Part shown: positions 1 through 64,000 of the stretch, piece by piece
Layout of the letters: the number at the start of each line of letters is the position of its first letter
Position numbering within the stretch: the stretch's first letter is position 1
DNA from: Actinomycetota bacterium
GTDB lineage: Bacteria; Actinomycetota; Acidimicrobiia; IMCC26256; VFJJ01
DNA: 64,000 bases
Assembly (NCBI GenBank): GCA_009886115.1
Contig: VFJJ01000111.1
Span: forward strand, 1-64,000
Direction of reading: 5' to 3'
Notes under the pieces: generated by a model
What the model was told of the DNA's origin: nothing
Seen by the model: the letters and a program-made list of their open reading frames with translations, nothing else
Database searches by the model: none
Position numbers and translations under genes: made by a program

Positions 1-2
1 CC

Positions 3-164
3 GATCTGGCCGACCGCCTCGACGTGTCGCGCCAGACGGTCAACGCCGTCGAGACCGGCCGCTACGACCCCAGCCTCCCCCTTGCCTTCAAGATCGCCGC
101 CGTCTTCGATCAGCCCATCGAGTCGTTGTTCTTCCCGACAGACGACGCAGACCCCCTGGCATAG
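3..164 (+). CDS. XRE-family helix-turn-helix transcriptional regulator, 5'-truncated by the window edge
   Basis: Manual translation from position 3: DLADRLDVSRQTVNAVETGRYDPSLPLAFKIAAVFDQPIESLFF, a typical HTH_3 pattern; TAG at 162-164. Confidence 0.9.
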   Translation, partial: DLADRLDVSRQTVNAVETGRYDPSLPLAFKIAAVFDQPIESLFFPTDDADPLA

Positions 165-255
165 TCCGCTCGGACGTCGTCATACCACGACGGAACCACC
201 CGACAGAAGGACCCACCATGTTCGAGTACCAGGTTTCTCAGGTCGCCGACGGGGC

Positions 256-1014
256 TCAGGTGCTCTGGCGGGCCAGCCAGCCGATGAGCGTGGCGACGGC
301 TCGGGGATCGTGCCGCAGGCGGGGACCACCGGCCTGGACGATGCGCAGCTCGGCATGACCCGCCGCGGCGGCGGCGTACGCCCGGGCGTCGACGATGGGG
401 ACGACCTCGTCGTCGCTGCCGTGCACGATCAGCAACGACCGCGGGGCCAGGCGCGTGGCTGCCGCCAGCGGGTCGAGCGAGGCGATGGCGGCCGCCCAGG
501 CCACCGGATCGGGGGGGAAGGCCGGATCGCGGATGATGCCGATGTTGCGAGCGTGCACGAGGAAGGCCGCGGCATCGCCGACCCAGTGACGCAGCGTCGC
601 CGGCGAGCCCAGGATCGCCACGCCCCTGATGCGCTCGTCGTCGGCCGAGTGCACGACCGCCAGCGCCCCGCCCGTGCTGGCCCCGGCCATCCACACCCCC
701 GACACGTCGTCGCGGGCGGCGAGCATGTCGACGGCCGCGGCCACGTCGGCCCGCCAGCCGTCGATCGAGAAGTTGCCGCCCGAGACGCCCGTCCCCCGGA
801 AGTTGAACGTGAGCACGGCCCAGCCGGTCTCCCTCGTGAGACGCAGGCCCAGCTCCGGGTAGGTGATGCCGGCCGTGGCGGCCCCACGGGGCCCGCTCGG
901 AAACCCGTGGCACAGCACCAGCCCGGGCACCCGGGCGATTCCGGCCGGCCGGCTCAGGTGCGCATCGAGGCTGACGCCGTGGCTGTCGAGGGTGAACGCC
1001 AGGGTCTCGGTCAC
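256..1014 (-). CDS. Alpha/beta-fold hydrolase
   Basis: LCHGFP, FNFRGTG, GASTGG nucleophile elbow, HGSDDEVVP; GTG start chosen at 1014 inside ORF 256..1575. Confidence 0.85.
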   Translation of the reverse strand: MTETLAFTLDSHGVSLDAHLSRPAGIARVPGLVLCHGFPSGPRGAATAGITYPELGLRLTRETGWAVLTFNFRGTGVSGGNFSIDGWRADVAAAVDMLAARDDVSGVWMAGASTGGALAVVHSADDERIRGVAILGSPATLRHWVGDAAAFLVHARNIGIIRDPAFPPDPVAWAAAIASLDPLAAATRLAPRSLLIVHGSDDEVVPIVDARAYAAAAAGHAELRIVQAGGPRLRHDPRAVATLIGWLARQST

Positions 1015-1125
1015 TCGGTCACTCGGTCTCCGGGTCGGACGCCGGGATGCTCGGCGCGAAGGGCCCATGTCTCGGGGTCGCCGCGACCGTGCCGCGGGCC
1101 GAGGCGAGGACGTATCCTGCCGCCC

Positions 1126-1596
1126 GTGACCGACCCCGACGCAACCGACACCGAGATCACGGCCGTGCTGGCCCTGTGGCCGTCCGTGATCCACGCCCTC
1201 CAGGCCGGCGAGCAGGTGGCCGTCGTGCTCCCCGAACCGCCGCTCGAGCGGCGCTTCCGGCTCGTGGCCGATGCCGGCGCTGAACGGGCCGAGCTCCTCA
1301 AGGCCCCGTATCGGCGATGGGCCGGCGACCTCGACGTGACCCCGGGCTGGGCCGGCGTCGTCGGCTGGGCGACGATCGACGCCGCCGTGAGCGCCGAACC
1401 GCTCGCCGAGGCCTGCATCTGGCTCGCACCCTTCGTGGTCTCGACCGTCGGTGCAGCGGCCACCGTCGTCGGGCTCCGGGTCGATGCCCCCGACGGCCGT
1501 CCTGTGCTCTCCGACGTGGCCTTCGAGGCTCGACTCAAGAGCCTGATCGGCAAGCTCCCCGAGGGCAGCTGGCACCCCATCGACGACCAGGAGTGA
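1126..1596 (+). CDS. Hypothetical protein, divergent DUF1802-like
   Basis: WPSVIHALQAGEQV and PVLSDVAFEARL recall DUF1802 termini; TATCCT -10-like box 7 nt before GTG. Confidence 0.55.
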   Translation: MTDPDATDTEITAVLALWPSVIHALQAGEQVAVVLPEPPLERRFRLVADAGAERAELLKAPYRRWAGDLDVTPGWAGVVGWATIDAAVSAEPLAEACIWLAPFVVSTVGAAATVVGLRVDAPDGRPVLSDVAFEARLKSLIGKLPEGSWHPIDDQE

Positions 1597-1635
1597 GTTG
1601 AGCCCCCTCTGGGGCGCTCAACTCACTCCTGGTCG
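1584..1635. repeat. 20-bp perfect inverted repeat (hairpin or REP-like element) over the stop codon
   Basis: cgaccaggagtgagttgagc (1584-1603) pairs with gctcaactcactcctggtcg (1616-1635). Confidence 0.85.
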
Positions 1636-1685
1636 AGCTGGGTCGGGCTGGGGTCGAGCTGGGGTCGGGCTGGGGTCGGAACGCG

Positions 1686-1718
1686 GAAGACCCCCAGGTA
1701 TCGGACCTGGGGGTCTTC
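1686..1718 (-). terminator. 14-bp perfect stem-loop, probable terminator of the small minus-strand transcript
   Basis: gaagacccccaggt-atcgg-acctgggggtcttc. Confidence 0.7.
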
Positions 1719-1925
1719 TCGAGAATCTTCAGCTGATGAGGATCGTCGAGCCGTTTGGGGTGAGAGGCGGGACCAGCTCCTCCCCGGATCGACAACGGCG
1801 CAGCGGTGAAACTCCGCCAGGCGGTCCAGCTGTACCCGACCTAGTGGCCGTGCACCTCCAGGGTCCCGAGACGTTGATCATGCATCGTCGGACCACCTCC
1901 TTTCTCTGGTGCGTGTTTTCTAGCA
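1686..1925 (-). ncRNA. Putative structured small RNA or sORF transcript (14-aa ORF MHDQRLGTLEVHGH at 1885..1841)
   Basis: TG-N-TAGAAA -10-like box near 1925-1917, very long SD AGAAAGGAGGTGGTCC, short ORF, internal hairpins, terminal stem-loop. Confidence 0.45.
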
Positions 1926-1977
1926 CGGCAACGCAGCGACGGGAAGGGGCTTTTTCGGGACGGGCTGAGCGTGCACC

Positions 1978-2439
1978 TCATTCGTGCGAGTCGGGCGGCT
2001 GGGGGAGATCGTCGGGATTGGCCGGCCCACCGACGGCACCGATCTCGCGCAGGTACGCGAGCTGCGCTTCGACGACGGAGTGCACCTGCTCGGGCGTGAA
2101 GGGCTCGGGGCGGCGGGCCGTGCGTTCGAGGATGAACTCGACGGTCTCGGTCCCTCCGACGACGACCGCCGCGGGAGGCGTGGGCGAGGAGCCGTTGGTC
2201 GAGGAACCCCGACGGGCGAAGTACTCGACCTGGAGCTCGATGATGGTGCGCACGTCCTCGTAGGAGAGCTGGGCCGTGACGGCCGAAGGGAGCCGTCGAG
2301 CGACCCAGGCGACGGCGTCATCGATGTCGAAGACCGCTGGAGGAGGAGCGACCGTCCACCGCCGTTGTTCACGCACCAGGACCACCGCGGCCACCGCCAG
2401 CACCAGCGCCAGGACGAGCACCACGATGATCACAGCCAC
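1978..2439 (-). CDS. Hypothetical single-pass membrane protein
   Basis: N-terminal hydrophobic stretch then a globular region; follows the acyl-CoA dehydrogenase. Confidence 0.7.
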   Translation of the reverse strand: MAVIIVVLVLALVLAVAAVVLVREQRRWTVAPPPAVFDIDDAVAWVARRLPSAVTAQLSYEDVRTIIELQVEYFARRGSSTNGSSPTPPAAVVVGGTETVEFILERTARRPEPFTPEQVHSVVEAQLAYLREIGAVGGPANPDDLPQPPDSHE

Positions 2440-2502
2440 GGGAGGCGCTGGCCTCGACGGGTCGGGTGCTCGGGTGGCCGTGGCCTCGGATGCGCCGCCG
2501 GC

Positions 2503-3633
2503 TCAGATGCCGATGCGCTGGGCGAGCAGCTCGCGGTGGTACGTGGCGTCACCGAGGTAGGTCTCGGACGACTTGGCCCGCTTGAAGTACAGGTGCGCGT
2601 CGTGCTCCCAGGTGAAGCCGATGCCGCCGTGGATCTGGATGTTCTCGGCGGCGGCGTGGAAGTAGGCGTCGGAGACATAGGCCTTGGCCAGACAGGCGAC
2701 GGTCGGCATCTCGTCGTTGTCCTCGGCCGCGGCCCACGCCGCGTAGTACGCCGCCGACTTCGACGACTCGACCTCGAGCAGCATGTCGGCGCACTTGTGC
2801 TTGATCGCCTGGAACGAGCCGATCGGGCGGCCGAACTGCACCCGCACCTTGGCGTACTCCACCGACATGTCGAGCACCTTCTGGGCCCCGCCGACCATCT
2901 CGTTGGCCAGGCAGATCGCCGCCTGGTCGAGCGTCTTGGAGAGGGCCGCCCATCCGGAGCCGGCTTCGCCGAGAAGCTGGGCCGAGACGCCCGCGAAATC
3001 GAGCTGGGCGAGCTTGCGGGTCTGGTCCATCGTCTGCAGCGCAGTACGGGTGAGGCCGGGGGCGTCACCGGCGACGGTGAAGAACGACAGACCGTCGGTA
3101 CCGGTCGTGCCCGCCTGGCGGGCCACCACCACGAGCAGGTCGGCGGTGTGCCCGTCGATCACGTAGGTCTTGGTGCCGGTGAGCGTGACGACGTCGCCCG
3201 AGCCCGTGTACTCCATGGCGATGCCCGTGGCGTCCCACTTGCCCGCGGGCTCGGTGAAGGCCAGCGTGGCGATCTGCTCACCGCCGGCGATGGCAGGCAG
3301 GAGGGCCTGCTTTTGCGCTTCGGTCCCGGCGTTGAGGATGGCGTTGGCGCCGAGACAGACCGTCGAGAAGTACGGCGAGCACACGAGCACCCGTCCCATC
3401 TCCTCGAGGACGATACCGAGCTCGACGAACGTGAAGCCCTGGCCGCCGTAAGCCTCGGGGATGTGCAATCCCTGCAGGCCCATCTCCTGGCCCATCTGGC
3501 GCCACACCGCGGTGTCATAGCCGTCGGTCGTGTCCATGAGGCGCCGGACCTCGGCGGAGGGTGACTTCTCCTCCATGAACTTCCGCACGGTCTCGCGCAG
3601 TGCATCCTGCTCCTCGCTGAACGCGAAATTCAC
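2503..3633 (-). CDS. Acyl-CoA dehydrogenase
   Basis: FSEEQDALRETVRKF, RVQFGRPIGSFQAIKHKCADM, IQIHGGIGFTWEHDAHLYFKRA; GGAGG SD before GTG 3633. Confidence 0.95.
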   Translation of the reverse strand: MNFAFSEEQDALRETVRKFMEEKSPSAEVRRLMDTTDGYDTAVWRQMGQEMGLQGLHIPEAYGGQGFTFVELGIVLEEMGRVLVCSPYFSTVCLGANAILNAGTEAQKQALLPAIAGGEQIATLAFTEPAGKWDATGIAMEYTGSGDVVTLTGTKTYVIDGHTADLLVVVARQAGTTGTDGLSFFTVAGDAPGLTRTALQTMDQTRKLAQLDFAGVSAQLLGEAGSGWAALSKTLDQAAICLANEMVGGAQKVLDMSVEYAKVRVQFGRPIGSFQAIKHKCADMLLEVESSKSAAYYAAWAAAEDNDEMPTVACLAKAYVSDAYFHAAAENIQIHGGIGFTWEHDAHLYFKRAKSSETYLGDATYHRELLAQRIGI

Positions 3634-3763
3634 GGTTGTCCCTCCAGGGCACGGGCCGGGCGACGCAGCCGTCGGCATCCGAGCGGCACCGTAGCCCAGT
3701 CGTCGGGCTCGGAACATGTCCGGCGGGGCGGCCACCCGACGTTCGGCTCGGTAGCCTCGGGGC

Positions 3764-4387
3764 ATGAGCATCCTCGCCAATCGCCCGCCCCACTACGAGA
3801 CGGCCGACGTGCGCATCGACAAGCTCGACGTCGGCGGCTTCGAGAACAATGCCTACGTCGTGCGCTGCAAGGGAACGGGCGTCGGGGCGATCGTCGACGC
3901 AGCCAACGAGCACGAGCTGCTGCTCGAAGTGTGCCGCAGCGCCGGTGTCCGTCGAGTCCTCACCACCCACGGCCACTGGGACCACGTGCAGGCGGTGGTG
4001 CCGCTGCGAGATGCCGGCATCGACATCGCGATCGGTGCTGCCGACACCTTCTTGCTCGACACCTACGACACCACGATCGACGACGACGAGGTGATCACCG
4101 TGGGTCGGCTCCGGTTGCGCAGCATCCACAACCCGGGCCACACGCCGGGATCGACGAGCTTCCTGCTCGAGGGGCATCCGATCGTGTTCACCGGCGACAC
4201 GTTGTTCCCCGGAGGGCCGGGCACGACCCGGTTCGAGTACGGCGACTTCCCGCTCATCATCGAGTCGATCGACCGGCGCCTGTTCACCTTGCCCGAAGAG
4301 ACGCTCGTCATGCCCGGGCACGGGCTCGACACCACCATCGGCACCGAGCGCCCGCACGTCCAGGAGTGGGTCGATCGGGGCTGGTGA
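3764..4387 (+). CDS. MBL-fold metallo-hydrolase (glyoxalase II-like)
   Basis: THGHWDH, PGHTPG, FTGDTLF, PGHG motifs. Confidence 0.93.
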   Translation: MSILANRPPHYETADVRIDKLDVGGFENNAYVVRCKGTGVGAIVDAANEHELLLEVCRSAGVRRVLTTHGHWDHVQAVVPLRDAGIDIAIGAADTFLLDTYDTTIDDDEVITVGRLRLRSIHNPGHTPGSTSFLLEGHPIVFTGDTLFPGGPGTTRFEYGDFPLIIESIDRRLFTLPEETLVMPGHGLDTTIGTERPHVQEWVDRGW

Positions 4388-4414
4388 GCCAGCCCGACGA
4401 TCCCTCGAACGCAC

Positions 4415-5233
4415 GTGGACGACACCCCCGCTTCCTTCGGCTCCGTGGCCCCGGACGGGCCCGAACCCGGTTGGTACAACGACCCGGCCGACCCGGCGCG
4501 CCTGCGGTGGTGGGACGGCCGCGCCTGGACCGGCGCCACCGCCGTTCGCGATCACGCGCCGTACGGCCCGTACGGTTCGCACGGTCAGCTCGGTTCGCGT
4601 GGCACGTACGGTCCGTTCGGCACCCGTTCGGCTCCGGAACGCAGCAGCGTCGAGGGCATGCGGTTGCTGGCCCGGCGAGCGCGCCTGGCCCTCGCCGTGG
4701 CGCCGGTGGGGTTCGCCGTGCAGTTCGCCGCGAGCGCGTCGCAGTTTCGCCGGATCGCCGACTCCTGGAACGACCTCGACACGCTCGACGCGTCGAGCTC
4801 GAGCACCGCCGCGTCGGCGGCGTCGCAGCTCGCCGGCGCGGTGATGATCGGCGTCTACGTCGTGTTCCTCATGTGGTTCTTCAACGCTGCCACGGGAGCG
4901 CAGGCGTTGCACATCCCGTCACGGCGCTCACCGGGATGGGCGATCGGCGGCTGGTTCATCCCGATCGTCAACTTGTGGTTTCCGTACCAATCGGCGAAAG
5001 GGCTGCTCCCACCGGGCGACCCGGGCCTGACCCTCGTCAAGCGTTGGTGGGCCTGGTGGATCGCCACCCAGATCATGGGCTTCGTCGTCATCGGCACCGC
5101 GTTCGGACCCCGCTGGCTCGTCGCCGTGGGAACCACCGTCGCGGTGGGCGTGGCGACCGTCGCCGCCTGGGCGGCCCGAGCGATGATCGACAGCGTGGTC
5201 GACGCCCACGCCCGCCTCGCCCGCGGCACCTGA
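4415..5233 (+). CDS. DUF2510 + DUF4328 membrane protein
   Basis: PGWYNDPADPARLRWWDGRAWT (DUF2510); PGWAIGGWFIPIVNLWFPYQ (DUF4328). Confidence 0.8.
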   Translation: MDDTPASFGSVAPDGPEPGWYNDPADPARLRWWDGRAWTGATAVRDHAPYGPYGSHGQLGSRGTYGPFGTRSAPERSSVEGMRLLARRARLALAVAPVGFAVQFAASASQFRRIADSWNDLDTLDASSSSTAASAASQLAGAVMIGVYVVFLMWFFNAATGAQALHIPSRRSPGWAIGGWFIPIVNLWFPYQSAKGLLPPGDPGLTLVKRWWAWWIATQIMGFVVIGTAFGPRWLVAVGTTVAVGVATVAAWAARAMIDSVVDAHARLARGT

Positions 5234-5255
5234 CCCGCCCGCACCCCCCACCTCC

Positions 5256-5308
5256 CCGAAATGTGCGCGGAAATGCTCATGGGGTGAGCGTTTCCGCGCA
5301 CATTTGGG
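5256..5308. repeat. REP-like palindromic element, copy 1
   Basis: ccgaaatgtgcgcggaaatgctcatggggtgagcgtttccgcgcacatttggg; near-identical copy at 40265-40317. Confidence 0.85.
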
Positions 5309-6563
5309 AGTGTCGGGGGGGCATCCCGAAGGTCATGAGCAGCGCGACGGCCTGGATGGCCGCTCCCGAGAGCGCCGTCGTCGTGTACGAGCCCGTGCGG
5401 TCGACGAGCCAGCCCGCCGCTGGGGGGCCGAGCAACGAGCCCACGGCCGAAGCGGTCCCGAGGAGCCCCGCCGCCGAGGCCATGCGCTCGGCACCGAAGT
5501 AGTCGCCGGCCACCGCTGGGAACAGCGTGGGGATCGAGCCGGCCGAGAACGCGAACACTGCGGCGAAGACCGCGAGCGGGCCCAGGGACTCGACCAGGGG
5601 CCACACCGCCAGGGTCAGGCCCATGAGCCCCAAGCTCAAGCGGTACATGGTGAACGCGCCGAAGCGATCGGCCGCGGTCCCCAGGCTGATCCGCCCGGCG
5701 ATCGACGCTGCACCCATCAGCGACACCAGGGCGGCGGCGTTCCCCGTGCTGATGTCGTGCTCCTTGGCATACGGGACGATGAACAGGAACGGGATGAAGT
5801 ACGGGGCCGCTGCGAAGAACGCCGTGCGGTACAGGACCCGAAAGGCCTTGTCGCGCCAGGGCGACGTCTCGTGCGAGCGTCGAGCCGTCGCGCGGCCAGC
5901 GCCGAGCATGAGCGCACCGATCACCAGGAGCGCGAAGTGCGACACGGCGAGGATCTGCAACGAGCCCCTCCAGCCGTGGCCGTCGACGAGGCGTTGCACG
6001 ATGGGCCCGCCCGCGAGGCTGGCGACGCCCGAGCCGGCGGTCGCGAACCCGATCGCCATACCCCGCTTGGCTGTGAAGCGCCTCGACACCACCGAGAGGG
6101 CCGGGAGGATCACGCAGCCCTGAGCGCAGCCCACGATGACCCCGAAGCTCAGGTACAGGTGCGCCATGGTGTCGGCCTGAGCCGAAATGACGAATCCGCC
6201 GGCGAGCAGCACCGCGCCGACCAGCACCACCGGCCGGGCACCGAAGCGCTCCGAGAGACGCCCGGTGATCGCCTGCGAACCCATGAAGAACCCGATGGCG
6301 ATCGACGAGATCCAGGCCACGGCGCCCGTGCCCACGGCGAACTCGGTCTTGATGGGGTTGAACAGCACGGTGAACGTGTACACGGTGCCGAAGACCGGGA
6401 GGTGCACGAGGAACGCGCCCAGGACCACGACCCAGGCCCGTCGCTCGTCTCGTCGAGCGCCAGAGGCGGTGGACGCCACCTCGGACGGGACTTCGGCGGA
6501 GGCGGCCTCTCCGGCTGCGGCGGCAACGATGGAGGTGGCCGCAGCCCGGGAGCGGGATCTCAC
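5277..6563 (-). CDS. MFS transporter (monocarboxylate porter-like); start uncertain
   Basis: About 12 hydrophobic segments; GRLSERFGAR and GTAADRFGA motif-A loops. Confidence 0.88.
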   Translation of the reverse strand: MRSRSRAAATSIVAAAAGEAASAEVPSEVASTASGARRDERRAWVVVLGAFLVHLPVFGTVYTFTVLFNPIKTEFAVGTGAVAWISSIAIGFFMGSQAITGRLSERFGARPVVLVGAVLLAGGFVISAQADTMAHLYLSFGVIVGCAQGCVILPALSVVSRRFTAKRGMAIGFATAGSGVASLAGGPIVQRLVDGHGWRGSLQILAVSHFALLVIGALMLGAGRATARRSHETSPWRDKAFRVLYRTAFFAAAPYFIPFLFIVPYAKEHDISTGNAAALVSLMGAASIAGRISLGTAADRFGAFTMYRLSLGLMGLTLAVWPLVESLGPLAVFAAVFAFSAGSIPTLFPAVAGDYFGAERMASAAGLLGTASAVGSLLGPPAAGWLVDRTGSYTTTALSGAAIQAVALLMTFGMPPRHSQMCAETLTP

Positions 6564-6570
6564 GCGGTGT

Positions 6571-7782
6571 TCACAGCGCCTGGTAGATCGCCTCGACCAG
6601 GCCGACGGTCCGAGGGTCGCCGTTCGCGCCGGGCTGACCGTCGTCGCCGGGAGCCGGGGCCGCAACGTTGCTCATGCGGTTCATGACATACCCGAAACCC
6701 AGCCCGGCCTCGGGATCTGCGAAGCCGAGCGAGCCGCCCGCTCCGGGATGGCCGAACGAACGGGGCCCGCAGCCCGGCGCCAGCATCGGCGGAAGCGTGA
6801 AGCCGAGGCCGTAGCACGAGTCGAAGATCGTGAGCACCCTGTCGGGGCCCGCCGCTTCGACCGTCGACGCTGCAGCCACCGTGGCCGCGCTCAGCAGGCG
6901 CGGGGTTCCGTCGGCGAGCGGGCCGACGCAGGCGGCGTAGAGCCGGGCCAAGGATCGGGCGTCGCCGGCCCCGGTGGACGAGGGCAGCTCGAGCCTCCGA
7001 TACTCCGGCTCGTTCCAGCGCTCGTCGTAGGTCTCCATGCCCTTGGGGGAGTTGATGACCCGGTGCATCAGCGTTCCCGGACCCATGAGCTGCGCGAGCA
7101 TCGGGAGCAGCTCGGCCGGGGGCGGATCGGGTGGGACGAGCGTCGCGCTGCGATGGTGCTCGGCATCGGGGAGGCCGATCCAGTACGAGAGCCCGAGCGG
7201 TCCGGCGATCTCCTCGGCGAAGAACCGGGCGGGACGGCGGCCGCTCACCCGTCTCACGAGCTCCCCGGTCAACCAGCCATAGGTCCGCATGTGGTAACCG
7301 TGGGCGCTGCCGGGCTCCCAGATCGGCCGTTGCCCAGCCAGACGCTCGACGATCGGGTCCCACGCCTGCATCTCGGCGAGACCGAGCTCGCCGTCGGAGT
7401 CGTCGACGTACGGAAGCCCGCAGCGGTGCGATAGTACGAAGCGGACGGGGATGTCGGCCTTGCCGTTGGCCGCGAACTCGGGCCAGTACCGCGCCACGGG
7501 CGCATCGGGGTCGAGCAGGCCCCGCTCGATGAGGAGGTTGGCGCAGATGGCGGTGACGCCCTTGGTCGACGAGAACGTCGTGACGATGGTGTCGTCGCGC
7601 CAAGGATCGCCCGAGCGCCGGTCGCGCACGCCGCCCCAGAGGTCGATCACGGGGCGCCCGTCGAGGACGAGGCACACCGCAGCGCCGACATCGCCATGGG
7701 CCGCGAAGTTCTCGACGAACGCCTCGCGCACCGCGCTGAACCGGCTGTCACACGTTCCGTCGACGTTCACACCGATGGCCAC
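6571..7782 (-). CDS. Serine hydrolase (beta-lactamase/esterase family)
   Basis: FSSTKG (SxxK), WEPGSAHGYH, FGHPGAGGS; CAGACT 6 nt before GTG 7782. Confidence 0.92.
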   Translation of the reverse strand: MAIGVNVDGTCDSRFSAVREAFVENFAAHGDVGAAVCLVLDGRPVIDLWGGVRDRRSGDPWRDDTIVTTFSSTKGVTAICANLLIERGLLDPDAPVARYWPEFAANGKADIPVRFVLSHRCGLPYVDDSDGELGLAEMQAWDPIVERLAGQRPIWEPGSAHGYHMRTYGWLTGELVRRVSGRRPARFFAEEIAGPLGLSYWIGLPDAEHHRSATLVPPDPPPAELLPMLAQLMGPGTLMHRVINSPKGMETYDERWNEPEYRRLELPSSTGAGDARSLARLYAACVGPLADGTPRLLSAATVAAASTVEAAGPDRVLTIFDSCYGLGFTLPPMLAPGCGPRSFGHPGAGGSLGFADPEAGLGFGYVMNRMSNVAAPAPGDDGQPGANGDPRTVGLVEAIYQAL

Positions 7783-7814
7783 GTCCCGAGTCTGACCCCT
7801 CGGTGCCAGCCCCG

Positions 7815-9989
7815 CTACACCGGCGGATGTTCGACGGGCGCGGCGGCGCCGCCCTCGCGCTCGACCGTGGCCCGTCGAGGCTCGACCACGATCTCCAGGC
7901 TTTCGGGGCATTCGAGGATGCGCAGGTCGCGACCGTCGACCTCGATGGTCACGTGCCCGTCGAGCAGGGGGACGTGCGCCACCCGTACGGTGCCGATCCA
8001 GTCGGGGACGGCCGGGGCCAGGTGCAGCCGGGCGTTGCGGATGTCGGGCTCGAACCGCAACAGCGTGCGCAGGAGCAGGAGGGGCGCGGCGGCGGCCCAG
8101 GCCCGCGGCGAGCACGAGGCCGGGTAGGCGACGGGGAACGACATCTCGGAACGTGAGAAGCCGGCGTGCAGCTCGGGCATGCGATTGCCGAAGTGGGCAG
8201 CAGCCGCGAGCATCCCCGCGACGAGCGTGTGGGCTTCCTCGACGAAGCCGTAGCGCATGAGCCCGGCTGCGGCGATGGCACTGTCGTGGGGCCAGACCCC
8301 ACCCAGGTGGGCGCTCACCGGGTTGTAGCCGTGCACCGACTGCGCCAGGGTCCGAACGCCCCATCCGCCGAAGAGCTCCGGACCCAGCAGAGCCCGGGCG
8401 ACGGCCGGGGCCTTGTCGACGTCGACGATGCCGGTCCAGAGGCAGTGGCCCATGTTCGACGCCAACCCGTCGACGGGCCGCTTGTCGCCGTCGAGGGCCA
8501 TGGCGAAGTACCCGCGCTCGGGAAGCCAGAAGTCGGCGTTGAACGCTTCCTTGAGCGCCAGCCCCTGCTTGCGCAGCCGTTCGGCCAAGGCCCCGTCACC
8601 CGCTTCGGTGGCGCAGTGGGCCCGGGCCACGAGCGCTCCGTAGGTGTAGGCCTGAACCTCGCACAGGGCGATCGGGCCCCGGGCGATCTCGCCGTTCGCG
8701 AACCGGATGGCGCTGGGCGTGTCCTTCCAGCCCTGGTGCAGCGCGCCCCGGTCGGTTGCGCGCTGGTACTCGACGTAGCCGTCGTTGTCGCGATCACCGA
8801 ACTCGTCGATCCACCGCAGGGCCTTGTCGGCCGCGGGGAGCAGACCGTCGACGTCGAACCGGCGGGTCCCCCAGCGCGCCAGCTCGCCCAGCACCATCAC
8901 GAACAGCGGTGTGGAGTCGGCTGCGGCGTACGAGACCCGTCCTCCGGCGAGAGAGAGACCCGCGGTCTCGCCGAATCGGGTCTGGGCGAGGATCCGGCCG
9001 GGCTCCTCCTCGGTGAGCAGGTTCACCTCCCGCCCCTGGAAGCGGGCGAGCGTCTGCAGCGTGCCCAGCGCAAGGTCGGGATCGAACATCATCGTCATCC
9101 ACGACGTGAGCAGTGCATCGCGGGCCGAGAGGTGCATGAACCAGGGCGCGCCGGCGGCGAGCACGGCTCGCTCGGGGTACTCGGGGTCGACGATCCGGAG
9201 CGCGGCCAGGTCGACGGCCGACTGCTCGATCAGCGCCTGGAAGGTGTCGTGGCCCACAGACACCGCGGGGAGACGCCGCCTCCATTCCTCGAGCCGGGCT
9301 CGCGGCGTGGCCAGGTCGACGGGCTGGCCGCACCGGTACCGGGGCTCGATCGGCTCGCCGTCGATCACCGGGGTCACCTGGATGCACAGCGACCACTCGC
9401 CCCGTGCCGGGACGATCACCTCCCACGACGCGATGCGGCCGTCGAAACGGGGGGCCACGGAGAAGTCGATCCACACCTCGCGGCTGTGCGCGCCGCGCCG
9501 GAACTGGAACGCCATCCGTGCGTGGTCGGCGCGGAACGTGACCGCGGCCGCGCGGGCCGGGTCGACCCGGAGGTCGCGGGCGTCGAAGACCGGAGCGAAG
9601 TCGGCGTCGACCTCGAGCTCGACGTGGCTGAACGCGGGCTCCTCGCCGTAGTTGCGCAGCACCAGGTCGTCGCGCATGCCCCGTCCGACATGGCGCTCGC
9701 GCTGCACGACGACGTGAGCGTCGGGCGGGGGTGAGCCCGAGCCGACCATCGACGCCTGGTCGCGCAGCACGAACGTCGCGCTGAACGGATCCTCGCCGTG
9801 GACGGCCAGCGCCTCGGGGGCATGGCCGTTCACACCGAGCATCAGGTGCGACAGGAACCGGGTGTCGCGGAAGTAGAGACCCTCCGGCGAGTTGGCGTGC
9901 ATGTCGCCGCTGCGTGTGGAGATGGCGAACGCCGATCCCTCGACGAGCGTCACACGGCGGGCGGCTTCGAGGATCGGCGATTCCGGCAC
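7815..9989 (-). CDS. Amylo-alpha-1,6-glucosidase / glycogen debranching family protein
   Basis: GLYFRDTRFLS, EEEPGRI, QGWKD, VWPHD motifs; TAGCGT 7 nt before GTG 9989. Confidence 0.88.
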   Translation of the reverse strand: MPESPILEAARRVTLVEGSAFAISTRSGDMHANSPEGLYFRDTRFLSHLMLGVNGHAPEALAVHGEDPFSATFVLRDQASMVGSGSPPPDAHVVVQRERHVGRGMRDDLVLRNYGEEPAFSHVELEVDADFAPVFDARDLRVDPARAAAVTFRADHARMAFQFRRGAHSREVWIDFSVAPRFDGRIASWEVIVPARGEWSLCIQVTPVIDGEPIEPRYRCGQPVDLATPRARLEEWRRRLPAVSVGHDTFQALIEQSAVDLAALRIVDPEYPERAVLAAGAPWFMHLSARDALLTSWMTMMFDPDLALGTLQTLARFQGREVNLLTEEEPGRILAQTRFGETAGLSLAGGRVSYAAADSTPLFVMVLGELARWGTRRFDVDGLLPAADKALRWIDEFGDRDNDGYVEYQRATDRGALHQGWKDTPSAIRFANGEIARGPIALCEVQAYTYGALVARAHCATEAGDGALAERLRKQGLALKEAFNADFWLPERGYFAMALDGDKRPVDGLASNMGHCLWTGIVDVDKAPAVARALLGPELFGGWGVRTLAQSVHGYNPVSAHLGGVWPHDSAIAAAGLMRYGFVEEAHTLVAGMLAAAAHFGNRMPELHAGFSRSEMSFPVAYPASCSPRAWAAAAPLLLLRTLLRFEPDIRNARLHLAPAVPDWIGTVRVAHVPLLDGHVTIEVDGRDLRILECPESLEIVVEPRRATVEREGGAAAPVEHPPV

Positions 9990-10145
9990 GCCTCGAACGC
10001 TAACGGGTGCGGGACCCGCGCATGGTCGCGACCCGATGGTGGCGGGGAGGCCCGGCCGATACGGTGCGGCTCTGGTCGGAACGCTCACCCGGGCAACGAG
10101 CAACGAGCAACGGGGGATGGGGATGGGGATGGGGATGGCACCAGG

Positions 10146-12308
10146 GTGAACGCAGGCAACGGGGTGCCCCGACCGCGATCGGGCATCGGCGAGACACTGC
10201 ATCTCGGCGTCGACGTCGGTGGGACGTTCACCGATGTCGTCGTCGTCGACGTGGCGGCCGCGGCGGGACCTCTCGATGCCGTGCGGGGCAAGGTCCCCTC
10301 GACGCCCCGTGATCCGGCCGAGGGGGTCGTGGCCGCGTGTCGTCTGGCCGCCGAGACGATGGGGCTCGAGCTCCGCGGGCTCCTGGGGCGGCTGCGCCGG
10401 TTCGGGCTGGGCACGACGGTCGTCACCAACGTGCTCGCCACGCACACCGGACGCCGCCTCGGCCTCATCACCACCCGGGGCTTCGAGGACCTCGTGCCCC
10501 TCGCCCGGGGCAACCGGGTCAGCGTCGACGGATGGCTGGAGCCGCCGCCGGCGCTGGTGGAGCGCACGGCCATCATCGGCCTCGACGAGCGCACCGACCG
10601 GTCGGGACGAGTGTTGCGTCCGGTCGACGTCGACGACGCCCGGGCCGCGGCCGAGCGCCTGCTGTCGGGCAGCGGCGTCCAGGCTCTCGTGGTCTCGCTG
10701 CTGTGGTCGTTCCGCAACCCCGCCAACGAGATCGCCGTCCGAGACATCCTGGCCAAGGAGTTTCCCGACGTTCGGGTGGTCATCGGCTCCGAGGTGGCGC
10801 CGGTCATCCGGGAGTACGAGCGAACCCAGTTCGCGCTCCTCAACGCGTACTGCGGAGGCGCACTCGACTGGCTCGGTCCGCTCACAGAGAACCTCGCCGC
10901 GAACGGGCTGCGCGCCCCGCTGATGCTCACCCATTCCTCCGGTGGTGCGACGACCGTCGACGGGGCCCGTGCGGTCCCCATCGGGCTGGCCATGTCGGGC
11001 CCGGCCGCCGGAGCAGCTGCGGCGACCGCCCTCGTCAGGGCCCGGGGCGACCTCGACGTCGTCGCCTGCGATCTCGGCGGGACCTCGCTCGACGTGGCGC
11101 TCATCTCCGATGGCGAGGTGCTGCGCCGCACCCGGGGAAACGTCGTCGGCCACTGGACGTCGCTGTCGATGGTCGACGTCGACTCCGTCGGCTCGGGAGG
11201 AGGCTCGGTCGCCTACGCCGACGCGCTGGGTGCGATCAGGGTCGGGCCGCGCTCCGCGGGAGCCGATCCCGGCCCGGCGTGTTACGACCGTGGAGGGTCG
11301 GAGCCGACCCTCACCGACGCGTTGGTCACCCTCGGCTACATCCGCCCCGATCGCTTCCTCGATGGACGGATGCCGTTGCGAGCCGATCTCGCCGAGACCG
11401 CCTGCCGAACGCTCGGCGAGGCCGTGGGGCTCGACCCGTGGGAGACCGCCTGGGGGATCCGGGAGGTCGCGCTGGCGACCATGGCCCGCGCCGTCCGAGC
11501 CCGGATCGCTAGTCGGGGCTTGGTGGCATCGGATCTGACGTTGCTCGCGTACGGGGGCGGCGGCGGGCTCTTCGCCGCCGGTATCGCCGGCGAGGTGGGG
11601 ATCCGCCGGGTCGTGGTCCCGCTGCTGGCGTCGGTGTTCTCGGCGTACGGCGCGGCGACGGCTCCGCTGCATCGCGAGCGGTCCCAGTCGCTGGCGCTAC
11701 GCCTGCCTGCCGGCCCCGAGGAGCTGACCCCGACCGTGGCCGCCTTGCGCGACGCGGTCGGTGCCGACCTCGATGCCGACGGGGTCGCGCCGGGAGACCG
11801 CACGATCCGCCTCGAGGCCGACATCCGCTTCGAACGTCAAGGGGCGGAGCTCACGATCCCCATCCCGGGCGCGACCACGGTTCCGCCCGACGCCGCGCCG
11901 CTCGTGATCGACACCGACGATCTCATCGAGCGCTTCCGGGCCGAGTACGGACGCCGCTTCGGCGAGGGGGCACTGGCCACGGGGGTCATCGTCGAGCTGA
12001 TGACCCTCCGGGCCATCGGGACCACGATCCGAGACGAGGCCCCGGCCGTCGAACCACGCACCACCGCCGCTGCGTCCTCGCCCACGACCGAATCTCCGGC
12101 ACCCATCGGCATCCGAGCGATCCGGCTCGACCGGACCGGCCCTCCCGCGCCCGTACCCGAGCTGCGCACCGCCGACCTGGCGCCCGGGATGGCCGTCGCC
12201 GGTCCGACGGTGATCGACGCAGGCGACACGACGGTCTGGATTCCACCCGACGCCACGGCGTCCGTCGACCGCACCGGCTCCCTCGTGATCGAGCTGGGAG
12301 CTTCATGA
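10146..12308 (+). CDS. hyuA: Hydantoinase A / oxoprolinase ATP-binding subunit
   Basis: GVDVGGTFTD, SGPAAGA, DLGGTSLD, GPRSAGADPGPACY. Confidence 0.92.
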   Translation: MNAGNGVPRPRSGIGETLHLGVDVGGTFTDVVVVDVAAAAGPLDAVRGKVPSTPRDPAEGVVAACRLAAETMGLELRGLLGRLRRFGLGTTVVTNVLATHTGRRLGLITTRGFEDLVPLARGNRVSVDGWLEPPPALVERTAIIGLDERTDRSGRVLRPVDVDDARAAAERLLSGSGVQALVVSLLWSFRNPANEIAVRDILAKEFPDVRVVIGSEVAPVIREYERTQFALLNAYCGGALDWLGPLTENLAANGLRAPLMLTHSSGGATTVDGARAVPIGLAMSGPAAGAAAATALVRARGDLDVVACDLGGTSLDVALISDGEVLRRTRGNVVGHWTSLSMVDVDSVGSGGGSVAYADALGAIRVGPRSAGADPGPACYDRGGSEPTLTDALVTLGYIRPDRFLDGRMPLRADLAETACRTLGEAVGLDPWETAWGIREVALATMARAVRARIASRGLVASDLTLLAYGGGGGLFAAGIAGEVGIRRVVVPLLASVFSAYGAATAPLHRERSQSLALRLPAGPEELTPTVAALRDAVGADLDADGVAPGDRTIRLEADIRFERQGAELTIPIPGATTVPPDAAPLVIDTDDLIERFRAEYGRRFGEGALATGVIVELMTLRAIGTTIRDEAPAVEPRTTAAASSPTTESPAPIGIRAIRLDRTGPPAPVPELRTADLAPGMAVAGPTVIDAGDTTVWIPPDATASVDRTGSLVIELGAS

Positions 12309-12420
12309 TCCCCCGCCGTGCGTTCACGGGTGCTCGGTCGGCCCGCCCGCGCGAGCCGACCCGACCGCGACGAGCGGCGGGCGCGGCGGGCTTCGCAGTC
12401 ACAACCAGGAGTTGTCAGCC

Positions 12421-14583
12421 ATGACCGATCGAGCCGACCCGATCCTCCTCGAGGTCATGCGCAGCCGGCTCCAGGCCGTGGTCGACGAGGGGGCGCTGGC
12501 CATCGAGCGGACGGCCGTCAGCCCGATCGTCGCCGAGGGCAAGGACTTCTCGACCAACATCCTCGACCCCGCCGCCGGGGTGCTCGTCGGCGGCGGCAAG
12601 GTCGAGTTCAAGTGGGCGGTGGCCCGCAACATCGTGCTGGCCACGATGTCGCGATACGGCGCCACGATCGCCCCCGGCGACGTCTTCGCCGGCAACGACC
12701 CGCATTGCGGCGGCGGGAACCATCCCCAGGACATCGAGGTGTGCCGACCCGTCTTCGTCGACGGCGAGCTCGTCGGCTGGATCGCCGCGTCGGCTCACCT
12801 CATCGACGTCGGCGGGATGCTGTTCGGCTCGTGGGCTCCCGATGCGACCGAGTGCTTCCAGGAGGCGGTGCGCCTCCCGCCGGTACGGCTCTTCGCCGGC
12901 GGGGTCGAGCAGCGTGACATCTGGGACCTGTTCCTCAACAACGTGCGGCTCCCCCGGCTCGTCGAGATGGACGTCCGGGGCCTGGTCGCCGGCTGCCACG
13001 TGTCGGCCGCCAAGCTCGAGGCGCTCGTCCGCTCGATGGGCCGCGACGAGTTCGTGGCGACGGCGGCGGCCATGTGCGACAACACCGAGCGGGTGCTCCG
13101 CAGCCGCATCGCCGCGCTGGCCGACGGGCACTATCACGTCGACGGCTGGGCCGAGTGGGGTCCCGAGCAGTATCTGCTCCCGTGCTCGTTGACGGTCGCC
13201 GGCGACGAGCTGCGATTCGACTTCACCGGCGCGCCGCCGCAGGTGCCGCACTTCATCAACTCCAAGCACTACATCATCTCGGGCCAGATCGTCTCCGACG
13301 TCCGCAACCTCATCGGTCAGGATCTTCCGTACTGCGATGGCTTGTTCCGTCCGATCGAGGTGATCTGCCCGCGGGGGACGATCGTCGACTCCACTCCCCC
13401 GGCACCGATCGCCTCGGCCCATCTCGACGTGGCCATGAACTGCACGGCACTGGCCACCCAGTGCATCCAGCTCGCGCTCGCCGCGAGCGACGACCCGGCG
13501 TTGCCGAGGCTGCTGTCGGGCCCGTCCGGCCAGGCGGCCTTGGCGAACCACTCGTGGTCGTACCGGACCGAGCACGGGGGGATCGACGGCTTCGTGCTCA
13601 GCGAGGCGTTTCAGCCGGGCTCGTCGGCTGGCGTCGACCACGACGGCACCGACCTGTTCGCCAACATCGTCGGCACGCAGAGCGTCCTCGATTTCGTCGA
13701 CATCGAGATCATCGAAGCCTGGTATCCCTTGGAGATCCTCGAGAAGCGGGCCGACCCCGGAACCCACGGCGCCGGCGAGTTCCGCTCGGGCTCGGGATGC
13801 CGCATGTCGTACCGGGTCCAGGACGGCTACCAGCTCGGCGGGGCCATGTTCGGGATGCGCGAGGTGATCCCGATCGGCGGCCTGGCCGGCGGGTACCCCG
13901 GGGCCCCGACCGAGTTCTCCATCCATCGTCGCGACGGCTCGACCGACGTCCTCTCCGCGCACGCCAGCGGCGCGACGCTCGAACCCGGAGAGGTCTTCGA
14001 GTTCCGAGCCGGCTCGGGCGGCGGCTGGGGCGACCCGTTGCATCGCCGCCCCGACCTGGTCGCTCGCGACGTGACCGTCAGCCGCATCACCGCCACCGAG
14101 GCGGCGTCGGTGTACGGCGTCGTCGTTGACGGCGGCCGCTCCACCAACGGTGACGGTGCCAGCGGCCGTCGCGGTGAGGGAGCCGTCGAGGTCGACGAGG
14201 CCGCCACGGTCGCGCTCCGGAACGTGATTCGACGGGAGCGCCTGGATCGTGCCGTACCCCCCGTGCGGATCCCAGCGCGTGCAGAATCGGCGACGGCCAC
14301 CGGCACCGTGCCGGCACCCCTGTATCACGGGGTCGTCCAGCAGGGGCGGCATGCGATCTCGCTGTCGTCGGGCGCCGTGCTCGCCACCGCCCCCGACCAC
14401 TGGACCGACGGCTGCGCGGTGCTCGAGGAGCCACGGTCGTCGGCGAGCGGCATCCCCTGGCTCCAACGGGTCTACCTCGACCCGGTCGATGCCACCGTGC
14501 TCTTCGTCGAAGCGGTCCCTGTCGAGCGCCCCCGGTCGTTCACGACCCTCCCGACCCGCTGGACCGACGCGGCGCCCCGGTGA
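12421..14583 (+). CDS. hyuB: Hydantoinase B / oxoprolinase subunit with C-terminal extension
   Basis: NDPHCGGGNHPQD, AHLIDVGG, GGGWGDP; AGGAG SD. Confidence 0.9.
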   Translation: MTDRADPILLEVMRSRLQAVVDEGALAIERTAVSPIVAEGKDFSTNILDPAAGVLVGGGKVEFKWAVARNIVLATMSRYGATIAPGDVFAGNDPHCGGGNHPQDIEVCRPVFVDGELVGWIAASAHLIDVGGMLFGSWAPDATECFQEAVRLPPVRLFAGGVEQRDIWDLFLNNVRLPRLVEMDVRGLVAGCHVSAAKLEALVRSMGRDEFVATAAAMCDNTERVLRSRIAALADGHYHVDGWAEWGPEQYLLPCSLTVAGDELRFDFTGAPPQVPHFINSKHYIISGQIVSDVRNLIGQDLPYCDGLFRPIEVICPRGTIVDSTPPAPIASAHLDVAMNCTALATQCIQLALAASDDPALPRLLSGPSGQAALANHSWSYRTEHGGIDGFVLSEAFQPGSSAGVDHDGTDLFANIVGTQSVLDFVDIEIIEAWYPLEILEKRADPGTHGAGEFRSGSGCRMSYRVQDGYQLGGAMFGMREVIPIGGLAGGYPGAPTEFSIHRRDGSTDVLSAHASGATLEPGEVFEFRAGSGGGWGDPLHRRPDLVARDVTVSRITATEAASVYGVVVDGGRSTNGDGASGRRGEGAVEVDEAATVALRNVIRRERLDRAVPPVRIPARAESATATGTVPAPLYHGVVQQGRHAISLSSGAVLATAPDHWTDGCAVLEEPRSSASGIPWLQRVYLDPVDATVLFVEAVPVERPRSFTTLPTRWTDAAPR

Positions 14584-14609
14584 ACGCTGCCCGCGGCGCT
14601 CTGCGCGAT

Positions 14610-14653
14610 CAGCGACCAGCGACCAGCGACCAGCGACCAGCGACCAGCGACCA
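14610..14653. repeat. 7-bp tandem repeat (CAGCGAC) x about 6
   Basis: Directly visible in the intergenic gap. Confidence 0.9.
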
Positions 14654-14658
14654 ATCAC

Positions 14659-15294
14659 ATGACCGTCGATCTCGACGAGCTCGCCGAACGAACCGTGACC
14701 ACCACCCACGCTCGTCCACCGACGATGGACTGGGTGCGGACTCGGGCCCGCCAGCGTCGTCGCCGCCATCTCGTCTGGCTCACCGTTGCCGTCACCCCGG
14801 TGCTGGTGCTGGCCGGGCTCGGCAGCTGGCTCACCCTCCACGACAACCCAGCCTCGGAGATCATCACCGTTGGAGATCCCGAAGGAGCTGGCGACTCGCT
14901 CGTGCCGACGACCAACCCGGTCGACGACTCGGTCAGCGAGCCAGTGACCGTGAGCTCAGCCACCATCGAGGCTTCAGCGCCCCAGCCGAGCGACCCCCCT
15001 GGCGAGCAGCCGACGGTAACTGCCCCTGGTTTCCCGCTGCAACGCCCTGGAGTGGGCATGTCTTGCCCGACCGCCGATGGCGACGGCCTCAGCACCTCCT
15101 CGGTCACCGTCGCCGCCGGCGGAACGCAGGTCCTGTTTGCAATCGTGCTCGGAGCTGACGTCAGCGCCACGAGACAGACGATCGAGCTCGACGCCGGTGG
15201 GCTGCGGATCAGCGGCTGGTCCGGGACAGCGCTCGTCGACCCCGTGACGCTGGAGCTCGTCGAGGTGACCGAGATCCCCCCTGGGGAGGCGTGA
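14659..15294 (+). CDS. Hypothetical single-pass membrane protein
   Basis: Arg-rich RARQRRRRH then a TM helix and a Pro/Thr-rich external region. Confidence 0.6.
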   Translation: MTVDLDELAERTVTTTHARPPTMDWVRTRARQRRRRHLVWLTVAVTPVLVLAGLGSWLTLHDNPASEIITVGDPEGAGDSLVPTTNPVDDSVSEPVTVSSATIEASAPQPSDPPGEQPTVTAPGFPLQRPGVGMSCPTADGDGLSTSSVTVAAGGTQVLFAIVLGADVSATRQTIELDAGGLRISGWSGTALVDPVTLELVEVTEIPPGEA

Positions 15295-15430
15295 TCCGAG
15301 ACGTCATGGACTCTCCGCCTGGTCCACACGGTCCACCTGTCCACCCGGTCCCCCCGGATCCTGTGCATCTCCAGCGTGATCCGATCGTCTTCCTTCGCAC
15401 GAACGGAGCACGGCTGGTACGTTCGCTCGG

Positions 15431-15883
15431 ATGACGGATGCCGAGTTCCTCGGAGCGGCAATCGAGCAGGCACGGATGGGACTCGCCGAGGGCGGGATCC
15501 CGATCGGCGCGGCTCTCGTGGTCGACGGGCAGGTCATCGGCGCCGGCCGCAACCGTCGGGTGCAGGACGGCAGCTCGATACACCACGGCGAGACCAACGC
15601 GCTCGAGCTCGCCGGTCGCCAGCCGGCCTCGGTCTACGCACGAGCGACGATGTACACGACCTTGTCGCCGTGCCACATGTGCGCCGGCGCCGTCTTGCTG
15701 TACGGCATCCCGCGGGTGGTCGTCGGCGAGAACCGCTCGTTCATGGGAGCCGAGGATCTTCTCCGCAGCCACGGCGTCGAGGTGCTCGTGCTCGACGAGC
15801 CGGAGTGCGTTCAGATGATGGAGGACTTCATGGCCGCCAACCCGTCGCTGTGGAACGAGGACATCGGACAACCCGATGCCTGA
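15431..15883 (+). CDS. Cytosine/creatinine-type nucleobase deaminase (CDA fold)
   Basis: HGE and PCHMC zinc motifs, C-terminal WNEDIG as in fungal-type cytosine deaminase. Confidence 0.9.
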   Translation: MTDAEFLGAAIEQARMGLAEGGIPIGAALVVDGQVIGAGRNRRVQDGSSIHHGETNALELAGRQPASVYARATMYTTLSPCHMCAGAVLLYGIPRVVVGENRSFMGAEDLLRSHGVEVLVLDEPECVQMMEDFMAANPSLWNEDIGQPDA

Positions 15884-15934
15884 GACCGGTCGTTCCACGT
15901 CACGCGGTGTTCACATCGACGTGATCCGCACGTC

Positions 15935-16975
15935 ATGAGCCCGACGGACGCTCGCGCCGTGGCCGCAGGATTGACCAACACCCATCCGGCCTTGCGATCG
16001 TTCTGGCATCCGGTCGCTCTCGAATCCGACGTCCCAGACGGCGCACCACTCGCCGTGCGGTTGTTGGGAGAGCGGTGGATGCTCGCGCGTCTCGGCTCCG
16101 AGCTCGTTGCGATGCGCGACCGTTGCCCACACCGGATGGCGCCGATCAGCGCCGGGAAGATCGTCGACGACACGATCGAATGCCCCTACCACGGATATCG
16201 ATTCGGCGCCGACGGCCGGGCGGTGCTCATCCCGGCGCTCGATTCCGCGGTGCCGATCCCGCCCAAGGCCTGCGTCGACACCGCGCACGTGACCACCCGC
16301 TTCGGAATGGTGTGGGTGTGCCTGGCCGACGTGCCGCTCGACGGGCTGCTCGACGACGCCGGCTACGTCGATCCGATCAACGACCTCTTCGTAGCCGGCC
16401 CGTACACGACCCGTGTGAGTGCCGGCACCCTCACCGACAACTTCCTCGACGCGGCCCACTTCCCGTTCCTCCACGCGGGCACCTTCGGAGCCAGTGACGA
16501 CGGCAAGCCCGTGCTCGTCGTCGAACGCCATGGTTGGCGCGTCTCCCAGACCGGCATGCAGAAGGTCGACGGCGCCCACCTCGAGGCCGCGGCGGCGACG
16601 AACGGCGTGTACACGGTCGCAGCGCCGTTCGTCGTCGAGCTTCGGCTCGACCGCCCGGGCGCTTCCGACTTCATCTGGTCGTTCGTCTGCCCCGCCGACG
16701 ACGACACCTCGGTGTGGTGGATGGTGCACGCCTACCCCCTGGGAGGCGACGCCGAGCAGATCGCGGGTGCGTGCGCGCTGCAGATCCAGGTGGGGGAGGA
16801 GGACCTCTGGCTCCTCGAGCAGATCGAGGACCCCACGTTGCCGCTCGACGTCCGCTCCGAGGTGCACACCAAGGCCGACGCGGGTTGTCTCGAATACCGC
16901 CGGATGATGATCGACCTCGCAGCGACATGGCCGGGCTCGACCCCGCCGGTCGCACGGATCCCGTGGGGGAGCTGA
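15935..16975 (+). CDS. Rieske non-heme iron oxygenase (VanA/NdmA-like demethylase type)
   Basis: CPH...CPYHG Rieske motif; NFLDAAHFPFLH mononuclear iron motif. Confidence 0.9.
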   Translation: MSPTDARAVAAGLTNTHPALRSFWHPVALESDVPDGAPLAVRLLGERWMLARLGSELVAMRDRCPHRMAPISAGKIVDDTIECPYHGYRFGADGRAVLIPALDSAVPIPPKACVDTAHVTTRFGMVWVCLADVPLDGLLDDAGYVDPINDLFVAGPYTTRVSAGTLTDNFLDAAHFPFLHAGTFGASDDGKPVLVVERHGWRVSQTGMQKVDGAHLEAAAATNGVYTVAAPFVVELRLDRPGASDFIWSFVCPADDDTSVWWMVHAYPLGGDAEQIAGACALQIQVGEEDLWLLEQIEDPTLPLDVRSEVHTKADAGCLEYRRMMIDLAATWPGSTPPVARIPWGS

Positions 16976-17958
16976 TGGCGACCATCCCGCTCATCGATCT
17001 CGCTCGCTGGTTCGACGGGACGCCCGCCGAGCGGCTGGCCCTTGCCGCAGATGTCGACGCCCACCTCCAACGGCTCGGGTTTCTCATCGTCGTCAACCAC
17101 CGACTGCCGCGGGCGGTGATCGACGAATGCCGCGATCAGGCACGGCAGTTCTTCCACCAGCCGGCCGAGGTGAAGGCCGAGGTGGCGATGGTCGCGGACG
17201 CGTACCGCGGCTGGATCGGCTCGGGGCTGGAGTCGAACGCCGCGACCTACGGCGTGCAGACCGCTCCCGATCTGAAGGAAGGGTACGCGTACGGGCCGAT
17301 CGAGGTGCCCGACGAGGCCGTCGTGTCGGCGAGCGGGTCCGACCCGTACGCGTTCCCACCCAACGTGTGGCCGGCCACGCCGCCCGGCTTCCAGGCCGCC
17401 GCCGAGAACTGGTTCCGCGCGGCCTGGGCCCTCAACGACGAGCTGCTCGACATCCTGAGCCTCGCGCTCGGCCTGCCCGAGCGGCATCTGCGCGGGTTGA
17501 GCTCCGAAGGGACCTCGCAGGTGTCGATCAACTGGTACGGGCCGCGTGGCGACGTCGAACCGCTTCCCGACCAGTACCGCGTCGGACCGCACACCGACTT
17601 CGGCATGCTCACCGTGCTCGACCGCGAGCCCGGCCTCGGTGGGTTGCAGGTGCTCGACGAGAACGACGTGTGGATCGACGCGCCGGTGGTTGCCGACGGT
17701 CTGACCATCAACACCGGTGACCTCATCCGACAGTGGAGCAACGACCGCTGGTGCTCGAACGAGCATCGGGTGCTTCCCCCGCCGGCCGAGGATCCGCGGG
17801 AGGAGCTCATCAGCTTGGTGTTCTTCGGCGAGCCCGATTGCGATGCCGTGGTCGAGGCGTTCCCGTCGTGTGTCTCGGCCGACAACCCGGCGAAGTACCC
17901 ACCGGTGCGCTCCCGCGACTACATCATCGCGAAGATGAACGCCCTCGCGGTCGGCTGA
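16975..17958 (+). CDS. 2OG-Fe(II) oxygenase, isopenicillin N synthase family
   Basis: IPLIDL, HTDFG, NTGDLIRQWSND, HRV; ATG overlaps upstream TGA. Confidence 0.9.
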   Translation: MATIPLIDLARWFDGTPAERLALAADVDAHLQRLGFLIVVNHRLPRAVIDECRDQARQFFHQPAEVKAEVAMVADAYRGWIGSGLESNAATYGVQTAPDLKEGYAYGPIEVPDEAVVSASGSDPYAFPPNVWPATPPGFQAAAENWFRAAWALNDELLDILSLALGLPERHLRGLSSEGTSQVSINWYGPRGDVEPLPDQYRVGPHTDFGMLTVLDREPGLGGLQVLDENDVWIDAPVVADGLTINTGDLIRQWSNDRWCSNEHRVLPPPAEDPREELISLVFFGEPDCDAVVEAFPSCVSADNPAKYPPVRSRDYIIAKMNALAVG

Positions 17959-17967
17959 AGACGGCCG

Positions 17968-18087
17968 ATGATCGACCCCGTCGTCTTGCGCTCGATGCCG
18001 AAGGTGCAGCTGCACTGCCACCTCGAAGGCTCGCTGCGGGCACCCACCCGATCACCCGAACCCACCATCCGAAATGGAGCACGATGA
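17968..18087 (+). pseudogene. Adenosine/adenine deaminase N-terminal remnant (39 aa)
   Basis: Manual translation MIDPVVLRSMPKVQLHCHLEGSLRAPTRSPEPTIRNGAR*; PKxxLHxHLEGS is the ADA-family N-terminal signature. Confidence 0.8.
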
Positions 18088-19292
18088 GGACCCACATGCA
18101 CGCCACCGGAACGAAGCACTCCCGTCGTCGGTCACGCTCGGCGAAGCTCGCTGCCCTGCTCGTCGGTGTCGCGCTCGTCGCCGCCGCGTGTGGCGACGAC
18201 GATGCGGCGACGACCACCGACGACAGCGCTGCGGCCGAACAGAACGCGACGACCACCGTCGAGGCGAGCTCGCCGGCCGCGGCCGGTGACTTCAGCGACC
18301 TCAAGGTCGTGATGATCCTCGACGGGTCGATCGACGATGGTGGCTGGAACACCGCCCACAAGTTGGGCGGCGACGCGATCTCGGCGGCGTTCCCCGGCTC
18401 AACCGTCGAGTACGTCGTCGAGATCGCCCCGGGCCAGACCGCCACGAACGCCTTCGAGGACGCCGTGGCCGCCGACGCCGACGTCGTGATCGGCACGACC
18501 TTCTACCAGGACGACATGATGGATGTGGCCGCGGCCAACCCGGCCGTCACGTTCCTCACCTGGGCCGGTTTCGAGACGGCGCCGAACGTCGGCCACTTCG
18601 ACGGCGCTTCCGAAGACGGTCGGTATCTCGACGGCATGGTCGCCGGCAGCCTCACGGAGTCGAACGTGATCGGTTACGCGGCGGGTTTCCCGTACAACGA
18701 GGTGAACCGGGCGGTCAACGCGTTCACGCTCGGGGCCAAGGCGGTCAACCCCGACGTCGAGGTGCAACTCGTCTTCCTCAACACGTGGTTCGATCCGGCC
18801 GTCGAGCAGCAGGCGGCCGAGGCGCTCGTGAACGCCGGCGCGGACGTGCTCGCCCACGAGGTCGGGGCCCAGGTGTACGCCACGGTCGCGGCCCAGGCCG
18901 GCGGCTATGTGATCGGCTATACCAACGACTGGTCGCAGATCGAGCCCGAGGCGTGGGCATCGTCGTTCCTCTACAACTGGGGCCCGTACTACGTGAGCCA
19001 GGTGCAGGCCGTCGTCGACGGCACGTGGGAGCCGGCGATCACGTTCGGCGGCTTGAAAGACGGCTTCATCAGCTTCGCTCCGTACGGTCCGGCGGTGACG
19101 CCCGAGATCCTCGCGCTGGTCGAAGCCAAGAAGCAGGAGATCGCCGACGGCACGTTCGACATGTTCGCCGGTCCGATCACCTCCAACGCCGGCGTCGTCG
19201 TGGTCGCCGAGGGCGCCACGATCCCGTTCGAGACCCGCACCGAATGCTGCCAGTGGCTCGTCGACGGAGTTGTCGGCGAGATCCCCGGTTGA
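18084..19292 (+). CDS. BMP-family ABC substrate-binding lipoprotein (nucleoside/purine)
   Basis: Lipobox AAAC; DGGWNTAH, NAFTLGAKAVNPD, WFDP, WGPYY. Confidence 0.92.
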   Translation: MRTHMHATGTKHSRRRSRSAKLAALLVGVALVAAACGDDDAATTTDDSAAAEQNATTTVEASSPAAAGDFSDLKVVMILDGSIDDGGWNTAHKLGGDAISAAFPGSTVEYVVEIAPGQTATNAFEDAVAADADVVIGTTFYQDDMMDVAAANPAVTFLTWAGFETAPNVGHFDGASEDGRYLDGMVAGSLTESNVIGYAAGFPYNEVNRAVNAFTLGAKAVNPDVEVQLVFLNTWFDPAVEQQAAEALVNAGADVLAHEVGAQVYATVAAQAGGYVIGYTNDWSQIEPEAWASSFLYNWGPYYVSQVQAVVDGTWEPAITFGGLKDGFISFAPYGPAVTPEILALVEAKKQEIADGTFDMFAGPITSNAGVVVVAEGATIPFETRTECCQWLVDGVVGEIPG

Positions 19293-19295
19293 TCC

Positions 19296-20912
19296 ATGGA
19301 CGCCACGGGCGTCAAGGGGGATGACACCCGAGCGGTCTCGCTTCAGGTCAGGGATCTCAGCAAGTCGTTCTACGGCGTGGCCGCCGTAGACGAGGTCAGC
19401 TTCGACCTCGTCTCCGGCGAGATCCACGGCTTGCTCGGCGAGAACGGGGCCGGTAAGTCGACACTGTGCTCGATGCTGGCCGGGCTCTACCGGCCCGATT
19501 CGGGACGGATGCTGCTCGACGGGCAGACGGTGCACCTGCGCTCGCCCGAAGACGCGGCCACGCTGGGAATCGGCATGGTGTACCAGCACTTCCGGCTGGT
19601 CGAGCGTTTCACGGTCGCCGAGAACATCGTGCTCGGCCGCGGCATCGGGGTGGGACGCCAGGCGCGGCGCGACGTCGAGCGGCGCGTCCACGAGCTGGGC
19701 GAGGAGTACGGACTCGCCGTCGATGCGTCGAGAGCGGTCTGGCAGCTCTCGGTCGGTGAGCGCCAACGCGTCGAGATCCTCAAGCAGCTGTTCCGCGGCG
19801 CCAGGGTTCTGATCCTCGACGAGCCGACCGCGGTGTTGGCACCGCACGAATCTGATCGCCTGTTCGAGGCGGTACGGCGGATGGCCGACGCCGGGCACGC
19901 GGTGGTGCTCGTTTCGCACAAGATGCAGGAGATCCTCGGCCACACCGACCGGGTGACCGTCCTGCGGCGCGGGCGCAACGTCGGGTCGGGCGAGACCGCA
20001 GCGCAGACCCATGCGGCGCTGGCGGCGATGATGTTCGGAAGTGAGCTCGCCGGTGTGGGTTCAGACGTGGAGCACTCCTCGCGTTCACCCGGCCCGACCG
20101 TGTTGAAGGTGAGCGATCTCCGTGTCACCGGCGACCACGGACGCGCTGCAGTAGACGGAGTGTCGTTCGAGGTTCGCCGGTTCCAGATCGTGGGCGTCGC
20201 TGGCGTCGCTGGCAACGGCCAGCGCGAGCTCCACGAGGCGCTCGCCGGGTTGCGTTCGGGGGTGACCGGATCGATCGAGATCGACGGCCATGACCTGTCT
20301 GGCGCCGGCCCCAAAGCACGCCACCGGGCCGGGTTGGCGTACGTACCGGAGGACCGGCTCGGCACCGGCCTCGCTGCAGGGTTGACGATCGAGCACAACA
20401 TGGTGCTCCGATCGTTCGACAGGGCTCCGCACTCCGCGGCCGGCCGGTTGAAGGCCCGCGCCATCCGCGAAACCTCCGGGCGGCTGGTACAGGAGTTCGA
20501 CGTGCGAGGCGCGCGCGATGGGATGCCTGTGAGCTTCATGTCGGGTGGCAACCTGCAAAAGGCGATCCTGGCACGCGAGCTGACCGAGGACCACGAGGTG
20601 CTCGTGGCCGCCTCGCCGACGCGGGGCCTCGACATGTCAGCCGCGGAGACCGTCCGTGGGCACGTGCGGCGTGAGCGGAGTACCGGCCGCGGCGTGCTCC
20701 TGTTCTCCGAGGACCTTGCCGAGGTGCTCGAGCTCTCGGACGTGGTGCTCGTGATGTTCAAGGGTCTCATCGTGGGCCGCTTCGAGCGCGACGACGTCGA
20801 TGTCGAGCACGTCGGCCTCCTGATGACCGGCGCTTCGGTGACCGGCGACGAGGTTCACCGGGGACACGAGGACAACCAGTCAGGTATCAGGCATCGGAAG
20901 GTGAGCCTGTGA
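19296..20912 (+). CDS. ABC transporter ATP-binding protein (two NBDs, CUT2 type)
   Basis: GENGAGKST, LDEPTAVL, SGGNLQK, PTRGLD. Confidence 0.95.
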   Translation: MDATGVKGDDTRAVSLQVRDLSKSFYGVAAVDEVSFDLVSGEIHGLLGENGAGKSTLCSMLAGLYRPDSGRMLLDGQTVHLRSPEDAATLGIGMVYQHFRLVERFTVAENIVLGRGIGVGRQARRDVERRVHELGEEYGLAVDASRAVWQLSVGERQRVEILKQLFRGARVLILDEPTAVLAPHESDRLFEAVRRMADAGHAVVLVSHKMQEILGHTDRVTVLRRGRNVGSGETAAQTHAALAAMMFGSELAGVGSDVEHSSRSPGPTVLKVSDLRVTGDHGRAAVDGVSFEVRRFQIVGVAGVAGNGQRELHEALAGLRSGVTGSIEIDGHDLSGAGPKARHRAGLAYVPEDRLGTGLAAGLTIEHNMVLRSFDRAPHSAAGRLKARAIRETSGRLVQEFDVRGARDGMPVSFMSGGNLQKAILARELTEDHEVLVAASPTRGLDMSAAETVRGHVRRERSTGRGVLLFSEDLAEVLELSDVVLVMFKGLIVGRFERDDVDVEHVGLLMTGASVTGDEVHRGHEDNQSGIRHRKVSL

Positions 20913-22078
20913 TCGGCAGGGTCATCGTCACTCCGAGAGCCAAGCCGTCGCCCCTCGTGCGCGCCGGCGTTCCGCTGCTCTCATTGCTCGTCGCCCTGGC
21001 ATCCGGAGCAGTGATCCTCGTGCTCACCGGCGCCGACCCGATCGAGGTCTACCGGACGATGTTCGACGCCAGCCTCAACGGCACCGCACCGATCGAGCGC
21101 ACCCTCACCTACGCGACGCCGTTGATCCTCACCGGCCTTGCCGCCGCGATCGCCTTCCGCATGCGGGTGTACAACATCGGCGCCGAAGGGCAGTTGTTCA
21201 TCGGAGCGATCGCAGCGAGCGGGCTGGCGCTGAAGCTGCCGAGCACCACGCCGAAGTTCGTCATGGTCGCGGTGATGCTGCTCGGTGGAGCGGTGGCCGG
21301 TGCGCTCTGGGCCGGGTTCGCAGCCCTTCCGAAGGCGTTCTTCGGTACCGACGAGATCGTCACCACGCTGATGCTGAACTTCGTGGCGCTGGCGTTCATG
21401 AACTACCTGATCTTCGGGTCGTACTCCTTTTGGCGTGACCCGAGCCGCCCGGTTCCGCAGGGCAATGCGATCCCCGACTCGGCGGTGTTGCCGACGATCT
21501 CCGGGCGGTTGCACGTCGGCTTCCTCATCGCGGTCGCTCTGGCCGTGTCGGTGTGGCTCCTCGTACGGGGCACGACGTTCGGGTTCCGGCTTCGAACCAT
21601 CGGCGACTCGCCACGGGCCGCCCGCTACGCCGGGATCGGCGTGCCGGTGGCAACCATCGCGGTGTTCGCGATCTCGGGCGCGCTCGCCGGCGTCGCAGGC
21701 GCCATCGAGGTCTCCGGCGTCACGAATCGTCTCGACCCCAAGGCGCTCGCGATCGAGCTCGGATACACCGGAATCGTGATCGCGACCGTCGCCAGGATGC
21801 ACCCCCTCGGCGTGTTGCCTGTCGCCGTGCTGCTCGCCGCCGTGGCGACGTCGGGCAGCAGCATGCAAGCGATCGGCGTGCAGTCGGAGGTCGTGGTACT
21901 GCTCCAGGGCCTGATCTTCTTGTCGGTGACCGCGGGCGAGTTCTTCGTCACCAATCGTCTCGGTCTCCGCCCGGTGCCTCGGGGCGGACCGTCGGAGCCG
22001 GTTGAGGCTCTCGCCGACGCGGGCGACGTTCCTGATGCTGCCGATTCCCTGCGGGCCTCGGTAGGAGGTGCGTTGTGA
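20909..22078 (+). CDS. Nucleoside ABC permease 1
   Basis: NIGAEGQ, EIVTTLMLNF, multiple TM segments. Confidence 0.92.
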   Translation: MIGRVIVTPRAKPSPLVRAGVPLLSLLVALASGAVILVLTGADPIEVYRTMFDASLNGTAPIERTLTYATPLILTGLAAAIAFRMRVYNIGAEGQLFIGAIAASGLALKLPSTTPKFVMVAVMLLGGAVAGALWAGFAALPKAFFGTDEIVTTLMLNFVALAFMNYLIFGSYSFWRDPSRPVPQGNAIPDSAVLPTISGRLHVGFLIAVALAVSVWLLVRGTTFGFRLRTIGDSPRAARYAGIGVPVATIAVFAISGALAGVAGAIEVSGVTNRLDPKALAIELGYTGIVIATVARMHPLGVLPVAVLLAAVATSGSSMQAIGVQSEVVVLLQGLIFLSVTAGEFFVTNRLGLRPVPRGGPSEPVEALADAGDVPDAADSLRASVGGAL

Positions 22079-23022
22079 ACGACTCCGTGCTGGTGCTGTC
22101 GATCGCGAGCGCGGTGGTGGCGGGCACGCCGATCCTGTTGGCCGCGCTCGGCGAGATCATCACCGAACGAGCTGGCGTGATGAACCTCGGCGTCGAAGGG
22201 ATGATGCTCGTCGGTGCCGTGGCGGCGTTCTGGTGCGGGACGCACACCGGGAGCCTCCCGCTCGCGCTGATCGTCGGCGGGCTGGCCGCGGCGGCCCTCT
22301 CGCTCGTGCATGCCGTGCTTGCGATCACCCTGCGGGTCAACCAGACCGTGTCGGGCCTGTCTCTCGTGATCGTGGGGAGCGGGCTGTCGGCGTTCCTTGG
22401 CAATCAAGGCGATTCGCCGCTCCTCGAGGCCCCCAACGGCGTCGATGTCGGCCCACTGTTCCCCGAGGCTTTCGCCGACATACCGATCGCTGGCCCGATC
22501 GTGTTCGGCCACGACGTCGTCGTCTATCTCACACTGATTCTCGTCGGGCTGACCGGCTGGGTGCTCTACCGCACCTCGGCCGGGCTCTCGCTCCGAGCGG
22601 TCGGCGAGGATCCCGCCGCAGCCGACGCGGCCGGCTTGGGCGTGGTGCGCATCCGCTACCTGGCCACGGTGATCGGCGGGTTCGGCGCAGGATTGGGCGG
22701 CGCCTACCTCGTCCTCGCGGTGCTCGGCACCTGGCAGACGGGCATGACCGCCGGAGCTGGATGGATCGCCGTGGCGCTCGTCATCCTCGCCGGTTGGCGC
22801 CCGTGGCTCGCGTTGATCGGCGCGTATGCCTTCGGCGCCCTCCGGGGCTTGGGCTTCACGCTTCAGATAGCCCGCGTCGACATCCCGAGCGACTTCCTGG
22901 CGATGATCCCCTTCGTCGCGGCGTACCTCGTCGTCGTGCTCGTGAGCGCCAGCCCCGCCAGGTCCCGGCGAGTCGCGGCGCCCGCCGCATTGGGAGAGCC
23001 CTACAACCGCGAGCACCGCTAG
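22075..23022 (+). CDS. Nucleoside ABC permease 2
   Basis: ERAGVMNLGVEGMM, LRAVGEDP, PAALGEPY. Confidence 0.92.
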   Translation: MNDSVLVLSIASAVVAGTPILLAALGEIITERAGVMNLGVEGMMLVGAVAAFWCGTHTGSLPLALIVGGLAAAALSLVHAVLAITLRVNQTVSGLSLVIVGSGLSAFLGNQGDSPLLEAPNGVDVGPLFPEAFADIPIAGPIVFGHDVVVYLTLILVGLTGWVLYRTSAGLSLRAVGEDPAAADAAGLGVVRIRYLATVIGGFGAGLGGAYLVLAVLGTWQTGMTAGAGWIAVALVILAGWRPWLALIGAYAFGALRGLGFTLQIARVDIPSDFLAMIPFVAAYLVVVLVSASPARSRRVAAPAALGEPYNREHR

Positions 23023-23117
23023 ATCCCACTCGATCCGCGTGGCCGGAGCTCACGTCACCAACCACGAGCGCCTTCGCACGGGCGCGGGACCCGCGCATGG
23101 TCGCGACCCTGACCATG

Positions 23118-23143
23118 ATTTCCCCTACGGGCATAGTGGTATT
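23118..23143 (+). promoter_or_regulatory. Palindromic operator upstream of sufC-sufS-sufU
   Basis: atttcccctacgggcatagtggtatt; 22/26 identical to the reverse complement of 39591-39616. Confidence 0.7.
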
Positions 23144-23170
23144 TGTCGAGGATCGATCTAGACTCCGATC

Positions 23171-23964
<794 letters not shown>

Positions 23965-23968
<4 letters not shown>

Positions 23969-25209
23969 CCCCCGTTCCTGCGCACGCCGATCTCACGCAC
24001 CTGAAGGCCGACTTCCCGATCCTCGACCGCATCTCGCACAGCAAGCGGCTGGTGTACCTCGACTCGGCGGCCACGGCCCAGAAGCCGACCGCGGTGATCG
24101 AGGCCATGAACCGGTACTACCGCGAATACAACGCCAGCGTGCATCGCGGCGTCTACGAGATGGCCGAGGAGGCCACGGCGGCGATGGAAGGGGCCCGGGC
24201 CCGCATCGCGCGATTCATCGGTGCCGCCGAGGCCCGGGAATGCATCTTCACCCGCAACGCCACCGAGGCCGTCAACCTGGTCGCCCACGCCTGGGGACGG
24301 TCGACGCTGAGCGCTGGCGACGCCGTGGTGCTCACGCAGATGGAGCACCACGCCAACATCGTGCCGTGGCACATGCTGGCCGCCGAGCGGGGCATCGAGA
24401 TCCGCTGGATCCCCGTGTCGTCAGAGGGTGTGCTCGACATCTCGGGCCTCGACCGATTGCTCGACGGCGCCCGGCTGCTCGGCGTCACGGCCATGTCGAA
24501 CGTGCTCGGCACGATCGTCGACGTGCGCCCGCTGGCCGACGCCGCCCACGCCGCCGGCGCGCTCGTGCTCGTCGACGGTGCCCAGTCGGTCCCCCACCTC
24601 CCCACCGACGTGCAGGCCATGGGCGCCGACTTCTTCGTCTTCTCGGGCCACAAGATGCTCGGCCCCACCGGTATCGGCGTCCTGTGGGCACGCGCCGAGC
24701 TGCTCGAGGCCATGCCGCCCTTCCTCGGCGGCGGCTCGATGATCACCGACGTACGTCTCGACGGGTTCACGCCCATGGAGATCCCCTGGAAGTTCGAGGC
24801 CGGCACGCCCGCCATCGCCGAGGCCATCGGGCTCGGCGCTGCCGTCGAGTACCTCGAGGCCGTGGGGATGGAGTCGGTACGAGCGCACGAGGTGGCACTC
24901 ACCCGGTACGCCCTCGCGATGCTCGCCGATCGCTTCGGTGACCGTCTCGAGATCTTCGGACCCACCGACGCCCTGGCCCGCGGCAGCGTGCTGAGCTTCC
25001 AGCTCGGCGGCATCCACGCCCACGACATCTCTCAGGTCCTCGACCAGGAAGGTGTCTGCGTGCGGGCCGGGCACCATTGTGCCAAGCCCCTCATGCGCAT
25101 CCTCGGCGTGCCGGCCACGGCTCGAGCGTCGTTCTACGTGTACAACGATGAGGCCGACGTCGACGCGCTCGCCGACGCCCTCGAGGCCGCCGAGAAGTTC
25201 TTCGGCTGA
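23965..25209 (+). CDS. sufS: Cysteine desulfurase SufS
   Basis: YLDSAATAQKP, SGHKMLGPTG, RAGHHCA. Confidence 0.96.
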
Positions 25210-25261
25210 CGACCGTCCCGTCCCGTCACCGGAGCCACAGCCCTTCACCGGAGCCACAGCC

Positions 25262-25741
25262 ATGAGCGGACTCGAAGACCTGTACCGAGAGATCATCCTC
25301 GACCACTACCGCGCCCCCCGCAACCGGGGTGAGCTGCCGGTTCCCCCGGCCCACAAGACCGAGGGCTTCAACCCGCTCTGTGGCGACGAGGTCGTGCTGT
25401 ACGTCGAGCTCGACGACGACGGCGCCGTGCGCGACATCCGCACTGCGGGGCACGGCTGTTCGATCAGCCAGGCCTCGACCTCGATGATGAGCGCCGCGGT
25501 CAAGGGCAAGAGCCGCGCCGAGGTCGACACGACGATCAGGGCGTTCAAAGCCCTGATGTCGATCCACGAGGCCCGGCTGGTCCCCGAGGGATCCTCCGGC
25601 GACAGCGACACCGATGAGGGCTCAGCAGCCGAGGTGAACCTCGGCGATCTCGAAGCGCTGCAGGGCGTGGTCAAGTTCCCGGTGCGCATCAAGTGCGCCA
25701 CCCTGGCCTGGAACACGTTGCAGCAGGCTCTCGCTCCGTAG
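25262..25741 (+). CDS. sufU: SUF system NifU-like protein SufU
   Basis: LYREIILDHY, NPLCGD, GCSISQAS, RIKCATL. Confidence 0.95.
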   Translation: MSGLEDLYREIILDHYRAPRNRGELPVPPAHKTEGFNPLCGDEVVLYVELDDDGAVRDIRTAGHGCSISQASTSMMSAAVKGKSRAEVDTTIRAFKALMSIHEARLVPEGSSGDSDTDEGSAAEVNLGDLEALQGVVKFPVRIKCATLAWNTLQQALAP

Positions 25742-25779
25742 CCCCTGCGTTCTCCCGGGCCGGCGGGCCCTGCTCCTGG

Positions 25780-27489
25780 TCACGTGGGGGCGACGAGGCT
25801 CAGGTACGACTCGAAGTCGATCGCGGGACGGGCGGCGCTCCAGAGGAAGCCCTGGGCCTGCTCGAGACCGTGGTGCACCAAGCGCTCACGTTGGCTCTCG
25901 CGCTCGACGCCCTCGGCCACGACGCGGAGATCCAGCGATCGGGCCAGGGCGATGATACCGACGACGATGGCCTCGGCGACATGGTCGCGGTCGATGGCGC
26001 TCACGAAGGCCCGGTCGATCTTGACGGCATCGATGGGGAGCTCGCGGAGGTACCCCAGCGACGAGTACCCGACACCGAAATCGTCGACAGCGATGTGCAC
26101 GCCGAGCTCTCGGAGCCGCGTCGCGACCCCCAGGCAGGCCTCGATGCCGGGCATCAGGGCCGTCTCGGTGATCTCCAGGCACACCGCCGATCCGTCGACC
26201 TGCTCGCGCTCGAGCGCCTCGCGCGTCAACTCGACGAGCTGCGGATCGCTCAGGTCCCGGGCCGAGATGTTCACATGGAGCACGAAACCGGGCCCGACCA
26301 CTCCACGCCGAAACCACTCACCGAGCTGGCGGATCGACTCGACGAGGACCCAGGTGGTGATGACCGACGTCGCTCCCGCCTGTTCGGCCAGGGGCACGAA
26401 CGTCGCCGGCCCCAGCAGGCCCAGCTCGGGATGTTGCCAGCGCACCAACGCCTCGGCCCCTTCGACGGTCTGCCGATCGAGGTCGATGACGGGTTGATAG
26501 TGCAGGACCAGCTCGTCGGCCATCACCGCCGAACGGAGCTCGTTGCGGAGGCGGGACTGCTCGACGACCTCGATGCGCACGGTGTCGTCGAAGAGCTGCG
26601 CAGCGCCCTCGCCACGCAGCCGGGCGCGCTGGCCGGCCGCCGACGCTTCGCGCAGCATCGTCTCAGCCGACTGCGGCCCGCCGACATGCCAGACGACGCC
26701 TGCGTGGGCCGTGAACGCGAGGTTGCGGCCGGCGACGGGGTAGGGCTCGTCGAGGACCTGGAGGAGGCGCTGGGCCGCCTCGAGCGCATCGTGCGGGGTG
26801 AGCGTGGCGTGCACCAGAGCCACGAACGACGCCCCCGCGAGCCGCGCGACGACCCCGCGGCTCCCATGGAACTGGGCCAGGCGCTGCGCCGCCTGGGCCA
26901 ACACCGCGTCGCCGGCGTCATGCCCGACGAGCTCGTTCACCGACCGGAAGTCGTCGATGGCGACGACCACGACCGCGAAGGGGGAGCCGGCCACCGTGGA
27001 GGCGTCGATCGCAATCTCGAGCTCGCGCCGGAAGGCCGTCCGGGTGGCGACACCCGTCGCCGTGTCGAGCTCGCTGCGACTCCGGGGCCCCTGCACCAAC
27101 GAGGTCAGGTCGGTGATCTCGACCACCATGGCCCGGTGCAACTCGCTGGGCCTCACGGTCATGAGGGCCGGGACCGTTTCAGCCACCGCATCGACCAGGC
27201 GCCCGTAGACACGCTGGATCCGACCCGTCGAGTGCACCCGGTTGAGGGTCCGGAGGATGGGCGCGATGTCCTCAGGGTGCACGATCGAGGTGAAGCGACT
27301 GGTGGCGGCGCCGGGGGCCCGGCCTACGAGCGTCACCAACGCCTCGTTGACGGCGAGGCACCAGGCGTCAGCGCTCACGAGCGCGGCCGGTAGCGCAGAG
27401 GCCAGCACCTCCCGAGCCCCGCTGCGTCCCGGCACGTCCCCTGATTCCCGCCCACCGCCGAAGCGGCCAGCGACCCGATCCTTGAGCAC
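25780..27489 (-). CDS. PAS-like + degenerate GGDEF + EAL protein (probable c-di-GMP phosphodiesterase)
   Basis: GHDAGD..RLAGASF (GGDEF lost); EALVRW, EITE, DDFGVGYSS, VAEGVE intact. Confidence 0.88.
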   Translation of the reverse strand: MLKDRVAGRFGGGRESGDVPGRSGAREVLASALPAALVSADAWCLAVNEALVTLVGRAPGAATSRFTSIVHPEDIAPILRTLNRVHSTGRIQRVYGRLVDAVAETVPALMTVRPSELHRAMVVEITDLTSLVQGPRSRSELDTATGVATRTAFRRELEIAIDASTVAGSPFAVVVVAIDDFRSVNELVGHDAGDAVLAQAAQRLAQFHGSRGVVARLAGASFVALVHATLTPHDALEAAQRLLQVLDEPYPVAGRNLAFTAHAGVVWHVGGPQSAETMLREASAAGQRARLRGEGAAQLFDDTVRIEVVEQSRLRNELRSAVMADELVLHYQPVIDLDRQTVEGAEALVRWQHPELGLLGPATFVPLAEQAGATSVITTWVLVESIRQLGEWFRRGVVGPGFVLHVNISARDLSDPQLVELTREALEREQVDGSAVCLEITETALMPGIEACLGVATRLRELGVHIAVDDFGVGYSSLGYLRELPIDAVKIDRAFVSAIDRDHVAEAIVVGIIALARSLDLRVVAEGVERESQRERLVHHGLEQAQGFLWSAARPAIDFESYLSLVAPT

Positions 27490-27688
27490 CCGTTCCCACC
27501 CCGTAGCGCGAGCCCCGACAACGACATCATCCCGGTGCCGACGACCGGCGGATAGAGGAGTTTACGGGTTTCTTGAGGCTTGAATTCCCTCTGCCCGATT
27601 TGTCCCCCAGAGGGCTGCCTCACCGGGTCGAGAGCCTCGGGCCCGGGCCGACCGGGACACCCATCGGCTCCATCGGCCCCATCGGTTC

Positions 27689-28339
27689 CTAGGCGGCGTC
27701 GACGATCGCCAGCACCGACTCCAAGAACGTGACCAGGACCTGGCGCACCGAGGCCCGGTCGCGGGCATCGACGAGCAGCAGCCGGTCCCGGTCGGCCAAG
27801 CCGAGCTGCTCGTGTGCGTGACGGCGGTCGCGGTCGGCGTCGGTCCACTTGTTGAGCGCGATCACGTGCGGTGCCGGACCGAGGCTGCGGAAGTACTCGA
27901 GGATCCGAGCCGCAGACCCGAAGCCCTCGGTCGTGGAGGCGTCGACCAGCAGGATGAACCCCAGCATCCCGCGGCTGGCGATCTCCCACATGTAGTCGAA
28001 GCGCTCCTGACCGGGGGTGCCGAACAGGTACAGCAACACGTCGTCGTCGACGGCGATGCGCCCGAAGTCGATCCCCACGGTGGTCGTTCGCTTGGGTCTG
28101 GTGGTCTCGCCCGAGATCTCGGCATCGGTGTCGACCGGCCTCACGGTCGAGATCGTCTGCACGAAGGTGGTCTTGCCCGCACCGACCGGGCCGGCCACGA
28201 CGACCTTGTGCGACTGGAGGGGCTGCGGCTCGAACGAGGGACGACGGGTTCGCTCGACCATGCCGGCCCGAGCCAGCTCGCGTACCCGTCGGACCGACGC
28301 CGCTCCACCACCCAGGGACACCGGACGGGGCGCCATCAC
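27689..28339 (-). CDS. Small GTPase, MglA/CvnD-like
   Basis: GPVGAGKTT, TTTVGIDFG, LFGTPGQERF, NKW. Confidence 0.9.
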   Translation of the reverse strand: MMAPRPVSLGGGAASVRRVRELARAGMVERTRRPSFEPQPLQSHKVVVAGPVGAGKTTFVQTISTVRPVDTDAEISGETTRPKRTTTVGIDFGRIAVDDDVLLYLFGTPGQERFDYMWEIASRGMLGFILLVDASTTEGFGSAARILEYFRSLGPAPHVIALNKWTDADRDRRHAHEQLGLADRDRLLLVDARDRASVRQVLVTFLESVLAIVDAA

Positions 28340-28704
28340 TGCAACAGCTCGGCGAGGGTCTCGGACACGACCTGGGCCTCGAGGAAGACCAGTCCGAGGT
28401 TGGCGTGGACCGTGGTCGCCACGGCCAGCGTGGCCCCGACACCCGCCAGGTCGTAGACCGCGAGGCAGCCGGCATCCCCGCGGATGACCGTCTCCAGGAC
28501 CGGCCCGACGCCCACCGTGCTGGCCACGCGATGGCTCAGGCCGGCGACGGTGGCCGCCAGCGCCGCCATCCTCGGCACCTCGACATCGGGCAGGGCGGCG
28601 ACGATGGGCAACCCGTCACTCGCGGCCAGGACGGCTCCGTGGGCGTCGCCGGTGGCCTCGATGAACTCGTGGATCGCGTCCTCGAGCTCGGATTGGCGAC
28701 TCAC
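28336..28704 (-). CDS. Roadblock/LC7 (MglB/CvnB-like) protein
   Basis: GAVLAASDGLPI, RMAALAA, ANLGLVFLE. Confidence 0.88.
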   Translation of the reverse strand: MSRQSELEDAIHEFIEATGDAHGAVLAASDGLPIVAALPDVEVPRMAALAATVAGLSHRVASTVGVGPVLETVIRGDAGCLAVYDLAGVGATLAVATTVHANLGLVFLEAQVVSETLAELLQ

Positions 28705-28749
28705 GTGCCGGCCATCCGAAGCGTCTCAGCGGTCGGGCAACTCGCCATC

Positions 28750-30675
28750 TCACAGGTCCTTGACGGCCGAGAGCATGCGCAGCAGGACGTTGCGGTCGAT
28801 CCTGGGCAGATCGTCGTTGCGCCCACGACGGCTCGGAGCGGCGTCGGACGACGAGCCCACCGATGCCAGCGACGCTCGCCTCGGCAGATCTGCGGCGGTG
28901 CGCTCGTAGTGCTCGTCACCGAGGGCGTCATCGAGGTCCTCGTACAGGTGGGCGTAGCGATCGGTGTAGCTCGACGGTCGCAACGCCGGCACGTTCGACA
29001 CGCCGCGTCGGTCGTCGCTCGGCCCCTGTTGGGCGATCGGCGCGCGCTCCCACTGGCTCCCCAGACGATCCGAGAGGCCCTCGCGCCGCGCCGAGAGGCT
29101 GTCTCGCCGCGGAAGCACCGGCGGCTCCTCGGCGAAGACCGGCCCGGCCGAGGGCTCGGACAGCGGAACAGGAGCGACGGGGCCCCCCGGAACGGCACCG
29201 TCGTGACGGGCGTCGTCCGAGCCCTCGGCAGTCTCGTCGAAGCTCGCCCACCGATCCGACCACGAGCTCGCCGCGCGTGGCGCAATCGCGGGATCGTCGC
29301 CGCCCACCTCGTGCGACGATGCGATCGGGACCGTCTCGACACCCTCGTCGTCGGCGAACGAGGCCGACCCCCGGTGGTCGATTCCCTCGTCGTCGCCCGG
29401 CAGCTGGCCGTCAGCGAATCGGCCGTCGTTGCGCTGGGCGTCGGGGACGACGTTCGTCGCTTCCCATCGCGCGAGCCACAACGCTCCGATCGGATCTCCG
29501 ACATGCTCCCGGGGACCGTCGAAACCGCTGTTCACAGTGGGCTGCATCGACCCGTGACCGTCGCCACCGGGGTCGGCGATGAAGACCGGCGCCGGGGGGG
29601 TGGGAACCTCGGCCGAGGGTGTCGGGTTGGCCGTCGCCTCCGAGCCGGCGAACGACGGCTCCCGGGGAAGCTTGAGCAAGGCCGCACCCGGCGATCGACT
29701 CTGCGAATCCGATGCGGGCGACGCGGCGCTGCCGAGCTCGGTGTCGGCGAGCGCGTCGTGAAGGGCCTGGGCGATGGCATCGGCCGCCCGAGGCTCGGCC
29801 TCGAGCAGATCCGGCTCGAACACGGCGGGCTCGGCGCCGACAACCGCAGCGGAGACCGCAGCGGAAGCCACCTCGGCCACAACCGGCTCGGGGGCCGGTG
29901 CGAGCGGTTCGCTCGGCGACTCCGCGAGGGGCTCCAGCGGATGGGCAAGCGTCGTGAGCGCCCGGGGCGCTGCATCGACGAACTCGACGAACTCGACGAA
30001 CTCGACCAGGCCGCGCTCGACGAGCTCGCGAAGCGCCTGTGACGTCTCGAACTCCCCGCGCCCGATGGACGCCGCGATCTCCCTCGGGTCATGCGCGCCG
30101 TCGACCGCCGCGATGACCTGCCAGAGCCCGGAGGTGATGGTGATCTCGGTCAGGGCGCCCGGAAGGTGACGTACGAGCCGAGCCACACGCCCGTCGAGGG
30201 GAACGACGGCCCGGAGCGCCTGCCATTCGGCGACCCGGCCGAGGGCCGTCACGAACAGCGGCTCGACCGCGAGGGCGGCGATCCGGCCGACAGCGGGTTG
30301 GCCGTCGGGAACGAACTCGAACTCGCCGCTCTTCCAGAGCAGGATCTGATGCAGCGTGTCGGCGACCCGTTCCTCGATGAACGACACGAGGCGCTCGCGC
30401 TCGATCGCACCGCGCTCGACGAGAGCCTCGCCCCACGACTCGCTCGTCGTGACCGCGTCGGCGAGCGCGTCGGCGTCGACGAGGCCCGCGCGAACCAACG
30501 CCTGGGTCGACTCGTCGGGATCGACCGCCGCATAGGTGACCGCACCGGCGTCGCACCACACGACCGCGTCTTCACCCGGCCCGCTGATCCGGAGCGCGCC
30601 ACTCTTCGAAGAGAACGTCAGCAACTGCAGGATGTCCTGCAGGGTGAAGCTCTCGAGACTGCCTCGCAAGCTCAT
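28750..30675 (-). CDS. DUF4388 domain protein with wHTH-like segment and long acidic disordered region
   Basis: LRGSLESFTLQDILQLL..KSGAL, WKSGEFEF; C-terminal helix IDRNVLLRMLSAVKDL. Confidence 0.8.
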   Translation of the reverse strand: MSLRGSLESFTLQDILQLLTFSSKSGALRISGPGEDAVVWCDAGAVTYAAVDPDESTQALVRAGLVDADALADAVTTSESWGEALVERGAIERERLVSFIEERVADTLHQILLWKSGEFEFVPDGQPAVGRIAALAVEPLFVTALGRVAEWQALRAVVPLDGRVARLVRHLPGALTEITITSGLWQVIAAVDGAHDPREIAASIGRGEFETSQALRELVERGLVEFVEFVEFVDAAPRALTTLAHPLEPLAESPSEPLAPAPEPVVAEVASAAVSAAVVGAEPAVFEPDLLEAEPRAADAIAQALHDALADTELGSAASPASDSQSRSPGAALLKLPREPSFAGSEATANPTPSAEVPTPPAPVFIADPGGDGHGSMQPTVNSGFDGPREHVGDPIGALWLARWEATNVVPDAQRNDGRFADGQLPGDDEGIDHRGSASFADDEGVETVPIASSHEVGGDDPAIAPRAASSWSDRWASFDETAEGSDDARHDGAVPGGPVAPVPLSEPSAGPVFAEEPPVLPRRDSLSARREGLSDRLGSQWERAPIAQQGPSDDRRGVSNVPALRPSSYTDRYAHLYEDLDDALGDEHYERTAADLPRRASLASVGSSSDAAPSRRGRNDDLPRIDRNVLLRMLSAVKDL

Positions 30676-30742
30676 CGAGCGTCCCTCCTCGATCGTGATC
30701 GGCCCATCGCCACTACCCCAGCCCTGTTCATCGCTGCCTCCC

Positions 30743-31516
30743 TCAACCGCTCCCGCATTCCTGGACCAGCCGGGCGAATCGCTGTGCCGCCCGCCGGCAT
30801 TCGAGATGAATCAGCCCCAGATTCCGGCACGAACGAGCGGCGACGGCCAAGACGGTCTGGCTGCCCGCTTCGTACACCACGAAACACCCGTCGCCGCAGC
30901 GCACGAGGGTCTCCCGATACACACCGAGGCCGGTCGACTCGACGGCCCGGGCGCTCAAGCTGGCAACGCTCGCCGTCATCGCCGAGATGCGCTCCACGTT
31001 CGCGTCGGACAGGGTCGCCGCCATCGGGAGCCCGTCACGAGTCGCCAGGAGCGCGCCGACGATGTCGGGAACAGATGCCGAGAGCTCCCCGAGATGGCGT
31101 TCGAGGCGGACTCTGGTCGCAGCGACAGTCGGATCCTTGTCGAGCTCCCGAGCCCAGGTCGGGGACTCGGACCCCAGCCACAGGTCGTCCACTGCGAAGG
31201 GTCTCCGCGTTCCAGACGAGCGCGCCCCGGCAGCCGTCGTCTCGAAGCGATCGTCGACGCGAACGGCTGGCGGAAGCGGGGGCAGCGGAGGGAGCGGGGT
31301 GAGCAGCTGCTCGAGCCTCCGGACGCCGGGCGCATCGTCGGTCGGGGCGGTCACCGAGGCTCCGAACAGCGAGGGTTCGAGCACCGAGCCGGCGAACGCC
31401 GAGTCGGTCTCAGCAGGCGACGACCGCCGCCGCCCGAACCGGGGTCGGCGCGTCGACGCTGGCGCGGGGGCAGTTCGGCTCCCATGGGGTCCGAAGGTGT
31501 TCGATGCGCTGCTCAT
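30743..31516 (-). CDS. Roadblock/LC7 protein with Pro-rich N-terminal extension
   Basis: GALLATRDGLPM, ERISAMTA, NLGLIHLE in the C-terminal 120 aa. Confidence 0.8.
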   Translation of the reverse strand: MSSASNTFGPHGSRTAPAPASTRRPRFGRRRSSPAETDSAFAGSVLEPSLFGASVTAPTDDAPGVRRLEQLLTPLPPLPPLPPAVRVDDRFETTAAGARSSGTRRPFAVDDLWLGSESPTWARELDKDPTVAATRVRLERHLGELSASVPDIVGALLATRDGLPMAATLSDANVERISAMTASVASLSARAVESTGLGVYRETLVRCGDGCFVVYEAGSQTVLAVAARSCRNLGLIHLECRRAAQRFARLVQECGSG

Positions 31517-31699
31517 CGCTGCCTCATCGGCTGCCAGTTCTCATCGACGCCAGCGGCGGCGCCGTCCTCGCGCCCCGGCCGGATGGTCTGGGCCCCGAAA
31601 CCTCATCGGCGCGCTCCCAGAGGCCACTTGAGGGGAGCGGGTACCGCGATCGGGACGAAGGGTGCCACGACGACCTCAACCTGTGTACGCTCAGACGAC

Positions 31700-32752
31700 A
31701 TGTCGCACTTTTGCCACATCAACATCACGCGCCCCACCGCCATCACCGCCGTGGCGGTGATGCTCCTGGCCCCGATCCCGGTGCTGGCCAGCGTCGACGG
31801 CTCGGCGGGGGCATCAGGCCCGGCGGTCGTCGGGTTCGCCGCTGACACCACGCCGAGCCACCGCGCTGTCGATGACGGTTCGACGGGCGGCGAGGGTCGC
31901 GTCCTCGACGAAGCCGATGTCGCTCCGGTCCCTCCGATGCTGGCCGAGCTGGGCGCCGCTTTCGCGCTCGGCTTCTCGTTCTCGAGCCCCACGCCCGCCG
32001 CCGTCCCGCTCGACCTCCAGATGCGGCTCAGCTATCCGGGACACGAGCTCGCACCCGGGATGAGCGAGCCGGCCGTGTCGATGCTCCAGCGCCGCCTGGC
32101 TGAGCTCGACTTCGACCCTGGCGCCATCGACGGCCTGTTCAGCGAGCCGACGACCTTCGCGGTCACCTCGTTCCAGAAGTTCACCGGTCGAGCCGTCACC
32201 GGGGTCGTCGACGAGGAGACGTGGCTGGCCCTGGCCGATCCGCTCGGCGTGGCCCCGATGGTCACCGGTGCCGCCGACACCCGGATCGAGGTCGATCTCG
32301 ATCGCCAGGTGCTCGTCGTGTGGCGTGAAGACCGGGTGGCGCTCATCACCCGGATCACCAGCGGCAGCTCTGCCACACCCACGCCCCCCGGATCGTTCAC
32401 CGTGACACGGCGCATCACCGGTTGGCGGGTCAGTCGGCTCGGCCGCTTGTACAACCCGCTGTACTTCAACGACGGGATCGCCTTCCACGGGTATCTGTCG
32501 TTGCCCACCCATCCGGCATCGCACGGTTGCGTGCGCCTGCCGATGTACATCGCCGAGTACTTCCCGTCGCTCGTCGAGAACGGCGCCGAGGTCTACGTGG
32601 TCGACCGCGAGCATCCCGGAGTCGCCCGGGTGCCGAAGCCGGAGCCCGTGCCGGTGCCGTCGGTGCCGTCGGTGCCGTCGGTGCCGTCGGAGCCGTCGGA
32701 GCCGTCGGTCGAGGAGGCCGTTCCCCTCTCAGGGACGATTGCGGGCGCGTAG
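31700..32752 (+). CDS. L,D-transpeptidase with peptidoglycan-binding domain
   Basis: LQRRLAEL..IDGLF..FQK (PG-binding); AFHG..ASHGCVR catalytic motif. Confidence 0.9.
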   Translation: MSHFCHINITRPTAITAVAVMLLAPIPVLASVDGSAGASGPAVVGFAADTTPSHRAVDDGSTGGEGRVLDEADVAPVPPMLAELGAAFALGFSFSSPTPAAVPLDLQMRLSYPGHELAPGMSEPAVSMLQRRLAELDFDPGAIDGLFSEPTTFAVTSFQKFTGRAVTGVVDEETWLALADPLGVAPMVTGAADTRIEVDLDRQVLVVWREDRVALITRITSGSSATPTPPGSFTVTRRITGWRVSRLGRLYNPLYFNDGIAFHGYLSLPTHPASHGCVRLPMYIAEYFPSLVENGAEVYVVDREHPGVARVPKPEPVPVPSVPSVPSVPSEPSEPSVEEAVPLSGTIAGA

Positions 32753-33577
32753 CTCCGCCGCCCGGGCGATCACCTCGCGAACGATCAGTGCCACGAAGAA
32801 CTGAGCGACGGCGATCCCTGAGATGGTCGCCGAGGCGGCCGTCCCCGCGTGGTAGCTGACGAGCAGGCCGACGTAGACGGCGAGGATCCCGACGCCGACG
32901 GCGGTGCCCATGATCGCCGGGAGGCGCCGGGCGACCAAGGTGGCCGTGGCCGGGGGGGCCACGATCAGGCCCAGCACCAGCATGGTCCCCACGGCCTGGA
33001 ACGACGCCACCACGACCAGCGCGATGAGGCCGAGCATCACGAGGTGGGCCAGGGTGGGCCGCATCCCGAGCGTCCGGGCCTTGGCTTCGTTGAACGACAG
33101 GACGAGAAACGGCCGGTAGAGCACGACCACGAGCGCGATCGTGACGGCCGCGGTCACCGCCAGCGTCCGCACGTCGCCGGTGTCGACGGCGAGGATGTCG
33201 CCGAACAAGAACGCCGTGAGGTCGCCGGTGTAGCTGCGCGAGCGCGAGATGATGATCACGCCGAGCGCGAGCATCCCGACGAACAGCAGGCCGATCGCCG
33301 TGTCGTCGCTCACCCGGCTCCGGGTGTGCACGAGGTTCACCCCGGCGACCATCACGATGGCGCCGAGCGCCGCACCCAGGCTGAGGTCGAAGCCCCACAG
33401 GAAGGCCAACGCCACCCCGGGCAGGACGCCGTGGGCAAGAGCGTCTCCCATGAAGCTCAGCCCTCGCACCACCACCCACGTGCCGACCAGCGCCGAGGCC
33501 GCCACCGTGAGCAGGCCCGCCAGGAGGGCCCGCTGCATGAACTCCAGCTGGAACGGATCGAGCAGGTTCGAGCTCAT
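32729..33577 (-). CDS. Zn/Mn ABC transporter permease (AztB/ZnuB-like)
   Basis: GDALAHGVLPGVA, LFGDIL. Confidence 0.92.
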   Translation of the reverse strand: MSSNLLDPFQLEFMQRALLAGLLTVAASALVGTWVVVRGLSFMGDALAHGVLPGVALAFLWGFDLSLGAALGAIVMVAGVNLVHTRSRVSDDTAIGLLFVGMLALGVIIISRSRSYTGDLTAFLFGDILAVDTGDVRTLAVTAAVTIALVVVLYRPFLVLSFNEAKARTLGMRPTLAHLVMLGLIALVVVASFQAVGTMLVLGLIVAPPATATLVARRLPAIMGTAVGVGILAVYVGLLVSYHAGTAASATISGIAVAQFFVALIVREVIARAAELRARNRP

Positions 33578-34545
33578 GGTCGTGTGAGCGCCGCGACGAT
33601 CAGCTCGGCGTTGGCGCGTACGAGCCCCAGGTACGTCGCCGCGCTCGACGGTGGCTCACCCAGCGCGTCCGAGTACAGCTCGACGATCTCGACGTCCCGG
33701 CCGACCTCGTCGGCGACCGTCGCGGCCAGTTCCGTCGAGCCCAGGCTCTCGCCGAAGATCGCCCGCACGCCCCGGTCTTCGATGACCTCGACCAGATCGG
33801 CGAGCGACCCGGCGTTGGCCGAGGCGAGCGTCGAGCCCCCGGGGATCACCACGCCCACGATCTCGAAGCCGTAGCGCTGGGCCAGAGCGCCGAACGCCGC
33901 GTGCGTCGTGACGAGCAGCCGCTCGGCGCTCGGGATCGACGCATACAGCGCGCTCACCTCGCGATGCACCGTGTCGAGCTCCGCGGAGTACGCCTGGGCC
34001 CGGGCTCGGTACCCGTCGGCTCGGTCGGGGTCGATGACGGCCAGCTTGTCGGCGATCGTCGTCACCGCCTGGTGCATCAGCAGCGGGTCCTGCCAGAAGT
34101 GCGGGTCGCCGACCCCGTCGATCGAGACCAGCCCGGTGAGCGCGTCGCCGGCGAGCACCACCTCCGTGCCCTCGCTCTCGAGCTGGCCGATGACGTCGTC
34201 GAGGCTCTCCTCCAAGCCCAGGCCGTTGGCGATCACGAGGTCGGCGCCACGCAGGCGCTCGCCCTCGGACGCCGAGAGCTGGAAGTCGTGGGGATCGACA
34301 CCGGCCGGGATCAAGATCTCCACCCGGCCGGCGTCTCCGACGATGTTTGCGGTCACGTCCCCGAGGATCGACGTGGTCGCCACGATCACCGGCGCGGGCC
34401 CGACGGCGCCGGAGCTGTCCTGGGTGCCTTGGTCACCCGGGGCGCCCTGATCGTCGCCGGCGCAGCCGACGACGAGGGTCACGGCCACCAGGCAGAGGGC
34501 GAATCCGGCCCGGACCGTCATACGCGGCACCCTCGTCGACGTCAT
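33574..34545 (-). CDS. Zn/Mn ABC substrate-binding lipoprotein (AztC/ZnuA-like)
   Basis: Lipobox VVGC; DPHDF, NGLGLE, DPHFWQDP, THAAF. Confidence 0.92.
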   Translation of the reverse strand: MTSTRVPRMTVRAGFALCLVAVTLVVGCAGDDQGAPGDQGTQDSSGAVGPAPVIVATTSILGDVTANIVGDAGRVEILIPAGVDPHDFQLSASEGERLRGADLVIANGLGLEESLDDVIGQLESEGTEVVLAGDALTGLVSIDGVGDPHFWQDPLLMHQAVTTIADKLAVIDPDRADGYRARAQAYSAELDTVHREVSALYASIPSAERLLVTTHAAFGALAQRYGFEIVGVVIPGGSTLASANAGSLADLVEVIEDRGVRAIFGESLGSTELAATVADEVGRDVEIVELYSDALGEPPSSAATYLGLVRANAELIVAALTRP

Positions 34546-34564
34546 TCGAACCCCTGCCTTCCCA

Positions 34565-34600
34565 AGAATGAGAATCAATCTCGAAATGAATCGTATTCCC
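34565..34600. promoter_or_regulatory. Zur/Fur-like operator between divergent metal ABC genes
   Basis: AT-rich imperfect palindrome aatgagaatcaatctcgaaatgaatcgtattccc in a GC-rich background. Confidence 0.6.
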
Positions 34601-34638
34601 TTCGTCGTCCTGAGACAACCCTGGGCCAAGATGGGTGC

Positions 34639-35463
34639 ATGGCAACGCAGGCGGCCGTCGAGGCCACCACGGTCACCTTGAACTACGGCTCATCCACCGC
34701 GTTGGCCTGCTCCGACTTCACCATCCCCGAGGGGCGGGTGACGGCCATCATCGGCCCCAACGGCTCGGGCAAGTCGACGATGCTCAACGCCATCGCCGGT
34801 CTCATGGAGCCGACGAGCGGACGCCTCGTGCTCTGGGGCTCGCCCCCGGCCGGGCAGCGAGCGCGGATCGCCTACGTGTTGCAATCGACGAAGGTCAACG
34901 AGCTCATGCCGGTGACGGTGAAAGAGATCGTGATGATGGGCCGGTACGCCCAGCGGGGCTGGCTCTCGCGCCTCACTCGCGACGATCGGGTCGTCGTGGC
35001 CGAAGCCATGGCCCGCCTGGAGATCGAGGATCTGGCAGCTCGGCATCTCAACGAGCTCTCCGGGGGGCAGCGGCAGCGGGTCTTCGTGGCCCAGGGCCTT
35101 GCCCAACAGGCCGATCTCCTCCTCCTCGACGAGCCCGTGACCGGCCTCGATGTCGTCTCGCACGGCCGGATCCTCGACATCGTTCGCGAGGAGGCGCACC
35201 AGCGCGGGGTCACCGTCGTGATGACCACGCACGATCTGGGTGAGGCGGCCGCGGCCGACCATCTCCTCCTGCTCTCGGGTCGGGTCGTCGCGTCCGGCTC
35301 GGCCGAGCACGTGATCACCCCCGCGCATCTCAGCGAGGCCTACGGTGCCCGACTCGTGCGCTTGAGCGACGGCAGCCTGCTGCTCGACGACGCCTCCCAC
35401 CACCACGCGCCCTCGGCGTCGACGTCGCACCTCACCGGCCACGACCACACCCACGAGCACTGA
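34639..35463 (+). CDS. Zn/Mn ABC ATP-binding protein with His-rich tail
   Basis: GPNGSGKST, LSGGQRQR, LDEP; C-terminus HHHAPSASTSHLTGHDHTHEH. Confidence 0.92.
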   Translation: MATQAAVEATTVTLNYGSSTALACSDFTIPEGRVTAIIGPNGSGKSTMLNAIAGLMEPTSGRLVLWGSPPAGQRARIAYVLQSTKVNELMPVTVKEIVMMGRYAQRGWLSRLTRDDRVVVAEAMARLEIEDLAARHLNELSGGQRQRVFVAQGLAQQADLLLLDEPVTGLDVVSHGRILDIVREEAHQRGVTVVMTTHDLGEAAAADHLLLLSGRVVASGSAEHVITPAHLSEAYGARLVRLSDGSLLLDDASHHHAPSASTSHLTGHDHTHEH

Positions 35464-35517
35464 CCCCCGGCCGGGGCTCACTCGCCCCGCGTCCGCCATG
35501 GGTTCGTCGCGGCCGAG

Positions 35518-36351
35518 TCAGAAGCCGGGGTCGGCGAAGGGGTCGGGAGGGGCGACGAAGGCTTGGGTCGACGAGAGGCCGTGGCGACGGGCGATCTGCT
35601 CGTAGCCGGTCTGCTCGAGCTCAGCGGCGAGCTCGGGTCCACCCGACTCGACGATCTGGCCGGCGATGAAGACGTGCACCCGGTCGGGGCGCAGCTCGAA
35701 GAGCAAGCGGTTGTAGTGCGTGATCACCAGCACGCCCAAGGGCTCGCGGCCCGCGGCGGCCCCGGCGTCGCCCGGGTGCGTGAGCGATTCCACCCGCTGG
35801 GAGACCTGGCGCAGCGCGTCGACGTCGAGACCGGAATCGAGCTCGTCGAGGATGGCGATCTTGGGTGCCAGCACCGCCAGCTGGATGGTCTCGAGACGCT
35901 TCTTCTCGCCGCCCGACAGGCCGACGTTGAGCGGGCGATCGAGCAGGGCCGTCGCCAGCCCCAGCCGATCGGCTTCGAGCCGGACCACCTCAGCGATGCC
36001 GGCTCCCGAGCCCGTCGCGCGGCGACCGGTCGCGGCGAGTGCCTCCGACAGGAACTCCACGAACCCGATGCCCGGGATCTCGACCGGGTACTGGAGCCCG
36101 ACGAAGAGCCCGGCTGCGGCGCGCTCGTGCGTGGGCAGGGCGAGCAGGTCGGTGCCGTCGAGCGTGACGGTGCCGGCGGTGACCGTGTAGCCGGGGCGAC
36201 CCATCAGCACGTGCTGGAGCGTCGACTTCCCCGAACCGTTGGGGCCCATGATCGCCTCGACGCGTCCCGACGCGACCTCGAGGTCGACGCCCTTCAGGAT
36301 CGGGTGACCGTCGACCTCGGCGTGGAGGCCCTCGATCTTCAACAGGCTCAT
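35518..36351 (-). CDS. sufC: Fe-S cluster assembly ATPase SufC (copy 2)
   Basis: MGPNGSGKST, QYPVEIPG, SGGEKKR, LDELDSGLDVDAL, ITHY. Confidence 0.93.
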   Translation of the reverse strand: MSLLKIEGLHAEVDGHPILKGVDLEVASGRVEAIMGPNGSGKSTLQHVLMGRPGYTVTAGTVTLDGTDLLALPTHERAAAGLFVGLQYPVEIPGIGFVEFLSEALAATGRRATGSGAGIAEVVRLEADRLGLATALLDRPLNVGLSGGEKKRLETIQLAVLAPKIAILDELDSGLDVDALRQVSQRVESLTHPGDAGAAAGREPLGVLVITHYNRLLFELRPDRVHVFIAGQIVESGGPELAAELEQTGYEQIARRHGLSSTQAFVAPPDPFADPGF

Positions 36352-36740
36352 GGGGCCGCCTCCTCGGTGTCGAGATCGACCACCACGGTGTCACCGTCGA
36401 GGCGCACCCGGTAGACGGGCACCGCCGTCGTGGCCGGCAGGGTCTGCGGCTCCCCGCTCAGCAACGAGAACGTGGAACCGTGCTTGGGGCATTCGATCTC
36501 GCATTCGTCCTCCCACACCGCGCCCTCCGACAGCGAGTAGTCGGCGTGCGAGCACTCGTCGCCGATGGCGTGCCAGTCATCGCCGATGTGCACGATGCAG
36601 ATGCGGTGACGACGCCCGGCGCCGTCGACCACGTCGAAGCGCCGGGCCGAACCGGCAGCCACCTCGCCCGTCGAGCACACCGCGAACGACGATGCCGATG
36701 GCGATGGCGATGCCGATGAGGATGGCGATGGCGCGGCCAT
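36348..36740 (-). CDS. Rieske-type ferredoxin of the SUF operon
   Basis: CSH...CPKHG; ATG overlaps the sufD stop. Confidence 0.9.
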   Translation of the reverse strand: MAAPSPSSSASPSPSASSFAVCSTGEVAAGSARRFDVVDGAGRRHRICIVHIGDDWHAIGDECSHADYSLSEGAVWEDECEIECPKHGSTFSLLSGEPQTLPATTAVPVYRVRLDGDTVVVDLDTEEAAP

Positions 36741-38038
36741 CAGGCCCTCCCCCCGAACTTGGCCGTGACGGCCGTCCGCAGAGGCTCGGCCAGCGACGCG
36801 AGGGGGAGCCGGGCCAGCACGTCCTCGAAGAACCCGAACACGATCAGCCGCTCGGCGTCGGCCGGGGCGATCCCCCGCGACTGGAGGTAGTAGAGCTGAT
36901 CCTCGTCGATGGGGCCGATCGCCGAGGCGTGCGAGCACTTCACGTCGTTGGCCTCGATCACCAGGTTCGGGATCGATTCCGCGCCACAGGGGGGCGGCGC
37001 CAACACCAGGTTGCGGTTGGTCTGGTTGGCCCGGGCCTTCTTGGCGTTCACGCGCATGTGGACGATCCCCGAGTACACCGACTTGGCCTGCTCGTCGACG
37101 GCGCCCTTGAACAGGAGATCGCTCGAGGTGTATGGCGCCTGATGGTCTTGCAGGGTGCGGAAGTCGAGCGTCTGGCTGCCGGTCCCGAAGTACACGGCGA
37201 GCAGATCGCTCGAAGCGCCCTGGCCGACGAGCACCGACTCCGAGCGCAACCGGGCGTAGTCGCCGCCGAGGGCCACGGCCGACGAGCGCAACGTCGCGTC
37301 ACGGCCGATCGTCGATCGCTGCAGGGCCACCTGCCAGGTACCGGGGCCGTGGGCCTGGAGCGCGACGTGGCTGAGCATCGCCCCGTCGCCGATCACGAAC
37401 TCGGTCACGGCGTCGGCGAGATGCACGATGCCGCTGGGCGATGCGTGGTACTCGGCGACCGTCGCCTGAGCCCGCTCGCCGAGGATCACGAGGGTGCGGG
37501 GGAACGACACCAGGCCGTCGCCCTCGCACCAGTGCGCCACCACGATGGGGCGCTCGACGACCACGCCCGCCGGCACGTGCACGTACGCCGCACCCGAGAG
37601 GAACCCGTCGTTGAGCTCGGTGAACCAGTCGGCCGACGATGATGCGGCAGTCCCGAGGCTCTCGCGCACGGGTCCGTCGGCCACCTCGAGGACGTCTCCC
37701 ACTGCGACACCCCGGGCAACGAGCTCGTCGTCGAGCTCGAGGTGCACCACCCGACCGTTGCGGACGACGATGAGGCCGGCCCGGTCGGGGATCGCCGCCG
37801 CTACCGCGGCCGCCGCGGGTGGGATGCCGGCCTCGCCGATGCCGTCGATCCACGCCGGCGTGAACCGGTCGAGGGCGAGCGACTCGATCCGGGAGTAGCG
37901 CCAGATCTCCTCGGACGAGGTGGGGGCCGTACCCGCGGCGAACCGCTCGACCGCGGCGATCCGACGCTCGGCGAGCCATGCCGGACCGTCGAGCCGGCGC
38001 GCCACGTCGGCGCCGAACGACAAGGTGGTGGTGCTCAT
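36740..38038 (-). CDS. sufD: Fe-S cluster assembly protein SufD
   Basis: EIWRYS, SIPNLVIEANDVKCSHAS, LYYLQSRGI. Confidence 0.94.
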   Translation of the reverse strand: MSTTTLSFGADVARRLDGPAWLAERRIAAVERFAAGTAPTSSEEIWRYSRIESLALDRFTPAWIDGIGEAGIPPAAAAVAAAIPDRAGLIVVRNGRVVHLELDDELVARGVAVGDVLEVADGPVRESLGTAASSSADWFTELNDGFLSGAAYVHVPAGVVVERPIVVAHWCEGDGLVSFPRTLVILGERAQATVAEYHASPSGIVHLADAVTEFVIGDGAMLSHVALQAHGPGTWQVALQRSTIGRDATLRSSAVALGGDYARLRSESVLVGQGASSDLLAVYFGTGSQTLDFRTLQDHQAPYTSSDLLFKGAVDEQAKSVYSGIVHMRVNAKKARANQTNRNLVLAPPPCGAESIPNLVIEANDVKCSHASAIGPIDEDQLYYLQSRGIAPADAERLIVFGFFEDVLARLPLASLAEPLRTAVTAKFGGRA

Positions 38039-38094
38039 GTTCCCCTCAGTGTGCGCGTGCTGCGACGGCGGAGACCCGACCGGCAGATGCCTTG

Positions 38095-38137
38095 AGCCGA
38101 CGGTGTCGTATCAGCCGACGGTGTCGTATCAGCCGAC
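38095..38137. repeat. 18-bp tandem duplication over the sufB stop codon
   Basis: agccgacggtgtcgtatc x2 plus agccgac. Confidence 0.85.
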
Positions 38138-39526
38138 AGAGCCTTCCATCTCCAGCTCGATCAACCGCGACAGCTCCACGGCGTACTCCATGGGCAGCGT
38201 CTTGGTGACCGGCTCGATGAACCCGTTGACGATCATGGCGACGGCCGCCTGCTCCGACAGCCCTCGACTCATCAGGTAGAAGAGCTGATCCTCGCCCACC
38301 TTCGACACCGAGGCCTCGTGCCCGACGTTGGCGTCGTGCTCGTTGATCTCCATGTAGGGGTACGTGTCGGACCGGCTGTGGTCGTCGAGGATGAGCGCGT
38401 CGCAGGTGACGCGGCTCTTGGCGTGGTGGGCGCCGGGCTCGACCCGGACGAGCCCGCGGTAGGTGGTGCGGCCGCCATCCTTGCTGATCGACTTGGAGTT
38501 GATGAGCGAGGTCGTCTCGGGGGCGGCGTGCACCATCTTGGCCCCGGCGTCCTGGTGCATCCCGGCGCCGGCGTAGGCGATCGAGAGCACCTCGCCGTGA
38601 GCCTTGGGTCCCATGAGCCACACGGCCGGGTACTTCATGGTGAGCTTGGAGCCGATGTTGCCGTCGATCCACTCGACGGTGGCCTCGGCGTCGGCTCGGG
38701 CCCGCTTGGTGACCAGGTTGTACACGTTCGGCGACCAGTTCTGGATGGTCGTGTAGCGGATGCGAGATCCTGGCAATGCCACCAGCTCGACGACCGCTGA
38801 ATGCAAGGCATCGGTCGTCCAGACCGGAGCCGAGCACCCTTCCACGTAGTGCACCGACGAGCCCTCGTCAGCGATGATGAGCGTCCGTTCGAACTGGCCG
38901 GCGTTCTCGGAGTTGATCCGGAAATATGCCTGCAATGGCATGTCGACGTGCACGCCCGGGGGCACATAGATGAACGACCCCCCCGACCACACGGCCGAGT
39001 TGAGGGCGGCGAACTTGTTGTCTCCAGGCGGGATGAGCGTACCCATGTACTTCTGCACGAGCTCCGGATGGTCGCGCACCGCGGAATCCATATCGGTGAA
39101 AAGAATCCCGAGACTCTCGAGATCTTCACGATTCCGGTGGTACACCACTTCGCTTTCGTACTGTGCAGTGACACCGGCGAGGAACTTGCGTTCTGCTTCG
39201 GGGATCCCGAGCTTCTCGTAGGTGTTCTTCACGTTGTCTGGGAGCATGTCCCAGTTGTTGACCTGGCCGTCGGTGGGCTTGATGTAGTAGTAGATGTCCT
39301 GGAAGTCGATGTCGGGCATGTTCTGCGCGAACCACGACAGCATGGGCTTGCGCTCGAAGGTCTTGAGCGACCGGAGCCGGAACTTCAGCATCCAGTCGGG
39401 CTCGCCCTTCATCTCCGACATCTCGCGCACGACCGCTTCGGAGAGCCCCTTCTTGGGCTTGAAGACGTAATTCTCCTCGTCGTGCCAACCGAGCTGGTAG
39501 CGGCCGAGGTCGATCGCCTGGGTCAT
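38129..39526 (-). CDS. sufB: Fe-S cluster assembly protein SufB
   Basis: [33 protein letters not shown]. Confidence 0.97.
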
Positions 39527-39590
39527 GACGATGCTCCTGTGCTGGCGGACGGGATTTCCACTACGCAGATAGTAACAACTCCATCGGCCG

Positions 39591-39616
39591 ATTCCCACTA
39601 CGCCGGTAGGGGAAAT
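39591..39616 (-). promoter_or_regulatory. Palindromic operator upstream of sufB, with a second partial site at 39554-39579
   Basis: Minus strand reads atttcccctaccggcgtagtgggaat, matching 23118-23143. Confidence 0.7.
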
Positions 39617-39708
39617 CCCGGAGCCCCCGAGAACGGACATGCCGGCTCTCGGCCCGCCCACCTGCGGGTATCCACCAACACCGCCGGCGACCGGCGTACT
39701 CTGCCGAC

Positions 39709-40296
39709 ATGCTCACCGAGAGGCGGCGACGGGTGCTCGAGGCCGTATCGCCTCGGCGCGGCGTCGCCCGCCGCCACGAGGCTCCGCCCTGGCACGAGCT
39801 CGTCGCCCCGCCCGACGCTGCTCCGCGCCGGCCCGGCCAACCGCTCGATGTCAAGCTGATCGGTCCGCCGTCAGACCCGTCCGACCGGTCCCGCCGGGCG
39901 AGCGGTCTCATCAGCGTGTATCGAGCCGAGGGCCACGAGGGTGCGACGGCCGCGGTCAGCGACTCGTTGCCCCGATTGGCGCCGACACCCGAGATACCGA
40001 AGCCGCTCCCGGCGAGCGTCCGGAACCTCGAGCGCTCCGTGGTGGCGTTGGGGATGCGCACCGAGGCCCTGGCCGTCAGCCTCGACCGGCTCGACGGTTA
40101 CCTCTCGAAGCTGCTCACCGACGTGATGGAAACCCGGAATCGACTGCGGGCCACCGCCACCTCGGCCGTGGTGAGCGAAGCCGAGCACCGCCTCCGCCGC
40201 CTCCACGGCCAGCTCCAGCGGGTCGACAACCATCTGCGCACCACGGATCTCGCCGACCCACACTCCGAAATGTGCGCGGAAATACTCACTGGGTGA
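39709..40296 (+). CDS. Hypothetical protein with C-terminal coiled coil
   Basis: TACTCT 6 nt before ATG; helical heptad-like C-terminal half. Confidence 0.6.
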
Positions 40297-40317
40297 GCGA
40301 TTCCGCGCACATTTGGG
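40265..40317. repeat. REP-like palindromic element, copy 2
   Basis: ccgaaatgtgcgcggaaatactcactgggtgagcgattccgcgcacatttggg. Confidence 0.85.
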
Positions 40318-40333
40318 GTGGGGTCGCAGTCTC

Positions 40334-43300
40334 CTAGGCGCTGATCGTCGACGACGCCGTGGGCTGCGAGCTCGTGGTGGCTCCGCTGGTCGTGGTCGTT
40401 GCACCAGAGCGTGTGGTCGTGCTCGCCGAGCGCGTCGACGACGTGGCCGTCGACGACGTGGCCGATGTGCTCGTGGTGGCTCCGCTGGTCGTCGATGGCG
40501 TCGACGATGCCCCGCCGGAGCGGTTGAGCGCGTCGTTGACGTACGTCCTGGCGAGCTCGATCTGCTGCTGGTACGTGCCGAGATCGCCACCATCGAGTGC
40601 CGTCTGGGCAGCAGCGAAGGCGCCGTCGGCCAAGCGCAACAGCTCCTCCACGGTCTCGTCGCCCGTCGTGACCGGAGGCGGCGGCGGTGAACCGGGCGTC
40701 GGCGGGGGTGCGGGAGGACCGGGCGGCGCCGGGGCGGGCGGCGTCCCGTCAACCACAGGCACGTCGCACGTCTCGATCGAGGCGAACTCGGGGAAGCTCT
40801 TGAGCGCCTCGCACAGCGACGACTTCATCACTGCCCCGTCCTTGTAGAACACGGCAACGAATCGAAGGCCGGGGAACTGGGTCTGGCCTTCCGCCTTGAG
40901 GTACACGGGCCGGATGTACAGGATCGAATTCCCGACCGGCACGAGCTGGAGGTTACCCAACTCGACCGAGGAGCCGTTCCCTGCTTGGTTGAGCAAGGTC
41001 AACGTCTCGGAGATCGCTTCGGTGGTCAGGATCTCGTTGCTGGCCTGGGCGGGGCCGAAAACGCGCGGCGTCGCTGGCATCGTATAGGCGCTGATCTCGC
41101 CGTAGCGCTCAGGATCGGAGCGCGCCACCAAGAACGAGACCAGGTTCTGGATACCCCCGTCCTGAGAGACAGGAACAAGCGGCTGCATGATCACATACTG
41201 CTCATCCGGCTCCCCCGGGAGGCGCGTCAGCAGGTAGTACGGGTCCATCCGGTCGGCGGTATTGCTCTCGATCGAGATCGCCTGGCCACCGGCCGTCACC
41301 TCGGTCAGGGGAACGACCCCGCCACCTCCAACACTCCCGCGGAGCGGACCGGTGTCGGGGTCCTGCGCAATAGACCACTGGTCGGAACGGTTGTAGAAGC
41401 CTGCCGGGTCGGTGACGTGGTACGAGGCGAAGATCCCCGACTGCACGCGGAACAGGTCCTCAGGATAACGGAGGTGCTCATTGAGCCCGGCCGGCATCGA
41501 CTCCGGAGAGGTGAACAGGTCGGGGAAGGCATCACGCCAGGCCCGAATCACGGGGTCGCTCTCGTCTACCAAGTAGAACCGCATCGAGCCGTCGTACGAG
41601 TCGACGGTGATCTTCACCGAGTTGCGAACGTAGTTGAACCGTTGGCTGAGCCCGCTGCCGCTCGGCAATCCTCCTGGCACGACAGCCTGGGCGTACGGAT
41701 AGCTCTCAGTGGTCGTATAAGCATCGAGGACCCACACCACCCGGCCGCTCTCGATGATGACGGGGTAGGGGTCGGCGTCGAGCTCGAGGAAGGGTGCCAG
41801 ATCGCGTACCCGGTCGCGGATGTCTCGCTTGATGAGGATACGCGATTCGTCATCGAGGTCGCCCGACAGGAACAATCGGGCATCGAGGAACCGCAAAGCG
41901 AACGCTGTCCGCCGGAAGATGCTCGAGAGCTCGATCCCTCCGCTCCCGGCGTAAGCCGCGGACCCCGTGGCGGTGTCGAGCCCAGGGTCGAACTCGGGGA
42001 GCGCGGTGTTGACCACCGCGTAGTCGTCGAGACGTTCGCCGTAGTACAGGCCCTTCTGATCGAGGGTGATCTCCGGGACCGAGCTGGTCGGAGGCAGATC
42101 CTTGACGAGGAACTCCGGGAGACCACCGTCAGTGACTGCGTTCGCCGGGGCCAGCGCCACGCCTTGACCGTGCGTGTAGACGAGGTGCCTGTTGACCCAC
42201 GACTGGCTCGGAAGCCGATCGAGGTTGATCTCACGCGCAGCGAGGACGGTCTGGGTCAGCTTGCCGTTGATGACGTATCGGTCGACGTCGAGCTGGGAGA
42301 ACCGGTAGAACGCCTTGACCTGCTGGAGGTTCTGCCAGGTGGCGCCCACGAACTCGGGGTCCCAGAGGCGAGCGTTCTGAAGCGTGACGGAGTTCTCGTC
42401 GATGTCTGACGCGGTGAGATCGGCCGAGTAAGGGAACGGTTGCACGTCGATGTCGGCGATGTCGTACGCCGCGCGCGTCGCGTCGATGTTGTAGGCGATG
42501 TACTCGGCCTCACGAGCCTGTTCGCTGGGCTCGACCTTGAAGCGTTGGTAGAGCTGGGGGTAGACGGTGCCGACGGCCAACGAGACGAAGGCCCACAGGC
42601 CGACCGCGATCACGGGTAGAGCGAAGCCGCGCAGGCGGATGTTGACCAGGAACAAGATCACCGCGGCGATCGATATGACGATCAGCAGGCGCAGCGCCGG
42701 GAGCTGCGCGTTCACGTCGGTGGCGGTGGCCCCGTGCACCGCGCCCCGCGTCGAGGTGGTGAGGGCGAAGCGCTCCAGGTAGTACCCCCAGGCCCGCACC
42801 AGCGCGACGAGGGCGAGCAGCACCGACAGATGCACCTTCACCTGGGGGCTGACCCGTTGGAAGGGGCCCTGCACCCGGATGCCGCCGTTCAGGTAGTGAG
42901 CGACGGCCGTCACGATGAGGATGATGATCAGCGACGCGAAGGTCCAGTCGAACACGACCCGATAGAACGGCAGCTTGAAGACGTAGAAGCCGATGTCGCG
43001 GCCGAACTGCGGGTCGTTGACGCCGAAGTCGCCGCCGTGGCGAAAGAGCAGCCACTTCTCCCAGTGCCCGGTGACGCCCACGCCGGCGATGATCGCGAAC
43101 AGCGCCGACAGACCCAGCCGGAGCCGCCCGGCGTACGGTCCGATGAAGCGCCGGTACCGCTCGGTCACGTCTTCCTGGGCGGTGGGGAGGAACCTCGGTG
43201 CGATCCGATCGGCGATCACGAGGTTGCCGAACAACACAACGAAGAACGCGATCATGAAGATCGCAGCGGGAACGAGTCGGGCCTCGATCGACTGCCGCCA

Positions 43301-43468
43301 CACCGAGGTGAGCCCGACCTCGTCGAACCAGAGATAGTCGGTCCAGAAGCCGGCGATGCCCCGCAAGCTCAACAGCAGCACGATCAGGACGACGACGGCG
43401 ACGACGATCGCCACCCGCGACCTGGTGAAGCGCGGCTGACCCCGTTCGCGTGAGCTCGGTACCCTCAT
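40334..43468 (-). CDS. UPF0182 family membrane protein
   Basis: WTDYLWF, DPQFGRDIGFYVFKLPF, HLVYTHG, NYVRNSVK, YPEDLF. Confidence 0.93.
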   Translation of the reverse strand: MRVPSSRERGQPRFTRSRVAIVVAVVVLIVLLLSLRGIAGFWTDYLWFDEVGLTSVWRQSIEARLVPAAIFMIAFFVVLFGNLVIADRIAPRFLPTAQEDVTERYRRFIGPYAGRLRLGLSALFAIIAGVGVTGHWEKWLLFRHGGDFGVNDPQFGRDIGFYVFKLPFYRVVFDWTFASLIIILIVTAVAHYLNGGIRVQGPFQRVSPQVKVHLSVLLALVALVRAWGYYLERFALTTSTRGAVHGATATDVNAQLPALRLLIVISIAAVILFLVNIRLRGFALPVIAVGLWAFVSLAVGTVYPQLYQRFKVEPSEQAREAEYIAYNIDATRAAYDIADIDVQPFPYSADLTASDIDENSVTLQNARLWDPEFVGATWQNLQQVKAFYRFSQLDVDRYVINGKLTQTVLAAREINLDRLPSQSWVNRHLVYTHGQGVALAPANAVTDGGLPEFLVKDLPPTSSVPEITLDQKGLYYGERLDDYAVVNTALPEFDPGLDTATGSAAYAGSGGIELSSIFRRTAFALRFLDARLFLSGDLDDESRILIKRDIRDRVRDLAPFLELDADPYPVIIESGRVVWVLDAYTTTESYPYAQAVVPGGLPSGSGLSQRFNYVRNSVKITVDSYDGSMRFYLVDESDPVIRAWRDAFPDLFTSPESMPAGLNEHLRYPEDLFRVQSGIFASYHVTDPAGFYNRSDQWSIAQDPDTGPLRGSVGGGGVVPLTEVTAGGQAISIESNTADRMDPYYLLTRLPGEPDEQYVIMQPLVPVSQDGGIQNLVSFLVARSDPERYGEISAYTMPATPRVFGPAQASNEILTTEAISETLTLLNQAGNGSSVELGNLQLVPVGNSILYIRPVYLKAEGQTQFPGLRFVAVFYKDGAVMKSSLCEALKSFPEFASIETCDVPVVDGTPPAPAPPGPPAPPPTPGSPPPPPVTTGDETVEELLRLADGAFAAAQTALDGGDLGTYQQQIELARTYVNDALNRSGGASSTPSTTSGATTSTSATSSTATSSTRSASTTTRSGATTTTSGATTSSQPTASSTISA

Positions 43469-43541
43469 CGAGCACCCATCGTAGAGCGCGATCGGGCGCG
43501 ATCCCGAGGCGGCGTCGGAGCGGCCCCCATCACCGCGACGA

Positions 43542-45794
43542 TCACGTCATCGACGCGCGACGGGATCCCACCCTGCGGGACACCTCGTCCGAGGAGCTCG
43601 CCGACCGGGCACCGACCACGAAGCACCGACATCCGGGGTGTGCCGGCGGAAAGGCCTGCCCGGTCGGGAACGGGCATCCCTTGGCGGTGGGCTCGAGCGC
43701 GTTGTCCTCGGCATCGGGGCAGGCGGCCGTCGGATCGACGACCCAGCGCAGCGCGGCGCCCTCGGGGACGGCGTCGTAGCCGCCACGGGCCCATGCGGCG
43801 ACGACCACATCGCGAGACGCGGCGTCGACGCGCTGGGTCTTGAGCTCCCGGTAGTGCGCGCCCAGCCGCTCGCCCACCTGCGACCAGTCGCCGGTGGTGG
43901 GCGCCAGCGCATCCGCGAGGCGCTCACGCAGCGGCAGCACCAGCTCGGACGCGAACGCTGCGGTGAGCTCTCGAGCGACGGCATGGGCATCGACGATCTG
44001 CGAGGCTTCCCCCCCGACCGTGGCGACCCCGGCGCTGTAGGCGTCCTGCACGATGTCGAGGGCCGCCGCCTGGAAGATCCCGAGATGGCGATCGAGCTCG
44101 GGAAGCAGCGTCAGCGCCGGACCGTGCTTCGACCGCCGCAACGCGTGCAACAACTCGTTCTGCTCATCCTGCAGCGAGCGCTTCACCCGCCGAACGAGCC
44201 CGATCACGAGCGGCTCGAGCGCCTCATCGCGCCGGGCCACGAGGACGGCGTCGAACGCGACGTCGACCGTGGTCGGACCGGCGTCGACCGGTGCCTCGGC
44301 GTCCAGGTCGATGGTCACCTCGACCGCCCCGTCGACCGACTGGGGAGCACTGCCGGCGGGCACCGGGGTCTGGTGGCCATCGGAGCTGGTCTGGACCCTG
44401 CTCTCGCGCAACCGCGAGAACAACACGTCGACGGGGTCGGGGATGGTCTCGACCTCGGAGTCGGCAGCCGCCTCGGCTGGCGGCGGCCCACCGGCGTCGA
44501 CCTCGACCTCGACCTCGACGTCGACCTCGACGTCGACCTCGACACCATCGTCCTGTCCCTCGAGCGACGCCGCGTCTTCCAGGGCCACCGCTTGCAGGGC
44601 CACCGCTTCCTGGGCCGTCGGCTCACTCGCCTGCGCGCCCACCTCGACGGACGCCACCTCGACCGGCGTCGGCGCCGCGACCTCGGGCTCGACCCCCGGG
44701 GCTGCTGCGAGCAGCGCCACGAGCGGGGCCAAGGGCTCGGGCTCGACCCCGGCGGCGAGCGCTGCGGCCCGGAGCTGGCCGTCGAAGGCCCTGGTGGGCG
44801 TCGGAGGATCGTCGGCCGCGACCACGGCGATCGGCTGCGTGTCCTCCAGGCCGACGGAACGGACCGGCGTTGTGGGGATCGGGGCCACGTGTCCCATCGC
44901 TGACGAACGGGAGTCGCCGGTGAGTGCCTCTGTCGCCTCGTCGAGGGTCAGCCGGACGATGCGGTAGGCATCGAGCAGCCGATCGCGTCCGGCTCGGAGC
45001 TCGTCGATACGGGCCGTGGCCGCGGCCTTGCGGCGAGCCAGGTCGGTGAGCATCCGCTCCCGGACGGCCTGCGCCTCGACGACCATCTCGCGGCCGGTCG
45101 TTCGAGCGCTCTCGATCTCCAGGACCGACCGCCGCTCGGCTTCGGCCATGAGCTCGCTCGTCCTGAGCTCGGCATCGGTGCGCACCCGTTCGGCGTGGTC
45201 GTCGGCGTCTCGTCGTTCTCGCCGCGCGTACTGGTCGGCCTCGTCCACGATCGCCTGGGCGCGGGCATCGGCCTCGGCGACGGTGTGCTCGAAGGTCGCC
45301 TCGGCCTCGGCCTTCAGGCCCGTGGCGCTCCGTTCGGCCTCGTCACGGATCTCGGCGGCGGCCCCCTCGGCCTGCGCGGTCTTGCGCTCGAGCACGGTGC
45401 GAGCGTCTTCGCGCAGACGCCGAGCCTCGTCCTGCGCCTCACGGACCAGCGCGCTGGCCCGCTCCTCGGCATTGCGCCTGATGTCGTCGGCGGCTTCCTG
45501 CGCCGCACGGAGCACCCGGGTGGTCTCGTCCCCGAGAGCCTGGAGGAGCTGCTCACCCGAGAGGGCAACCCGACCCGCGGCACCCCCGCCTTCGAGCGCA
45601 GCGATCTGGTCCCGGAGCTGGGGCTCGAGCCGTCGAGCCGCCACCAGCTCGGCTCCGACGACCCGGAGCCAATCGCGCACTTCCTGCTCGTCGAGTCCCT
45701 TGCGCGCCGTCGAGAACGAACGGCCGACGATGTCGTCGACCGAGATCTGCCCGGGCGACATCCCGTCTCGGTCAAGCCGGATGTTGGCAGGCAT
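43542..45794 (-). CDS. DivIVA-domain coiled-coil protein with C-terminal phage head morphogenesis (MuF)-like motif
   Basis: DDIVGRSFSTARKGLDEQEVRDWL (DivIVA); long coiled coil; LRW..CPD..PPAHPGCRC. Confidence 0.8.
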   Translation of the reverse strand: MPANIRLDRDGMSPGQISVDDIVGRSFSTARKGLDEQEVRDWLRVVGAELVAARRLEPQLRDQIAALEGGGAAGRVALSGEQLLQALGDETTRVLRAAQEAADDIRRNAEERASALVREAQDEARRLREDARTVLERKTAQAEGAAAEIRDEAERSATGLKAEAEATFEHTVAEADARAQAIVDEADQYARRERRDADDHAERVRTDAELRTSELMAEAERRSVLEIESARTTGREMVVEAQAVRERMLTDLARRKAAATARIDELRAGRDRLLDAYRIVRLTLDEATEALTGDSRSSAMGHVAPIPTTPVRSVGLEDTQPIAVVAADDPPTPTRAFDGQLRAAALAAGVEPEPLAPLVALLAAAPGVEPEVAAPTPVEVASVEVGAQASEPTAQEAVALQAVALEDAASLEGQDDGVEVDVEVDVEVEVEVDAGGPPPAEAAADSEVETIPDPVDVLFSRLRESRVQTSSDGHQTPVPAGSAPQSVDGAVEVTIDLDAEAPVDAGPTTVDVAFDAVLVARRDEALEPLVIGLVRRVKRSLQDEQNELLHALRRSKHGPALTLLPELDRHLGIFQAAALDIVQDAYSAGVATVGGEASQIVDAHAVARELTAAFASELVLPLRERLADALAPTTGDWSQVGERLGAHYRELKTQRVDAASRDVVVAAWARGGYDAVPEGAALRWVVDPTAACPDAEDNALEPTAKGCPFPTGQAFPPAHPGCRCFVVGARSASSSDEVSRRVGSRRASMT

Positions 45795-45956
45795 GGCGAT
45801 TCCCCTTGCGGAGTGTGCCGCGGCACGTGCCCCAGCAGGGGCGCGCGTCCGCGGAACCGAGTTCGGTCCCCATCCTCCGCCTTGGCCCAGACTCATGGTA
45901 CGACGATCGACCGGGGGAATGGCGGACACTTCGCCGATCTCGGCGTCAGCCCGTCA

Positions 45957-47231
45957 TCACCCCCTGAGGATGCCTGCGCACAACTCCTCGGCCTCGGTCA
46001 GCGATGGTAGGCCCGTCGTGTCACCGCCGACGCTCCGGATGACCTCGATCGCTTCGGGAAGGGTGGCCACACCGTAGACGGGCATGTCGCCGGCCTGCTT
46101 CTCGGCCTCGGCCACCTCGCCGAGCGGGACGAGCATGGCGACGGCGCCGGCGCGTCGGGCGGCGACGGCCTTCTGCTTGACGCCGCCAACGTCCTGGATC
46201 TCGCAGTTGATGCCGATGGCCCCGGTGACAGCCACCGTCTGGCCACCGGTGAGCTCGCCCTCGGTGAGCTCGTCGATGAGGCCCAGCGTGAACGCCAAAC
46301 CCGCCGACGGGCCCCCCACCCTGCCGGTGTCGATCGAGATCGTGTACGGAACGTCGATGTCGAAGTCGCGGGTCTGCGGGGCGATCCCGATGATGGCCCG
46401 CCTGACGCCGGTCTCCTCGTCCACGACCTCCCGCAAGGCCACCGACTCGGTGAGCGTCTCGGGCTCGTCCGCATCGGCAATGAAGCGCTCGAACGTGATG
46501 TCCACGACGTCGCCGGGCTGGCGGCCGGCCAGGATCGGCCCGATGTCGGAGTCGATGGCGACGGGCTGCCCGTCGATAGCCACAATCGTGTCCCCCAATG
46601 CCAGCACGGTTGCCGACGGCGCCTCGGGATCGAGATCGACGATGGTCACCCCCGTTCCCTTGAAGCCGAATTCGCGCCCGAGGTACGCCAAGGCCACGAC
46701 CTCGGCCTTGAGCTTCGAGTCGTCGATCTGGAGACGCCCCTGCTCGCGGATCTCCCGGCGCGACTGCCCCCCGGTGAAGCGCTCTTCGGGGACGATGTCG
46801 ACGGTGTCGTCGAGCTTGGCCCGGAGCCACTGGATGCGCCGGAGCCGATCGCTCGAGATCGAGACCGTCAGGTACAAGAATTCGCCCTGGGGCTCGAACG
46901 ACGGCGTCCCTTCGATCGACAGGTGAGGGTTGACCGGCTCGGCCCGGCGGGGCGACACGGCCACGTACTTCGTGGGCAACAGCGCCAGGATCACCAACGC
47001 CAACACCATGGCGACGCCGCTGATCGCCATCACCCGACGCCGGAGATTCCGACGGCGCTCGGCCGGGCTCGGCGTGGGGGCGAAGGCGGGGAACGGCCAC
47101 GGGGACGCGGCTCCGGCCGCTCCGCGGCCGTTCGCACTGTCGTCGATCGTGTCGGTACCGACGGTGTCGCTGGCCGTACCCGTGTTCGACCCGTCGTGGG
47201 CCGCGCCGGTCTCACTCGCGATCTCGGTCAT
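45957..47231 (-). CDS. PDZ + Lon-type protease domain membrane protein (YlbL/SdrC-like)
   Basis: GGPSAGLAF, VAVTGAI, VGGVKQK Ser-Lys dyad; central PDZ. Confidence 0.9.
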   Translation of the reverse strand: MTEIASETGAAHDGSNTGTASDTVGTDTIDDSANGRGAAGAASPWPFPAFAPTPSPAERRRNLRRRVMAISGVAMVLALVILALLPTKYVAVSPRRAEPVNPHLSIEGTPSFEPQGEFLYLTVSISSDRLRRIQWLRAKLDDTVDIVPEERFTGGQSRREIREQGRLQIDDSKLKAEVVALAYLGREFGFKGTGVTIVDLDPEAPSATVLALGDTIVAIDGQPVAIDSDIGPILAGRQPGDVVDITFERFIADADEPETLTESVALREVVDEETGVRRAIIGIAPQTRDFDIDVPYTISIDTGRVGGPSAGLAFTLGLIDELTEGELTGGQTVAVTGAIGINCEIQDVGGVKQKAVAARRAGAVAMLVPLGEVAEAEKQAGDMPVYGVATLPEAIEVIRSVGGDTTGLPSLTEAEELCAGILRG

Positions 47232-47384
47232 CGCTCGCAGTCTCCCAGATCGCCACGAGGCCCCCGGACGCGGGGCGGCAGGTATCGTCCCGTTGTGGCC
47301 CGAAGGATCAGGCAGGAGACGACCCGGCGGTACGCCACGGTCGGCAGTTGGCGTGGATGGGGCGGATGGCGCTTCAACCGACGC

Positions 47385-47537
47385 ATGCCCCGGCTCCACC
47401 TCCTCCCCTGGCCCATCGCGCTCACGCTCCTCGTGGTGCTCACCATCGTCCTGGGGCGCATTCTCGGCAGCGTGGCCATCGAGGTGTTCCGGTACATCGG
47501 CGACTTCGCATCGAAGGCCCTGTCGGGATCGAGATGA
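47385..47537 (+). CDS. Small hydrophobic membrane protein (50 aa)
   Basis: MPRLHLLPWPIALTLLVVLTIVLGRILG...; stop overlaps the next ATG (ATGA). Confidence 0.5.
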   Translation: MPRLHLLPWPIALTLLVVLTIVLGRILGSVAIEVFRYIGDFASKALSGSR

Positions 47538-48271
47538 CCGCGCCCGAGCGCCACCGCGCCATCGACCGGGCCGCCACGATCGCGGCCCTCGGCCACGCCG
47601 GCGCCCAGACCCCAGGTGCCAGCCCCATCGACGACCCGGCCGACAGATCCGCCGACGCCGAGTTGGCGCGGGCGCTCACCGACGACCCCGACGAGCGGGT
47701 CCGGGCCGTCGCCCTCGGAGCGCTCGTGCGCCGGGACGGGAACCGCCAGGGCACGGCGCCCCGACCGGCGACGACGGAGCTGTGGATGCATGCGATCGCC
47801 GACTCGTCGGCCCGGGTGCGCCGCATCGCAGCCGAGGTGGTTCCGGCTGGAGGGTTCCCGGCAGCTCCCCTGCTCGCGCTCCTCGACGATCCCGATGCCC
47901 TGGTGGCCGAGGCGGCCGCCTTCGCCCTCGGTGAGCTCGGCGACGACGCCGTCGAAGCTGGAGCCGTCGGGGCCCTGGCACAGGTGGCTGCTGCGCCTGG
48001 GCACCCCGATCCGCTGGTGCGCGAGGCGGCGATCGCTGCGCTGGGTTCGCTCGGCCATCCTGACGGTCTCGACGCCATCCTGGCGGGGTGTCGCGACCGC
48101 CCAGCGGTCCGGCGCCGCGCGGTGCTGGCGTTGGCGCCGTTCGAGGGCAGCGCAGTCGACGAGGCCATCGAGCGGGCTTCCGTCGACAAGGACTGGCAGG
48201 TCAGGCAGGTGGCAGCCGACCTTCGCGGGGCGACGGGCGGCGGTTCTCGGGCGGAACCACCTGGCGGTTGA
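47534..48271 (+). CDS. HEAT-repeat protein
   Basis: Repeated DPDERVRAVA / DPLVREAAIAALG / DKDWQVRQ units. Confidence 0.85.
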   Translation: MTAPERHRAIDRAATIAALGHAGAQTPGASPIDDPADRSADAELARALTDDPDERVRAVALGALVRRDGNRQGTAPRPATTELWMHAIADSSARVRRIAAEVVPAGGFPAAPLLALLDDPDALVAEAAAFALGELGDDAVEAGAVGALAQVAAAPGHPDPLVREAAIAALGSLGHPDGLDAILAGCRDRPAVRRRAVLALAPFEGSAVDEAIERASVDKDWQVRQVAADLRGATGGGSRAEPPGG

Positions 48272-48281
48272 GCCGAGGTCG

Positions 48282-49319
48282 TCAGCCCGACGAACGTCCA
48301 CCCGAGCCGTGCCGGGGGGGCTGGCTCCCCATGAACATCGACCGCAGCGTGTCGAACGATTCGAGGCACCGGCCCGCGCCGCGCACCACGGTCTCGAGCG
48401 GCGATGCGACGTAGTGGACCGGGAGGTTGGTGTCGCGGGCGATCCGTTCGTCGATGCCCCGGAGCATGGCCCCGCCGCCGACGAGGTTGACGCCGTGGAA
48501 GATGAGGTCTTGCGCCAACTCCGGCGGGGCTTGGGCGAGGCACCGGACCACGGCGTCGCACATGGCGTTGACCGGCTCCTGGATGGCCTCGCGGACCTCG
48601 TCGGGGCGGAGCACGATCGTCTTCGGGAGACCGCTCGTGAGGTCGCGCCCTCGCACCTCGGCCCGATAGTCGTCGGCCACCGGATAGGCCGAGCCGATCG
48701 CCAGCTTCACGTCCTCAGCCGTGCGCTCACCGATCGCGACCCCGTGTTGGCGACGGACCCAGGTCTGGATGGCGGCGTCGATGTCGAACGAACCGACCCG
48801 CACGGCCTCCAGCGCGACGACCCCGCCCAACGAGATGACAGCCACCTCGGTGGTGCCCCCGCCGATGTCGACCACCATGTTCCCGATCGGCTCGTGGATC
48901 GGCAGCTCAGCCCCGATGGCCGCGGCCATCGGTTGCTCGATGAGATAGGTGGCGGCTGCGCCCGCGCTGCGCGCGGCCTCGAGGACGGCGCGCTGCTCGA
49001 CAGCGGTGATCGCCGACGGGACGCAGATGAGGATCCGGGCCCGGTTGAGCCGGCTCACGTTGGCCCGCTGCAACAGCAGCCGGATCATGCGCTGGGTGAT
49101 GTTGTAGTCGGTGATCGCGCCCTTGCGCAGAGGACGCACGGCCACGATGTAGCCCGGCGTGCGCCCGATCATCTGCCAGGCCTCGTGGCCCATCGCCAGC
49201 ACTTCCTGCGAACGGCTGTTGAGCGCAATGACCGTGGGCTCGTTGAGGATGATGCCCTCACCGCGCGCGTAGATCAGGGTGTTCGCGGTACCGAGGTCAA
49301 TCGCCAGATCACGGGGCAT
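48282..49319 (-). CDS. mreB: Rod shape-determining actin homolog MreB
   Basis: DLGTANT, RPLRKGAI, DIGGGTTE, GGGAML. Confidence 0.93.
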   Translation of the reverse strand: MPRDLAIDLGTANTLIYARGEGIILNEPTVIALNSRSQEVLAMGHEAWQMIGRTPGYIVAVRPLRKGAITDYNITQRMIRLLLQRANVSRLNRARILICVPSAITAVEQRAVLEAARSAGAAATYLIEQPMAAAIGAELPIHEPIGNMVVDIGGGTTEVAVISLGGVVALEAVRVGSFDIDAAIQTWVRRQHGVAIGERTAEDVKLAIGSAYPVADDYRAEVRGRDLTSGLPKTIVLRPDEVREAIQEPVNAMCDAVVRCLAQAPPELAQDLIFHGVNLVGGGAMLRGIDERIARDTNLPVHYVASPLETVVRGAGRCLESFDTLRSMFMGSQPPRHGSGGRSSG

Positions 49320-49366
49320 CGGCGCTCAGGCTAGGCCCGGGGAGCGAACACACAGCGACCTGGCGG

Positions 49367-49897
49367 TCATGGCACCAACGGAGAGGGCACGGGAGCGACA
49401 GGCCGCGCGTCGACACCCCAGTCGGAACCCCCGGCCCAATGCTCGCGCTTCCAGATGGGCACGGTGTCCTTCAGCGTGTCGATGCAGAAGCGGGCCGCGT
49501 CGAACGCCGGACCCCGGTGCGCCGTCGAGACGACCACGGCCACAGCGACGTCACTCAGGTCGAGGGGGCCGACGCGGTGCAACAGCGCCAGACGCTCGAT
49601 CGACGGCCACAGCAGCCTCGCTTGGCGTGCGATCGCCCGCATGCGCTCGACCGCCGCGCTCTCGTACGACTCGTAGGTGAGACCCGTCACGTCGGTGCGC
49701 CCGTCGGCATGGTCACGCACCACGCCGAGGAAGTTGACCACCGCGCCGCTGCCCGTCGTGGTGACCCAGGCGATCGCGTCTTCGACCGGCAGGGGGTCGG
49801 CGGTCAGCGCAACCCAGTCGAAGCCTTCGAGCGGTGCCCTGAGCGCGGCGCGCCCATCACTGCCCTCCGATCGATGGCCTGCCGACATGCTGGTCAT
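49367..49897 (-). CDS. moaE: Molybdopterin synthase catalytic subunit MoaE
   Basis: FLGVVRDH, LTYESY, HRVG, VPIWKRE. Confidence 0.92.
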   Translation of the reverse strand: MTSMSAGHRSEGSDGRAALRAPLEGFDWVALTADPLPVEDAIAWVTTTGSGAVVNFLGVVRDHADGRTDVTGLTYESYESAAVERMRAIARQARLLWPSIERLALLHRVGPLDLSDVAVAVVVSTAHRGPAFDAARFCIDTLKDTVPIWKREHWAGGSDWGVDARPVAPVPSPLVP

Positions 49898-50081
49898 GGG
49901 TCCGAGAATACGTCGCGCAGCCGGGCGCGGCGATGCCATCGGCAGATTCCGACATCTCCACCGAGCCGCGAACACCAGACGCGAACGCGTCGGTACACTC
50001 GCCGGTCGAGCCCGTCGGTACGGATTGGGCCGGCTGCGAACGACGAGACCAGGGCCGAGATGCCGGTGACGAACCCTGACC

Positions 50082-51431
50082 ATGGGTGAAGACGACGAGA
50101 GCTTCCGGCCTCCTCCCACGCCGGCCGAACGCACGTGGATCCATCCATCAGAGCTCCATGCGCTCGGAGGCGCCACCGCGGGCGAGCCCCGCGCCGGGAC
50201 GGATGCGCGACAGACCTGGGCTCCGTCGTTCCTGGTACCGACGCACCAGCGCTTCTCGGGACTGAGTCGGATCACGATCCAGGTCCGGTCGGCGTCGCGA
50301 GCCGCCACCATCCCGGTCCTGGCGGGAGTCGTCGGTGCCGCGGTCGCGCTGGGCGCGGCCGCCGGCCTCGGTGCCTTCGACCGCCGCAGTGCGACTCCCG
50401 TCGTCGGCGCAGCCGACACCGCCGCCCCTTCCGCACCGGGCTCGCTCGACATCGCGGGCTCGGCGTCGTTCGCGACGGCGCCCGACGTCGCCCAGCTCGT
50501 GGCCGACGCGGCGCCGGCCGTCCTCCGGGTCGAGGTGCCCACACTCGACGGCGGTCGGGTCGGCTCCGGGGTCACGATCGATGATCACGGGACCGTGCTC
50601 ACCAGCCACGACCTCGTCGCCGGGACGACCCAGGTCGAGGTCGTCGACTCACTCGGAAGGGTCCACGTCGCCCGGGTCGTCGGTTCCGACCCCGACAGCG
50701 GTCTCGCCGTACTCCACGTCGACGCCGACGACCTCGTCCCCGCCCGTCTCGCCGATCACGGGCCCGAGCAGGTGGGGAGCACAGCCATCGTCGTGGGCGC
50801 GCCGACCGGGCTCGAGTCGGCCGCGACGGTCGCCGTCGGGGTCATCTCGGGGTTGGGCAAGGTCGTGCCCCTCGCCGACGATCGCTGGCTCTACGGCATG
50901 GTGCAGGTCGACACCAGGGTTCCCCTCACCGCCACCGGAGGAGCGGTGCTCGACCTGCATGGCGCGGTCGTGGCCGTGAGCGTGGGTCCGCCCACCGGCG
51001 CCGCTGCGACCCTGCTGGGTATCGACCCCAACACCGGCGGGCTCGCTGTGCCCATCGACGTCGCCCGGGCGGTGGCGGCCCAGATCCATGCTCAGGGCTC
51101 GGTACGGTACGCCTGGCTGGGGATCGCGGGCGGAGATCTCGACTCCGCAACCTCGCTCCGGCTCGGGGTCGGCGGGGGCGCGGTCGTCACCCGTGTCGAG
51201 GCCGACGGTCCGGCAGACGCGGCCGGGGTCGTCGAAGGCGACGTCATCACGGCCGTCGACGGCATGGCCATCTCGGGCATGGTGGTTCTCATGACCGAGG
51301 TTCGCGCCTCGCCCGTGGGCTCCACCGTCGACCTCACCATCGTGCGCTCCAACCCGTCCAACGCCGCTCCGGGCCAGCTACCAGCCGTGGTCAAGCTCCC
51401 GGTGCTGCTCGTGGCCCGCCCGGAGTCGTGA
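50082..51431 (+). CDS. HtrA-like trypsin + PDZ membrane protein, catalytically degenerate
   Basis: GSGVTI, VVGSDPDSGLAVL, QVD..TGGAVLD, AWLGI then PDZ. Confidence 0.85.
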   Translation: MGEDDESFRPPPTPAERTWIHPSELHALGGATAGEPRAGTDARQTWAPSFLVPTHQRFSGLSRITIQVRSASRAATIPVLAGVVGAAVALGAAAGLGAFDRRSATPVVGAADTAAPSAPGSLDIAGSASFATAPDVAQLVADAAPAVLRVEVPTLDGGRVGSGVTIDDHGTVLTSHDLVAGTTQVEVVDSLGRVHVARVVGSDPDSGLAVLHVDADDLVPARLADHGPEQVGSTAIVVGAPTGLESAATVAVGVISGLGKVVPLADDRWLYGMVQVDTRVPLTATGGAVLDLHGAVVAVSVGPPTGAAATLLGIDPNTGGLAVPIDVARAVAAQIHAQGSVRYAWLGIAGGDLDSATSLRLGVGGGAVVTRVEADGPADAAGVVEGDVITAVDGMAISGMVVLMTEVRASPVGSTVDLTIVRSNPSNAAPGQLPAVVKLPVLLVARPES

Positions 51432-52491
51432 GCGACGACACCTCCGCCGCCCGGAGCGTGAGCCGCCGGCCTCGACCCGCTCGACGACCGAGGCCGGCGA
51501 GCGCCACGGCGGCCACCACACCAGCCACGACGACGGGGCGACGGTGGCTCGGGCGGGGCCCGGCCGTTTCGAGGCACGCCCGCAGCGCCGATTCGTTGTC
51601 GTGTTGGGGCGACCACCCGGTGGCCCGCAGGCGGTCGGTGGCAACCACGCAGGCGCTGGCGAGGAACGGGGTCATCCCCGGCGGGACGCTCGACGCTCCC
51701 ATCGCCCACATCCGCGTCAGGACCCGCCGCGCCACGTCGGGGCGCAGCGCGACGCGCCGAGTTGGCTCACCCACCACGGCGCGCACGGCCTCGGCGCTCA
51801 GCCACCCGTCGGCAGCCACGTTGTAGGTCCCCGGGAGGTTGCGATCGACCGCGTGGGCGATGGCCGCGGCCGCATCCTCGACGTGGAGGAACTGCACCGG
51901 CGGCGGCGAGCTCACCCCGATCGGGGCCCGTCCCAGAGCATGGGCCGCCACCACGGGCGAGGTCGAGTGGCCGAGAACGAAGGCCAGTCGCAAGACGGTG
52001 CCCACCCGGTCGAGACCTTCGAGGCGCCACTCGCGGAGCTGGCGTTCGTTCTCGGCCTTGTGCACTCCCAGGGCGAAGCCGGGATTCGGACGCAGCGAGG
52101 CGTCCTCGGTGAGCGGGACGGGGTTGTCGGCCCAGGCCCCGTAGACGGCCACGCTCGACGTGAGCACCACCGTGCGCACTCCGGCCGCGGCTGCCGCGTC
52201 GAGGAGGCGACGGGTGCCGTCGAGGTTCACCCGGGCCAGGACCGCGTCGTCGAGGTCGGGATCGAACAGGCCCGCCAGATGCACCAGGACCTCGACACCT
52301 TCCAGGAGCTCGGCCAGGTCGGTCGTGACCACGTCGACGCAGCGGAAGTCGAGCCACCGGGGTCGGAACCGGGGCTCGCCGGTGTCGATGCCGACCACGC
52401 GCGCCGTGCGGCCGTCAGCCTCCAGGTGCCGGAGGTAGGCCTGCCCGATGGTTCCCGAGACCCCGCTGATCGCAATCGTCGACACCCCCAT
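51391..52491 (-). CDS. NAD-dependent epimerase/dehydratase family protein
   Basis: ISGVSGTIG, SSVAVYGA, QFLHVED. Confidence 0.88.
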   Translation of the reverse strand: MGVSTIAISGVSGTIGQAYLRHLEADGRTARVVGIDTGEPRFRPRWLDFRCVDVVTTDLAELLEGVEVLVHLAGLFDPDLDDAVLARVNLDGTRRLLDAAAAAGVRTVVLTSSVAVYGAWADNPVPLTEDASLRPNPGFALGVHKAENERQLREWRLEGLDRVGTVLRLAFVLGHSTSPVVAAHALGRAPIGVSSPPPVQFLHVEDAAAAIAHAVDRNLPGTYNVAADGWLSAEAVRAVVGEPTRRVALRPDVARRVLTRMWAMGASSVPPGMTPFLASACVVATDRLRATGWSPQHDNESALRACLETAGPRPSHRRPVVVAGVVAAVALAGLGRRAGRGRRLTLRAAEVSSLTTPGGPRAAPGA

Positions 52492-52502
52492 ACACTGACC
52501 GA

Positions 52503-53993
52503 GTGGACGACCGCGCTCAAGACTCGGGAGACGACGACGATCCCCGACCGACATGGCCGTTCCCCTTCGGCTTCGGCATGTTCGACCCCGCCACCTTCGA
52601 CCCCGCCACCTTCGACCCCGCCACCTTCGACCCGGCCACCTTCGACTGGTCGAAGCTCGATCTCTCGGGCCTCGACCTGTCGACGCTCGACCTGTCCAAC
52701 TTCGATCTCTCGCAGTTGGGGCTCTCAGGCGTCGACGTCGCCGCGATGCTGCGCCAGCTCAGCTCCGAGGGTCCGGTGAACTGGGGCATGGCCCGCCAGG
52801 TCGCGGCGATGATCTCCACCGAGGACCCCACGGCCGACGGACCGCTCGCCATGTTCCTCGTGCCCCCCGCAGCCCAGGGGGTGTCGACGCCGACCCCGAC
52901 GCCCCCCCGCCCCATCTCCAGCGCCGAGATCTCCGAGTTCGCCGACCTGGTTCGAGCGGCCGAGGTGCTCGTCGGTCAGGCGATCGACCTGACCGGCCCG
53001 GCGAACCAGGCCCAGCTGGTCACGCGGGCCCAGTGGGCCGACCAGATCCTCGACGGACTGCATCCCGTGGTCGAGGGCCTGGCCCAGCTCCTCCAGGCCG
53101 GCGGATCGCCGGTTGACGATCCGTCCCGGCTCGAGCAGCACCTCGCCGATTCGGCGGCAGGCCCCGCCGACGACCTCGATCCGCTCTCGTTGATCAGCGG
53201 CCTGATGCCGGTCCTCGTCCCGATGCTCGTCGGGGTCCAAGCCGGCTTCATGGCCGGGCACCTGGCCCGGATCGCCCTCACACGACACGACCTGCCCCTG
53301 CCCCTCGCGGGCCAGCCGATGGTGCTCCTCGTGGCCGAGAACGTGGACGACTTCGAGCGGGCCTGGTCACTCGACCGACGCGACTTCCGGTTCGCGCTGG
53401 CGCTGCACGAGATCTCGCACGCCTACCTTCGGGCGATCCCCTGGCTCCATGAGCGCATCGTCGAGCTCGCCGTCGAGTACGTCACGGGATATCGAATCGA
53501 CCCGGAGATCCTCGAGGGCCGCTTGGGCACGATCGACCCGGCCGACCCCGCCACCTTCGAGCATGTGCTCGGCGATCCCGGCGCGCTCCTCGGCGCGATG
53601 CACACGCCCGCCCAGGAAGAGACCCGGCGCCGCCTCCAGACCCTGGTCTCGGTCCTCGAAGGTGTCGCCGACCACGTCGTCGAGACCGTCGGCACGCCGA
53701 TGATCCCGACCCTGGGCATCATTCAGGAGGCCCGACGGCGCCACCGGGTCGTCCAGGGCGAGGCCGAACGGTTCATCGCCAAGCTCCTCGGCATGGAGAT
53801 GCGCCGTGAGCACTACGACCGGGGCCGGGCGTTCTGCGCGGGGGTCGTGGAGCGGGGCGGAACGGCTGCGTTGACGCGCGTCTGGGAACGACCCGAGCAC
53901 CTCCCGACGCCCAACGAGCTCGAGGCCCCCGGGCTGTGGCTGGCCCGGCTCGAGATCATGGACCAGGATGATCGCGACGGGACCGGTCCCTGA
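52503..53993 (+). CDS. Zinc-dependent metalloprotease (DUF2342/zincin-like)
   Basis: GPVNW, LHEISH, LEGVAD, LPTPNEL..P..W. Confidence 0.88.
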   Translation: MDDRAQDSGDDDDPRPTWPFPFGFGMFDPATFDPATFDPATFDPATFDWSKLDLSGLDLSTLDLSNFDLSQLGLSGVDVAAMLRQLSSEGPVNWGMARQVAAMISTEDPTADGPLAMFLVPPAAQGVSTPTPTPPRPISSAEISEFADLVRAAEVLVGQAIDLTGPANQAQLVTRAQWADQILDGLHPVVEGLAQLLQAGGSPVDDPSRLEQHLADSAAGPADDLDPLSLISGLMPVLVPMLVGVQAGFMAGHLARIALTRHDLPLPLAGQPMVLLVAENVDDFERAWSLDRRDFRFALALHEISHAYLRAIPWLHERIVELAVEYVTGYRIDPEILEGRLGTIDPADPATFEHVLGDPGALLGAMHTPAQEETRRRLQTLVSVLEGVADHVVETVGTPMIPTLGIIQEARRRHRVVQGEAERFIAKLLGMEMRREHYDRGRAFCAGVVERGGTAALTRVWERPEHLPTPNELEAPGLWLARLEIMDQDDRDGTGP

Positions 53994-55395
53994 TCGGGGC
54001 CGACACCCCACGCGGTCGGCGACGGCGACGGTCACCCGCGGCCCCCTGAGTCCGACGGACACGCTGGACATTCTGACCACCTTGGACGCCCTGGACGCCT
54101 TGGAGACCCTGGAGACCCAGACCATCCTGGTCGCGCTGGTCACGGCCGAGGAGGGCTCGACGGCGACCCGGGGCTCGCTTGTCGAGTGAGACCCGGCGGG
54201 TCGGATCGTCAGAGCCACTCGCCTGGTTGGCCGTAGCCCGGGTTCCACCGATGTACGAGAGGCCACCGAAACCCAGCCCCAGGGTCAAGAGCAAGAACCC
54301 CGTCCGCCCCCCGAAGTTGCCGACCACCGCGCCGAGGCCACCGAGCACCCAGACCAGCTGGAACCGGGTCTCGAAGCGGGCGAAGGCCCGACCGCGGGCC
54401 GCGTCGTGAGCATCGCGTTGAATCAGGCTGTCGAAGGCCAGCTTGCCCGCCGAGGCCCCGAGCGCCACGGCGAACGCGACGGCCAGGGTGGCCAGGCGCC
54501 CGAAGCCCCGGGCTGAGAACAGGCAGACCACGGCTGGCAGCAGCAGCGAGCCGACGAGGATCGACTCCTCGCGGATCCGCCGGCGCAGCCCCGGCGCCAC
54601 CATGGCGCCCACGAAACCCCCGAGACCCGAGAACCCGAGCACCAGCCCGAAGAACCACGCCGGCTCGCCCGCGGCCTTGAGCGAGAACGCCAGCAGGAAC
54701 GTGAGGAACCCGATGGCTCCGCGAAGGACCCCCATGCCCGACACGGCCAGACGAACGCTCGCGGTCTGGAGCTCCGCCCGCTCGAGGTCGGTCTCGTCGG
54801 GCGCCACCGAGCGGGCCCGGTCGAGCTGGAGCGCCGCCACCGCACCCACGAGGAAGACCACCGCGCCCAGGCGCAGCACCCAGGCTGCGCCCACGAGCTT
54901 CAGGACCAATGCCGCCGGCAGGAGCCCGAGCGTCCCTCCGAGCACGCCGATCAGGGCCAGACGGGCATTGGCCTTGACCAGATCGTCAGGGCCGTCCACG
55001 ACCGACGGGACCAGCGCGCTCTTGGTGATCGAGTACGACTTCTGCATCACCAGCGCCCCGAAGGCCAGCGGGAACAGGAAGACGCTGTCGACCTGCCCGG
55101 CCATCAGGATGCACATCAGTGCCCTTCCGAGGAAGGTGCCGAAGACCATGGCCTTGCGTCCGCCTCGCGAGCGATCGAGGAACGGCCCGATGATCGGAGC
55201 GATGACGGCGAAGGGCGCCATCGTGAACAGCAGGTACAAGATCGTGCGTCCACGGGCCGCGTCGACCGAGGCCGTGAAGAACAGCGATCCGGCCAGGGCC
55301 GCGGTGATGAACGCGTCGCCGGCCGCGGAGACGGCATGGGTGGCCGCCATCCGAGCGAACGGCGTCGTCTGCTGCGGTATCCCCTGGCGGCTCAT
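53956..55395 (-). CDS. MFS transporter
   Basis: ALAGSLFF, TMAPFAVIAPIIGPFLDR, RAFARFETRFQLVWVLG. Confidence 0.88.
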   Translation of the reverse strand: MSRQGIPQQTTPFARMAATHAVSAAGDAFITAALAGSLFFTASVDAARGRTILYLLFTMAPFAVIAPIIGPFLDRSRGGRKAMVFGTFLGRALMCILMAGQVDSVFLFPLAFGALVMQKSYSITKSALVPSVVDGPDDLVKANARLALIGVLGGTLGLLPAALVLKLVGAAWVLRLGAVVFLVGAVAALQLDRARSVAPDETDLERAELQTASVRLAVSGMGVLRGAIGFLTFLLAFSLKAAGEPAWFFGLVLGFSGLGGFVGAMVAPGLRRRIREESILVGSLLLPAVVCLFSARGFGRLATLAVAFAVALGASAGKLAFDSLIQRDAHDAARGRAFARFETRFQLVWVLGGLGAVVGNFGGRTGFLLLTLGLGFGGLSYIGGTRATANQASGSDDPTRRVSLDKRAPGRRRALLGRDQRDQDGLGLQGLQGVQGVQGGQNVQRVRRTQGAAGDRRRRRPRGVSAPIRDRSRRDHPGP

Positions 55396-55565
55396 GTATC
55401 CCTGTCTTCGCTCGCCTGGTCTTCGCTCGCCTGCTGCTCGGCCGGGGGCCGTCCTGACGCGAGCGGCCCCATGCTAGGTGCCATCGGGACACGACGAGCG
55501 AGGTCCGTAGACTGCGCGATGCCCTGGCCGACGACCAGGCCCACAACGACCGAGGAGCACATCCC

Positions 55566-56030
55566 ATGGCAGTTGCAGTAGGCGACACGGCACCCGACTT
55601 CGAGTTGCCGGCCACGACCGGCGACAAGATCACGCTCTCGAGCTACCGCGGCTCGAGCAACGTCGCCCTGGTCTTTTACCCCTTCACCTTCACCGGCGTG
55701 TGTGCCGGCGAGCTCTGCGAGCTCCGCGACGACCTCGCCCGCTACGAGGCAGCCGGCGTACAGGTGCTGGCGATCTCGTGCGACACGAAGTTCGCCCAGG
55801 CCCTGTGGGCCAAGGATCAGGGCTACACCTTCCCCGTGCTCTCCGACTTCTGGCCCCACGGCGAAGTCGCCCGCGCCTACGGCGTGTTCAACGACACGGT
55901 CGGCTGCGCCATGCGGGGCACGTTCATCATCGACAAGGCCGGCGTCGTCGTCGACGCTTTCCAGACCGACACGCTGGGACAAGCCCGCGAGAAGGCCCTC
56001 TACGACTCGGCGCTGGCCAAGCTGGCCTGA
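55566..56030 (+). CDS. Peroxiredoxin (AhpE-like)
   Basis: FYPFTFTGVCAGE, LSDFWPHG, RGTFIIDK. Confidence 0.92.
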   Translation: MAVAVGDTAPDFELPATTGDKITLSSYRGSSNVALVFYPFTFTGVCAGELCELRDDLARYEAAGVQVLAISCDTKFAQALWAKDQGYTFPVLSDFWPHGEVARAYGVFNDTVGCAMRGTFIIDKAGVVVDAFQTDTLGQAREKALYDSALAKLA

Positions 56031-56128
56031 GCACCGGTCGTTCCATCTGTACCCGTCGGACCACGGGAGCCGCCGCGCTGCCGATCAGGCAGCCCGGCGC
56101 CCCGTGCGTCTCCGATTCAGTCTCCGAT

Positions 56129-56392
56129 TCAGTCTCCGGGACCGTCGCCCATGTCCCAGTCGAGGACGAGCAGCTCGCGCTCGGCATCGCGCGCGACCCG
56201 TTCCTTGTTCCGTCGGAACTGGGGATCGTGCGGCGGGAGGAGCTGCAGCCTGGCGTCGACCCGCACGCGGAACTCGTCGACCACCGACGAATCACCGAGC
56301 ACCCTGATCACTTCCCAGTGCGGCGCGACCGGCCCCAGGTAGACGATCTTCACGTGCCCTCGCGGCGGCTGGTCATCGAACAGCACGGTCAT
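56129..56392 (-). CDS. Small hypothetical protein (87 aa)
   Basis: GC3-rich codons, compact sequence VKIVYLGPVAPHWEV..LLPPHDPQFRRN. Confidence 0.7.
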   Translation of the reverse strand: MTVLFDDQPPRGHVKIVYLGPVAPHWEVIRVLGDSSVVDEFRVRVDARLQLLPPHDPQFRRNKERVARDAERELLVLDWDMGDGPGD

Positions 56393-56593
56393 GGAGGTCC
56401 TCTCGACAGGCGGCGGCGAACAGCCGGCCTCTGAGCCTATCGAGAGCACCGTCGACGACCCCGGCCCACCTCTGGTCTCGATCAAAGTCACGCTGCGCGC
56501 GAACATCACGACTCTGCGTCAACAGCTCGCCATTCTTTACCCTGAGGCTACGGCTCGTTGACCTCCACGAAACCCGGAGCACCAGAGAATGCG

Positions 56594-56619
56594 GGAACGG
56601 CGGGGCCCTTTGGAACGTT
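56594..56619 (+). promoter_or_regulatory. ECF sigma (SigE/SigH/SigR-type) promoter upstream of whiB
   Basis: GGAAC-N17-CGTT. Confidence 0.6.
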
Positions 56620-56696
56620 TCATCCATGAGGGTGTGCATCTCCCACCACCCCGCGATCGAAGATCGTCGGGGCTTCAGGCGAACCGGAGTGACCAC

Positions 56697-56969
56697 GTGG
56701 ACCGTATCGACGTCGTTGACCAACCGACCACCGACTACGACTGGATGCAAGCCGCGACGTGCCGGGGACGGTCGCCGTCGGAGTTCTTCCCGTCTGACGG
56801 GGTCGGCGTCGAGCGGGCCCGCCGCATGTGTGCCGATTGCCCGGTGCGGCCCGAGTGCCTCGAGTACGCCTTGTCCCACCGCATCGATCACGGCGTCTGG
56901 GGCGGATGCTCCGAGCGCGAGCGCCGACGGATCCTCCGTCGCCGCCGTGCCCAGCTCCAACCCGCCTGA
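56697..56969 (+). CDS. whiB: WhiB-family Fe-S transcriptional regulator
   Basis: Four Cys (C..CADC..C) and GVWGG turn. Confidence 0.92.
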   Translation: MDRIDVVDQPTTDYDWMQAATCRGRSPSEFFPSDGVGVERARRMCADCPVRPECLEYALSHRIDHGVWGGCSERERRRILRRRRAQLQPA

Positions 56970-57111
56970 TCCCGAGTCACCCCAGCTGATCAGGGGCCCG
57001 CGCTGGCAACCCGAGTCCACCCTGGCTGATCCGGGGCCCGCGCTTTCGTGGTGTGACCGCCCGCACCCGATGGGCCCGGTGGGGAGAACCTCGACCCGAT
57101 CTGGTCGATGC

Positions 57112-57702
57112 TCAGTTCAAGACGTCGTTGATGGCGTCGGCGAGCTCCTGGAGCCATTCCGGGTCGGAGCCCAGGCCCGGGATCGTCGTGCTCGTCACGT
57201 CGACAACAACGGTGCCGTCGCCCACGTTGACGTCCTCGCCCGCGCTGTCGCCCTCGGCGGGGGCACGTGTCGCGGTGATGCCAGCGATGACCGCCGCTCG
57301 CGACGCGGTCGTCCCCGAGCCCGGCGTGGCCGGAGCGCCCCCGCCACGGGTGCCTGCGATACCCGCTGCGAGGATCACCACCGATGCAGCCACCGACGCC
57401 CAGCGCAGGCGGGCCGGGGAGGCGACGGCCGCTCGATCCTGAGCAGTCGGCGACGACGACGGGCGATCGGAGGCCACGTCGTCGACGACCCGGAGCCAGA
57501 ACGCCGGGGTCCCGCTGCGCATCGGGAGCGTCCGCACCCGCTGACGGACCCGGGCCAACTCGTCGAGCTCGGATCGGCACTCGGCGTGGTCCGCGAGATG
57601 GGCTTCGAGAGCCTGCGCCTCGGTCTCGTCGAGCTCGCCATCGAGCAAGGCGCTGATGAGCTCGTCCCACGGACAGGGTGTGCTGGTCGTCTGGTCGATC
57701 AT
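57112..57702 (-). CDS. zf-HC2 anti-sigma factor (RseA-like)
   Basis: ISALLDGELD..HLADHAEC, TM helix; ATG overlaps the sigma stop. Confidence 0.8.
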   Translation of the reverse strand: MIDQTTSTPCPWDELISALLDGELDETEAQALEAHLADHAECRSELDELARVRQRVRTLPMRSGTPAFWLRVVDDVASDRPSSSPTAQDRAAVASPARLRWASVAASVVILAAGIAGTRGGGAPATPGSGTTASRAAVIAGITATRAPAEGDSAGEDVNVGDGTVVVDVTSTTIPGLGSDPEWLQELADAINDVLN

Positions 57703-58289
57703 CTCGGCATCCCTGTGAGAGCAGCCCGCAGGATCTTGCGGCCACGATGGATGCGCGATCGCACGGTGCCGACGGGTATCCCGAGCGCGATGGCGATGTC
57801 CTCGTACGAGAGACCGGCCACGTCGCACAGCACCACGGCGGTGCGGAACTCGTCGGGCAGCCCGGCCACGGCCAACTCCAGATCGCGAGGGAGCATGGTG
57901 GAGGCCTCGTCGGCCGCTGGTGCCGGCGTCATCACGCGATCGGGGTCGTCGGGGAGGAACCCGACAGGCCGTCGACGGCGACGACGCACGTCATCGAGGA
58001 ACACGTTGGTGCAAATACGGGCCAGCCACGCCTCGAAGTTCCCCGGCTGGTAACCCGCGAGTCCTCTGCGGACCCGCAGAAGGGTGTCTTGCACGAGATC
58101 CTGCGCATCGTCGTCGTTCCCCGTCAGTCGGTACGCCACGGTGTACAGGAAGCGCCCGTGCGTACGGGCCACGTCCTCCCAGGTGGGGATGGCGTCGGTC
58201 ACTGGTGGCAACGACATCTCGGCGACGATCGGTTCCCGGTGGGCGAGGCGAATCTCTCGGACGGTCGGCGGGGGTCGTTCAGCCCCCAC
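57699..58289 (-). CDS. sigE: ECF RNA polymerase sigma factor (SigE-like)
   Basis: AYRLTGNDDDAQDLVQ, FEAWLARI, GTVRSRIHRGR. Confidence 0.88.
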   Translation of the reverse strand: MGAERPPPTVREIRLAHREPIVAEMSLPPVTDAIPTWEDVARTHGRFLYTVAYRLTGNDDDAQDLVQDTLLRVRRGLAGYQPGNFEAWLARICTNVFLDDVRRRRRRPVGFLPDDPDRVMTPAPAADEASTMLPRDLELAVAGLPDEFRTAVVLCDVAGLSYEDIAIALGIPVGTVRSRIHRGRKILRAALTGMPR

Positions 58290-58298
58290 CAGTGACCG

Positions 58299-58514
58299 TC
58301 ACGACTTGGCGTCGTCCTTGGAGTCCTTGGAGTCCTTCTTCTCCTTGGAGTCCTTGGCATCCTCGTCGGCCTTGGCGCCCTCGCTCAGGCCCGACTTGAA
58401 CTCCTTCTGGGCCTGGCCCAGCGATCGGGCGAGCTTGGGCAGCTTCGCGCTACCGAACAGGAGCAGGACGACCGCCAGGATGATGAGCAGCTCGGGAGCA
58501 CCGAGACCAGCCAT
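58299..58514 (-). CDS. tatA: Twin-arginine translocase subunit TatA
   Basis: LGAPELLIILAVVLLLFGSAKLPKLARSLG..EFK. Confidence 0.93.
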   Translation of the reverse strand: MAGLGAPELLIILAVVLLLFGSAKLPKLARSLGQAQKEFKSGLSEGAKADEDAKDSKEKKDSKDSKDDAKS

Positions 58515-58603
58515 GAGGGTCCCTTTCGAAGACGATGGGATCAGCGTAGTGCCGGCCCGACCCACTCTCTCATCGGCCAGCTGAAGCGAGAGTGAAGGAC
58601 CGG

Positions 58604-59611
58604 TCAGCTTCCGATGCGCCTGCGGGCCTCGGCCAGCGGCTCAAGATCGTCGAGCGCCGTGACCGAGAAGGGGACCGGCCCAGGGCAGGCGATCAGCGTC
58701 GACACGCCCAGGGCCTCCCACTGCACGAGCTGCTCGGCCACCTCCTCGACCGTGCCCACGAGCCGTCCGCCGCCGCGCCAGTCGTCGACCGAGAGCCCGT
58801 CGAGCATTCCGTTGGGCGCCGTGGCCTGCATGCGGCGCCACCGCGCCTCGAGATCGGCCCGGTCCTCCCCGACCACGGTGTAGAGCCCCAGGGTCAACGT
58901 GACCGTCGCCGGGTCGCGCTCAACGGCATCGCACGCTCGGTGCAGTACATCGAGCCGACCCCGATAGGCCTCCGGGGTCCAGGCCCAGACCGTGTTCCAA
59001 CCGTCGGCGACCTCGGCGACGAGGCGCAGGAGCCGATCGCCCTTGCCACCGACGTGGATGGGTGGGCCCGGCGCTTGCGTGGGCCCCGGCAGCAGGCGGG
59101 CACCGTCGAGACGGTGGTAGCGGCCGTCGGCGCTCACCGGATGCCCGTCGGACGCGAAGAGCGCATGGAGGATCTCGACCGCCTCTCGCAGCCGGGCCAG
59201 CCGGACCCCGGGCGGCGGCATCTCCATCCCGATGGCCCGGTACTCGGGCTCGTGGTACCCGGCGCCCATGCCGACCTCGAGCCGTCCTCCGCTCAGACGG
59301 TCGATCGTGGCCAAGGCCCCGGCCAACACGCCGATCGGCCGGAGGGCCTCGCAGATGACGAGCGTCCCGAGACGCGGTCCGGTCAGCTCGCGAGCCAACG
59401 CACCGAGGGCGGTGAGCACCTCGAAGGGCGTGTACTCAGCGGCCCCCCCGCCGTATTTCTCGATGTCCCAGATCAGGTGGTCGGACAGCCACAGCGATCC
59501 GTAGCCGAGCTCCGCGGCCCGGCGAGCGTGCGCGACGACGGTCTCCCAGCGCAAGGGGTCGTCGCCGGGAACCGAGAATCCGTACTGCGGCAGGGCCAGC
59601 CCGAGCTCCAT
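58604..59611 (-). CDS. LLM-class (probably F420-dependent) oxidoreductase
   Basis: WLSDH, DRLSGGRLEVGMGAG, PPIHVGGKG. Confidence 0.9.
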   Translation of the reverse strand: MELGLALPQYGFSVPGDDPLRWETVVAHARRAAELGYGSLWLSDHLIWDIEKYGGGAAEYTPFEVLTALGALARELTGPRLGTLVICEALRPIGVLAGALATIDRLSGGRLEVGMGAGYHEPEYRAIGMEMPPPGVRLARLREAVEILHALFASDGHPVSADGRYHRLDGARLLPGPTQAPGPPIHVGGKGDRLLRLVAEVADGWNTVWAWTPEAYRGRLDVLHRACDAVERDPATVTLTLGLYTVVGEDRADLEARWRRMQATAPNGMLDGLSVDDWRGGGRLVGTVEEVAEQLVQWEALGVSTLIACPGPVPFSVTALDDLEPLAEARRRIGS

Positions 59612-59629
59612 GCGGCCAGACTACGAGGC

Positions 59630-60625
59630 GTGCTCGAATGCGTCGCCAACATCTCCGAAGGGCGCGACCCGATCGTGCTCGACGCCCTCGGCGCCGCCGT
59701 CGCCGATGTGCTGCTCGACGTGCACACCGACGTCGATCACCATCGCTCGGTGTTCACGATGGCCGGCGCCGACGCGGAGATCGTCGAAGCGGCCATGGCG
59801 CTGTGCCTGCGGGCGCTCGAGCTGATCGACCTGCGCGCGCACGCCGGTGTGCATCCACGCCTCGGCGCCGTCGACGTGGTCCCGTTCGTGGCGCTCGAGA
59901 ACGACGGGCGTCCTGCTCGTTCGCCCCACGCCCAGGAACGGGCGATCGCCGCGGCTCGCCGATTCTGCGAACGAATCGGCGCGGAAGCGGGAATTCCGGC
60001 GTTCCTCTACGACCTGGCCGACCCGCTCGGCCGCAGCCTGCCCAGCATTCGCCGCGACGCATTCACCACGACCACCAGGACCACCACGACGAGCACGACC
60101 ACCACGACCAGCACGGCCCGCGAGCCCGACGCCGGCCCGTCCCGGCCCCATCCCACCTTCGGCGCCGTGGCCGTCGGAGCCCGCCCGCCGCTCGTGGCCG
60201 TCAACTGCGTGCTCGCCGGCTCACTCGCCGCCGATGCAGCCGCTGGTGCCGCCACCGGGGCCGGACCGCTCGACATCGCCCGCGCGATCGCCCGCGCGCT
60301 TCGTGAGCGCGACGGTGGGCTCCCGGGCGTGCGGGCCCTGGGCGTGGCGCTGGCGTCACTCGACCGGGCCCAGGTGTCGATGAACCTGGTCGATCTCGAC
60401 GCCACGGGATTGGAGGCCGCCTACGCCGCCGTGGAGTCACGCGCCCGGGCGCTCGGCACCTCGGTGGAGGACGTGGAGCTCGTGGGCCTGGTCCCCCGCG
60501 AGGCCTGGTTGGCCACGACGCTCGCATTCAGGGCCCGCTGGTTTCCGAGCGCCGAACCGACGATCGAAGCCGCCGTCGCATCGCAACTGTCAGCGTGGAG
60601 GGCCGGATACGGCCCGTCACGCTGA
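59630..60625 (+). CDS. Glutamate formiminotransferase-like protein
   Basis: LECVANISEGRD, HHRSVFT, HPRLGAVDVVPF, QVSMNLVD, ELVGLVP. Confidence 0.88.
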   Translation: MLECVANISEGRDPIVLDALGAAVADVLLDVHTDVDHHRSVFTMAGADAEIVEAAMALCLRALELIDLRAHAGVHPRLGAVDVVPFVALENDGRPARSPHAQERAIAAARRFCERIGAEAGIPAFLYDLADPLGRSLPSIRRDAFTTTTRTTTTSTTTTTSTAREPDAGPSRPHPTFGAVAVGARPPLVAVNCVLAGSLAADAAAGAATGAGPLDIARAIARALRERDGGLPGVRALGVALASLDRAQVSMNLVDLDATGLEAAYAAVESRARALGTSVEDVELVGLVPREAWLATTLAFRARWFPSAEPTIEAAVASQLSAWRAGYGPSR

Positions 60626-60644
60626 CAGTTGCGGAAGGATGGCC

Positions 60645-60920
60645 TCAGGCGGAGACGGCGCGTCCGGCGAGAGCCCGCTGACGGCGGATCCGGCGGCGCT
60701 CGCGCTCGGACAGCCCACCCCAGATCCCGAACTTCTCACCGTTGACGAGCGCGTACTCGAGGCAGTGGTCGCGAACCTCGCAGCCGGCGCACACGGCCTT
60801 GGCCTCTCGGGTCGACGCGCCGCGCTCGGGGAAGAAGAAGTCGGGGTCGACGCCGAGGCAGTTGGCGCGGGACTGCCACGTGCGACCGTTCGTATCGAGC
60901 TCGAAGATGAAGGGTTGCAT
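60645..60920 (-). CDS. whiB: WhiB-family regulator (WhiB2/WhmD-like)
   Basis: DPDFFFPERGASTREAKAVCAGCEV..C..FGIWGGLSERERR. Confidence 0.93.
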   Translation of the reverse strand: MQPFIFELDTNGRTWQSRANCLGVDPDFFFPERGASTREAKAVCAGCEVRDHCLEYALVNGEKFGIWGGLSERERRRIRRQRALAGRAVSA

Positions 60921-61000
60921 CGGCTGCTCCGAGTTCTGCCCGAGCCCCGAGGTCGACTCGGGGCAGCTGGCAGGGGTGGAATTCCTCCAGTGGAATTCCA

Positions 61001-61020
61001 TTCGTGTGATTTAACACGAA
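61001..61020. promoter_or_regulatory. Palindromic site with a CRP-like GTG-N8-CAC core in the whiB promoter
   Basis: ttcgtgt-gattta-acacgaa, adjacent to TTGACT on the minus strand. Confidence 0.5.
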
Positions 61021-61096
61021 GTCAAGCACCGAGTGCAAGGCGAAACTTCAGCCACGATGCTCACACCTGCACCAGCCGTTGCCAGGACGACCGCGC

Positions 61097-63106
61097 TCAG
61101 GCGCTGCGGGCCCGTCTGGTCCGGTGCTCGACGAAGTCGACGAGCACGTACTCACCGAGGTTCTCGGGGTTGGTGAAGAACGCCCGTCCGCTGTTGATCC
61201 GCGTCATGCGCTCGACGAACGACCGCAGGTAGTTGTTGGGATCGAGCATGAAGACGTTGATGCGGATGTCCTCGCGCGTGCAGCGCAGGACTTCCTTCAA
61301 CGTCTCCTCGATGGTGCGCGGCTCGGGCGGGTAGTTGAAGTACGGCTGGCCGTTCTCGAGGTGGGCGGTGGGCTCGCCGTCGGTGATCATGATGATCTGC
61401 TTGGTGCCGTGCTGGTGCGAGAGCATCTTGCGCCCGAGCATGAGGGCGTGCTGCATGTTGGTGCCGTAGCCGTAGTCCCACGAGACCTCAGGCAGCTTCA
61501 CCGGGTCGAACTCGCGAGCGAGGATCGAGAAGCCGACCATCCCGAGGTAGTCGCGGGGGTACTGGCTCGTGATGAGCGAGTGCAGCGCCATGGCGACCTT
61601 CTTGGCCGGCAGGAAGTTGTCGCGCATGGGCATCGACATCGACAGGTCGAGCAGGAGGACGGTGGCCGCACGCGTGAGGTTCTCGGTCTGGTCGATCTCG
61701 AAGTCGTCAGGCGTGAGCCGGACCGGCGTACCCCGAACCCCTTCACCGGCTTGGCGGCGCAGGGCGTTGCGGATCGTCTGCTCGACGTTGAGCCGGAAGG
61801 GATCGCCGAACTCGTAGGCCTTGGTCTCGTACGAGCGCTCGTGCCCCACGCCATTGCGCTCGAGCTCGTGACGGCCGAGCCGGTCCTTGGTGAGGTTCTT
61901 GAACAGATCGCCGAGCGCCTTGCGGCCGATCTTGCGCAGCGCCCGCGGCGTGAGCTCGTAGCGACCCTCCTTCTGGTCGATGAGCCCCGCCTCCTCCATC
62001 ATCTTGGCCAGCTGGCGCAAGCGATCGAGGGAGTTGGCGGCGTCGTCGCCGAGGAGCTCGCGGGCCCGGTCGATGTCGACCTCGGCCAGCGCCTGGGGCT
62101 GGGTGGCCTGGCGCATCATCTGCTCGAGCGCGTCGAGATCGCCGAGGTTGTCGAGCAGGCCAGGCATCTGGGCCATCGACAACGGGTCGTCGCCCTGGAA
62201 GTTCATGCGCTTGTTCCACGGCATGTCGGGGAACGCCTGCTGCAGGTTGCGGCTCAGCTCGTCCATCTGCCACTGGAGGTCCATGTCCTCGAGCAGGGAG
62301 TTGGCGAGCTCCTGGAGCTGCCTGCGCTGCTCGGGTGACATCGACGCCATGAGCTGCTGCATGGCGGCCATCGACCGGGCCATGCTCTCGAGGAGCTCGT
62401 CGAGCGTCTGCGGGTTGTCGGGGAAGAAGTCGCCGTACTTGTCCATGAACTCGGCGAAGTTCGGCTCCTGGCCCTGGGCGCGCTGCTCGAGCATCGAGTT
62501 GAGGTCGGCGAGCATGTCCTTCATGCGCTGCATCTGCTCGGGCGACATGTTCGACAGACTTTCCTGCATCTGGTTGAACGTGCTCTGCAGGAGCTGCTCG
62601 CGCAGCTTCTGCATCATCTCCTCGAAGCGCTGACGGGCCGCGTCGTCCATCCAGTCGTACTGCTGGAGGTCCTTGACCTTGCCGGCGAGGTCGGGAGGGA
62701 GCTGGTCGAGCTGCTCGCGGCGTTGCTGGGCCAGCTGGTCGATGATGTCCTGGCGTCGTTGGTCGCCGCTGTCTCGGGCCTCCTGCTCGCGCCGCTCGAT
62801 CCCTTGGCGTTCCTGGTCGACGATCTCGTCGAGGCTCTCGGCGATCTCTTGGTAGACGCCGCCGAGGTCGTAGCGGTCGAGCTGCTCCTGGCGGCGCTGC
62901 TTGAGCCGCTCCATGAGCTCGCGCATGCCCATGACCCGCTCGTCGTTCTGATCGCGAAACCCTTGCTGCATCAGGCGCCGCAGCGCGGCGTGGAGGTCGC
63001 CGTGCTCGACGAGATCGTCGGCCATCTGGTCGAGCACGGTGTCGGCGTCGAGGTCGAAGCCCGTCTGCGAGCCGTCCCAGCGGGAGTAGCGATATCCACG
63101 CACCAT
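61097..63106 (-). CDS. VWA domain-containing protein
   Basis: YRYSRWDG N-terminus; DLSMSM MIDAS, ITDGEPTAH. Confidence 0.9.
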   Translation of the reverse strand: MVRGYRYSRWDGSQTGFDLDADTVLDQMADDLVEHGDLHAALRRLMQQGFRDQNDERVMGMRELMERLKQRRQEQLDRYDLGGVYQEIAESLDEIVDQERQGIERREQEARDSGDQRRQDIIDQLAQQRREQLDQLPPDLAGKVKDLQQYDWMDDAARQRFEEMMQKLREQLLQSTFNQMQESLSNMSPEQMQRMKDMLADLNSMLEQRAQGQEPNFAEFMDKYGDFFPDNPQTLDELLESMARSMAAMQQLMASMSPEQRRQLQELANSLLEDMDLQWQMDELSRNLQQAFPDMPWNKRMNFQGDDPLSMAQMPGLLDNLGDLDALEQMMRQATQPQALAEVDIDRARELLGDDAANSLDRLRQLAKMMEEAGLIDQKEGRYELTPRALRKIGRKALGDLFKNLTKDRLGRHELERNGVGHERSYETKAYEFGDPFRLNVEQTIRNALRRQAGEGVRGTPVRLTPDDFEIDQTENLTRAATVLLLDLSMSMPMRDNFLPAKKVAMALHSLITSQYPRDYLGMVGFSILAREFDPVKLPEVSWDYGYGTNMQHALMLGRKMLSHQHGTKQIIMITDGEPTAHLENGQPYFNYPPEPRTIEETLKEVLRCTREDIRINVFMLDPNNYLRSFVERMTRINSGRAFFTNPENLGEYVLVDFVEHRTRRARSA

Positions 63107-63195
63107 CCCACGACTGTACCGGTCCTCGCCGCTCGGCTCCGGGCGAGGACGAAGCCTCGCAGGGATATGAGCCCGGCGGGGGGTACGGTCACCCG

Positions 63196-64000
63196 ATGGG
63201 CCTGCCGAGCGATGTCATCTGGGGTGTCGGTGCGTCGTCGGTCGGGATCGAAGGAGCGCACCCGGCCGCCGACTGGTGGCGCTGGGAACGCGACGGACGG
63301 GCGCCTCCCTCGGGCGAGGGCGCCGGGCTCGCCGTCGACTTCGACGCCGACTTCCGCATGCTCGCCGCGCACGGCTTCACCGCCGTGCGGCTGGTGCTCG
63401 AATGGGCCCGACTCGAGCCCGAAGGCGGACGACACGACGCCGAGGCCGTCGAGCGGTACCGGACGATGATCGAGGTGGCCCGCAGCCACGGCCTCCAGGT
63501 GTGGCTGGGCCTGCACCACTACTCGACCCCGGGCTGGTTCGTGGAGGCCGGATCGTGGGCCGACGACGGCATCAGAGGGCGAGCCTGGCCGCGCCACGTG
63601 GGCTTCTGCGCCGAGGCGTTCGGAGACCTCGCCGCGGGCTGGTTCCCCATCTTCGAACCCGCCGGCTACGCGGCGGCCGCGCATCTCCACGGAGCCCTCC
63701 CGCCGGGTCGAAACGACCCCGAACGCTTCGCCCGAACGGTACGGGGACTGCACCTCGCGGCCCGCGACGCCTACCTGGAGCTGCGCGGCGGGCCCCCGGT
63801 GGTGAGCGCCCACGACCTCCAGCTCGTCAGGGCCGGCGACGATTCCCCCGAGGCCCGGAACCGGGCCCGCACCATCGAACGCATCCAATGGCACAGCTGG
63901 ATCGGCGCGTTGCGCGACGGCGTGCTCGCCGTTCCCGGGCTGGGCGAGGTCGAGGTCGCCTCGCTGGCCGGCGCATGCGACATCGTGGGATTCACCTTCC
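63196..64000 (+). CDS. Glycoside hydrolase family 1, 3'-truncated by the window edge
   Basis: Manual translation MGLPSDVIWGVGASSVGIEG..DWW..EWARLEPEGG..LHHYSTPGWF..WFPIFEP; not in the ORF track because it runs off the window. Confidence 0.85.
   Translation, partial: MGLPSDVIWGVGASSVGIEGAHPAADWWRWERDGRAPPSGEGAGLAVDFDADFRMLAAHGFTAVRLVLEWARLEPEGGRHDAEAVERYRTMIEVARSHGLQVWLGLHHYSTPGWFVEAGSWADDGIRGRAWPRHVGFCAEAFGDLAAGWFPIFEPAGYAAAAHLHGALPPGRNDPERFARTVRGLHLAARDAYLELRGGPPVVSAHDLQLVRAGDDSPEARNRARTIERIQWHSWIGALRDGVLAVPGLGEVEVASLAGACDIVGFTF

Follow-up and report, generated by a model that had tools for sequence, protein, structure and literature searches.

A free-standing small RNA gene with a complement to the 16S rRNA tail in Acidimicrobiia: a probable diverged member of the Ms_IGR-5 family

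Ms_IGR-5 (Rfam RF02471) is an actinobacterial sRNA family that was first found in Mycobacterium smegmatis and that, to our knowledge, has stood in Rfam for years without a known function. The STAB-SD of Bacillus mRNAs, in turn, is a Shine-Dalgarno (SD)-like 5' stabiliser which binds the 30S subunit and requires no protein start. Among small mRNAs that are complementary to the 16S rRNA tail over its full length, we know of none, apart from the rre RNAs, that has been studied by experiment. As described in the accessible portion of Hahn et al. 2016 (PMC5711450), rreB of the Alphaproteobacteria is a free-standing RNA of approximately 165 nt in which 16–17 nt are complementary to the 16S 3' end, and in which a 14–18-codon ORF is followed by a structured 3' part and a terminator; the SD of rreB and rreR is 17 nt long. 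The same portion of that paper reports that rreB binds the 30S subunit strongly, is weakly translated and has a start-codon-dependent stability, its function being termed 'elusive'; that rreB of Bradyrhizobium is 'ribosome-regulated'; that the RreB and RreR peptides are unstructured, with no growth effect upon RreB overproduction; and that rre genes occur in Alphaproteobacteria only. RF01867 (CC2171) possesses the same 5' motif as rreB and rreR and we infer that its RNAs are rreB/rreR; the rre-like layout was observed at 120 alphaproteobacterial-type loci, with an ORF stop within 12–27 codons in 115 of these. With regard to Ms_IGR-5, the available parts of the respective reports describe 'significant ribosomal reads' in Ribo-seq on the homologues of M. 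abscessus and M. smegmatis (PMC4974804), and, for two species of Streptomyces, sRNA transcription units that RNA-seq has validated (PMC8079986, PMC8780764). The literature searched, to which the original paper (PMC3527728) did not belong, held no account of an ORF, of 16S-tail complementarity or of a function for Ms_IGR-5, and nothing on this RNA appears in the accessible parts of PMC4633059 (mycobacterial small proteins) and PMC4046766 (Corynebacterium sRNAs).

The element described here spans positions 1926–1686 on the minus strand of the window, i.e. the whole 64,000-nt stretch of DNA analysed, and corresponds to an RNA of approximately 200–225 nt. It carries an extended SD, AGAAAGGAGGTGGTCC (1905–1890), which is a 16-nt complement of the 16S rRNA 3' tail, and, after a spacer of 4 nt (GACG), a mini-ORF of 14 codons plus TAG, MHDQRLGTLEVHGH (1885–1841; ATG 1885–1883, TAG 1843–1841). 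It ends in a perfect 14-bp terminal hairpin (1718–1686; 1686–1699 paired with 1705–1718) with a 5-nt loop, which is GC-rich and terminator-like, lacks a U tract, and has a GC-rich hairpin at the equivalent place in relatives. An earlier sequence-only reading of this DNA had described the 16S-tail complement, the ORF, the terminal stem and the segment GGACCGCCT at 1827–1819, all of which were recovered at these positions. The 12-mer core of the extended SD, AGAAAGGAGGTG, occurs a single time in the 5.4-Mb genome, namely at the element, and the predicted fold stability of the element exceeds that of shuffled sequences (z = -2.7). Conservation in relatives, which that reading had proposed as a check, was found in 44 of 61 same-order genomes, where window positions 1911–1766 retain 72–97% identity (E ≤ 6e-8). 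Since the 12-mer is unique in the genome, the sequence is conserved in the order and the fold stands apart from shuffles, the element is beyond chance: it is a real, free-standing, single-copy small RNA gene, widely conserved in actinobacteria.

As the window's own assembly contains no 16S gene, the 16S genes of relatives were used in its place. The 16S tail of the order is GGATCACCTCCTTTCT: the pattern was recovered from 24 of 61 relatives, each time with 0 mismatches. Because this tail is exactly GGATCACCTCCTTTCT, all 16 positions of the extended SD are able to pair with it (15 Watson-Crick pairs and one G.U pair). The predicted energy of this duplex is -27.8 kcal/mol, as against -8.7 kcal/mol for GGAGG alone. 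None of the 205 family sequences examined lacks the motif GGAGGTG[GA]T[CT]C, in part because the searches demanded it; the search patterns for most relatives fixed the SD and GGGACNCNGGAGGT as invariant, and the conservation of these segments in the alignment of the relatives of the window element (A1) is therefore partly circular. The element thus resembles rreB and rreR in that at least 16 nt of 16S complementarity (16/16 paired, one G.U) lie upstream of a small ORF (14 codons). The rre complementarity, however, runs into the first base of a GTG start, whereas here the 4-nt spacer precedes ATG; additionally, the element belongs to another phylum, and its architecture of a pseudoknot and a long-range helix (P2) is undescribed for rre. 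No sequence homology to alphaproteobacterial rre was detectable with the RF01867 profile, which scores 15.3 bits on the element, below its threshold of 75, with the aligned part being essentially the SD block.

The relationship to Ms_IGR-5 is closer. The RF02471 covariance model applied to 321 nt of the window gave 14.4 bits with an E value of 0.33, which is below the gathering threshold of 45 bits; the match is nonetheless full-length (model positions 1–184 on 1681–1910, minus strand) and takes in the 5' SD block, the ...GAAUYCC...CACC block and the terminator. A search of the window's own whole genome with this model did not report the element, and Rfam at permissive thresholds, over window positions 1–6000 and 1640–1960, returned no match at gathering score; the permissive matches (microRNA families, 6C, CyVA-1 and others) fell mostly on simple hairpins and were taken as chance. 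In the reciprocal direction, a model (R1) derived from 98 relatives of the element, on which the element itself scores 139 bits, recovered 30/30 RF02471 loci at identical positions; E values ran from 2e-17 to 0.018, with 29 loci at E ≤ 3.5e-5 and one at E 0.018. In a phylum sample of 151 genomes R1 identified 67 and RF02471 43; R1 found one copy per genome, except for one genome with two, and the RF02471 scores formed a continuous series from 186 down to 26 bits. The element was also found in Thermoleophilia and Nitriliruptoria.

Ms_IGR-5 and the element, both of which are single-copy and free-standing, present the same features in the same order: a TAnnnT box, then a short strand of the 5' helix, then GGAGGUG(G/A)UCC, a start 1–7 nt further on, an ORF of 12–14 codons ending in ...E-V-x-x-x-stop whose last codons pair with a downstream ...CACC strand, a GGAAUYCC motif, a 3' hairpin bearing a loop that is complementary to codons of the ORF, and lastly a terminal hairpin. 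Conversely, the form found in Acidimicrobiia, Thermoleophilia and Nitriliruptoria has GGGACC-CUGG where Ms_IGR-5 has GGAC(A/G)-NGUG, and possesses an extra hairpin (P4) with a GGACC segment, while the mycobacterial Ms_IGR-5 has its 3' hairpin placed within the terminator loop, unlike the element. On a broad-family joint alignment of 31 rows (A2), helices P1a, P2 and P5 covary, and the motifs can be followed row by row in the aligned sequences; structure and motif order are thus common to the element and RF02471. Based on the reciprocal model and the shared architecture, the element would be classed as a diverged member of RF02471. The sequence-only reading had proposed a search of Rfam, in which a hit to an already characterised family would remove the novelty; this applies only in part, as the RNA does appear to belong to an Rfam family, but with a score under the threshold, and the family has no known function.

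With RNAalifold giving a poor and partial structure on raw MAFFT alignments, the helices were defined manually and evaluated by counting pairs; P1 and the pseudoknot were tested on A2 alone, an alignment of 31 rows fitted to the nested structure of the model. The observed covariation was reached by 0/500 shuffles on A1 and on A2, and shifting the 3' partners by 1–3 columns reduced pairing from approximately 91% to 28–54%. Helix P1a joins CCAG (1909–1906), immediately 5' of the extended SD, to CUGG (1861–1858), which comprises codon 9 (Leu) together with the third base of codon 8; on A2, 3/4 pairs display two-sided change and 98.4% of cells are paired, the variants being CCAG/CUGG, CACG/CGUG, CGCG/CGCG, CACA/UGUG, CGAG/CUCG, CAGG/CCUG and CUUC/GAAG. 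The segment designated B', GGGACC (1867–1862, codons 7–8), has alternative partners, namely GGUCC of the SD (1894–1890; segment B) and GGUCCC in the loop of P5 (1774–1769). The pairing of B' with the P5 loop, which constitutes the pseudoknot, is present in 94.3% of A2 cells (columns 63:240 being GC in 23, CG in 4 and unpaired in 0), and the pairing of B with B' in 90.3%, where that B' position is unpaired in 6 cells. P2 connects GGUGCACGG (1856–1848; codons 10–13), which lies inside an internal SD-like GGAGGUG, to CCG-C-UGCGCC (1806–1797), thereby taking in the last ORF codons and the surroundings of the stop codon; 6/9 pairs show two-sided change on A1, where 90.7% of cells are paired, and 6/9 on A2. 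A GGAAUCC-type motif (1813–1807 in the window) is conserved in relatives on the 5' side of the P2 3' strand. Hairpin P4, CCGC-CUG-GCGG (1824–1814), overlaps GGACCGCCT and has two-sided change in 3/4 pairs, with 79% of cells paired on A1 and 89% on A2. Hairpin P5 (1782–1764), with a stem of GAGG/CCUC and an 11-nt loop, AGCUGGUCCCG, has two-sided changes in 5/5 pairs on A1 and 4/4 on A2, and GTCC within its loop is invariant in A1. Covariation accordingly supports the 5' closing helix, the long-range helix P2, the 3' hairpin P5 and a predicted pseudoknot between codons 7–8 and the P5 loop. Two further candidates were set aside: a local stop-codon hairpin, P3 (columns 71–74:80–83), which is 83% paired with little covariation and over whose bases an extension of P2 is better supported, and hairpin F (GGCGG/CCGCC), which has no separate count and overlaps the P2 3' strand.

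The frame of the mini-ORF, its length (13 or 14 codons in 141 of 154 ORFs measured) and its stop are conserved, a stop being present at the homologous codon in 203 of 205 sequences (TAG 172, TGA 20, TAA 11; never TGG), and changes in ORF length are multiples of three bases (alignment columns 43–45). Together with the ribosome footprints on family members described in the available part of PMC4974804, these features would suit an ordinary small mRNA, in which the 13–14-residue peptide is the functional molecule and the RNA structure merely tunes translation. We regard this as unlikely in view of what the codons themselves appear to follow. The conserved residues of the peptide consensus, M-x-D/E-x-x-G-T-L-E-V-x-G-R (13–14 residues), fall on paired RNA segments, and in GGG ACC CUG GAG GUG the synonymous positions are equally invariant. 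Residues 6–9, which across the phylum read GTLE, WTCE, RTRE, STRE or GPRE, track helix P1a and B', and Leu is replaced by Pro (CCG) exactly where the 5' strand of P1a has the compensating G (2/98 rows, with further cases visible elsewhere). Since these residues vary together with the paired 5' strand, the ORF codons probably follow the RNA pairing, and the peptide is likely a by-product rather than the product that matters. Furthermore, the non-coding 3' two-thirds of the RNA are conserved and covary as much as the ORF, and the analogous RreB and RreR peptides offer little parallel for a functional product, as indicated above. An in-frame ATG, TTG or GTG start is present in 158/205 sequences; the starts counted family-wide, at offsets of 2–12 nt, are ATG 80, TTG 70 and GTG 4. 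The remaining 47 have CTG, ATH or ACG, with ACG the best candidate in 8, which likewise tells against a functional peptide; because these 47 lack ATG, GTG or TTG, translation may be weak or lost in some lineages. A translationally sequestered micropeptide mRNA, one of three possibilities raised by the sequence-only reading, is thus partly sustained: frame, start and stop are conserved, and in the single-sequence minimum-energy fold GGACCGCCT pairs with the SD, this sequestered fold (-103.6 kcal/mol) being favoured over the consensus helices (-94.5 kcal/mol). However, all 9 of these pairs are retained in only 25/98 relatives, and at least 8 in 51/98, the SD strand being unable to vary, and the peptide, as outlined, seems to follow the RNA pairing.

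An untranslated RNA that acts by base pairing or protein binding, in which the super-SD loads a 30S subunit as a shield against 5'-end-dependent RNases in the manner of a STAB-SD and the ORF is incidental, is similarly improbable. Its SD does lie within approximately 5–10 nt of the likely 5' end, as a STAB-SD would, a canonical start is absent in some lineages, and two conserved stretches that are single-stranded, GGAAUCC and the loop CUGGUCCC, could serve as seeds. Yet a pure stabiliser is disfavoured because it would need neither a fixed stop nor an AUG-like codon, and the element has both: the in-frame stop (TAG, TGA or TAA, never TGG) is fixed in 203/205 sequences, and an AUG-like codon follows the SD at a constant, short spacing in 205/205. 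In contrast to a STAB-SD, the element keeps a start codon, a frame of fixed length and a stop, and has no downstream cargo.

Upstream of the element is a box, GTGCTAGAAA (GTGnTA...; 1926–1917), a candidate -10 situated approximately 7–10 nt before the first paired base. Its GTGnTA columns (1926–1921) are conserved in the first 20 relatives, and family members of other classes have TAnnnT at this place; the -10-like box of the sequence-only reading therefore stands as a conserved feature, but not as a consensus sigma-70 promoter. A promoter and terminator scan of 1550–2100 found 0 promoters and 0 U-tailed terminators, the E. coli-type consensus used being uninformative for a high-GC actinobacterium. 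RNA evidence for the element consists of one assembled metatranscriptome contig from one run (X1), with a depth of 93 and neither strand nor 3' end shown, which is identical to 1811–1901 (0 differences) and meets adapter directly beyond 1901; the uncovered stretches, 1910–2546 and 1686–1810, are not evidence of absence. For the neighbouring gene, contigs of the same organism, or of one nearly identical to it, have depths of 8–9, contig depth being a poor measure of expression.

The upstream neighbour (1978–2439, minus strand) encodes a 153-aa protein that is hydrophobic over an N-terminal stretch and for which no Pfam family was found. In 59 of 62 Acidimicrobiia-type loci the element is preceded, at a distance of 28–100 nt and on the same strand, by a gene for a homologue, and no hairpin was noticed between the two; since this synteny is Acidimicrobiia-wide and the gap so short, the element may be co-transcribed with the 153-aa gene. 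These observations, and the lack of a promoter in the consensus scan, would agree with the element being the 3' tail of an upstream operon (an acyl-CoA dehydrogenase and the 153-aa membrane protein), either as a cis-acting 3'-UTR element or as a coupled terminal mini-cistron. This we hold to be very unlikely, as the synteny is found in 0/30 RF02471 loci of other lineages, where the neighbours are unrelated (aminotransferase IV, citrate synthase, MazG, LigA, MDMPI and others), the GTGnTA or TAnnnT box is conserved before the element everywhere, and a Streptomyces family member is mapped as its own sRNA transcription unit in the accessible part of PMC8780764. Synteny was also discarded as a clue to function, given the absence of a Pfam family for the 153-aa protein and the unrelated neighbours elsewhere. 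On the downstream side, no same-strand ORF was found in the window, in agreement with the sequence-only reading, and the next gene is convergent. The element shares with leader-peptide attenuators of the trp, ilv and leu type a short ORF able to alter downstream pairing, followed by a terminator hairpin; unlike these, it has no same-strand downstream gene, here or in relatives, its ORF lacks a regulatory codon run and its neighbours vary between lineages. Since the genes that follow it are either convergent or unrelated, and since its flanks vary among lineages, the element is not a leader.

That the plus strand is the functional one, as the anti-SD mimic suggested by the sequence-only reading, carrying the 16S 3' tail GGACCACCTCCTTTCT (positions 1890–1905 are identical to the 16S tail at 15/16), can be dismissed as extremely improbable: the supported helices contain dozens of G.U cells on the minus strand, and these G.U/U.G cells would become A.C on the plus strand (column pairs 66:146 (10), 171:189 (9), 173:187 (8) and 116:125 (12)), the conserved box, start codon, frame and stop are all read on the minus strand, and RF02471 and R1 match that strand only.

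The reading that we favour, with moderate confidence, is that the element is a diverged Ms_IGR-5 (RF02471) member and a free-standing, ribosome-engaging small RNA whose conformation, stability or activity depends on the ribosome. Among the three possibilities of the sequence-only reading, a ribosome-binding sRNA is accordingly the best supported, given that the RNA is free-standing, single-copy and phylum-wide with an invariant 5' complement to 16S rRNA, and that the accessible part of PMC4974804 reports Ribo-seq footprints on its mycobacterial members. In this ribosome-engaging RNA, the unusually long SD–anti-SD helix would dock the 30S subunit or ribosome, and the short ORF would allow the bound ribosome either to run through, remodelling P1, P2 and the pseudoknot, or to stall there. 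The conformation, stability or activity of the RNA would thereby be rendered ribosome-dependent, or 'ribosome-regulated', comparable to rreB of Bradyrhizobium. Codons 7–8 (GGGACC) can pair either with the P5 loop or with the 3'-terminal bases of the SD extension.

More tentatively, Ms_IGR-5-type RNAs might serve the Actinomycetota as a 'ribosome-docking' device, present phylum-wide in single copy and convergent with rre, which regulates or reports the supply of free ribosomes; we put this forward as a possibility that is, at present, rather doubtful. In such a device, a 15–16-bp helix with the entire free 16S tail would capture a 30S subunit, and the ORF would be held at 12–14 codons as a ribosome held by the SD can presumably scrunch only that much RNA. 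Passage or arrest of the ribosome would then switch the pairing partner of codons 7–8 from the SD extension to the P5 loop or back, and would open P2 at the stop codon. The RNA could in this manner report or regulate the supply of free, initiation-competent ribosomes, for example by shifting the balance between SD-led and leaderless mRNAs, or by protecting the 16S tail.

The actinobacterial Ms_IGR-5 family is now seen to carry the hallmark of the rre RNAs, i.e. a 16-nt anti-16S-tail sequence followed by a mini-ORF of fixed length, and extends to Acidimicrobiia, Thermoleophilia and Nitriliruptoria, whose members escape the Rfam model. The analysis additionally provides a covariation-backed architecture in which the ORF codons would be engaged in a pseudoknot and a long-range helix. 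Two orphan families, Ms_IGR-5 and rre, may therefore be viewed as one testable class of ribosome-engaging RNAs, for whose functional study M. smegmatis and Streptomyces offer tractable hosts.

The element lies on the minus strand, to which all of its coordinates refer, and begins with a conserved GTGCTA box (1926-1921), followed by CCAG (1909-1906) and by AGAAAGGAGGTGGTCC (1905-1890), a complement of the 16S rRNA tail that forms an extended Shine-Dalgarno (SD) sequence. The ATG start codon (1885-1883), located 4 nt after this SD extension, opens a 14-codon ORF, MHDQRLGTLEVHGH, with a TAG stop at 1843-1841, and a G+C-rich stretch of approximately 120 nt separates the ORF from a perfect 14-bp terminal hairpin (1718-1686). 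The feature is real, and the sequence-only reading had described its SD extension, start codon, ORF and terminal hairpin accurately. The 16S gene of this genome is absent from the assembly; since the exact tail GCGGCTGGATCACCTCCTTTCT is present in 24 of 61 same-order genomes, all 16 positions of 1905-1890 are able to pair with the rRNA tail (15 Watson-Crick pairs and one G.U). This duplex has a predicted energy of -27.8 kcal/mol, as against -8.7 kcal/mol for a plain GGAGG, and AGAAAGGAGGTG occurs only once in the 5.4-Mb genome.

Conservation in relatives was found: a DNA search with 1680-1960 (minus strand) gave matches at E <= 6e-8 in 44 of the 61 same-order genomes, representing 23 coded families, the conserved portion being 1911-1766 at 72-97% identity. 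A first exact-pattern scan, limited to one genome per species, returned 48 loci, 42 of which were judged by inspection to be the same element, while L044, L046, L053, L055, L062 and L065 were unrelated coding sequence and were set aside. A second pattern, in which the start region ATGCATGA was not demanded, returned at least 120 loci, and the element was present in all matches listed; their record titles, taken as written, name Acidimicrobiia (including Ilumatobacteraceae and Microthrixaceae), Thermoleophilia (Solirubrobacterales, Conexibacter, Thermoleophilaceae) and Nitriliruptoria, with a few titles giving other taxa. Genomes flagged as unpublished contributed L012 (ORF table) and L210 and L220 (ORF table, broad-family alignment and its 30 loci), and further ones lie within the phylum tallies given below; the conclusions are independent of all of them. 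Two copies of the element were observed in single assemblies, namely L039 with L066 and also in genome G081. In L039, on a 3.2-kb contig, a 4-nt deletion takes out the stop codon and the frame continues; decay of a duplicate or variation between strains may account for this copy. Additionally, an insertion hot-spot just 3' of the stop codon accommodates extra hairpins of 20-100 nt with helices P2 and P4 left intact (L042; L021, L041, L049, L051, L068; L031, L036, L048); L042 uses TGA as its stop, with the usual TAG located beyond the insert. Locus L052 carries 4-5 copies of a tandem repeat of approximately 13 nt (GAACATGCAACTT-like), some 180-250 nt after the SD and between the 3' hairpin and the terminator.

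At Rfam's own thresholds the element had no match, whereas a permissive scan of 1640-1960 aligned RF02471 (Ms_IGR-5, 'Actinobacteria sRNA') over its full length to 1681-1910 (minus strand). The Rfam comparison proposed in the sequence-only reading retrieved a family, but at 14.4 bits against a threshold of 45; the 5' SD block, the GAAUUCC...CACC block and the terminator are held in common. Across 151 sampled Actinomycetota genomes RF02471 matched 43 at E <= 1e-3 (19 above threshold), with scores grading from 186 down to 26 bits without a break. A model, R1, was built from relatives of the window element: 135 elements without a large insertion were reduced to 103 by near-duplicate removal, and manual exclusion of five loci that were cut or had a mis-set 3' boundary left the 98 non-redundant sequences used. 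R1 matched all 30 RF02471 loci at the RF02471 coordinates (29 with E <= 3.5e-5 and one with E 0.018) and reached 67 of the same 151 genomes, in single copy save for one genome with two. This recovery and wider reach place the element in Ms_IGR-5, in lineages that Rfam's model misses, as a new member scoring below threshold; the sRNA family itself is known but uncharacterised. For Streptomyces lividans and S. avermitilis, Ms_IGR-5 is described as an sRNA transcription unit with RNA-seq support (PMC8079986, PMC8780764), and 'significant ribosomal reads' are reported for it in M. abscessus and M. smegmatis (PMC4974804). The literature searched, the original family description apart, states no function for it.

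Covariation was assessed in the alignment of the 98 relatives (A1). Helix P2 (1856-1848 with 1806-1797, one bulged C) showed two-sided changes at six of nine pairs with 90.7% of cells paired, the P5 stem (1782-1779 with 1767-1764) at five of five (91.7%) and P4 (1824-1821 with 1817-1814) at three of four (79%). The observed values for the whole structure were reached by none of 500 shuffles, a count that overstates significance as kin are not independent, and sliding the 3' partners by 1-3 columns lowered pairing from 91% to 38-50%. Because the SD and GGGACNCNGGAGGT were prescribed by the retrieval patterns, the conservation of both in A1 is partly circular; P1 and the pseudoknot were therefore judged on a second alignment (A2), small and model-fitted, in which the window element and one spurious row join the 30 loci of RF02471. 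There, P1a (1909-1906 with 1861-1858) was 98.4% paired with two-sided changes at three of four pairs, its variants being CCAG/CUGG, CACG/CGUG, CGCG/CGCG, CACA/UGUG, CGAG/CUCG, CAGG/CCUG and CUUC/GAAG. The GGGACC within the ORF (1867-1862) has two possible partners. Pairing with GGUCC, the last five bases of the SD extension, was 90.3% complete in A2, with six unpaired cells and an uncompensated varying position; pairing with the P5 loop GGUCCC (1774-1769) was 94.3% complete, the varying position being GC in 23 rows, CG in four and unpaired in none, and by eye an A/U variant and GGACG/CGUCC variants are also compatible with it. As A2 was fitted to a model containing the SD-extension pairing and lacking the loop pairing, the fit is not biased toward the pseudoknot. 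The many G.U cells in the supported helices fix the functional strand as minus, which argues against the earlier suggestion of a plus-strand anti-SD mimic.

The suggestion that the SD pairs back onto 1827-1819 holds in the minimum-energy fold of the element's own sequence (-103.6 kcal/mol, versus -94.5 kcal/mol with the consensus helices enforced), but this pairing is complete in just 25 of 98 relatives (at least eight of nine pairs in 51), and its SD strand never varies. Thus, several mutually exclusive pairings are predicted around the ribosome-binding site and ORF.

The ORF was surveyed in 205 sequences, comprising 175 distinct elements from pattern and BLAST loci and the 30 RF02471 loci. 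A stop three codons after GAG-GUG was present in 203 (TAG 172, TGA 20, TAA 11), the exceptions being a deleted second copy within one assembly and a locus truncated at a contig end. In 154 sequences ATG, TTG or GTG stood in frame 2-12 nt past the SD extension; four more had such a codon at 1 nt, and the other 47 had CTG (27), ATT/ATC/ATA (12) or ACG (8) at this position. Of the 154 ORFs measured, which ranged from 11 to 17 codons, 141 had 13 or 14, these two lengths differing by a 3-column gap. These comparisons provide good evidence that the reading frame is maintained; the peptide looks like a by-product. Its best-conserved residues, G-T-L-E-V, are coded by paired RNA segments, synonymous positions in these codons are as fixed as the rest, and the residues of this region vary along with the helices across the phylum. 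Leu is replaced by Pro precisely where the opposite P1a strand carries the compensating change (2 of 98 A1 rows and additional pattern-scan loci). An internal GGAGGUG lies 8 nt upstream of the last sense codon, where the anti-SD of a terminating ribosome could re-pair. In eight Solirubrobacterales-labelled loci (L079, L080, L081, L104, L141, L153, L171, L185) the start-aligned codon is TTA, CTC, CTT, TCT, TCA or AGC and ACG one codon upstream is the only AUG-like codon. These loci retain the stop and every helix, and translation may be lost or very weak in this lineage.

The view that the element is not a simple leader is upheld, as the next downstream gene in the window is convergent and neighbours outside Acidimicrobiia are unrelated and often convergent. 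The 153-aa protein encoded at 1978-2439 (minus strand) belongs to no Pfam family and has a single hydrophobic helix at its N terminus; in 59 of 62 Acidimicrobiia-type loci the gene for a homologue ends 28-100 nt ahead of the element on the same strand, with an acyl-CoA dehydrogenase gene before it. Given this synteny, some co-transcription with the upstream gene is possible. A separate 13-bp hairpin (~1598-1633) directly follows the stop of the plus-strand gene 1126-1596, so that the two convergent transcripts are served by separate hairpins. Rfam scores for microRNA precursors at this hairpin were rejected as spurious, and two tandem copies of a unit of approximately 21 nt, gagctggg(g)tcgggctggggtc, follow it (window 1586-1680). 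In one public metatranscriptome (X1), a 112-nt contig of depth 93 matches 1811-1901 without a mismatch, with sequencing adapter immediately past 1901, which points to a fragment that ended a few bases within the predicted 5' boundary of the RNA. Contigs of the neighbouring acyl-CoA dehydrogenase gene (0-2 differences) have depths of 8-9, a weak hint of an abundant small transcript from contigs that reveal neither strand nor true abundance.

The 165-nt rreB RNA of Bradyrhizobium japonicum has a 17-nt SD and a 14-codon ORF; its coupling to ribosomes was demonstrated, its function is 'elusive', and the same source reports rre-type genes in Alphaproteobacteria only (PMC5711450). The literature search found no follow-up work tying rre RNAs to actinobacteria. 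The Rfam CC2171 consensus opens with the same motif as the rre RNAs, and a scan with this motif gave at least 120 loci, the matches listed (L223-L342) being mostly labelled Alphaproteobacteria; an ORF stop fell within 12-27 codons in 115 of these 120, the 18-residue rreR type included. These matches, which are of the rreB/rreR and CC2171 type, open with the full 16S-tail complement running into GTG and have a short ORF and a terminator; ORF lengths peak at 14, 18 and 24-25 codons, and several rreR-type loci (e.g. L223, L225, L237, L255) have further downstream a sequence resembling CCACCUCCU that could fold back onto the SD. By analogy, the rre small mRNAs and the element probably work alike, without being homologous. 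The element has an unvarying complement to the entire free 16S tail, a start at initiation distance and a short maintained frame, and its RNA fold buries the end of the ORF, codons 7-8 being able to switch partners. A 30S subunit would dock via an SD helix of exceptional stability. P1, P2 and the pseudoknot would then be opened by initiation and brief translation up to the stop, or else the ribosome would stay tethered, and the structure, lifetime or activity of the RNA would thereby be coupled to ribosomes. Ribosome-coupled working of the kind demonstrated for rreB is, by this analogy, the most likely way in which the element acts.

Follow-up and report, generated by a model that had tools for sequence, protein, structure and literature searches.

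How does a domain resembling a phage head protein come to stand at the end of a DivIVA-like protein encoded among housekeeping genes, and what might it do there? The question is raised by a minus-strand gene on contig VFJJ01000111.1 of an Actinomycetota bacterium from the class Acidimicrobiia, of which we analysed the first 64,000 nucleotides (the window). A first-pass annotation made from the letters of the window had read this gene as a DivIVA polar-growth protein fused to a phage head-morphogenesis (MuF/gp7)-like C-terminal domain. All the sequence elements that it named are present, the stalk as a helical region, and the combination of a DivIVA head and a MuF-related C-terminal domain in a single gene was borne out by Pfam, fold and profile comparison. 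We found no description of this fusion family in the literature.

Translation of the window is free of stop codons across 43542-45794 on the minus strand and interrupted on the plus strand. An alternative longer frame of 795 aa would begin at GTG 45929; ATG 45794 is favoured as the start because it is preceded by a Shine-Dalgarno (SD)-like AAGGGG and because most of the 24 aligned full-length homologues start near it. A homologue search gave 186 matches at E<=1e-3; of the 120 listed, nearly every one carries a DivIVA domain. It is virtually certain that the gene is real and encodes a DivIVA paralogue.

Coordinates of the fusion gene, its encoded regions and the flanking genes within the window
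Feature	Coordinates	Strand	Residues or details	Evidence
UPF0182 membrane protein	40334..43468	minus	1044 aa	Pfam PF03699, E=2.7e-269
DivIVA-MuF-like fusion gene	43542..45794	minus	750 aa, stop codon 43542-43544	open frame, homologues
MuF-like C-terminal domain	43605..44255	minus	residues 514-730	AlphaFold2, Foldseek, hhalign
Trp + Cys/His knuckle	43623..43745	minus	W684, C692, H719, C722, C724	conservation in 263 proteins
Acidic Pro/Ala/Val-rich linker	44256..44909	minus	residues 296-513	composition, alignment
Linker island VDxLFxRLR	44406..44432	minus	residues 455-463	conserved alignment columns
Tandem repeat coding (VE/VD) run	44495..44543	minus	12-nt period, 4.1 copies, 94% matches	
Helical stalk	44910..45371	minus	residues 142-295	weak Wag31 and apolipoprotein-like helical matches
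DivIVA N-terminal domain	45372..45743	minus	residues 18-141	Pfam PF05103, E=9.5e-10
PDZ-Lon-type protease gene	45957..47399 (start codon uncertain)	minus		Lon_C E=9.2e-10, PDZ_2 E=1.5e-6

A second, divergent DivIVA paralogue

The N-terminal domain scores 39 bits with the Pfam model PF05103 (cut-off, 28), which also recovers it in a six-frame search of the genome and matches 25 of 27 relatives. At the position of the DivIVA membrane-binding loop, which reads F-R in Bacillus subtilis, the fusion protein has A-R-K. The weak Wag31 match spans residues 30-260, residues 61-295 contain not a single proline, and the end of the stalk is strongly conserved, with R235, A241, R245, L252, R255, L266 and R270 as its alignment columns. 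The linker that follows is acidic (D+E 18.7%, K+R 3.2%) with 11.4% Pro, and varies in length and sequence among relatives, so that its alignment columns are mostly gapped and unconserved. Its VDxLFxRLR island is a conserved stretch in which F459 and R463 are invariant and V455 and L458 are kept in 90% or more of the 27 proteins aligned.

The genome carries its canonical DivIVA gene on a separate contig (C193), within a murB-ftsQ-ftsZ-ylmD-ylmE-sepF cluster, and the fusion gene was therefore rejected as the main DivIVA of the cell; the earlier label "DivIVA polar-growth protein" was an overstatement. BLASTP aligns the fusion protein with this canonical DivIVA along the stalk only (E=6e-4), and its score with the Wag31 equivalog NF050102 is 46.7 bits, below the cut-off of 260. 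The fusion protein is a second, very divergent DivIVA paralogue. It shares with the DivIVA/Wag31/GpsB family (PF05103) an above-threshold N-terminal DivIVA domain followed by a long helical stalk, but differs from that family by its folded C-terminal domain and by a locus outside the division cluster. In the canonical DivIVA of the same genome, the Pfam scan shows DivIVA alone, without a further domain.

Relationship of the C-terminal domain to phage MuF proteins

AlphaFold2 (31 sequences) models the 217-aa C-terminal domain with a pLDDT of 92.8 and a pTM of 0.90, as four long helices followed by a small strand/knuckle element, and a profile search with the domain yields 1,139 representative proteins at E<=1e-30. 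In the fusion protein the C-terminal motif reads LRWVVDPTAACPDAEDNALE...FPTGQAFPPAHPGCRC, and the domain terminus follows the pattern W...C-x2-[C/A]...PPAHPGCRC. We fetched 265 family proteins and aligned the 263 that have a terminal [H/Y]xxC[R/K]C anchor, dropping the other two. Within this aligned set, all 263 proteins have the Trp and the two final Cys, and 259 have the motif His, with Tyr at this position in the other four. The first knuckle holds at least one Cys in every one of the 263, as C..C (144), C..A (112), S..C (6) or C..G (1), and the knuckle columns are likewise invariant in the viral MuF set. Poor conservation of the motif among orthologues would have spoken against the first-pass reading, an objection that falls away because the motif is conserved in them. 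The knuckle is a putative metal site, and its conservation pattern would fit four Cys/His ligands around an ion, probably zinc.

When viral contigs were searched with the domain profile, 66 loci were obtained; the enclosing ORF was taken from 29 of these and 19 ORFs were scanned. Phage_Mu_F is found in all 19, exceeds the Pfam cut-off in 17 and is part of a portal-MuF fusion in three, and a portal gene lies directly upstream in seven of the nine stand-alone viral cases checked. In hhalign, the cellular profile aligns with 13 viral MuF proteins over 199 columns with a probability of 99.0% and E=3.5e-18, a strong match from a test that is not independent, because the viral set was itself retrieved with the same motif. 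These 13 viral proteins in turn connect, at E=7.3e-11, to a profile of the SPP1 gp7 clade that was built independently. With Foldseek, the whole domain has 43 matches among viral models at E<=1e-3 (TMq up to 0.77), this and all other fold comparisons with viral models being of predicted with predicted structures; among the top 50 rows, 24 carry a protein name, and 15 of these name a head-morphogenesis, minor-capsid or MuF-like protein. A lack of any profile or structural similarity to MuF, which would likewise have spoken against the first-pass reading, is not what these searches show. The Pfam model Phage_Mu_F gives weak matches to five of 27 full-length relatives (best, 9.2e-4) and to three of 31 isolated domains, and in one orthologue from outside the class it is covered from position 3 to 111 of 112 (E=9.7e-4). 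A language-model search returned, at rank 14 and with a score of 0.91, a cluster with 28% PF04233 members and 52% viral members.

Several searches define how far this relationship reaches. The fusion protein itself has no match to PF04233 at E<=1 (gathering threshold, 29.6 bits), and PF04233 finds nothing in a six-frame search of its own genome or in 81 Actinomycetota genomes, so that these genomes supply no MuF examples. Direct hhalign comparison gives a probability of 0.2% with SPP1 gp7 and of 0.4% with a 20-sequence gp7-clade profile, and a search of the viral contigs with SPP1 gp7 recovers SPP1 alone; as far as sequence comparison goes, the link to the SPP1 gp7 clade is transitive only, via the viral intermediates. 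The PDB, searched by profile, Foldseek and VIA-align wide, returned no MuF-domain protein among its matches. The profile search gave ZorA (E=0.0017, helical part only), which we judged a composition or helix match. Foldseek found nothing better than E=1e-2, its matches being designed helical bundles, and VIA-align wide returned dynamin-like stalks, ATP synthase subunit a and designed bundles with Z up to 10.3, which is below the meaningful level for helical proteins; these candidates were rejected.

In its features the cellular domain is closest to the C-x2-C...PPAHPGCRC branch of phage MuF (PF04233), with which it shares the knuckle, the order of four helices and then knuckle, and a similar domain length. 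It differs in remaining below the Pfam threshold, in the replacement of the second knuckle Cys by Ala in the C..A proteins counted above, and in a nearly invariant Asp at the column where the viral helix motif has an invariant Glu. The characterised or name-giving proteins, SPP1 gp7 and Mu gpF, share their Pfam family with the viral intermediates. The gp7 clade retains W...CRC at the domain end, as does the cellular family, whereas SPP1 gp7 has D-x-R-T-R-x-x-H in place of C-P-D-[C/A] and NCRC in place of HPGCRC. The full motif, earlier taken as a hallmark of MuF/SPP1 gp7 proteins at large, therefore holds for one MuF branch, while the gp7 clade keeps just W...H...CRC.

Could the resemblance have arisen by convergence, with a metal-binding knuckle evolving independently on an ordinary helical bundle of no MuF ancestry? 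When the invariant Trp and everything beyond it were cut from both alignments, hhalign dropped to a probability of 1.7% (E=0.03): only the last ~49 residues resemble MuF in sequence. Folded alone, the helical part has no Foldseek match at E<=1e-3 among the viral models (best, 0.018), and both results would fit convergence, as would the generic helical bundles from the PDB and the unmatched gp7 clade. Against it, the shared elements (W, C-x2-C, G-x-F and PPAHPGCRC) are long and specific and occur in the same order, C-terminal after four long helices. The model of the helical part alone still ranks MuF proteins first among viral models (TMq 0.65-0.76, rmsd 3.7-3.8 Å) and shares 20 of its top 50 Foldseek targets with the whole-domain list, and Pfam's independently built Phage_Mu_F model touches several members of the family. 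We therefore regard convergence as rather unlikely, homology of the knuckle to MuF as very likely, and homology of the entire 217-aa domain to MuF as likely.

Conserved neighbourhood and distribution of the fusion gene

The UPF0182 gene lies 73 bp downstream of the fusion gene on the same strand, and the PDZ-Lon gene adjoins it upstream, also on the same strand. Among 75 related loci, UPF0182 is found downstream in the same orientation in 74 and PDZ-Lon upstream in 67; the adjacency to UPF0182 is also kept in all three out-of-class genomes examined. The gap between the fusion gene and UPF0182 ranges from about 3 to 100 bp (median 39, n=29), and these gaps contain no terminator-like site. Beyond PDZ-Lon lie MreB, MoaE, HtrA and SufBD, with Suf genes adjacent in just 11 of the 75 loci. 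Phage families are absent from the 23 ORFs scanned around the locus, in agreement with the earlier description of housekeeping surroundings without a prophage, and the fusion gene, UPF0182, PDZ-Lon and an upstream 373-aa ORF match 0 PADLOC-DB families at E<=0.01. A prophage remnant was rejected because of the housekeeping synteny in 75 loci and the single copy across the class.

The taxonomic range of the fusion, which had been named as a point to check, covers most Acidimicrobiia and few other Actinomycetota. Within the class it occurs in 78 of 121 genomes and 59 of 71 genera, and the order of the source genome has it in 27 of its 28 genomes, with one copy per genome and a single exception; outside the class it occurs in six of 186 other Actinomycetota, of which one (G258) is flagged as unpublished. 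In these genomes it is a single-copy, vertically inherited core gene. Departures from the usual architecture are a locus (L029) whose 360-aa ORF shows no detectable DivIVA and, in one genome, a tandem pair in which any DivIVA signal is faint at best.

In an unrooted tree all 35 cellular domains fall on one side and the 19 viral domains on the other (support 100/95). The direction of transfer between phage and cell cannot be read from this tree because it is unrooted; going by the distribution only, a single capture from a phage is the most likely origin of the domain. In contrast to its phage relatives, the cellular copy is single-copy and vertically inherited and has no adjacent portal or terminase.

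Phage MuF stands alone, joins a portal or precedes a toxin, whereas the cellular domain sits behind DivIVA. MuF polymorphic toxins and portal-MuF fusions, described from temperate phages (PMC5576092), also use MuF as a modular adaptor for other domains, but place it N-terminally or behind the portal, with a toxin or enzyme attached. In the fusion protein, a cellular scaffold instead carries the MuF-like domain at its C-terminus as cargo, and the Pfam scan shows no toxin domain.

Docking at the envelope and alternative roles

MuF is named among the commonest phage head proteins, with its function described as unknown (PMC5576092); SPP1 gp7 reaches the procapsid through its strong binding to the portal (PMC6316719; PMC5576092). 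On the cellular side, a preprint (bioRxiv 10.1101/2025.11.14.688347) describes UPF0182 as universal in Actinobacteria, with seven TM helices, a periplasmic dome and a predicted tetrameric state; it correlates phenotypically with FtsH/YccA and is newly tied to FtsH-dependent membrane-protein quality control. The UPF0182 phenotypes given there are polymyxin B sensitivity and macrolide resistance.

With about even confidence, we propose that the fusion protein is a cytoplasmic DivIVA-type scaffold that uses a cellular relative of MuF as a docking module for envelope quality control. Its DivIVA head and helical stalk would oligomerise at the inner face of the membrane, membrane binding being an assumption against which the A-R-K loop counts, and the long acidic tether would extend the MuF-like domain, whose knuckle would hold a metal ion, probably zinc. 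By analogy with phage MuF, which docks onto the portal oligomer, the cellular domain may dock a large partner; the most likely candidate would be the machinery for envelope quality control that the neighbouring genes encode, UPF0182 with its FtsH/YccA link and perhaps PDZ-Lon. Since the MuF-like domain is carried by a conserved gene ahead of UPF0182, a phage-type part has apparently been co-opted for a role at the cell envelope. We infer the function of the fusion protein entirely from sequence and models, and its tie to MuF comes mainly from the ~49-residue element and predicted structures.

It is gene adjacency, as the one line of evidence, that points to UPF0182 as a partner, and we hold a functional link between the two proteins as tentative, somewhat short of even. 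Direct binding is doubtful. Hydropathy places the seven predicted TM helices of UPF0182 within its first ~305 residues, and its cytoplasmic exposure amounts to an 11-residue N-terminus and short loops; it therefore shows very little to the cytoplasm and offers little surface for direct docking. A complex prediction for the MuF-like domain (31 rows) with UPF0182 residues 1-330 (30 rows) scored 0.00 twice, without controls, and carries no weight for or against binding.

Three other roles have to be weighed against docking at the envelope. The MuF-like domain could bind DNA and be held at the membrane or pole by the DivIVA part, anchoring the chromosome much as RacA/DivIVA tethering does in Bacillus. 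DivIVA proteins recruit segregation factors, Cys/His knuckles are often nucleic-acid binders, and the title of Stiege et al. 2003 reportedly describes SPP1 gp7 as DNA-binding. The domain is, however, not basic (D+E 13.4%, K+R 10.6%), and its conserved neighbours encode envelope proteins, with no par, smc or other chromosome-handling gene among them, so that DNA anchoring appears improbable. The same three or four invariant Cys/His residues could also form a thiol or metal switch, responsive to redox state or metal availability and regulating the neighbouring proteases or quality-control system, a role suited to neighbours in envelope stress and proteolysis and to a Suf Fe-S assembly cluster a few kb away. 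But Suf genes adjoin only the minority of loci given above, and phage head proteins have the same knuckle, invariant there and more plausibly structural; we consider such a switch very unlikely.

The first-pass annotation had also offered a phage-assembly decoy, in which the MuF-like domain would sequester incoming or assembling phage portals at the membrane. Portal binding is the sole characterised activity of a MuF protein, and the viral relatives show both portal-MuF fusions and adjacent portal and MuF genes. A single-copy core gene in a fixed order with envelope and other housekeeping genes is nonetheless unlike the patchy mobile genes of phage defence, the fusion gene and its three neighbours lack PADLOC matches, and the motif is near-invariant rather than diversifying. 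On these grounds the decoy is disfavoured, and we consider it very unlikely.

Docking at the envelope thus remains our preferred reading. In a more specific and rather doubtful version of it, an ancestor of the Acidimicrobiia would have captured a phage portal-docking module a single time and joined it to a curvature-sensing DivIVA, giving an adaptor that positions or regulates UPF0182/FtsH, and perhaps PDZ-Lon, at envelope sites. If true, a phage structural module would have been turned to housekeeping, and the fusion protein would be the first cytoplasmic partner for the enigmatic UPF0182 family and the first cellular function for MuF. The Acidimicrobiia, which are common in soils and waters and little studied, would have, in addition to canonical DivIVA, another system of the DivIVA type, and the constrained cellular copy in their core genome provides an unusual handle on the function of the MuF domain.

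Architecture and conservation of the fusion protein

The fusion gene is a single open reading frame, and translation of the plus strand of 43542–45794 gave no coherent frame, with stops or nonsense throughout. The first-pass annotation had described a DivIVA head, a coiled coil, an acidic linker and a MuF-like C-terminal domain; each of these parts was found, the coiled coil as a helical stalk, and only the strand had to be corrected, as the ORF lies on the minus strand. An alternative longer frame opens at GTG 45929. Judged from the sequence, ATG 45794 is the likelier start, because an SD-like AAGGGG precedes it by a few bases and most of 24 aligned full-length homologues start about there. 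The (VE/VD) run inside the linker is the product of a 12-nt repeat (4.1 copies), and the linker also holds a second small tandem repeat.

Features of the fusion gene, its surroundings and related loci
Feature	Position	Strand	Details
Fusion-gene ORF	43542–45794	-	750 aa, single open reading frame
DivIVA domain	residues 18–141		Pfam E=9.5e-10, 39 bits vs cut-off 28
Helical stalk	up to ~residue 295		proline-free; weak Wag31 and apolipoprotein-like matches
Linker	residues 296–513		18.7% acidic, 3.2% basic, 11.4% proline
Second linker repeat	44576–44616	-	15-nt period, 2.7 copies, codes for AVALQ/AVALE
Linker island VDxLFxRLR	44406–44432	-	residues 455–463, mid acidic linker; all 27 aligned proteins keep F459 and R463
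C-terminal domain			217 residues; ends LRWVVD...ACPDAEDN...FPTGQAFPPAHPGCRC
UPF0182, C-terminal ~190 residues	40334–40900	-	Pro-rich stretch, then long Ser/Thr-rich tail past the Pfam domain
373-aa ORF	47440–48561	-	between PDZ-Lon and MreB; 5′ end overlaps MreB frame
MreB gene	48282–49319	-	Pfam E=2.4e-126; three genes upstream of fusion gene
Zincin-like metallopeptidase	52503–53993	+	PF10103; few genes from fusion gene
Canonical DivIVA	contig C193 of the same genome (G000), L148 6060–7898		612 aa, unusually long
Tandem MuF-like pair	L157 6732–9426	-	G003; directly upstream of UPF0182

With the C-terminal part as query, a word-indexed search gave 186 hits at E≤1e-3; among the 120 matches listed, almost every one also contains DivIVA, and those that have source names are labelled Acidimicrobiia. 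In an exhaustive profile search, with each 50%-identity cluster counted through its representative, 1,139 passed E≤1e-30, and relaxing the threshold to E≤1e-3 raised this to 3,688. In an alignment of 27 members, conservation is strong at the stalk end and in the C-terminal domain and is absent from the linker except for the short island VDxLFxRLR, which resembles a linear motif for docking some partner.

The terminal motif is conserved among orthologues; a lack of such conservation would have refuted the reading in the first-pass annotation. Among 265 family proteins fetched, the 263 with a terminal [H/Y]xxC[R/K]C anchor were aligned and two were dropped. The Trp and both final Cys are invariant (263/263), and the His is present in 259, with Tyr in the remaining four. 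The first knuckle retains at least one Cys in all 263 (C..C 144, C..A 112, S..C 6, C..G 1). This pattern is what a putative Cys3His/Cys4 metal site would give.

Relation of the C-terminal domain to phage MuF proteins

AlphaFold2 modelled the C-terminal domain from a 31-sequence alignment with pLDDT 92.8 and pTM 0.90, as four long helices with a small strand/knuckle element after them. A Foldseek search of predicted viral structures gave 43 matches at E≤1e-3 (TMq up to 0.77). The best 50 viral matches include 24 rows with names. Of these, 15 denote head-morphogenesis, minor-capsid or MuF-like proteins; a portal protein, a capsid maturation protease and a minor structural protein account for three more, and two are large toxin-named proteins. 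The same model had no match in the PDB better than E=1e-2.

The domain profile picked out 66 loci in viral contigs, from 29 of which enclosing ORFs were extracted. Phage_Mu_F was found in all 19 of these ORFs that were scanned with Pfam, in 17 above the Pfam cut-off, and three are portal-MuF fusions. The portal gene lies directly upstream in 7/9 stand-alone viral MuF cases checked, and the large terminase was found in 6/9. Portal-MuF fusion proteins are encoded at loci L083 and L101; a 1026-aa phage protein (L132) combines portal, a 2′,5′-RNA-ligase-like domain and MuF, and another (L130) has a weak sub-threshold GNAT acetyltransferase match beside MuF.

The proposed MuF identity is supported by an hhalign comparison between the cellular profile and 13 viral MuF proteins (99.0% probability, E=3.5e-18, 199 columns), a viral set that was retrieved using the cellular family's own motif; the same 13 proteins match an independently built SPP1 gp7-clade profile (E=7.3e-11). 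On the other side, the Pfam Phage_Mu_F model does not match the fusion protein and matches only 5/27 relatives, weakly, the cellular profile has no direct match to SPP1 gp7 or its clade, and hhalign falls to 1.7% probability (E=0.03) when the invariant Trp onward is cut from both alignments. The MuF link is narrower than it seemed at first.

A rival reading is that the likeness to MuF is pure convergence. Folded alone, the helical part is modelled equally confidently (pLDDT 92.9); it has no Foldseek match at E≤1e-3 (best 0.018), but 20 of its best 50 targets are also in the whole-domain list and 16 are named head-morphogenesis, minor-capsid or portal, with best superpositions at TMq 0.65–0.76 and rmsd 3.7–3.8 Å. 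The knuckle is very likely homologous to that of one MuF branch (C-x2-C...PPAHPGCRC), and the modelled domain as a whole is probably MuF-derived, judging from comparisons of one predicted structure with another.

Genomic setting, distribution and origin

The fusion gene shares its strand with both neighbours, PDZ-Lon on the upstream side and UPF0182 73 bp downstream, and MreB, MoaE, an HtrA-type protease, a zincin-like peptidase and SufBD are close by. Five terminator-like sites were found in 40000–49500, none in the gaps flanking the fusion gene. UPF0182 follows in 74/75 related loci and PDZ-Lon precedes in 67/75, and in most loci without the expected neighbour the match is near a contig end. 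The gap to UPF0182 is ~3–100 bp (median 39, n=29), counted from equivalents of the window's residue 1, which are not verified start codons. The UPF0182 Ser/Thr-rich tail resembles an extracytoplasmic linker, which may be glycosylated. The 373-aa ORF has no Pfam or PADLOC match, and in 33/75 loci PDZ-Lon is preceded by a relative. The PDZ-Lon, UPF0182 and zincin neighbourhood resembles the mycobacterial Rv3194c-Rv3193c-Rv3195 region, which is not known to contain a DivIVA-MuF gene.

The genome has two DivIVA-domain genes. The canonical one sits in a complete murB-ftsQ-ftsZ-ylmD-ylmE-sepF-divIVA cluster, with ileS adjoining on the opposite strand, and the fusion protein resembles it faintly, in the stalk only (E=6e-4). 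The fusion gene is ruled out as the cell's main DivIVA: the ftsZ-sepF cluster contains the canonical copy, and the fusion protein itself reaches 46.7 bits with the Wag31 equivalog, whose cut-off is 260. An MreB gene is present, and the lineage therefore has MreB beside two DivIVA-type proteins; MreB adjoins in only 10/75 related loci.

The domain was found in 78/121 sampled genomes of the class, 59/71 genera and 27/28 genomes of the same order, single-copy in all positive genomes of the class but one; its absence is chiefly from one family with genomes of ~1.1 Mb (0/27). In eight of the 78 (G126, G158, G083, G087, G108, G117, G121 and G085) the profile match ends at about position 160–169 of 220, covering the helical part only; some lineages may have lost the Cys/His knuckle or carry a strongly divergent one. 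Outside the class, 6/186 sampled Actinomycetota genomes are positive, one of which, G258, is flagged as unpublished and enters this count only. UPF0182 is again directly downstream in all three out-of-class genomes examined. The DivIVA head is clear in one copy, and another combines a weak DivIVA with a weak full-length Phage_Mu_F match; in the third genome, G003, two MuF-like-domain genes of 469 and 448 aa stand in tandem, their DivIVA signal faint at most.

In an unrooted maximum-likelihood tree of 54 domains a branch separates the 35 cellular copies from the 19 viral ones (support 100/95), consistent with a single origin of the cellular copies. As the tree is unrooted, we infer the phage-to-cell direction solely from MuF being very widespread in phages and narrow in cells.

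Proposed role and rival readings

In DivIVA proteins the heads attach to curved membrane at its inner face, and the stalks oligomerise. On its long acidic tether, the MuF-like domain would sit tens of nanometres away from this scaffold. Strong portal-oligomer binding, which targets gp7 into the procapsid, is the only characterised MuF activity (PMC6316719, PMC5576092), in agreement with the portal-MuF fusions and gene adjacency in viral loci. We propose that the fusion protein serves the UPF0182 module, for which partnership the evidence is gene adjacency alone; it would act as a scaffold-borne adaptor for an envelope quality-control module. A 2026 preprint describes UPF0182 as a predicted tetramer with 7 TM helices and a dome on the periplasmic side, which correlates phenotypically with FtsH and YccA (10.1101/2025.11.14.688347). 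The proposal is made because MuF docks on the portal in phages, the cellular gene is equally fixed beside UPF0182, and UPF0182 correlates phenotypically with FtsH/YccA; a weak point is the small cytoplasmic exposure of UPF0182.

Rival readings would make the fusion protein a phage decoy, a DNA anchor or a redox or metal switch, the last drawing on the Cys/His knuckle. No phage families were found among 23 ORFs scanned in the window, and no defence-system matches at the fusion gene and its scanned neighbours.

Full-text literature searches returned nothing relevant by title for DivIVA with MuF and nothing for Acidimicrobiia with DivIVA; those for Phage_Mu_F gave no such fusion by title and concerned phages, prophages or toxins, save two database/comparative-genomics papers. 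The function of the fusion protein is wholly inferred. Its architecture and conservation are solid and unexpected, and we class it as carrying a domesticated, DivIVA-fused MuF-type domain.
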